Origin: Chiloscyllium plagiosum
Lineage: Eukaryota
DNA length: 36,187 nt
Reading direction: 5' to 3'
NCBI RefSeq assembly: GCF_004010195.1
Contig: NC_057718.1
Span: 81,792,028-81,828,214 of the forward strand
Below, piece after piece: positions 1 through 36,187 of this stretch (position 1 is the stretch's first letter; every line of letters starts with the position of its first letter). The notes under the pieces were generated by a model. It saw nothing but the letters and a program-made list of their open reading frames with translations, ran no database searches and was not told the origin of the DNA. The translations under genes were made by a program, and so were the position numbers.

Positions 1-204
1 AACTTGAACTTAGCAAAACAAAATCAACCTTTTGGCCTTGAGTTTACCTGAGGAATGCACCTCACCATACAACCCAGCACTCTGTCGCTTTTTGGACTCA
101 ACATTCAGCTCAACAAGAACATTCCATCTGGCCCTGTTTTGTTTGCTTCTTTTCTGGTTCATCTCTTCCCATTTCTTTCTTTATTCCTTCGCTTTGAATC
201 TGGA

Positions 205-515
205 CAATTTGCACTCAGTGAGTTCTCACAAAAACAAATATGATAGGAAGTGAGACAATCTGTTTTTTGTTGTGATGTTAAATGAGAGATAAATTGGGAT
301 ATCTTCCTTGGTCCACTTTGAAATAGTGCTGTGGGATCTTTGACATGCACTTGGGGGGTTAGAAGGGCTGTTTGTTTAACGTCTTATCTGAAAGACAATA
401 CCACTGACAATGCAGCTCTCCCTCAGTAATGTAACTGAGTGCCAGCTTAGACATTGCCCCTCCAGCCTCTGGAAGGGCATTTGAACTCACTGAGAGGTCA
501 GATTACTGCCAATGA
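205..515 (+). mobile_element. Degenerate DeuSINE (SacSINE1/AmnSINE1-like Deu domain and tail)
   Basis: Motifs aatttgcactcagtgagttctcacaaa...caatctgtttttt.ttgtgatgtt...tttgaaatagtgctgtgggatcttt...gtttaacgtcttatctgaaagac...gacaatgcagctctccctcagta resemble the Deu domain. Similar blocks occur at 20950 and 21830. Confidence 0.7.
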
Positions 516-1693
516 ACAATGGCTGACAAATAAAAGGAACCAGAAAAGCCTAGTATGTATAATTATCAATCCAGCCTTAACTGATAAAATAAAATGGCTA
601 TCATTCACCATCACCCAGGACACCTTTGCCATACAATAAAACCTCTTTGAAAATATTGGACCTTGCACATCTTGTCTTGGTCAGAGGTTTGTGTGAAACT
701 CTATTTATGTTTGGAAATAGAGAATTTGATGAGATTCAGGACCGAATAAATGTCAAACACATGGAGTGTCAAAATATCAAACAGGTATAGGAGAGAAATA
801 CGAGGACTATATTGTTAATTGTGTTTGTCTTATTCTAATATTGACATTTTTTCACAATTCAGCATCACATGCTTAATCTTGGCTGCAGTCTGAGTCCAAT
901 TCCCTTATTGCTTTTTGTTCAATTCTTAGTGCACGAGTGTTAATTGATAATAAAGTACAGCATATACTCCATTGTGTTATTTACTATTACATTAATTCTG
1001 TTAAATCTACACTGCTCCCCGTGGTGATTTAAATATTTGAAAGTGATATAACATAGTATGTGACAGTCCACTTGCAGAAAAAGGACAGCCCATGCACTCG
1101 GGACTGAAAACTAATCTAGGAACACAACATCTTTGGTAACCTAATGTTATTTCTGGCCTTCAGCTAGTAATACCTTGTGAAAAAAAACCAATTAAAATGC
1201 AGTCAATCAAGCTATACCTGTCCCTTTAAGGATTCTTCTGAAGTCTTGGCATCTTATCCCTTCACTGAAATTGTTTGGGATTTGTCTGCTGGGATATATG
1301 TAAGTAATCTCTTGGATAAAATAATGCTGCCAGTACACATAGATCACAATTACAAAACAAATTATCAAATAAACCTGTTCACTCTGGCTGCTCACTATAT
1401 TGCCACAGTTTGTTCAAATTAAGCTGTGACTTTTATTTTTGCTTATACACACACCAAGTCTATTTTGCTGCAAGATAGATGCCGCCTATCTTGCAGACGC
1501 AATAACTCACCGCATTCTGCAAGTCAATCGTTCTTAATGTGATTCACCAGGAATTGAGTGACAAATCTACCAGAGAACTGCAATAAACAGCATTATGCTC
1601 TCCAGTATGAAGAGCTGTGAAGTGTTGGGAAGCCTACATAAAGTACATGGTTTGGGTGAAAGATTTTGGTCTTGCACCTACCATTGACACCAA

Positions 1694-2510
1694 CATAAGA
1701 AACAGAAACAGGAGGAGACCAATCAGCCCTTTGAGCCTGTTCCACCATTCAATGAGATTGTGGCTAATACTTCAGCAGCTTCCTGCATTAACCCTGTATT
1801 CCTAGATGTTTTTAATTTGTAAAAGTCTTTCCATCTGTCTTGAATGTAATCAATGACTGAGCCTCCACAGTCCTTTGTGAATTCCAGAGATTCATGCTCT
1901 CTGACTGAAGCAATCCCTCTTTATCTCAGCCCTAAATGGTCTGCCCTTTATTCTGAAATTTTGTCCTGAGATCTGGATTCCCTCAGCCAGGAGCAACAGC
2001 CTTCCTACATCCACCCTGTCAGAATGCTATATATTTGAATAATAACCACTCTCATTCTTCTAACTTTCGGGATTGTTGGCCCAATCTATTCAACCCATCC
2101 TCATAGGAAAACCCCTCTATCCCACAAATTAGTTTGGTGCACTCTATGGCAAGAACATCTTTCTGTAGTAGACAAGCAAGAGGCTGGAAGAACACAACAA
2201 GCCGGGCAGCATTAGGAGGTGCAGAAGTTGAAGTTTTGGGTATAACCCTTCTACCTGAAACGCCAACTTCACAACACAATGCTGCAGGGATGGACTCAAC
2301 AAGGCTCTATAGAATTGTAGAATGACATCTTAAATCCTATACTTGAATCTTCTTGTAATGAAAGCCAATGCCTCATTTGCATTCTCAATTGCTTGCAATA
2401 CCTGCATGTTCACTTTCAATGACTCGTGAACAAGGACATGTTCAAGACAAGTTCCCAGCCTCTCACTATTTAAGAAATACCCTGAATTCCTGCATTTCTG
2501 ACAAAGTTTT
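1694..2510 (-). mobile_element. CR1/HER1-like LINE 3' fragment, degenerate, interrupted by a Penelope-like palindrome
   Basis: Reverse complement resembles the 3' end of the younger CR1 at 31754-33212 (YEDGLNRLG; tail ...ctcctcctgtttctgtttcttatgt). Confidence 0.75.
2166..2272. mobile_element. Penelope-like palindromic remnant
   Basis: gtagacaagcaagaggctggaagaacacaacaagccgggcagcattaggagg...tataacccttc.acctgaaacgccaac is homologous to the hairpin at 30572-30751. Confidence 0.6.
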
Positions 2511-2731
2511 ATGCCAATGCATTATCTAATTTGGAATGTGTTAATCATATTGAAACATGTAACTATTCTATTTTTCATTTCATATTGGTGAAGGTAATGT
2601 GGTTGTGGCAGAGTCCTGTGTTTTGTGTTTATCTCATGGTGGTGGAATAGAACATTGAAGGAGAAATAGTATCCTGATTAGAAGAACTACATTGTGAGTT
2701 TGAGAACAAAAAGGCAGCACTGGAGATTGAT

Positions 2732-2920
2732 GTGGAGGTGCCAGTGTTGGATTGGAGTAGATAGGGTCAGAAGTCAGATGACATCAGGTTATAGTCCAAC
2801 AGGTTTATTGAAGTCACAAGCTTTCAGAGCGTTGCTCTTTCACCAGGTGGTCACTCCAAAAGCTTGCAATTTCAAATAAACCTATTGGACTATAACCTGG
2901 TGTCATCTGACTTCTGACCT
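2732..2920. mobile_element. Penelope-like inverted-repeat element with 16-bp target-site duplication
   Basis: Arms ggtcagaagtcagatgacatcaggttatagtccaacaggtttatt and aataaacctattggactataacctggtgtcatctgacttctgacc. Flanked by identical AGCACTGGAGATTGAT at 2716-2731 and 2921-2936. Confidence 0.75.
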
Positions 2921-3324
2921 AGCACTGGAGATTGATAAGGGTTTTAGACATGCCCCTCCAGACAAGTGCCTGATTTTAGTCCCAAAGATGGAGAACATGG
3001 ATAGCTTTGAACAGAACATTGATGTAACTAAATTGGCCAAATGTTGGTGTTAACTTATGTGGCATTCCCCCATAACAAGAAAAGGATATAAAGGAGACTT
3101 TCAAAAAAGGATTTGTTGCTGTAATGAGGGCAATGATTTCATTAACTGCTCCAAAGATACATTTAAAGGTCTTAGACGATCAATCTAAGTGTATCTGAGA
3201 TGGACCGTAGTTTATTGGACCTCAAAGGAACCACTGTCATTGTGAGTGTGTATTAATCCTTAATAGTTTAGAAAAGATGCACCATCATGTTGTTTTGTGC
3301 TGTAGATGCCTGGGCCTGAACTTT

Positions 3325-3600
3325 TAGGCCAACAAAGTGGATAACCTCTTATTTTTCCATCTGCCAATTTTTTGCCCACTGACTTGGTGCTTCTAAATCC
3401 CCTTATAAATCTTTGTACTTTCGTTATAACTCAGTTGCTTTTATTTATGCATCACCTATAAACTTGTAACTATTACATTTAATCCCCACAAACAGATCAT
3501 TGATATAGATTGTGAATAGCTGGAGCCCAGGCACTGATCTTTGCAGCGCTCCATCAGTCGCAACCTGCCGATATTGAAATGATATTTAATCCCCCTCTGT
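3325..3600 (-). mobile_element. Old CR1-like LINE RT fragment
   Basis: Reverse strand reads QRSVPGLQLFTIYINDL, homologous to QGSVLGPQLFTIYVNDI in the 32192 ORF. Confidence 0.6.
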
Positions 3601-4587
3601 TTTTCATACATGAAGAGTGATGTATTCCTAATCCAAGCCAGTGCCTAAATTGAGCCTTAGACTATGGTTACATTAACTGGACCTCAACATGTTTCAGACT
3701 TACCCAATAGAGTGGGGCCATCAGGTGAATTGTGAAGTATTTCTGGTTCATTTGACTCCATGAGGACAGTTATGAATCTAAAAGTGAAATGATCCTTTTG
3801 TGGACAACTGCGGGAGAACAATCAGCTGAGCAAGCCTTGGTCTGTTCACATCAATGCCCAGTTGGGTAAAATGGTTCTGAACCAGGCATCAGTTTCTCAT
3901 TGACATATGGAGGATGTTATTAACCTCAGCATTTCCTAAAAGGTCAGCATTACCCCACTCTCAGCTGACATCCATCATTCTCTGACTTCCTTAGTTTTCT
4001 ACTACACTGTACTTTTCTGATCAACACATCTCGCAGTTTCATTATCCCTTTCCCTCTAGGCATTTCCTCAGATTTACACTTGAACAGTCCCCACTCAGAG
4101 CCAACCTCATCCGTATTGCCCTCTTGTACCCATCCCAATCCATCCCTCACAGTCACGTTTCTCAACAAACTTTTCACACTCAGAAGAACTCTCAACTTTC
4201 CGTCATTTAAGGAGAAGACTCAAAAGGGAAACACATTGTGAATGGTGTTCTCATTTGCCTTTTGCAGTGAAAGAAAGAAGTTATTTGAATGTCTTATTCT
4301 CAGGATTTGTCACATGGTCCAGTCACCACGAGTGGTGAGATAGCTTCATGGAGACGATGGGCTGGCTGACAGTGAGAATCAATTGTGTCTCCAAGGGCAA
4401 TGGGCCTTAGATTTTCCAATGGTATTTTCAGAGACCCAATACACACACGCAGGAATAAAACACAGAACTGTGGATGCTGGAAATCTGAAGCTTTCAGCAC
4501 AGCTAACACATGTTTACCCACTCATAGTCCCTATTAGTGCCTATCTAGTTATTTTTCCCTCCTGGAATATTATCAACAAACCCTTTT

Positions 4588-4702
4588 GAAGTGCCTCCAC
4601 AGAGGCCAGTACCCCTTTAATTACACATGAACAGCCCCTGACACTGATCCAGCTCCCGCAGAACCAGTTCTCAGAGTGAACAGAAGCTCTGACACTCATG
4701 TC
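4588..4702 (-). mobile_element. 3' part of a Gypsy-type LTR (family A); insertion target of Tx1 copy 1
   Basis: Similar to 6003-6120 (gacactgatccagctccc.caga.ccag.tctcagagtga) and to the LTR end at 30025-30100. Ends ...CA on the minus strand. Confidence 0.6.
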
Positions 4703-5770
4703 TTTTTTAACTTTTTTTCCCCACACTGCCGCCTAACTGCGGTAGTGCTTATTTATTCCCCCAGCACCCATGTTGTGTGTGTGCAGGTATGAGACACAGT
4801 GAGAGACACAAGGTGCATGAATCTTTATTCAAATTTCCACCACCAGGAAGCAAAGAGACATCTGAGTGGCCAGTGACAAGCAGTGCCCTTCACATCAAAG
4901 GGCAATGCTGCATGATCAAACAGGGAAGGGGTGGGCAGGGATTAAATCAAAATAGAGTTGGAGGGGGAAATAATACACTATGACCAGCACTCGACTCCTG
5001 TAAGACAGCACTCGGCGCAGTCCTGTCCAGCGGCCTAGGCAATCCGAGACATTGGCCTCCAGCTCCTGCCAGTTGGCCAGCCAGGATTCCTCAGCCGGGT
5101 TGAGGTAGACCCCCAGGTAGAGGAGGTGGTACTCCAGCTGAACCCCGTAACTCCTCCGGCAGGGAGTCCACCCGCCACAGACCGACCAGTAGTCCGGAAC
5201 ATTTGGCACAGTTGATCCTGGCGGAAGACGCTGCCGAGTACACGGCCTGGCATTCGTGCATCCTGTGAAGAGCACGTCGTTGGCGTAAGCTGAGAGGACC
5301 ACCTCTGTGCCCGCATCGTGTAGAACCAGCCCCGCCAACACAGGAAAGGCTCCACACACAGGGAATACAGCTGGCCGGACAGGGGGCAGCCTTAACATAC
5401 TCCTCTCCCAAAGCGAAGGGGCGCCTTCAGGGACCCGTTAACTTTAACCAGATACTCTGCAGTGGTGTACAAAAGTCAGATTCGGGCAACGAACTGCATC
5501 CTGAACCCAAATGCCCACAGAATCCCGAGCAGGTACTATTGATCGACCCTGTTGAACGTCTTCTCTTAGTCGAGAGAGAGGAAGGCGCTCGGCAGACCAG
5601 CCCGTCGACAGAAACGGATCAGGTCCCGGACCAGGTGGACATTATCATGTATCCTCCAGCCCAGGAGCATGTAGGACTGGTCCAGGTGAATCATGTGGGC
5701 CAGCATGGAGGCCAGGCGAGAAGACAACACTCTGGTGAAGATTTTATAGTCTGTGCTGAGGAGGACACTC
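4703..5770 (-). mobile_element. Tx1-clade non-LTR retrotransposon copy 1: 5'-truncated, internally deleted ORF2 (RT fragments), 3' UTR, A-rich tail
   Basis: LLSTDYKIFTRVLSSRL..IHLDQSY, LSAYAND, YLGVYL and LSYRSRVLVI joined directly to the last ORF2 codons. Stop at 4942-4944; 3' UTR shared with copies 2-4; T-run from 4703. Confidence 0.85.
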
Positions 5771-6024
5771 CTATTTATTTTTTTTTTCCCTTTTTATGTA
5801 TCTCTCTCTCATCACCACTGAAATCCAGTATCCCGTCACCCAGCCCAGGAGCATGTAGGACTGGTCTGGGTGAATCATGTGGGCCAGCATGGAGGCCAGG
5901 TGAGAAGACAACACTCTAGTGAAGATTTTATAGTCTGTGCTGAGGAGGACACTCCTATTTATTTTTTTTTTCCCTTTTTATGTATCTCTCTCTCATCACC
6001 ACTGAAATCCAGTATCCCGTCACC
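5656..6024. repeat. 184-bp tandem duplication (5656-5839 / 5840-6024)
   Basis: Two near-identical units, each containing a Tx1 RT piece, gacactcctatttat(10), and the PBS/LTR end. Confidence 0.9.
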
Positions 6025-6120
6025 ACGTCATCCTTCATTTACATATGGACAGTCCATGACACTGATCCAGCTCCCTCAGAGCCAGCTCTCAGAGTGAGAG
6101 GACGCCTGACCCTCCTGTTC
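5990..6120 (-). mobile_element. Gypsy-type LTR 3' part plus PBS-like sequence (family A)
   Basis: Minus strand ...gtgacgggatactggatttCA-GTGGTGATGAG has the same layout as the LTR/PBS junction at 30011-30060 (...gttattttA-GTGGTGACGG). Confidence 0.65.
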
Positions 6121-6366
6121 TTTTTTTATTTTTTTTAAAACCACCCCCCACACTACCATCTAACTGCGATAGTGCTTATTTTTTCCCGAGCACCTATGTT
6201 GTGCGTGTGTGGGTATGAGACAGTGAGAGACACAAGGTGTACAAATCTTTATTCAATTTCCACCAGCAGGAAGATAGGAAAACACCCAAGTGGCCAGTGA
6301 CAAACACTGCCCTTCACATCAAAGGGCAATGCTGTGTGATCAAAACAGTGAAGGGGAGGGTACGGA

Positions 6367-8114
6367 CTAAATCAAAATAGAGTTGGAGGGAGAAATGATG
6401 CACTCCACTCCCTGCGGCGCCCACCTCTCCCTGAACAACTCCAGGGTGTTGGTAGACACCGCGTGCTCCTTCTCCAAGGACACCCGGGCTCTAACGCAAG
6501 AGGGGCAGGCAGTTGGCCCTAACGATCCCCTCCACGGCCCGCTGCCTGGATCTGTTGATGGCCAGTTTAGCCAGGCTCAGGAACAGACCCACAAGGAGGT
6601 CTTCAGACCTGCCCTCCCTCCTCCGTACCGGGTGCCCGAAGATCAGGAGCGTGGGACTGAAGTGCTGAGGAGGGAGACCGGACGCCAGTTCTTCAAAGGT
6701 CTTCCTTCTTTGGCAGCAGGACGATGACCGCCCTGCACCAAGAAAGGGGCAGCTCTCTGGCATTTAGACACTCCCCCAGGACCTGTGCATAGTCGCTCCC
6801 CAGGACGTCCCAGAACGCCCTGAAGAACGCCACAGTCAGCCCGTCCAGCCCCGGGGACTTGCCCCTCGAGAGCGCCGGTCAGCTCCTCTAAAGTGACAGG
6901 AGCGTCGAGCCTTCCGGCGTCCTCCGGGCTAAGCTGCGGCAGGTCCTCCCACAGAACTCTGCGAGCATCCTCGCTGGACGGATCCGGAGAGAACAGAGCC
7001 ATGTAATAGTTTCGGACGTGGGCCCTGATACCCTNNNNNNNNNNNNNNNNNNNNNNNNNNNNNNNNNNNNNNNNNNNNNNNNNNNNNNNNNNNNNNNNNN
7101 NNNNNNNNNNNNNNNNNNNNNNNNNNNNNNNNNNNNNNNNNNNNNNNNNNNNNNNNNNNNNNNNNNNNNNNGGTCGAGCAACTCCCCGATCCTGGATTTC
7201 CGCCTCTTCGTCGACCCCCTTGCGTACTCCTGACAGAAGACGCGGACGTGAGCCTTGCCCACGTCCCACCATAGCCTCAGGGAGGGGAAGCTTCCCCGCT
7301 TCCTTCTCCAGCCGGCCCAGAAACGACGAAACGAGTCCCGGAACCGCTCGTCCTCCAGCAGCAGGTTGTTAAAGTGCCAGTACACGGAACCGAGCCTGGC
7401 GCTGAACGGAAGGAGTTCCGCCCACACCAGGTGGTGGTCCGTTCACGACACCTGCCGCGTGGAGGCCTTCGGAAAAAAGGAGGCATACGCCCGCGAAACA
7501 TACAGGCGGTCAATTCTGGACGTTCCGACCCCAGGCCTCACGAAGGTGAAGGCGATGGAGTCGGGATGGAGATTCCGCCAGACGTCCACCAGGTCAAAGG
7601 ACTTGACCAAGTCCCCCAACCTCCTCCCTGACGCCCAACCGGTGCAGGCACCGCCGTGGTCCCTGCCCTCGAGGACGCAGTTAAAATCTCCCCCGAGGAC
7701 GACGCACTGGTTCTCGTCGATGGAGGCGAGGTGAGCGGACACTTCTCCGAAGAAGCTCGCTTGCCTCGGCCCGGCCAGGGGAGCATAGACGTTCACCAAG
7801 TGAAGCACCGCGCCCCCCAGCCGAACCATCAGGTGAAGCAAACGGCCTGGCACAGGCTCCCTGACCCCCAAGACCTCTGGCTGAAAATGCAGGGCCAACA
7901 GGATAGCCACCCCACCAGATCTGCGGGTGAGGTGACTCATGTAGACCCCCCCTCACCACTCCAGGAGCCAGGTGGCTTCGTCTCCCGGGGTAGTGTGGGT
8001 TTCTTGCAGGAAGCACACCGCATACCTCCCGTCCCGGAGGCCCAAGAGGGTCTGGAATCTGCGCTGTGACTCCCTGCTGCCATTGATGTTGAGGCTGGCT
8101 ATAGTTGTCTCCAT
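6367..8114 (-). pseudogene. Tx1 ORF2 (APE endonuclease, start of RT, C-terminus), disrupted
   Basis: ATG at 8114: METTIASLNING..FLQETH..VNVYAP..GGDFNC..SRIDR..DHH (APE); WHFNN.LL, WWDVGK; KSPGLDG, NWRPVSLL (RT start); then a jump to HFSPTLLIFG..AKLAI. In-frame stops near 7953 and at 7443. Confidence 0.9.
7035..7171. other. Assembly gap (137 N)
   Basis: Run of n. Confidence 1.
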
Positions 8115-8169
8115 GTCGGAAGCATTGTGCAACCACCACCAGTACAGTTAAAAACCTATATATACACAT

Positions 8170-10497
8170 TTACTGGGTGGACGAGGGAGGGGCACAGATG
8201 TCCCTCGCCCTCACCAGGAGTGTCCCCAGGAAGTTCCTGATTCGCTTTCACTCGTTCACGTTGAGCCCAGGCACCTGGCAAGCAGCGTGGGCCGACCAGT
8301 AAACTCTCTCAAATGAGCTCCAGCGGTCAAGCGCCAGTTGGGCTCTATCCAAGCGACTCAGTTTCCTCGACAAATTCCCGGAGTTCCTCGAGGGGGAGAT
8401 CAGTAGGGGGCACCGATCCCGAACCCTCCACCGGGAGGTCGCCCTCAGTCACCGACCCCTCCACCACCGAGAGGATGGGGGCTGGTCCGGCGCCACCAAC
8501 TGACCTCAAACCCCCGGTGACCCCACCCCCAGGGTCACCAGCGGTACCTTCCTCAGCACACCCCTTCCCGGATCGCCCTGAGTTCGGGTCACTGGGCGGC
8601 AGAGGCTCGGGGCCCCGCTCCCCTCCTGACACCGGGACACCTGGCTCCTCGGGGAAAAGGTCCTCCCCCAGGGCCAAGGCCCCCGGAAAAACAGTCTGGG
8701 AGGGAGGAGTGAGGATAACACCTTCCTTCCCTCCACCGCTCGACGACCCCGCAGAGGGTCCTCCGTTGTCGCCCGCACCACGGCCCATGTGGTTATTAAA
8801 GTCCTCCCCAGGGATTGGAGGAGTTGAGGCAGTAGGAGGCCCTGCTGTAGCCCCTGGGAGTTTGGGTAGGTCGGGCCACGGTGCAGGACAGTCAAGAGGC
8901 ACCATTGGCTCGTCCCCTGGAGAGGAGTAGCACTGCTGGAGTGTCTCTCTCCTCCAAGGGGCAGCATCTCTTCACCAGAGAGACAGGGAGGAATTTATGG
9001 GCCTTCCCCTCCCCGCCCGCCTTGGTGCTCATGGGGCCCGAGGCCCCTTCCTCCAGCCTTTCCCGGAATAAGATTGGCTGGGGGAAGACAGGGGGCGTGG
9101 CCAGGTTGGGGAGGGTCAGCCGTGTCACTTTCTGCCCTGCCCCTGGTTTATCAGGTGATGGTGGGGAGTCCAGTTCCCTTTTCGGGGCCCAGAGACACGC
9201 TCGCTGCAGGAGGTAGAGCAGCGGTGGTTCACCCCAGGTTAGTGATAGGGTGTGGCTGCGTGGGGCGAGGCTCAAGGGCAGGCGTTGAAGCCCCAGGGGT
9301 TTCTCTATCGGGATGTGGGGTGGATGTGGGGTCAGTGGGGCCAGGATCAGTTACGGGTTTGGGGGTCAGGGTTCCCGCGCCGGGGCGATGCTGGCACGGC
9401 CACAGGGGCATTGTCGTGCTGGGGCGGGGCAGGTCATGGGCCAGGTGTCGGGGAAGGAGATAGGGTGGTCTCCCCGTGGGCGGGCCTGACGCGTTGCGTC
9501 TTCTCGAGTGCCTTCTGACCGGCCGGACGCTCACCCCCCTCCCTGCCAGAGGCTGGAGCATTGAAAGCCTCCGGCTTAGCACCCGGTGCCGGGGCTTGTG
9601 GGGGAGGGGGAGGGGGAGTGGGTGCGGCGGCACCACCATCAGCTGTTGGCACAGGCTGGGCAGCCTTCTGGGTGGGGCAGTTTTCTCTAATGTGCCCCAC
9701 CTCGTGGCACAGGTGGCACCACACGCCACATTGAAAGCCTCCGGCTTAGCGCCCGGTGCCGGGGCTTGTGGTGTTGACTTTGGGGGAGGGGGAGGGGGAG
9801 TGGGTGCGGCAGCACCACCATCAGCTGTTGGCACAGGCTGGGCAGCCTTCTGGGTGGGGCAGTTTTCTCCAATGTGCCCCACCTCGTGGCACAGGTGGCA
9901 CCACACGCCATCCGCCATCCAGAAGGTGCAATAGGCCACGCCCTCGTGGAGGAGGGTGAAAGAGCCCTCGGTGACCTCCTCCTGGGCCAGGCAAATGAAC
10001 ACCTGACATCGGTAGGACTATATATGTCAGAGGGCAGGGTCCTTAAGACCGAGCAGGAGCGGTTGGACACCCGACCAGATTTGCCCCAGGGTGGTGAGGT
10101 GGGGGAGAAGGAGCTCGCTGGCAATGAAGGGCGGGACGTTGGAGATCACGACCCTCTGGGCCGTAACCTCCAGAGGGTCGATGGGCAAATGTGTCCCGCC
10201 CACAGTGAGCCCCTTCTCCACGGCCAGGTGGACCATCTGCTCGGTCTTTAGGAAAAAGACGGCCTTCCCCTACATCCGGGCCGCAGCGACGATGGCCAGT
10301 GGGCTGACCACACTAGCCATGACCTTGCTGCAGGCCTCGATGGTCATATTGGGGTGGGGATAGGCCTTTACCACCAGGCGTTTAGTTAAGTGCCTGAAGG
10401 GGGTCGTGGTTGCAGCCAGGTTTGGAGCAGCCGAGCCTAAGGCAGCGACTACCCCGGCATAGATGCGGCTGGGCCCCGCGACCTTCGGGCTCACCAT
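8170..10497 (-). pseudogene. Tx1 ORF1 (gag-like, CCHC zinc knuckle, Pro/Gly-rich C-terminus), disrupted
   Basis: MVSPKVAG...AARM*GKAVFFL...RVVISNVPPFI...L*HI*SYRCQVF...CHLCHEVGHIGENC. Nonsense codons and frameshifts; 3' end approximate. Confidence 0.85.
9559..9910. repeat. Tandem duplication of the ORF1 zinc-knuckle segment (170 bp + 182 bp)
   Basis: cattgaaagcctccggcttagc starts at 9559 and 9729. The second unit has a 12-bp extra segment. Confidence 0.9.
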
Positions 10498-10519
10498 ACT
10501 CTGCTGCTGGATGTTGGTG

Positions 10520-11120
10520 TGCCCCAGGCAGCAGCGGTGGAGGTGGGCCTCTGGCAGCAGCAGTGGCGGAAGTCGCGGGGTGGTGCCCAAGGTGAGTCCC
10601 AGGCAGCGACGGTGGAGACCAGCCTCAGGCAACAGCAGCGGTGGAGGCAGGCCTTGGGCGAGTCCCAGGTAGGACCTTAGTCGCAGCGGTGCAGGCAGAC
10701 CTGTTGGGGAGGGTCCCCAAGGAAAGTCCCAGGCAGCAGCAGTGGAGGTGGGCCTCCAGCAGTGGCAGTGGTGGAGTTTGTGGGGTGGGGCCCAAGGCGA
10801 GTTCCAGGCAGCGGTGGTGGAGGCAGGCCTCTGGCAAGTCCTAGGCAGGCCCTTGGTCGCAGCGGTGGGGGCAGACCTGTTGGGGAGGGTCCCCAAGGCA
10901 AGTCCCAGGCAGCAGCAGTGGAGATGGACCTCTAACAACAGCAGCAGTGGTGGAGGTCCTGGGAGGGGCCCCAAGGCAAGTCCCAGACAGCAGCAGTGAG
11001 GCAGGCCCCAAGCAGCAACAGCTGAGGCAGGTCTGGGCGGGGTCCCAGAGACCAGCAGTGGGAGTGGGCCCCAGGTCAGCAGCAACACTCCCTTGACCTG
11101 GGTGAGGCCCAGGCTGCAGC
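10520..11120. repeat. GC-rich degenerate tandem repeats in the Tx1 5' UTR
   Basis: Recurrent cccaaggc(a/g)agtcccaggcagcagcagtggagg sub-units. gcagacctgttggggagggtccccaagg recurs about 177 bp apart (about 10695 and 10871). Confidence 0.8.
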
Positions 11121-11249
11121 TCCAAAAGTAGGCCCCAGACTCAAAAGCTCTCACCTTCTTCTTCCTTCTTCTCTCTCGCTGTGGGGCAGCTGATCCAAGG
11201 ACAGTCCCCGTCAAGGAGAGCGCACACACACACACTGATCCAACTCTCA

Positions 11250-13247
11250 ATAGGGAAAACACCCAAGAGGCCAGTGACAAACACTGCCCTTCACATCAAA
11301 TGGCAGTGCTGTGTGATCAAAACAGTGAAGGGGAGGGTAGGGACTAAATCAAAATAGAATTGGAGGGAGAAATGATGCACTCCACTCCCTGCGGCGCCCA
11401 CCTCTCCCTGAACAACTCCAGGGTGTTGGTGGACACCGCGTGCTCCTTCTCCAAGGACACCCGGGCTCTAACGTAACCGCGGAAGAGGGGCAGGCAGTCG
11501 GCCCTAACGACCCTCTCCACGGCCCGCTGCCTGGACCTGTTGATGGCCAGTTTGGCCAGGCCCAGGAGCAGACCCACAAGGAGGTCTTCAGACCTGCCCT
11601 CCCTCCTCCATACTGGGTGCCCGAAGATCAGGAGCCTGGGACTGAAGTGCAACCAAAAGCACTTTGAGAAAATCAAAAAGGGAGTGCAAACGCCCACACG
11701 CAATATACACATGGTCCACGGACTCCACAGCGCCACAGAACAAGCAGTTAGGCTGGGACACCGTGAACCACCGCAACCTGCGGTTGCAGGGGACTGCTGC
11801 GTGCAGCACCCTCCACCCCAGATCCCCGAGAGAAAGGGGGAGGACTCCTGCGTAGAGAGCCCTCCACTGGGGATCCCCACCGCCCGGTGGCAAATGGGCA
11901 CGTCAAGGCGTGTCCGGACAGTGGATGAGGGAGAAGAGGTGGACGGTGTGCAGCAGCAGTCTATACAGAGCCCGCCTTTTTTTACATCCTTGAAAGGGAC
12001 AAAATTAAAATTTCGGAGGCGGCTCAGGTTGTGGGGCACATGCTCCGCAGGAAGTACGGGACCTTGGGGCCAATGTGAAATTCCGTCCAGGCTGGGGTGA
12101 GCGTGGACAGGATCCCACCGCACACCTGAGCGTCCTCCAACTGGTGCACTAAGTCAGGTCCGAGCACCACCGTTTTAAGGCATCGGATGGCGGTGGCCAC
12201 GTACCGGACGTCTACCGCTGCCCTGCTCGCTATGTCCTGCTGCAGCGTCCAGCCCAGGCCCCCGGCACCCAGCACGTCCTCGACCCTGGTCACCCTCGCC
12301 GCCACGGACCTCCCCTCCGACAGCCACTCGATTCCTGAGCAATGGCTCCCTGACGACAGCCGCTACTCCAGCCGGAGGGTAGGCATGGCGCGATTTGACC
12401 ATGTTCAAGACAGTGATCAGGTCCTGGTAAAAGACAGGCAAAGTCTTGAGGGCGACCTCCAAACTGTCACGGTCGACGAACAGGATCTGCGTGTCGTAGT
12501 TGAGGTTTCGCACCTGGTGGAAAAAAAATACGTCGCCAGGGCGCACCACCTAGGAGGCGGCTTGACGTAAAGATATTGCTGCAAGGTCCGAAGGCGGAAT
12601 GTCGTGACCTGGGTGTGGATGCACACCAGCGACTGACCGCCCTCCTCAATAGGGAGACTCAGAACCTGCGCAGCGACCCAGTGCATCTTTTTGTCCCAGA
12701 AGAAGTCGACCAACGTTCTCTGGATGTCAGCGACAAAGCCAGGAGTAGGGACCTAAGTGACCAGCCGGTACCACAGCATGGCGGCCACCAGCTGGTTTAT
12801 GACCAGCACTCTACTCCTGTACGATAGCACTCGGAGCAGTCCTGTCCAGCGGCCTAGGCGAGCCGAGACTTTGGCCTCCAGCTCCTGCCAGTTGGCCGGC
12901 CAGGATTCCTCAGCCGGGCTGAGGTAGACCCCCAGGTAGAGGAGATGGTGGTACTCCAGCTAAACCTCCGTAACTCCGGCAGAGAGTCCACCTGCCACGG
13001 ACCGATCCGTAGTCTGGAACATTTGGCCCAGTTGATCCTGGCGGAAGACGCTACCAAGTACACGGCCTGGCACTCACGCATCCTCCCCAGGTCAGCCGGG
13101 TCGGTGAAAGTGAGGAGCATGTCGTCAGCGTAGGCAGAGAGGACCACCACTGTGCCCGCGCCACGCAGAACCAGCTCAGACAACCACCTCCGCAAGAGGC
13201 GCAGGAAAGGTTCCACGCACAGGGAATACAGCTGGCCGGACAGGGGG
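11250..13247 (-). mobile_element. Tx1 copy 3: 5'-truncated ORF2 (RT C-terminal half, zinc-binding domain) with partial 3' UTR
   Basis: PLSGQLYSLCVEP, LSAYADD, INWAKC, VDFFW, LPIEEGG, CLFCGAVESVDHVYIAC; stop at 11344-11346; frameshifted. Confidence 0.9.
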
Positions 13248-13291
13248 ACTGCTATTTATTTTTTTTTTATCAAAACAGTGAAGGGGAGGGT

Positions 13292-13664
13292 ATTTTGTTT
13301 TTAAATATATTAACCCCCACACTACCACCTAACTGTGGTAGTGCTTATTTTTTCCCAGCACCCATGGTGTGTGTGTGTAGGTGTGAGACAGTGAGAGACA
13401 CAAGGTGTACGAATCTTTATTCAATTTCCACCACCAGGAAGAAAGGAAAACACCCGAGTGGCCAGTGACAAGCAGTGCCCTTCACAAAAGGCAGTGCTGT
13501 GTGATCAAACAGTGAAGGGGAGGGTAGGGATTAAATCAAAATAGAGTTGGAGGGGGAAATAATACACTCCACTCCCTGCAGCGCCCACCTCTCCCTGAAC
13601 AACTCCAGGGTGTTGGTGGAGACCGCGTACTCCTTCTCCAAGGACACCCGGGCCCTAGTGTAAT
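13292..13664 (-). mobile_element. Tx1 copy 4: short 5'-truncated 3' end
   Basis: Complete 3' UTR plus the last ~40 ORF2 codons (VSLEKEYAVSTNTLELFRERWALQGVECIISPSNSILI*). Confidence 0.85.
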
Positions 13665-13714
13665 CTCACTCTCTCGCTCTCTCCCTATCCACATTCATTT
13701 TTCTCTCCCTGATC

Positions 13715-13830
13715 CCCGTTATCAGCATACTTATCACTTTTTCCCCAGCTGCTATAGTTCTGAAGAAGGGTCATTGTTAACTCAGTTTTCTCTGCACAGA
13801 TGCTGCTGTGTTTCTCCAGCAATTCCTGTT
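13715..13830 (+). mobile_element. Penelope-like pLTR remnant
   Basis: ttctgaagaagggtca...ttaactcagttttctctgcacagatgctgc...tttctccagcaatt resembles the arms at 19126 and 30663. Confidence 0.5.
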
Positions 13831-13849
13831 GGTGTGGGAAAAGGACCTA

Positions 13850-14270
13850 TGGGCAACAGTCTATATAACCCAGGAGATGTTGTGAGGCAACATAATTCAG
13901 AACGGTGATTACTATGACAGCCACTGGCAATACATGGCCATCTGGTCCTCCTGGGAGGTGTTCTGTTTCCTGGAAACTTTGGATCAGCAATAACCTGCAA
14001 CCTACGTTTCCCACAAGGCACTATTTCTCTGTCATGCCTAGGTTTTTATTCACTGCCTGTAGACTCTGTGCTGAGAGTCCTGGCCCCATGGAGCCACACC
14101 TCTGTATCCACCCCCTCAGTCCTGTTATGTGGCATGTAGCTGAAGAGAAAACAGCTGCTGATTGTGTTGTTGCTGCTTCTACTGCTGCTCTTGCTGATGC
14201 AGCAGCTCCTATTGCTCCTTGTCAGAGATCCAAGACACTGCTGCATGAGTTTCCCTCATGATACAGTAAA
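13850..14270 (-). mobile_element. PIF/Harbinger transposase (HARBI1-like) N-terminal relic
   Basis: Reverse strand gives YRQ*..GMTEK*CL and HVLPVAVIVITVLNYVAS (13883-13936), resembling Harbinger-type transposase N-termini, preceded by a Gln-rich tract. Confidence 0.55.
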
Positions 14271-16899
14271 GCCTGACCAGAGGGAAGTTGAGATGGAGGC
14301 AATGCAACTCTGACACAGTTGTAAGCACCTAAAAAAATTGAAATTGACTCTCAACGTTATGAGGTCAGGATCTTGGAACTAATCCTGCAGCATAAACCCT
14401 TCAACTGAGGCTCGTCACAATCTTCATGATTTCACTTTTTAAACTCTTGGCAGTGCTCGAGTTGACTGAGCAGTCACTCCTTATTAAGCTGTCATTTTGT
14501 TGACCCTGGAGACATGTAGAGAGCTTCAGAAATCGGCTTGCTTGCCAATAAAGCTAGAATGTTCCTTTAAATTTACACACATTAACGTCTATACCAATCT
14601 AATAAAATCCTGAATCCAAAGCAATATCAAAGTATCGGGGGTGGAATTCCAATGTAAAAAAATCTTTAAGTGTCTAGCAGGCTTGTAAGTGAGCAAGAAC
14701 CTATATTCTGTTATCAGTTTTTAAAATGTCGATCATTCTTAGATCAATGGACCATCTGCTGATTGACACTTTTAGCATTTGAAATACAGCCAAGCATTGT
14801 CATAGCAAACATTTACAGCTACCTGACTGACACTTAAAGAACAGAATGGTGTCCCATTTCCATTTCAAAGTGAGAAGCTTGTCAATCAGTGGAAGGGAGC
14901 ATGTGCAGAGACTTTTTTGAAACTTTCAAGCTTCAAACTGTTTTGACAACCAGTTTAAGTCATAGAATAAAACACAACTGCAGAGGCTGACAGGTAATTT
15001 CTTTTACACTTTTAACGCATGATAGCATTTTTGACAATTGAAATTCGTGGTAATGATTATATAATGCCAGTTAACTTTTCTTTGCAAGTAAACAGTGAAT
15101 CAACACATTAAGAATAACACATTCAGTCATCAGTGCAAGATTCTGTGTCATGACAATTTACACTTACCTTTCAGAATGTTGCTAACTCTTCAGCAGGTAA
15201 TCCCCTTAATGGTAATACACACAAAGTATGTTTTAGTTTAGAACTTTCAAACCCACACCAGTAAACAAAAAATGTGTTTTATACTTGAGGCTTTCCCAAC
15301 CCACCAAGAAATCACATGAAAATGGCTCAACCAATATCACTGAGCAGTCAATAATCTGGTCAATCAATTGTTGCTTAAAGGGCCTCATTTTGCTTAAATC
15401 AATTTCCATACTAGTAAACGCCCAGTGATGATGATCAAGAATGTTTGGAAGTAGCTATATAAATAGTGTTCTTTCTTTGTTTAACCTAGTCTTTAATTTA
15501 ACTAGGTAGACATAGCCCTTGTGTTCTAGTTGAATCTATTAGGTTTACTGGTTGATAAGAGCAGTTGGACTCCTTTTTGGCTGATGTCGAGATTTCACAT
15601 ATGACATATCTGGGTATGAATTCTCTCAGTTTGAACAAATACTATTAGGCTTCTTTAACAAACAGATCCCGTACTAAGGGTCTCAAGACTGTCACATTCA
15701 AAAGAAATAGTATTGGCTGTCCTGTCTTTCAGAAACAAAGTGAAATTTGCTGACAGACTGAACAAATGCCTTTGTATTGAATTTTAATTTAAAACATAAA
15801 TCACAGCATAGAAAACAATGGCAAAATGCACTAACATAAAATATTACTATAACAGGCACCAACAAAAATAAATCTGGACTACAAATAGCAATTCATTGTT
15901 CAATCAATAACTCTTTACACACCTCTTAAATTCTGAAGTCAGTCTTTAAGTAGAGACCCTCCACAGAGGTCAAGGATGGTCTTAGATATAGAGAAATATT
16001 TTGATTTGTCAGTGATTCCAGAAGTATAAATACAGGGCTGTCACAAACAACTCCAAATAGGGAATTCAGCAGAAATGTATTTACTCAAAATATGGAATTA
16101 ATTGCCAAAAGGATACTTGAGGCAAGAAAAGTACTGATGCATTTAAGGGGAAGCTATAAAAACACAGTAGGGACAGAGGAGAGAAAGATATGCTGATAAG
16201 ATTAGACAAAAAAGGTGTATTCTAGTACAGAAAGTCAGTGAACAATAGAACTAGTGCTAATTTTTATACATATACTGATTTACAGAACCACACAATACAT
16301 TTATCCTCTAACCCAACCTGAGTTTTAAACTGTATCTATATGATTTCAACTGTAGTCCCACTGAATTACGACCATCTACATATAAATAAACTCAATTAAT
16401 ATATGATTAACAAAGTGGAGAGAGAGGATTACATAAATTATAGACACTGGCTGAATCCTATAGGGTCAAATAGCTTATTTATCTGTTGTGACTTTGATTT
16501 GTTGAGGGAAGGAACTCCCTTGTGCTCATAGCTTGAACAAAAAAGGATTGTTTCAAAATCTGGTTGCATAATACTCTTAATTTTGGTGCTGCAGATTTTG
16601 TTTCAGTTCCAAAACAATCCCCATGCCACACACGTCGATTTAGATGCCATCTATCATGGGTTGTTAGTACAGGCACAAGGAGCATGTGCCAGTATTTTTA
16701 AAGCTGACCTTGAAGGAGACAGAGATATGTAGAGTTAACATTTTAAATCAGTGACATTACAGCAATTCATTCTGACGAAAGGTCAGGCTTTAGTTCTTGC
16801 ACTGGGAGATGCCAATCAATGGGAGCCAATCATCACTTTCATGCAGAATGCCCAATGTAATTTGATTGCACTCAAGCACTTAACCAGCCAAGTGGACAG

Positions 16900-17320
16900 A
16901 GCCATGGTGAGACCACACCTGAAGTATTGTGTGCAGTTTTGGTCTCTATCGGAGGAAGGAGATTCTGGTAATGGGGGGGAAATAGTAAAAAGATTTTCAG
17001 AACCGATTCCTGGGAAGGCAGGACTAATACCTGAAGAGACACTGGTTTGGTCAGGACTATAGTCACTGGAATTTTGATGAATGAAGGGTAATCTCAGAAA
17101 CTTATCAAATTCCAAGGCAGGGTAGACTCAGAAAGGATGTTACTGATGATGAGGGAGTCCAGAACCAAGGACTTCAGTCTAAGGATATGGGGAAGACCAT
17201 TTAGGACTGAAATGAGGAGAAATTTCTTCACACAGAGTGGTGAGTCTGTTGAATTGGCTCCCACAGAAAACAGTTGAAACCACAATATTGAATGTTTTCA
17301 GGAAGGAGTAAGGTATAGTA
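16900..17320 (+). mobile_element. CR1-like LINE A, upstream part (tail continues at 18955-19071)
   Basis: AMVRPHLKYCVQFWS ... ccatttaggactgaaatgaggagaaatttcttcacacagag, homologous to 32650-33060. Confidence 0.75.
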
Positions 17321-17329
17321 TGTAGGAAA

Positions 17330-17620
17330 GGATGGCATGGTGGCACAGTGGTTAGCACTGCTGCCTCACAGCGCCAGAGACCTGGGTTCAATTCCCGACT
17401 CAGGCGACTGACTGTGTGGAGTTTGCACATTCTATGCGTGGGTTTCCTCCGGGTGCTCCGGTTTCCTCCCACAGTCCAAAGATGTGCAGGTAAGGTGAAT
17501 TGCCCATGCTAAATTGCCCGTAGTGTTAGTTAAAGGGGTAACTGTAGTTGCGCTTTGGTGGGTCGGTGTGGACTTGTTGGGCCGAAGGGCCTGTTTCCAC
17601 ACTAAGTAATCTAATCTAAT
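17330..17620 (+). mobile_element. HE1-type tRNA-derived V-SINE
   Basis: A box tggcacagtgg, B box ggttcaattcc, V-domain tgtgtggagtttgcacattc, tail gggccgaagggcctgtttccacact and (aatct)n. Confidence 0.9.
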
Positions 17621-17659
17621 ATCCCTGAATGTGATTTAACAGGTTAATGCACAAGTTGA

Positions 17660-18955
17660 TATAAGAGATAAGATTTATAATCTAGCAAGCAACAATTTGA
17701 TTTCAGATCGTCAACATGGTTTCATCAAGGGCAGATTGTGTCTCATAAACCTCTGAGTTTTTTTGAGAAGGTAACCAAGTATGTAGATGAGTGTAGGGCA
17801 GTTGATGTGGTATACATTGACTTCAGTAAAGCCTTTGATAAGGTTCCACATGGTAGGCTATTGGAGAAAATGCAGAGGCATGGAATTGATGGTGATTTAG
17901 CAGTTTGGATTAGAAACTGGCTTTCTGAAAGAAGGCAGCAAGTGGTGATTGATGTAAAATATTCAGCCTGGAGTCTGGTTACCAGTGGTGTGGCACAAGG
18001 ATCTGTTTTGGGACTACTGCTGTTTGTCATTTTTATAAAATTACTTAGGTGGATGGATTAGTAAATTTGCAGATGACACTAATGTCGGTGGAGTAGTGGA
18101 CAGTTTGGAAGAATGTCACAAGTTGCAGGGGGACTTGAATAAACTGCAGAATTGGGCTGAGAGGTGGCAAATGGAGTTCAATGCAGCTAAATGTGAGGTG
18201 ATGTACTTTGGGAAGAATAACAGGAAGGCAGAGCACTGGGTCAATGGAAAGATTGTTGGTAGTGTGGATGTGCAGAGGGATCTTGGAGTCCATGTACATG
18301 GATCCCTGCAAGTTGCCACCCAGATAGATAGTGCTGTTAAGAAGGCATACGGTATGTTAGGTTTCATTGGTAGAGGGATGGAGTCCTGGAGCTGCAATAT
18401 CATGCTGCAAAAATACAAAACGCTAGTGCGGCCACACTTGGTATATTGTGTACAGTTCTGGTCACCATATTTTGGGAAGGATGTGGAAGCATTGGAAAAG
18501 GTGCAGAGGAGATTTACCAGGATGTTGCCTAGTCTGGAGGGAAGGTCTTATGAGGAAAGGCTGCGGGATTTGAGGCTGTTTTCATTAGAGAAGAAGGTTG
18601 AGAGGTGACTTGAGACATACAAGATGATCAGAGTTTTAGATAGGGTAGACAGTTTAAGTCTTTTTCCTAGGATGATGACATCAGTTGTACGAGGGGGCAT
18701 AACTACAAATTGAGGGGTGATAGATTTAAGACAGCTGTCAGAGGCAGGTTCTTTACGCAGAGTGGTAAGGGCATGGAATGCCCTACCTGCCAATGTAGTT
18801 AACTCAGCCACATTAGGGAGATTTAAACAATCCTTGCATAAGCACATGGATGATGGGTTAGCGTAGGGGGATGAGCTGAAAATAATTCACAGGTCGGTGT
18901 AACATCAAGGACCGAAAGGCCTGTTCTGCGCTGTATTGTTCCATTTTCTATGTTC
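17660..18955 (+). mobile_element. CR1/HER1-like LINE B, 5'-truncated RT with 3' tail
   Basis: QHGF, YIDFSKAFDKVPH, SGVAQGSVLG, KFADDT, WQMEFN, RDLGV, LVRPHL; tail ...ctgtattgttccattttctatgttcta; frameshifted. Confidence 0.92.
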
Positions 18956-19071
18956 TAAAGGGATCAAAGGTATGGGAGTAAATGTAAACAGGGTGGATGA
19001 TCAGCCATGATCATATTTAATGGTGAAACAGGTTCAAAGGGCTAAATGACCTGCTCCTCTTTTCTATGTTC
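18955..19071 (+). mobile_element. 3' tail of CR1 LINE A
   Basis: aaagggatcaaagg...ggatgatcagccatgatcatatt...ctgctcctcttttctatgttct matches the tail at 33085-33212. Confidence 0.7.
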
Positions 19072-19125
19072 TGTCTCAGGGTTCTCTTTTTCCCTCATCG
19101 ACAGAGAATCCCTCTCCTCTAGGCA

Positions 19126-19275
19126 GAAGTGGATACTGCAGATGCTGGAGATTAGAGTCAAGATTAGAGGAACAGAAAAAAAAAAACGACGTTTCGAGCA
19201 AAAGCCCTTCATCAGGAATCCTCAGATGCTGCCTGACCAGCTGCGCTTTTCCAGCACCACTCTAATCTTGAATCC
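19126..19275. mobile_element. Penelope-like palindromic remnant with hammerhead core
   Basis: Inverted ends tcaagattagag / ctctaatcttga; minus strand CTGATGA-AGGGCTTTTGCTC-GAAACGTC at 19188-19215. Confidence 0.65.
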
Positions 19276-20454
19276 ATCTCCACTGTCCACCTCCTGCAGC
19301 AAGGCTACATATTCTGTGTTGGAATTCCTTGCAGCATAATCTTTGTTCTAAGCAGAACGTTGTTCAACATTCTTCCTCATTCTCTTACTCAGCACTTTCT
19401 TACCCCCATTTTGGCTTAATTGTACCTCGCCCTTAAGAAAACAGTACATTTAGCTTTGGGTTGGACACAGCTCCTATACATGGAACGGTTAATAGATGCT
19501 GAAATATTTAATATTGCTTACATGACATTTGGTGGATTGTGAGAAAGGGAGTTTATTTCAAATTTTTGACCATACCTGGAGTGGTTTCTTTGAAAGAGGT
19601 CATTTGAAGTTTACTGTAGATATTGAAAACATTTTTAACAAGAAAATATATGACTCATGGTAAATGCATGGTTTGCTGTAAAGCCTCCTGGGGCCTTTTT
19701 GAATGGCTAGTTTGGTTGAGGTCCTTGTTTTGTTTGGTTTTATTTGGAGGAAAGCCTGCTAAGAACAAGCTGAGCTGGAGCAAAGCTTACTGAGAACACA
19801 ATGCCCAGTTGATCTCTCAAATTTCTGAAAATGAAATCTTCTTATTGAGTTCAGAGTGAAATCTACTTATTTGCTTGAAAAAAATAATGGAAAAAAATTC
19901 TTAATCTTGCACTTCTTAAGCAAGTTGCAGTGCAAGACTTCAGAGTGCACCATGTGTGATTAGTGACTTGACCGTATGTGCCCGAACATCAGAGCACCAG
20001 ACCATAGAACATCTGATATTTTTGACTTTTCAGGATAACTGATTGGCCAAAGTGAGTTTCTTTCAGAAAGCTAATCACTGTGGAGAAATCTACTTTTTTC
20101 TCTTTTGTTGAAGATAAAATGAGTGTGTGTATTAGTATGCATGTATTTATCTCCTGGGGATGTTCATGGGAGTATGCATTGCACTAACTTCTATACATAC
20201 ACATGTATAAAAGACGTATAAAATGTTGACTACATATGTTAATCAACTATTGCATTGTTATTGAATAAGTTTTGGTTTGGTAATAAACCCACAATGGTGG
20301 GTGTCAAGAAGCTTTATTGATAGATCTTGTCGAAAGCCTGATATAGATAAGGTATTTAACTGGTCATCTTGATAACTGGCAAAATTGATTACAAAATAAT
20401 CTTGCACCATGTCAATTTTCAGGGGCCAACCAATTTTATTCCTAATAGATAAGT

Positions 20455-20940
20455 TTATAAGACAATAAGAAATAGGTGCAGGATTGGGTTATTCAGCCCC
20501 TCAAGCCTGCAACATCATTCAAAAGGATTATGGCTGATCTGATAGTCCTCACATCCACTTTCCTGTCTTCTTGATGCCCCTGCTGATCAAGAATCTCTCT
20601 CTCTCAGCCTTAAATAAACACATGGACTCAGCCCTCAGAGCTTTCTGTGGTAAGGTGTTCCAACGACTTACAACCTTCTGAGAAAAGAAATTGCTCTTTG
20701 TCTTAATCTTAAATTGGCATCCCTTTAGGTTGAGACAATGCCCTCTAATCCTAGACTCTCATGATGAGAAACATCATCAGTATTTATCCTGCCAAGCCCC
20801 TTAAGAATCCCGAATGTTTCAATGAGATGATCTCTCATCTGTCTAAACTCCAGTGAGTAGAGTCTCAAGCTGTTTAGCTTTAAAGATAATCTATACCAGG
20901 GATCATCCTGGTCAACTTTCTCTGAATTGCCTCCAATGAA
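20455..20940 (-). mobile_element. CR1-like LINE 3' fragment
   Basis: Reverse complement resembles CR1 ORF2 C-terminus and tail (ataagaaataggtgcagga...ttcagcccctcaagcctg). Confidence 0.75.
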
Positions 20941-20949
20941 TTAAATTAA

Positions 20950-21190
20950 GATCCAGAGTAACCAAGAAAGATAACCTCCCATTCTTCTTCAGAATAGTCA
21001 CATGGGATCATTTTCCAGTAACCTCAGAGGGAAGAAGGGGCCTCATCAGAAAGACAGTACCTATAATAATGTAGCACTCCCCCCAGTACTGTGCTGGAGT
21101 GTTGGATTTGTGCACAAATCATGAACTGTGTCTTGAATCTGAAACTCTGTGGCTGCTGGAAAAGTGTTATCAAATCAGTAGATTGATAGC
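20950..21190 (+). mobile_element. DeuSINE 3' relic
   Basis: cttcagaatagtcacatgggatc...ctcatcagaaagacagtacc...gtagcactcccccagtactg, similar to 310-450. Confidence 0.6.
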
Positions 21191-21824
21191 AAGGTGGTTT
21201 AGTACAAGTCACGCAGGTTACTTCAAGGGACAGGAGACAGCATCTCTGCTCAACTGATTTCCTATAGATACAGACATGACATTTTTCACTGACTAATATT
21301 AACTTGCCAATTCCCTCATGCTTTGTTTTGTAGTTCTGGAGCAGCAAAATCCATGGGAAGTGCAAAGTAATAGTGAATTTAATCAAATGGAAATGACAAT
21401 TCTGGGGAGCTTGAAAAGGCAAGATTGCTGCAGGGGATTCAAACATTTCTGGCAAGTGGAAGGAAATGAGATTTCTTTTAGGAGATTTAGAACAGAGGAG
21501 TTAAAAACTGCACAGGTACAAGCTGGCTTTCATAAACCCAATAAGGTTATCCAGGATGGCTGTTAACACATTTTATAGCAGGCCACAATGAAAGTCTTAT
21601 ACAGGCAAAGCCAAGGCAAATAAGGGCAAGGTCAGCAACTTTCTGGTGTTAATACTAAACTGACACTGTAGGTCAGCCCCCTGATATAGAAACCACCCAA
21701 TCTCCATACAGTATTAAGAACAGCAGTCCATCCACAATGCCAGTTGAATCATTTTACACCATGTAGCGAGCAATAGATAAAATCAGAATGGCTTTCACTT
21801 GGTACTACTTTTCACAACTTCAGG

Positions 21825-22200
21825 CTATCAAAAGCAATTTAAAAAGGTAAATATAGTGCTTTTGGAGTGTAGTCACTGATGTAATGTAGGAAACATGGCA
21901 ATCAACTTCTGTACAACAAACTCCCACAAACGGTAAATCAAATGTGACCAGATATTCCACAAGTGTGCAGATTAGATTAATTGGCCATGCTAAATTGCCC
22001 ATAGTGTGCAGGGAAGTATAGATCAGGTGCATTAGTCAGGGGTAAATGGAAAGTAATAGGGTAGCAGAATGGGTCAGGCTGGGTTACTGAGGGGTTGGTG
22101 TGGACTGGTTAGGCCAAACGGTCTGTTTCCATGCTGTAGTGATTCTATGATCAATCGGTTTTTTATTTTAGTGATGTTGGTTGGAACACAAATGTTGGAA
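21825..22200 (+). mobile_element. DeuSINE relic interrupted by an HE1 3' fragment (about 21961-22151)
   Basis: gtgtagtcactgatgtaatgtaggaaacatggc...ctcccacaaac...gaccagata [ggccatgctaaattgccc...ctgtttccatgctgtagtgattctatgat] ...ttttagtgatgttggttg. Confidence 0.65.
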
Positions 22201-22239
22201 AGGAACACCTCTCCAGTTCTTCACAATAAGACCACCTGT

Positions 22240-22900
22240 TCAAACTCATCAGCTCATTGCTGCATGTCATCATCAGACAGTTGAAATGGGGGTGACACAG
22301 CTAGGTTTGGTGATTTGTGTGGCCTCAGGTGAATGGGCAGGCCAATCCTGGAGGCACAGGCCTTGAAGCAGAGAGGACAAGAGATGCCCGAGGGTGGGAG
22401 ATTCGCACACCAGTGTTCTGGTCTCTCCTTACTTCTCCACAGCAGACGTAAAGTGATTAGTTTCCCCCAAATCTTGCAGCTTGTTGGATGATGTGCCACC
22501 CCATGGCATAGCTTGGGGCAAGCTTCTCTCATGTACTGATGTCAATTTGCCCTGTTTTCATGCAGGCCTTCAATGTGTCCTTAAAACACTTGCTCTTTCT
22601 GCCTTGAGTTTGGGTGACATGCTTAAGTTACAATAAAATATTCTACTGATTTTATTAGGCATATGGGTGGTGTGTTCATATTCAGCAAAACTGAAGGCAC
22701 CTGATCATGGTTTCAATCCTGGCGAATTTGGCATGGATGAGGCTGCACCTCTTTCTTCACAATGACCTAGAGCATCTTCAGGAGACCGCATGGATGTCCT
22801 CCACAATTGGGAAATGCCTTTGGAAGATTACCGGAGCCTCCAACTCAAACTGCCAAACCTTCCAAGGGAAATCTATGAGGAAGATGTACTAATGCAGCAA
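22240..22900 (-). mobile_element. RTE-clade LINE 3' fragment, degenerate
   Basis: C-terminal CPLCFKACASRIGLPIHLRPH C2H2-like motif typical of RTE ORF ends. Confidence 0.6.
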
Positions 22901-23098
22901 TGGTATTGTACTGCAAAGTTGGGTAGAGTAATGGTAGGTTGGAAGACAGGAAGTTTGAATTTGGTGTTTGTAAAGTTGTGAAATTATAAAATGGAGAAAG
23001 CATTGTGTGGTCCCTTTAAAAGAAAGTGTTGTTTTTCCTGTGCTGAGAGATTTAAAATGAATGTTTGTGAGCAGCAGCTGGAGAGTCTTTTTTACAAA

Positions 23099-23443
23099 TT
23101 CATTCATGGCATGAGGACATTTCTGGCTAGGCCCAGCATTTATTGCCCATCATTAATTGCCCAGAGGGCATTTAAGAGTCAACAACATTGCTGTGGGTCT
23201 GGAGTCACATGTAGGCCAGACCAGGTAAGGAGGGCAGCTTCCTTCCCTAAAGAAGCTGAGTGAACCAGATGGGTTTTCCCAACAATTACCAATGGATTCA
23301 TGGTCATCGTTAAACTCTTAATTTGTTTTATTGAATTCAAATTCCACCATCTACCGTGACAGGATTTAAACCCAAATCCCCAGAACATGATCTAGGTCTC
23401 TGGATTAACAGTCCAGTGATAATACCACTAGGCCATCACCTCC
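23099..23443 (-). mobile_element. tRNA-derived SINE (LF-SINE-like shark family)
   Basis: Minus head ggaggtgatggcctagtggtattatcactggactgttaatccagagacc with B-box-like gggtttaaatcc; homologous to 31166-31525; (tgaa) tail. Confidence 0.75.
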
Positions 23444-25218
23444 TTCAAAAAGGTGAACAGGGAACACCCGAACGGAAACATTTCTATTGAAAGGCTGTAC
23501 AGGTAGCAGGCCCAAGCAGTAGATTTTACCAAGACAAAAAGCTTTTGAATTTAGCCAATCGATTTGAATCAGGTACTGAGATACCAAAACCTTACTAAAT
23601 TTAAATCTGATGGTTTTGACAACAAAGAATCATTCCTAATTAAGAAATATTGATATGTCATCAAGGCTATAAAAGCAGGCAGCAGTTGGACAAAGACCCC
23701 AGAGCTAACTGCCATTCAGAGCAAATGGCCCTCAGCTCTCGAGAGGGAATCATTGGCTCTCACAGCCTCATTGCCTTAGAGAAAGCACCATCTAAATAAC
23801 TGTACCAACGACAACTAGTGAATACTCCTGACAGAATAATTGACGGAGAAGGCACAGAACTTGGTTATAATTTTGAGAGGCTAAGTTCTATTTTTCTGCA
23901 GTAGGATTGGGACCTGTATTTATTGGAACAGCATACCATTAGAATCTGGTTTCATTCAGGAATAGTCAGTAGTTAAAAGGAATTTATTCTGTTTGTCAAT
24001 TAGTTGATTTGTTCAGAGTTAAAGCTAGATAAGTAAATTGTGATTTGTTGATTTTAAAGTGTCAGAGATTTTTATTTAACTGCTAGAAGTTTCTGAAAAT
24101 CAGGTCACAACACTTTTCACACTTAGATTATAGGACAAGGTGCTTCTGTTTGGTCTTAGTTCTCAGAGTGGGGGATCAACCTCAGCTTTATAACAGTAGT
24201 TTCATCTCTTTTTCCAAGATTTTGGCCTTGAGTTTGTTGGAAGAGTTGGGAAATCCTATTTCCAACACAAACTGGACAATAAAACACATGCTTTTGGAGG
24301 AGGTCTTAAATCAGAACCTCCAGGCCTTCCCACCTGAAGCAGTCTAATCCAGACCCAGGAATTGACTCAGCCAACAGTGGAATGTCAATACTGAAACCAT
24401 GCCCCTACTATTCTACGTTGCAGCCATACTCCAATACTTTAAATGGCCTGAGGGCTCTTGTAGCACCATGGTCATGTCCTTACCTCTGGGCCAGAAGACT
24501 CACCTGCTCCAGAGGTGAGACATCATCTTTGAACAGGTTGACTAAAACAAATACTTCAATGATCCACTCTATAAATTGTAGGATTGAGTTTAAAAAAAAA
24601 TGATTAAAGATGCTGAATCTGCTTGATGGCTGCTGAGAGAAGGGAACTATGTGCAGTGAGTGGTGCCCAGTCTCTGGGGTGTACTGGTTACTTTGCTCAT
24701 CTTTCACTGGATAGCTTCCTGGTTCAAAACTAGACATTTGTTCAAATCTCCAGTTCAGCGTCCCTATATTAAGACCAGATGTGTCAGGTAAGTGGCAGAG
24801 GGAGTAAAGTGTCAGATGGGGTGAGGAAATATAGTTGGATGGAAGGGTTGAAGTCGAGGGTGATTCCTCTCAAGGTTGATCAGTGATTCGCAAGCATTGC
24901 TGTGGATTTTACTGGTGAGCCTATTACAAGAGGGAATCAGTCTGTGATCTGAGGAGCAGCCTGAGGCCTGTGACAGCGCTTCTGGGAAAAGCAGACTTTT
25001 AGCATTTAAGGGGAAGGAGATAGAGTTGTACTAGAGAAGGCAGCAATGAGAATCTGCCAAAGGTGAACAGCAAGTTGGGCCATGACAATGAAAGTGCAGG
25101 ACTAGGCAGGATGCAAAGTCATCCCACAAACTTTTATTCAAATACATTTTATTCATAAGAAATCACCTTGTACCAAATTGCATTCAAGTCTGAAAAAAAC
25201 ATTTGGCCACTTTCATTT

Positions 25219-25322
25219 TGAAATTACTGCATAGAGACCAGTATTCCATCGCCAAATCATGCACAGTACGACCAGCCAGCTGAGTCAGTCCCCTGAACCA
25301 GGGAGATTAATCTCTTGGTTAT
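25219..25322 (-). repeat. Distal part of the Gypsy 3' LTR
   Basis: tgaaattactgca...cacagtac...accagccagctgagtcagtcccctgaaccagggag aligns to 30025-30155. Confidence 0.75.
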
Positions 25323-26680
25323 AATATTTTAGTAAACAAATTACAAAACAGTTTACGTTTACAGCTATATACAACAGCAATTTTACAAGAGAGAGGAGCA
25401 GCAAAGCTAGGCCCCAAACCCTACCATTCAACCAGTTTACAGGGAATGAGGACAAACCTCAAATCCCCATTCCACATATAAAAGACATCAAACATTTGTA
25501 CGTGAAAAGCTAATCCAGTTACATAAACACAGTGCATACAATACAGACCCAGCAAGCCCCCATCCCTCCCACCTTCCGGCCACTCTAAGGCAGCCCACCC
25601 CTACATACCTTCCAGCTCTGTCCACCTCATGCCCCTTCTAGTTCTCAGTCCACCCTGACACACCTATCGACCACCTCTAGGACATCCCATCTCGATTACC
25701 CCTTCTCAGGACAACAGCGCTCAGAACAGCCTACCCACCATCTGGCTCTCAGGGCAACTGGCATCAGGGGGTGGCCTACCCACCCTCTGGCTTTCAGGAC
25801 AGCTTACCAACCTTCACGTTCACAGGATGGCCTACCCACCCTCCAGCTCTCTGGGTGACAGTTTTCAGGACGACCCATGAGCCTCCCAGCTCACAGTAAG
25901 GCCTGTTAGACCCAGGGACTCAAGACAGTGCAGGTGATAGACCCAACAAACACCACAATACAGTTAATTACCAAAAAAACAGTCCAGATATAGAGTCTTC
26001 AAAATGTAGAGTCCATTCTCAGGAATGGAGTCCACTCCAGTTTGAGGTGCATTATCCAAAATGGAATCCACAAACTGCAGAGTCCACTCCTGAAGGCAGC
26101 AAATGCACAGCACCAGGTGTTCAGTCTCCATGGAGTCCTGGCCCAGCCTTGGAAAACTAGGCCTACTCACAGGAACAGTACATTGTACAGGTGCAGTTAA
26201 CTCATAGGAGTTTGGTCCACTCCTGAAGGAAAGGTCTTCTCCCAAACTCCAGGATACAGCAAGTACTCACCTCCCAGCACACATACAGGTGTTCAATCTT
26301 CAGAGGCCCAGTCCCAGGGCTAGGCCTCCCCACTGGAACAGCTCCTCTGGTAAAATGCCTGTCTTCCACAAAGGCTCAGTCCAAACACCAAAAACAGCGA
26401 GGATACATACAAAAAACAAAGGAAACTAGAGTCCAAGGGCTAAGCCCTACCACAAAATTAACATTGTCCTTTTCTCAGAGTAAAAAGAGTAACACACAGG
26501 CCGTAACCAGCCAGTGAAACAACAATCCCCTGATGAAAACTGAGTTACACCTGAAACACATTATGTGCATCAGGAGTTTAACAATCAGTCCTCACTAAAA
26601 GGAATGCCAGTTAACAAACTGGCTAAATAATACAGCCAATTCAGGAATCAGGTTTTTCCCCCCCTCCAAAAAAAAAGGAA
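25323..26680 (-). mobile_element. About 1.35-kb non-coding poly(A)-type element inserted in the Gypsy 3' LTR
   Basis: Its 3' ~290 bp is the reverse complement of 26704-27000; internal gcctacccacc repeats at 25725-25860; no recognisable ORF; 5' boundary approximate. Confidence 0.55.
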
Positions 26681-26703
26681 GCAGACACTAACAGTAACAC
26701 CAG

Positions 26704-27020
26704 AGGTGGGTAGGGGCGGGCTGCCTTAGAGTGGTTGGAAGGTGGGAGGGATGGGGGCTTGCTGGGTCTGTATTGTCTGCACTTTGTATGTAACAGTATT
26801 GTCTAATGTACAAATGTCATTGTCACTGTCTTGCCATAAGTGGAACTGGGATTTGAGGTTTGTCCTCATCTCCCTGTAAAACGGTTGGGGTTTGGGGCCT
26901 AGCTTTGTTGCTCCTCTCCCTTGTAACATTGCTGTCTCTTATGTACAGCTGTAAATGTTTTTTGTAAACTGTTTGTTTGTAATGTGTTTAATAAAATATA
27001 AATATAAACAGGGAAAAAAA
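26704..27020 (+). mobile_element. 5'-truncated retroposed copy of the same element with 14-bp TSD
   Basis: AATAAA near 26990, A-run, and AACAGTAACACCAG at 26690-26703 and 27021-27034. Confidence 0.8.
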
Positions 27021-27179
27021 AACAGTAACACCAGCCAGCACAGAGTCAGTCCTCTGAACCAGGGAGTTTGTAATCTCTTGGTTCTATTGGTCAGACAGGG
27101 TTTTCCTGATTGGGATTGTTAACCTGGGCCGATCAACAACCTCATAGTTAATGAGGTTAACCTGCTTTCAATCACAACA
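27021..27179 (-). repeat. Proximal part of the Gypsy 3' LTR
   Basis: Begins TGTTGTGATTGAAAGCAG right after the PPT; aligns to 30100-30250. Confidence 0.8.
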
Positions 27180-27299
27180 TCCCTCCCCATCCCCAAGTCC
27201 AGGGATGAAAGCATAGTCTTTCTCTCGTAGCTTTTAGCTGTGAGGTTATCACCCCAAGTCCAGTTCCGCTGATTCAGACTCTGACACAGACATCATGTA

Positions 27300-29957
27300 C
27301 CAAACCATAGTCCGTCTCTTGCATCCATAGGACCTTGTGAGAATTTCATCCTCTTCTTCAGCCAGTAACGGTATCAAGGCTTTACTCAGGGCAATCACCC
27401 TTGCTCCCCACTGTAAAATGCTGTCCTCTACAGTGATCCAGTCTCACTGGGCCAGAAAGTTTTCAATCCTGATTGCGATGGCCCTTCTATACCCCCTATT
27501 ACCACCAGCTGTTTCAGTTTCACTTGTGCAGGATCTTCTTGTGTTCACAGTTGGATATTGTCACCGGTGCCTGGACGTATGTCAAGGAAGTTCAAAACCA
27601 AAAGGAATGTTCCGGGGAGGCACCACTGGTGGAATATCTGCCAGTGGGAGGCTGCTCAAGGTATCTGCATTAGTCATTTTGGCTTCCTGGATAATGTTCT
27701 AATTTGTACTTGTATGCACTGAGACTAAGGGCCTACACTGAATTCTACCAGAAGCTGTGGGTGTCACCACCTTGTCTTTCTTCAGTAGGCCTAGCAGGCT
27801 TTGTGATCCGTAACTATCACAAACTCCCATCTATAAAGATACTAGTGGAACCTCTGCACATCAAAGATGACCTCCAAACCTTCCTTCTCTATCTGGGTAT
27901 ATTTGCTTTCGGCATCAGCCAATGTCTGGGAAGCAGACGCTATCGGGTGTAGCTCTCCATTGGGCCACCGGTGAGCCAACACCACCCTGATACCATACGG
28001 GGAGGCATCGCATGTCAGCACTACCTCTCGCTTCTGATGGTAGTGATCAACACCTTAGATGGCAATAGCTGCATTTTCACTTTCCTAAATGCTACTTCTT
28101 GGCTGTGTGGCCACTTCCCTGTTTCAGGTGTAAGGGTGCCAAGATGGAGGCCAGGTTATGTATGAGTTTTCCATAATAATTCACAAACCCCAGGAAAGAC
28201 CAAAGCTCCGATACAGACCTGGGAGCTGGGGCTCCTTTGATTGCTCTCAATTTCTCTTCCAAATGGTGTAACTCAGTTTTGTCGACTCTGTAACCCAAGT
28301 AGGTCACTTGGGGGCACCCAAAACATACCATTTCACCTTCTAAGGTGTACGCCTGCCTGGGAGCACTTAAGCACTATGTCCTAGTCCTTCAAGTGCTCTT
28401 TATTGGCCTTCCCAGTTATTAGTACATCATCCAGATAAATGGCAACCTGAGGTACCCCTTGTAAAATGTTCTCCATGGTCGCTGGAAAAGGGCACAGGCT
28501 GGTGATACCCCAAATGGCAGTTGTGTATACTGATCTCAACACTGATGGGTATTAATCGTAGCATACTTCTGGAACTCCTCATCCAGTTACAATTGCAGGT
28601 AAGCGTGGCTTATGTCCGGTTTTCTAAAAGATAGCCAATCCCCACCAACTCTGCATACAAGTCCTCTTTGAGAGGGATCAGTTGTTTATCCAGCTGTGAG
28701 AAGCGGTTTACCATTTGCTTTAAAATCCCCACAAGGGCAAACTGAGCCCTCAGGCTTCAGTATTGGTATGACCAGTGCTGCCTGTTCTACAAACTACCCT
28801 GGTTGATGATTATTTCGTTCTTCAGCCTCCTGATTTCTGCCTCTACTTTTACCCACACGGGAAATGGCACCAGGTGGGCCTTGAAAAATCTTGGAATTTC
28901 TTCCTGGTCAACATGTACTGTGGCTTTGGGCCCTTTGATAGTTCCAAACCCTTCCTGAAAAATGCCTGGGTATTTCACTAGGACTTCACTGAGGCAGCCA
29001 TTTTCCAATCGAAAACTTTTGAGCCAATCCAGGTGACTCTTTCTCAACCAATTCCACCCCAATAGGCCTGGGCCTGAACCTTTTACTACCATCACTGGTT
29101 ACTGCACCAACTGCTTCTCATTGGAGACTGGAGCTGAAGTCATACCCTTAACCTGCACTGGTTCCCCAGTGTATGTCCTCAGTTCGGCTGAAGTCTTGTA
29201 CCAGCTTAAGGGTTAGAGTCCTGAGCGAATTTTGTGAAAGACAGATTCGCAATCACAGGTACAGCTATGCCAGTATCGAACTCTGTGGGAACTGAGTGAC
29301 CATTTAACCAAATGTTAATTTTGATCAGTTCTGGTTTGGATGTTGCTCAGCAATTTAATTGTTCTGACCCACGTGTAAGGGGACTTTCCAGGGTTTGCAC
29401 TCTCCTGAGTACCAGCCTACGAGTTTTGTTACCCAAGTCAGGCCTTGCAGGGCTCTTTTGCTGTCTCTAGTGACAAGACCAGTTGCAGTGCCTGTTTGAA
29501 GTCCAGTTGGGCATCAGCTAGTAGGCATTTCTGAATGGTTATGTCATTAATCCCACATACCAAATGGTCACTCAGCATCTCACTCAGAATTATCCCAAAG
29601 TCACATGCCTCTGCCTGTCCTCTCAAACATGTCAAAAATCTTGGTATGGATTTCTCCTGGTTCTCTAACAGCCAAATAAAACCGACAACGTCTCAGAATT
29701 AGAGGACATTTGGGATCATCATACGCCTTAACCAACACCATCAGCTTTTGGAGGGTTTTAGTGTCTGGCGCCTCTGGGAATGTTAAGCCCCTTATAATTG
29801 AAAATGCTGCGAGTCTTCAAGCAGTCAGAAGGATTACTTGTTGCTTTTCATCTGTCTCAGTGTCACTTGCCCGAAATAAAAATCACATTCTTTCCACATA
29901 CTGGGCCCAGTCTTTGACAGCAGGATGAACTGAGTCAAGCTTGTCAATTAGAGGCAT
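27300..29957 (-). pseudogene. Gypsy gag-pol remnant (gag, protease, RT, RNase H; integrase largely missing)
   Basis: MPLIDKLD..DWAQYVER; ACDFG...DHLVCGIND (gag); EFDTG (protease); LLGWNWL; IYLDDVL near 28430; YLGY; SFLGFVNYY; TCDASPYG (RNase H). Many stops. Confidence 0.85.
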
Positions 29958-30024
29958 AAAGCTAGAAATACTAACCCCAACAACTGCTGTTGTTCAGGCG
30001 CTTTCTGTTTTCTCCCGTCACCAC

Positions 30025-30250
30025 TAAAATAACTGCACTGAGGTTGGTACCCCGTCACCAAGTCACCCTTTGTTTACTTGTACACAGTACACTGGCTGTG
30101 ACCAGCCAGCTAGGAGTCAGTCTCCTGAACAGAGAAGATTCTAATCTTCTGGTTATTTTGGTCAGAGAGTGCTTTCCTGATCGGCCCAGGTTAACAACCG
30201 CAAACAATGACCCCATAGTCAATGAGGTCTATCTGCTTCCAATCACGACA
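30025..30250 (-). repeat. Gypsy 5' LTR (226 bp, uninterrupted)
   Basis: TGT start, followed by PBS-like sequence and gag; homologous to the 3' LTR pieces. Confidence 0.85.
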
Positions 30251-30539
30251 CATTTCAATGTGAAATCTTTGCTGGTGGAGCACCAGTGCTGGTGGAAACT
30301 TGAGTAGCTCAAAGCCTCATGCATTATTTTCTCGAAGTTAAAGAAGGCAGTGTTAGACTATCAGAGTGAGAGGGATAATAGAGACTTGGGTGGGTGTGGA
30401 AGAGAGGGAGAGAGAGGGGTGACAGAGGAAGAGAGTAAGTGATAAGAGTGCGGGAAAGGGAAAAGGGAAACAGGCTGAGAGGAAGAAACCCCAACCTGTA
30501 AGTCAGCTCACTTCCAAGGCAAAAATCAGCTTGGTTAGA

Positions 30540-30751
30540 GACAAAAAAAACTGCAGATGCTGGAATCCAAAGTAGACAAGTTAGAGGTTGGAGGAAGACA
30601 GCAAGCCAGACAGCATCAGGAGTTGAAGAAGTAGACATTTCAGGTGTAACCCTTCTTCAGGCCCTGAAGAAGGGTTATACCTGAAACTTTGGCTTGTCCA
30701 CCTCCTGATGCTGCCTGGCTTGCTGTGTTCTTCCAGCCTCCTGCCTGTCTA
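30540..30751. mobile_element. Penelope-like palindrome (arms about 90 bp, centre 30662)
   Basis: ...tttcaggtgtaacccttcttcagg c cctgaagaagggttatacctgaaa...; outer arms tagaca..cagcaagccagacagcatcaggag / ctcctgatgctgcctggcttgctg..tgtcta. Confidence 0.75.
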
Positions 30752-31165
30752 GTTATTATTGATCTTTGCTGCTTGAACATTTTAATTATCAGTTCTATTA
30801 ATTATTCATTTAAGTTATCAATTTATTGCTGTTGATTTTTTATTTTGATGAATCTCCTGTTTACAGCAGTGGCAACCGTTATCTTTCTGAAATCTGCTAG
30901 AAAAGCTAGATCCTGCTCTAGCTATTCTTGGCTTTGAAGGAAAGAAAGTTGGAACCCTGCGAAGTCTCCAACTCTAACTTGAGTGCTAAGAAATCTTTCG
31001 GAAGATTCCAGATAACTGCCCATCAGAAAATTCAACTCTCCTGCCAACTTCCACTAGGTAGGTGCATCAGGATCTCTTGGCATTCATTTTCCAGGATACA
31101 TCCTGTCTCTGACTACCTGAAGATAGCAGGATGCAGGCCTGTTTGTGGTGCTGAGGTTTAATCTA

Positions 31166-31525
31166 GGGGGAGAGAACTGTTTAGTGGCATTATCGCTCGA
31201 CTGTTAATCCAGAGACCTAGGGATATTCCAGGGACCCAGATGTGAATTACACCATGGTAGGGTGGTGGAATTTGAATTCAATAAAAACAAAATCTGTAAT
31301 TAAGAAATGCGTGATGACCGTGAATCCATTGTTGATTGCTGGAAAAGACCCTTTTGGTCACCAATGCAATTTAGGGAAGGAAACTGCTGCCCATGTCTGA
31401 TCCAGCCTACCTGTGACTCCAGACCCACAACAATGTGGTGAACGTTAGCTGCCTTCTGGGCAATTAGGGATGGGCGACAAATACTGGCCGAGCCAGCAAA
31501 ACCCTCGTCCTGTAAATGAATTCAT
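31166..31525 (+). mobile_element. tRNA-derived SINE, same family as 23099-23443
   Basis: tagtggcattatcgctcgactgttaatccagagacc...ggtggaatttgaattcaataaaa...gtgactccagacccaca...gggcaattagggatgggc. Confidence 0.75.
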
Positions 31526-31753
31526 TATTTTAATATAGGCATCATTTTAACAGGTTGATATCTTCACAAAAATAGCAAACCATGGAATGTCATCCAAAAT
31601 TGCTAAATATTCATATTGTCGATGCTAATTTTCAACCCCTGAAAGGTCAATGAGATAACAACTCAGTTTACAACCTGTATTTTTTCTACCATTTCTGAGA
31701 CATTGGAGCAGTAACACCCAATACAGACATACACACTTCCACATGGAGGGAGC

Positions 31754-33212
31754 CTTAAGGAGAAATTGTGGATGCGTTGGTGATTATTTTCCAGAGTTCG
31801 ATAGATTCGGGATCAGTTCCTGCGGATTGGAGGGTGGCTAATGTTGTACCACTTTTTAAGAAAGGAGCGAGAGAGAAAATAGGAAATTATAGACCAGTTA
31901 GTCTGACCTCAGTGGTGGGAAAGATGCTGGAGTCTATTATAAAGGATGAAATTACGACACATCTGGATAGTAGTAACAGGATAGGTCAGAGTCAGCATGG
32001 ATTTATGAAGGGGAAATCATGCTTGACTAATCTTCTGGAATTTTTTGAGGATGTAACTCTGAAGATGGATGAGGGAGAACCAATAGATGTAGTATACCTG
32101 GACTTTCAGAAAGGTTTTGATAAAGTCCCACATAGGAGGTTAGTGAGCAAAATTAGGGCGCATGGTATTGGGGGCAAAGTACTAACTTGGATTGACCAGT
32201 GGGGTACCGCAGGGATCAGTACTGGGACCGCAGCTTTTTACAATATATGTTAATGATATAGAAGATGGTATTAGCAATAACATTAGCAAATTTGCTGATG
32301 ATACTAAGCTGGGTGACAGGGTGAAATGTGATGAGGATGTTAGGAGATTACAGGGTGACCTGGACAAGTTAGGTGAGTGGTCAGATGCATGGCAGATGCA
32401 GCTTAATGTGGATAACTGTATGGTTATCCACTTTGGTGGCAAGAACAGGAAGGCAGATTACTACCTAAATGGAATCAATTTAGGTAAAGAGGCAGTACAG
32501 AGAGATCTGGGTGTTCTTGTACACCAGTCAATGAAAGTAAGCATGCAGGTACAGCAGGTAGTGAAGAAGGCTAATAGCATGCTGGCCTTCATGACAAGAG
32601 GGATTGAGTATAGAAGCAAAGAGGTTCTTCTGCAGCTGTATAGGGCCCTGGTGAGACCACACCTGGAGTACTGTGTGCAGTTCTGGTCTCCAAATTTGAG
32701 GAAAGACATTCTGGCTATTGAGGGAGTGCAGCGTAGGTTCATGAGGTCAATTCCTGGAATGGCGGGATTACCTTACACTGAAAGACTGGATGAATGGACT
32801 TGTATACCCTTGAGTTTAGAAGACTGAGAGGGGATCTGATTGAGACATAAGATTACGAAAGGATAGGACAATCTGGAGGCAGGAAACATGTTTCCGCTGA
32901 TGGGTGAGTGCCGAACCAGAGGACACAGCTTAAAAATACGGGGTAGACCATTTAGGACAGAGATGAGGAGAAACTTCTTCACCCAGAGAGTGGTGGCTGT
33001 GTGGAATGCTCTGCCCCAGAGGGCAGTGGAGGCCCAGTCTCTGAATTCATTTAAGAAAGAGTTGGATAGAGCTCTCAAGGATAGTGGAATCAAGGGTGAT
33101 GGAGATAAGGCAGGAACAGGATACTGATTAAGGATGATCAACCATGATCATATTGAATAGTGGTGCAGGCTCGAATGGCAGAATGGCCTACTCCTGCACC
33201 TATTGTCTATTG
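31754..33212 (+). mobile_element. CR1/HER1-like LINE, 5'-truncated, relatively young RT plus tail
   Basis: DWRVANVVPLFKKG, NYRPVSLTS, QHGF, YLDFQKGFDKVPH, SGVPQGSVLGP, KFADDTKL; short deletion with frameshift near 32192; tail cctattgtctattg. Confidence 0.95.
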
Positions 33213-34387
33213 ATATTCCTAATTTCATTCTCTCACTTAAATGGAAGAAATCCTTTGAGCTCGGACCAGTTTGAACATTGATCCATTTCACTGATCAGCC
33301 TGGGGAGTGGAAGTGAGTCAGGCAAACAGGAGAGTAGGAATGAGGTTTTTGGACCTGGAAAGGGTTGGTTCCAGCATTCTCTTTAAGAAGCAGACAGTGG
33401 CAGCTCATTAACAAATTATGCAAATAAAGTCCAAGTTTCAAGGGGTGTTCATCTTCCCAGCGACTAATTTCTACCCCCACGTGTTTGTTCCTGGATGGAA
33501 AATATATTACTGGTTAAAAAGAAAATCCTTTTTGTGCTGTTTGTAATCCATTGATTGACATGTTTGATTGAAACTTCCCTGCTGCAATAATTGTCAAAAG
33601 TTACTGTAGGAATCTCACCTCCTACGAGTTAACTGATGCATTAATAATAGCAGACACAGGGTGTCTTAGCTGAGCTGGAGAAGTCAAGCTCCATCAGAAA
33701 ATGATGGTGACACTTAGTGAGATTTCTCCTTGACAATTAGGACAGGATATTGACAGAATGCTTCTACCTTGCACAGCTTCAGGTTGACATAGGCAATTAA
33801 GAGGAACGAAGCCAAGTCAATTCCCTGATGAATGAATGTCTGTTGTCTTTGGAGAGCTGACTGCTCCAGACAGCCAATGTAATTATATTCTCCTGTACCT
33901 TCTAATGACCATTTCTGTCATTTAGTTACACATGGCAGCTGGGAATCTGAGTTGCCTGTGACACTGAAATACCTTAGAGTATCAACAATTTACATTTATG
34001 TGGTGCCACCTCAGGTCCCACCTCTGGAAAGAACAGGTTAGAGGTGGGCTTAGGGCCACTCTAATTCAAGACTCTCTCATTTTGCTTCCAGTCCCACACC
34101 CAAACCGTTCTCTGCAGGATCAGGAAAATTCAGCCACCGAATTCAAATTTCATCATGACAAAAAGCTGAACAACTGGAAACAGGGTCAGGAGAATTGGCC
34201 TGATTTTAACCCTGTGCCAGAGTTTGAATTTTGAATGAATTAAAATCTCACCAATACATAGGCTAGTAATTTCATAGGCAGGATGACATCCTGAAACAAT
34301 CTGTGTTGGGGCCCCAATTATTTGTAATATTCATTAATGCCTTATATGATGGAATAGAAACCCCCTCGTCCAAGGTCACAAAGATAT

Positions 34388-34537
34388 GATGTGGAGGAGC
34401 TGGTGTTGGACTGGGATGGACAAAGTTAAAAATCACACAACACTACGTTACAGTGCATCAGGTTTGTTTGGAAGCTAGTACTTCCAAAAAAACCTGTTGG
34501 ATTATAACCTGATGTTGTGTGGTTTTTAACTTTGTCA
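34388..34537. mobile_element. Penelope-like palindrome (related to 2732-2920) inside an old CR1 RT fragment
   Basis: gatgtggaggagctggtgttggactgg..gacaaagttaaaaatcacacaaca / tgttgtgtggtttttaactttgtc; left flank reads SVLGPQLFVIFIN. Confidence 0.65.
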
Positions 34538-34603
34538 CAAATTAGGCAACAATATATTAATATTGCTGGAAACTTAAGACATACAGGCAAAAGTGTGGCT
34601 CAT

Positions 34604-34903
34604 GGGAGGCACGGTGGCTCAGTGTTAGTACCAGGGTCCCAGATTCGATTCTAGCCTTGGGTGACTGTGTGTGTGGAGTTTGCACATTCTCCCCTTGTCT
34701 GCGTGGGTTTCCCCTGGGTGCTCTGGTTTCCTCCACAGTCCAAAGATGTGCAGATCAGGTGAACTAACCATGCTAAATTGCCCATAGTGTTAGATGCATT
34801 AGTCGGAGGGAAATGGGACTGGGTGAGTTACTCTTCGGAGGGTTGGTGTGGACTTGTTGGGCTGAAGGGACTGTTTCCACACTGTAGGGAATCTAATCTA
34901 ATC
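34604..34903 (+). mobile_element. HE1-type V-SINE
   Basis: ggcacggtggctcagtg, V-domain and tail ctgtttccacactgtagggaatctaatctaatc. Confidence 0.88.
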
Positions 34904-35166
34904 AAAAATGGATGTGGGCAAATGTGAGATCATGGAATCATACAGTACGGAAACAGACCCTTCAATCTAGCACTTCCATGCTGACCAGGTTTTCAAAATT
35001 AAATTTGTCCTGAAACTATAAAGAATACAACTAAATGGTGGAAAGTAAGAAATAGTGGAGGTTTTCCAGGGTTGGGGCACCTAGATCATTAAAATATCAT
35101 GAATAGGTACAGATAATAACCACAAGCTTATGTAATATTGCTCTTTATATCGAGAAGGCTGGATTA

Positions 35167-35484
35167 TTAGATTAGATTAGATTACTTACAGTGTGGAAAC
35201 AGGCCCTTCGGCCCAACAAGTCCACACCGACCCGCCGAAGCGTAACCCACCCATACCCCTACATTTACCCCTTTACCTAACACTACGGGCAATTTAGCAT
35301 GGCCAATTCACCTGACTTGCACATCTTTGGAGTGTGGGAGGAAACCGGAGCACCCGGAGGAAACCCACGCAGACACGGGGAGAATGTGCAAACTCCACAC
35401 AGTCAGTTGCCTGAGGCGGGAATTGAACCCGGGTCTCTAGCGCTGCGAGGCAGCAGTGCTAATCACTGTGCCACCGTGCCACCC
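35167..35484 (-). mobile_element. HE1-type V-SINE, well preserved
   Basis: Reverse complement of a full SINE with B box ggttcaattcc and (aatct)n tail; gattat on both flanks. Confidence 0.92.
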
Positions 35485-35784
35485 ACGATTATAAAGTGTT
35501 TGAGATTATGCTAGAACCATACAAAGCCCCAGTGAGATGGCCTGTGTTATAAAAATCCTAATTCTCAAGTGATACGAATATATTATACACCTTTATCATA
35601 AAATGATGTGATTAGAGTTTGCAAACAGTACAACACAAATGGTAATCTCTACTCAAAATACTGCTGTCAGACCAAAAAGATGTGCTGTCTCCCACACAAT
35701 TGACTTGTGTACTCTGTGACTTTTAGAGCCTATTTGAAACCATATTTCATAGAACCATACAATCATACAGTACAGAAGCAGTGT

Positions 35785-36187
35785 TCATCAATTGTGTCAG
35801 GGGATTCTGTAGTCAGAGATACAGACAAACGTTTCTGTGGCCAGCAGAGGAAAAGCAGAATGGTGCGTTGTTTCCATGGTGCCAGAATCAAGGATGTCTC
35901 AGAGAGGGTGCAGAATGTTCTCATGGGGGAGAGGGACCAGCAGGAACCAACATTGGAACCAATGACATTGGAAGGGAAAAGGTTGAGACTCTGAAGGGAG
36001 ATTACAGAGAGTTAGGCAGAAATTTAAAAAGGAGATCCTCAAGGGTAGTAATATCTGGATTACTCCCAGCGCTACGGGGTAGTGAGGGCAGGAATAGGCG
36101 GATAGAGCAGATGACTGCATGGCTGAGGAGCTGGTGTCTGGGAGAAGGATTCACATTTTTGGATCATTGGAATCTCTTTTGGGGTAG
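35785..36187 (+). mobile_element. CR1-like LINE ORF1 SGNH-esterase fragment (runs off the window)
   Basis: IVSGDSVVRDTDKRFCG...RCFHGARIKDV..GTNDIG..VVISGLLP..WLRSWC..GFTFLDHW, frameshifted. Confidence 0.8.

Follow-up and report, generated by a model that had tools for sequence, protein, structure and literature searches.

The question raised by this locus was whether a non-LTR retrotransposon of the Tx1 clade inserts preferentially at the TATA region of Gypsy LTRs. The locus lies in a 36,187-nucleotide stretch of Chiloscyllium plagiosum contig NC_057718.1 (the window, from whose first letter positions are counted), and an earlier reading of its letters alone (the sequence-only reading) had proposed such a target and believed it to be undescribed. 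Our main reading, to which we assign a probability of about 0.7, is that an element of the Tx1L lineage occupies one site, in the predicted TATA box of an LTR, in about half of the sampled loci, and that a 5' duplicate of its near-tail region likely joins new copies onto earlier ones. The type of target was already on record, for Kojima 2015 (PMC4494074) reports a preference for specific LTR retrotransposons in the crocodilian elements Tx1-8_Crp and Tx1-4_AMi. What appears new is a TART-like 5' direct repeat in this Tx1 family; a literature search outside Repbase Reports and the original Tx1L papers found neither a shark Tx1 target nor a Tx1 terminal repeat.

The Tx1 element and the anatomy of the window

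ORF2 of the element is 52% identical to that of Xenopus laevis Tx1L over 630 aa of APE and RT (100% of the query), and PF03372 and PF00078 both match within one natural 630-aa frame. In a quick tree of 24 rows, made without bootstrap, Tx1L and turtle proteins together formed its sister group (SH-aLRT 100). Similarity and tree placement support its assignment to the Tx1 clade, as had been proposed, and within it to the Tx1L lineage; of the RT/APE phylogeny against Repbase families that had been suggested as a check, the grouping with Tx1L was obtained, while the Repbase families themselves are absent from the tree. The endonuclease hairpin loop is about 3 residues shorter than in Tx1L. When two full-length loci and one LTR locus were compared with Rfam in search of a ribozyme or RNA head, the only matches were to two miRNAs, both sub-threshold; a second element likewise gave no ribozyme match.

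The features of the window are listed in Table 1. All pieces have a single orientation, that of the LTR, and the tails of copy 1 (4703) and copy 2 (the main element, 6121) meet the same LTR position, which falls on the TATA-like site when the flanks are aligned with two uninterrupted LTRs. The motifs A10-TAAATAGGAGTGTC (about 5765-5790) and A10-TAAATAGCAGTC are both present, the former twice within the 184-bp duplication, and their interpretation as target duplications was supported. Two pieces proved to be other than supposed. The putative third copy is tailless and represents the 5' repeat belonging to copy 2. The LTR piece that follows copy 2 (about 5976-6120) is itself a poly(A)-tailed insert; because a 13-bp deletion (common to loci L032 and L033) and neighbouring variants are found both in it and at loci on two further contigs, we conclude that it was RNA-borne and does not count as an independent resident LTR. 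An upstream (U3) LTR half is present neither next to the stack nor elsewhere in the window, as the sequence-only reading had cautioned. Since that LTR piece is a passenger brought in by retrotransposition, and the third copy is the head of copy 2, the window by itself is weak evidence for targeting. The 5' direct repeat had gone without mention in the sequence-only reading.

Table 1. Features of the stacked insertions in the window
Feature	Position	Strand	Remarks
Downstream (R/U5) half of 236-bp LTR	4587..4703	-	internally deleted, TTCA at end
Copy 1, 5'-truncated Tx1 piece	4704..5764	-	RT region, 3' UTR, A-tail; internal deletion of ~1.4 kb
184-bp tandem duplication	5656..6024	-	halves 97-98% alike; holds junction of PBS-like piece, A-tail, target duplication and copy 1 start; could be an assembly overlap
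LTR fragment, retrotransposed	5949..6120	-	TATA-like site, R, U5, PBS-like leader; own A-tail, then target duplication; polyadenylation signal mutated
Main element, unique 3' end	6121..6277	-	AATAAA, terminal 9-10-bp stem-loop (not strong: z = -0.8, -1.3, -2.2 in three copies), A-tail
3' copy of direct repeat	6278..6665	-	ORF2 end and ~90 nt of 3' UTR
Main element ORF2, broken	6662..8114	-	APE endonuclease (45% identity to Tx1L residues 1-321), assembly gap (7035-7171), RT start, then ~2-kb deletion
ORF1, frameshift-broken	8190..10497	-	ends approximate; CCHC knuckle read in translation, duplicated within 182-bp repeat; no match in Pfam search
5' UTR with internal repeats	10498..11253	-	two blocks collinear with LTR R in first ~45 nt
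5' direct repeat of main element (copy 2), 2 kb	11254..13247	-	no tail; ORF2 second half and 3' UTR start, fused to 5' UTR at family-wide junction
A-tail and target-site duplication preceding main element	13248..13270	-	A10-TAAATAGCAGTC
~25-nt 3' UTR fragment and copy 4	13271..13663	-	copy 4 of 350 bp, 5'-truncated and tailed; uppermost in the stack, with no LTR half past it

Target preference across the genome

The target repeats begin with TG, end with CA and are 214-238 bp long. Their 5-bp flanks matched with at most one mismatch in six of the nine copies whose ends were found (17 examined). One LTR pair lies 4.3 kb apart with an Integrase_H2C2 match, and L126 has RT_RNaseH upstream of an integrase-like frame; the LTRs are flanked by PBS- and PPT-like sequences, judged by eye, and a Pfam search gave no match for the RT core. 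By these structural criteria the target is classed as a Gypsy LTR retrotransposon. Its insertion site has a CCAAT upstream, an initiator-like TCACTC about 27-30 nt downstream and AATAAA beyond, a context from which we infer that the site is the predicted TATA box of the LTR.

Preference for this site was determined in 58 loci, two samples of 29 that were retrieved without use of flank sequence; the samples represent the best-scoring 40 of about 2700-2900 candidates, with a bias towards stacks. In half of the loci (29/58) the copies lay between both halves of the 236-bp LTR, which was split at the TATA-like site, and were in the LTR orientation. The first sample contained 12/29 such loci, or 15/29 after flank extension, and the independent sample 14/29, so that the proposal of one preferred site in one orientation held in both. 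In Kojima 2015 (PMC4494074) an element is target-specific when more than 20% of its flanks are one repeat type, a level that the both-half loci exceed. A count of 3' flanks in sampled loci, of the kind that had been proposed as a check, agreed: a 9-nt core, with at most one mismatch, followed 29/65 tails in 29 other loci and 3/104 control A-runs, and those three controls themselves belonged to the same two elements, as tails or junctions. This tail-then-core test gave only 9/29 in the second sample, because compound tails defeat so crude a test. Searches with exact patterns found 383 uninterrupted and 95 A-tailed sites in the genome; the reversed controls gave 0.

The sampled copies show poly(A) tails, 5' truncation and target duplications of 13-20 bp. 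Off-target copies (L011, L023, L024 and L027) carry private duplications of 13-17 bp, and so the LTR motif is not the element's own end. No LTR half was present within 1.5 kb in 18/58 loci, two of which were resolved later by flank extension; the preference is thus loose. Junction variants differed between loci and recurred within one locus. Taken together, these comparisons indicate a real preference for one LTR site, the TATA-like box.

It is rather unlikely that the element is simply a loose, L1-like nicker of T-runs that favours the site as open or bent DNA at the TATA box of an active LTR and does not read its sequence. That idea would accommodate the tolerance of the site for many variants and two LTR subtypes, as well as off-target duplications that begin in A/T-rich sequence and have little else in common; the shorter hairpin loop is also consistent with it, since this loop influences nicking profiles (PMC1950540). 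However, insertion is confined to a single position and orientation in the 236-bp LTR (the T-run of the LTR's own AATAAA lies outside this count), duplicated sites are re-used deep in stacks, far from U3, and nicking by Tx1L, the closest relative with a name, is sequence-specific in vitro (PMC1950540).

Stacked copies and the 5' direct repeat

At the 5' end of most near-full-length copies (29/35) stands a direct repeat of the ORF2 end and 3' UTR of the same copy. The junction is at one fixed point, the repeat ending about 20 nt before AATAAA, and the length of the repeat varies from about 20 nt to 2 kb, with a whole element in the L096-L113 dimer. In 3/35 copies (L114, L118 and L124) LTR sequence runs directly into the LTR-derived head; a shuffle test of the head-to-LTR likeness gave a clear result for no more than 2-3 of 6 heads. 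Splicing was rejected as the source of the junction, no GT donor following it (judged by eye). A fixed, SINE-like start of the short copies was also rejected: they begin at scattered positions, and in 17 loci the starts peak near one of these.

The 5' repeats differ from 3' copies no more than the 3' copies differ among themselves, and 5'-biased alleles are confined to about 55 nt next to the junction. Alleles of a 5' repeat agreed with those of its own 3' copy in 70/101 cases (permuted mean 0.56, p ~0.002), and mean divergence was 0.071 within an element and 0.092 to others. Near-identity within an element was not found: the own 3' copy ranked first for 2 of 16 5' repeats, and the two had rare alleles in common in 0/11. 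In L102, all eight rare alleles of the 5' repeat match the unit downstream of the element. Units with the same start had rare alleles in common in 13/50 pairs (15/20 of the shared alleles lying in the 5' half), compared with 189/11917 pairs between loci; a 5'-to-3' gradient of similarity between such units, the test for a long target duplication, was not significant in 14 loci (p = 0.5). Same-start units in L091, L106, L107 and L119 had diverged beyond expectation. These patterns suggest that templates of the 3' type serve to renew the 5' repeat.

Stacks and 5' repeats might instead be post-insertion products, either of unequal crossing-over in which target duplications or repeats paired or of a collapsed assembly; the short copies would then be solo repeats left by recombination. 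We consider this unlikely. Units within a locus do have the same 5' start more often (61/310 pairs, against 649/14568 between loci) and resemble one another more closely (median 0.063 vs 0.087), the head-to-tail dimer L096-L113 is joined via the repeat, starts of 5' repeats and short units are alike (KS p = 0.49), and many loci contain gaps. Yet tails and 3' alleles differ among the units of one stack, in L102 rare alleles are matched on either side of a whole element, contigs and subfamily variants all have one and the same junction, and unrelated passengers, with the local duplication, lie inside stacks.

Less probable still is a frozen accident, in which one chimeric master acquired a long piece of an upstream copy and its daughters inherited this with ordinary 5' truncation. 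The 5' repeats form no separate lineage, 5'-5', 5'-3' and 3'-3' divergences being alike, and lengths from tens of nucleotides to a whole element argue against a single inherited piece; the 5'-specific alleles next to the junction do indicate that part of the repeat is inherited, and coupling of a 5' repeat to its own 3' copy is only partial, both points in its favour.

In L003, L191, L201 and window copy 2 the motif after the tail results from transduction, not targeting. That the LTR-like segment is in general only the element's constant 3' end, or a transduction from a few masters, is hardly credible: dependence of this kind, which the sequence-only reading had allowed for, holds locally for these four and L033 (the copy 2 piece was carried in as RNA), and 11/58 loci have only the downstream half within 1.5 kb, but off-target copies are without the segment, uninterrupted sites exist in hundreds, and the loci with both LTR halves, the upstream one beyond any 3' transduction, refute it.

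Among the sources listed as carrying the element, none was labelled as RNA. One of two raw single-cell RNA runs yielded 1037 reads and the other none; the reads matched mainly the 3' UTR repeat and were sense to the element, the head reaching a depth of 2-4 with no start places or listed junction, and the start site is beyond such data.

Proposed cycle and comparison with known elements

In the cycle that we propose, insertion occurs at the TATA-like position and in the orientation described, with 13-20-bp target duplications. As in other APE elements, the endonuclease would nick the T-run that faces TATAAA on the bottom strand, and priming would be by poly(A). The site is restored by the duplication, and head-to-tail stacks of copies form with the local site variant at every junction. 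The heads of the copies carry LTR R sequence (3/35) or the non-terminal repeat. A short piece of the repeat (at least 30 nt) at the RNA start may let the cDNA, late in reverse transcription, anneal to matching 3' UTR and be extended for a variable length; its partner could be element RNA, in a template jump, or a copy already on the site, giving a long target duplication. The insert would be transcribed from the LTR promoter left upstream, and the repeat, free of a polyadenylation signal, could serve as an expendable buffer. The same machinery has left its signature around the second element, an mRNA retrocopy and LTR fragments; the second element and an Sm-protein retrocopy lie at the same LTR site, and transduced LTR fragments may seed new target sites. 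We suggest only tentatively that the whole amounts to a hyperparasitic LINE with an LTR-like cycle, which lands in the TATA box, uses that promoter, rebuilds its 5' repeat each round on its own 3' UTR (in RNA or the previous insert) and spreads its target by 3' transduction.

Tx1L (UniProt P14381) likewise inserts site-specifically into another transposon, the DNA transposon Tx1D (PMC1950540, PMC4494074). The present element differs in its target, an LTR TATA-like site, in looser specificity, in the shorter endonuclease loop and in the 5' direct repeat, none being found in the Tx1L literature outside the original papers. Tx1-8_Crp and Tx1-4_AMi, which PMC4494074 places with Keno and Tx1-Mar, are absent among the named ORF2 matches and were compared by description only; the main text of that paper describes for them no site within the LTR element, no stacking and no terminal repeat. 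In Drosophila TART, too, the 5' end copies a sub-terminal 3' segment, arrays are head to tail, and a template jump has been proposed for extending the 5' copy (PMC1636488). TART belongs to another clade and targets telomere ends; its repeats are perfect and include the ORF1 start, whereas those here contain the ORF2 end and the two copies within an element are not near-identical. R2 resembles the present system in target co-transcription and in 5' joining via strand invasion of target-homologous cDNA (PMC6895275), and an R2-type, target-derived leader may be a model for L114, L118 and L124. R2, in contrast, has an RLE endonuclease, an rDNA target and an HDV-like ribozyme; here no Rfam ribozyme matched and the homology lies downstream of the nick.

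How 5' joining occurs in APE-type LINEs is regarded as an open question (PMC6895275). With thousands of insertions on one known site, often atop earlier copies with traceable alleles, homology-primed joining becomes a question that the genome sequence alone can test. A terminal repeat of the TART type in a Tx1 element would represent an independent step of a LINE towards LTR logic. By splitting LTR promoters, such a LINE may silence Gypsy elements across the genome or exploit them, and through it mRNA retrocopies come to lie immediately behind a predicted LTR promoter.

The 3' region of the element was also present in contigs under four other organism labels. In one of these contigs the motif is followed by 18 nt of repeat and then by the head, a hint only, being below a 31-letter bridge; under two of the labels there were tail-to-motif joints with sides of 22-39 letters, likewise hints only.

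Preference for a site within a Gypsy-type LTR

The sequence-only reading had proposed that this Tx1 family inserts at a TATA-like site of a Gypsy-type LTR. Two genome searches were performed with the 3′ sequence of the element, excluding the flank; each gave the best 40 of approximately 2700–2900 candidates, and 29 loci outside the window were taken from each (58 in total). In the first sample, both halves of the LTR were present within 1.5 kb at 12 loci, one half at 4, and neither at 13, and lengthening the flanks added three loci with both halves. The corresponding numbers for the second sample were 14, 10, and 5. When the samples were pooled, 29 of the 58 loci, all drawn from best-scoring candidates and biased toward stacks and window-like copies, had both halves in the orientation of the element, which upholds the proposed preference for loci chosen without regard to the flank. 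Target duplications were approximately 13–20 bp long.

In the window, all of the motifs previously described were found, and alignment with uninterrupted LTR copies confirmed that the tails of copies 1 and 2 meet the LTR at one and the same position. Off-target copies carry their own duplications; thus, the LTR motif is not a constant end of the element, as had been considered. That objection fails for the family but bears on window copy 2, whose LTR piece was transduced: it shares a 13-bp deletion with loci L032 and L033 elsewhere in the genome and has an A-tail and a duplication of its own at its end. Locus L032, which runs on into pol remnants and then a second LTR, is a candidate source. 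The motif was also found between two tails at off-target loci L003, L191, and L201; LTR fragments also move as passengers. Because they travel, targeting is proven by the genome sample and not by the window alone.

The target LTR was sought with the flank of copy 2, giving 1665 first-look candidates. Uninterrupted copies were 214–238 bp long, ran from TG to CA, and contained CCAAT, the TATA-like GATATAAACAGG, and AATAAA; from the spacing we infer that the site would act as a TATA box. Both ends were found in 9 of 17 copies looked at, and the 5-bp flanks matched in 6 of these. One LTR pair 4.3 kb apart enclosed an integrase zinc-binding domain. At a separate locus an RNase H domain lay upstream of an integrase-like frame, which is the Gypsy order. 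The pol-like frame behind the diverged LTR in the window (see table) had no Pfam match. Locus L012 contains a small non-autonomous LTR element with a Tx1 stack in its second LTR.

Coordinates of features in the window and at sampled loci
Feature	Location	Strand or orientation	Description
Tx1 stack	window 4587–13663	minus	single, head-to-tail
2-kb deletion of copy 2	window 6662–6665		onset ~11 nt past the start position of copy 1 (5764), at 4-nt microhomology
Endonuclease hairpin loop	L122:4453–6342; window 7520–7570		~3 residues shorter than its counterparts in Tx1L and turtle relatives
RT fragments	window 17681–18608 and 31759–32827	plus	far from Tx1L (25% where matched)
Second element	window 25346–26994	two copies, opposite orientations	repetitive G-rich body, AATAAA, A-tail
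Diverged LTR of target group	window 28790–30235		uninterrupted, 68% to L056, upstream of pol-like frame
LTR pair	L012:277–2191		only ~860 bp apart, PBS-like sequence
Sm-protein retrocopy	L009:2260–2725		intronless, poly(A), LSM domain, one internal stop
Element dimer	L096 and L113 (G000:C18, 23.91–23.93 Mb)	head-to-tail	two full-length elements linked through the repeat

The Tx1 element and its head

Full-length copies are approximately 7 kb. The copy at locus L122 has a natural 630-aa frame with APE and RT domains. Among named proteins, Xenopus Tx1L ORF2 is closest to it (52% identity across the whole query); fish Tx1 proteins were approximately 40% identical. A quick tree of 24 rows, one with a very long branch, placed the element beside Tx1L and turtle proteins with an SH-aLRT of 100. 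We conclude that the family is real, site-preferring, and of the Tx1L lineage. The window copy is damaged by frameshifts, a gap, and the 2-kb deletion, which is possibly an assembly effect. We take the plus-strand RT fragments in the window to be, probably, CR1-type LINEs.

The first 45 nt of the head, the start of the 5′ UTR, contain two blocks collinear with R, the LTR region downstream of the TATA-like site; shuffle tests of this likeness gave mixed results (0, 1, 7, 27, 38, and 49 of 500). At L118 and L124 the TATA-like site, R, and the head follow one another without interruption, which suggests that LTR-driven transcription may have produced an ancestor of the element, much as rDNA-driven transcription is described for R2 (PMC6895275). 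No RNA start was seen in the one single-cell run with matching reads, in which depth over the head was 2–4.

The 5′ repeat

When the 5′ UTR by itself was used as query, 40 places were obtained, of which 34 were taken at 10 kb; five places on short contigs were excluded and the window was added (n = 35). In most matches 3′-UTR sequence lay immediately upstream of the 5′ UTR. This 5′ repeat, a direct repeat of the ORF2 end and part of the 3′ UTR, was detected by BLAST in 29 of the 35, including the window; of the other six, two had it by eye, three were joined directly to LTR sequence, and one was truncated. The repeats range from approximately 20 nt to 2 kb and end at a single junction approximately 20 nt ahead of AATAAA. 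The joint of the L096–L113 dimer has neither a tail nor a target duplication.

Apart from alleles within approximately 55 nt of the junction, the 5′ repeats form no distinct lineage. Each is coupled in part to the 3′ copy of the same element (concordance at 70 of 101 sites in 12 elements, p ~0.002) without being a perfect copy, and in none of 11 elements did the two have a rare allele in common. The unit behind the element shared 8 of 8 rare alleles of the 5′ repeat at L102, 2 of 4 at L107, and none at L097, L100, or L108. Rare alleles were common to 13 of 50 pairs of units with the same start, chiefly close to the 5′ end; an overall gradient test of same-start units failed. Unequal crossing-over is a possible origin of the repeat and same-start pattern. 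We read the repeat pattern in these sequences as homology-primed 5′ joining that would use more than one kind of template.

Repeats and a proposed template jump are described for TART in PMC1636488, PMC5537684, and bioRxiv 782904, and specific nicking for Tx1L in PMC1950540. The LTR target had been thought undescribed; the text of Kojima 2015 (PMC4494074) already reports crocodilian Tx1 families that prefer LTR retrotransposons, and gives no site within the LTR element. Our search of the literature outside Repbase found nothing on a TATA-like LTR site or a Tx1 terminal repeat. The target class is already known; the precise position, a 5′ repeat that appears to be renewed, and targets that move by transduction set this family apart.

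Stacks and passengers

Many loci contained several units, up to 13, with the local site variant repeated at every junction. The second element lay between both LTR halves at 8 of 29 loci (L129–L157) and beside one half at 9 more, and thus shares the Tx1 target genome-wide; one of its window copies adjoins a related LTR subtype at the TATA-like site. Similarity to ORF2 was sought in the window copies and at these loci and none was detected. It is likely a non-autonomous partner of the Tx1 family. The Sm-protein retrocopy, which we take to be SNRPE-like, sits in a stack with the local target duplication on either side. Short inserts at L003, L020, L021, and L022 consist of the 5′ repeat, a stretch of 5′ UTR (26–89 nt), and then an A-tail, and appear to be retrotransposed head transcripts that ended prematurely.
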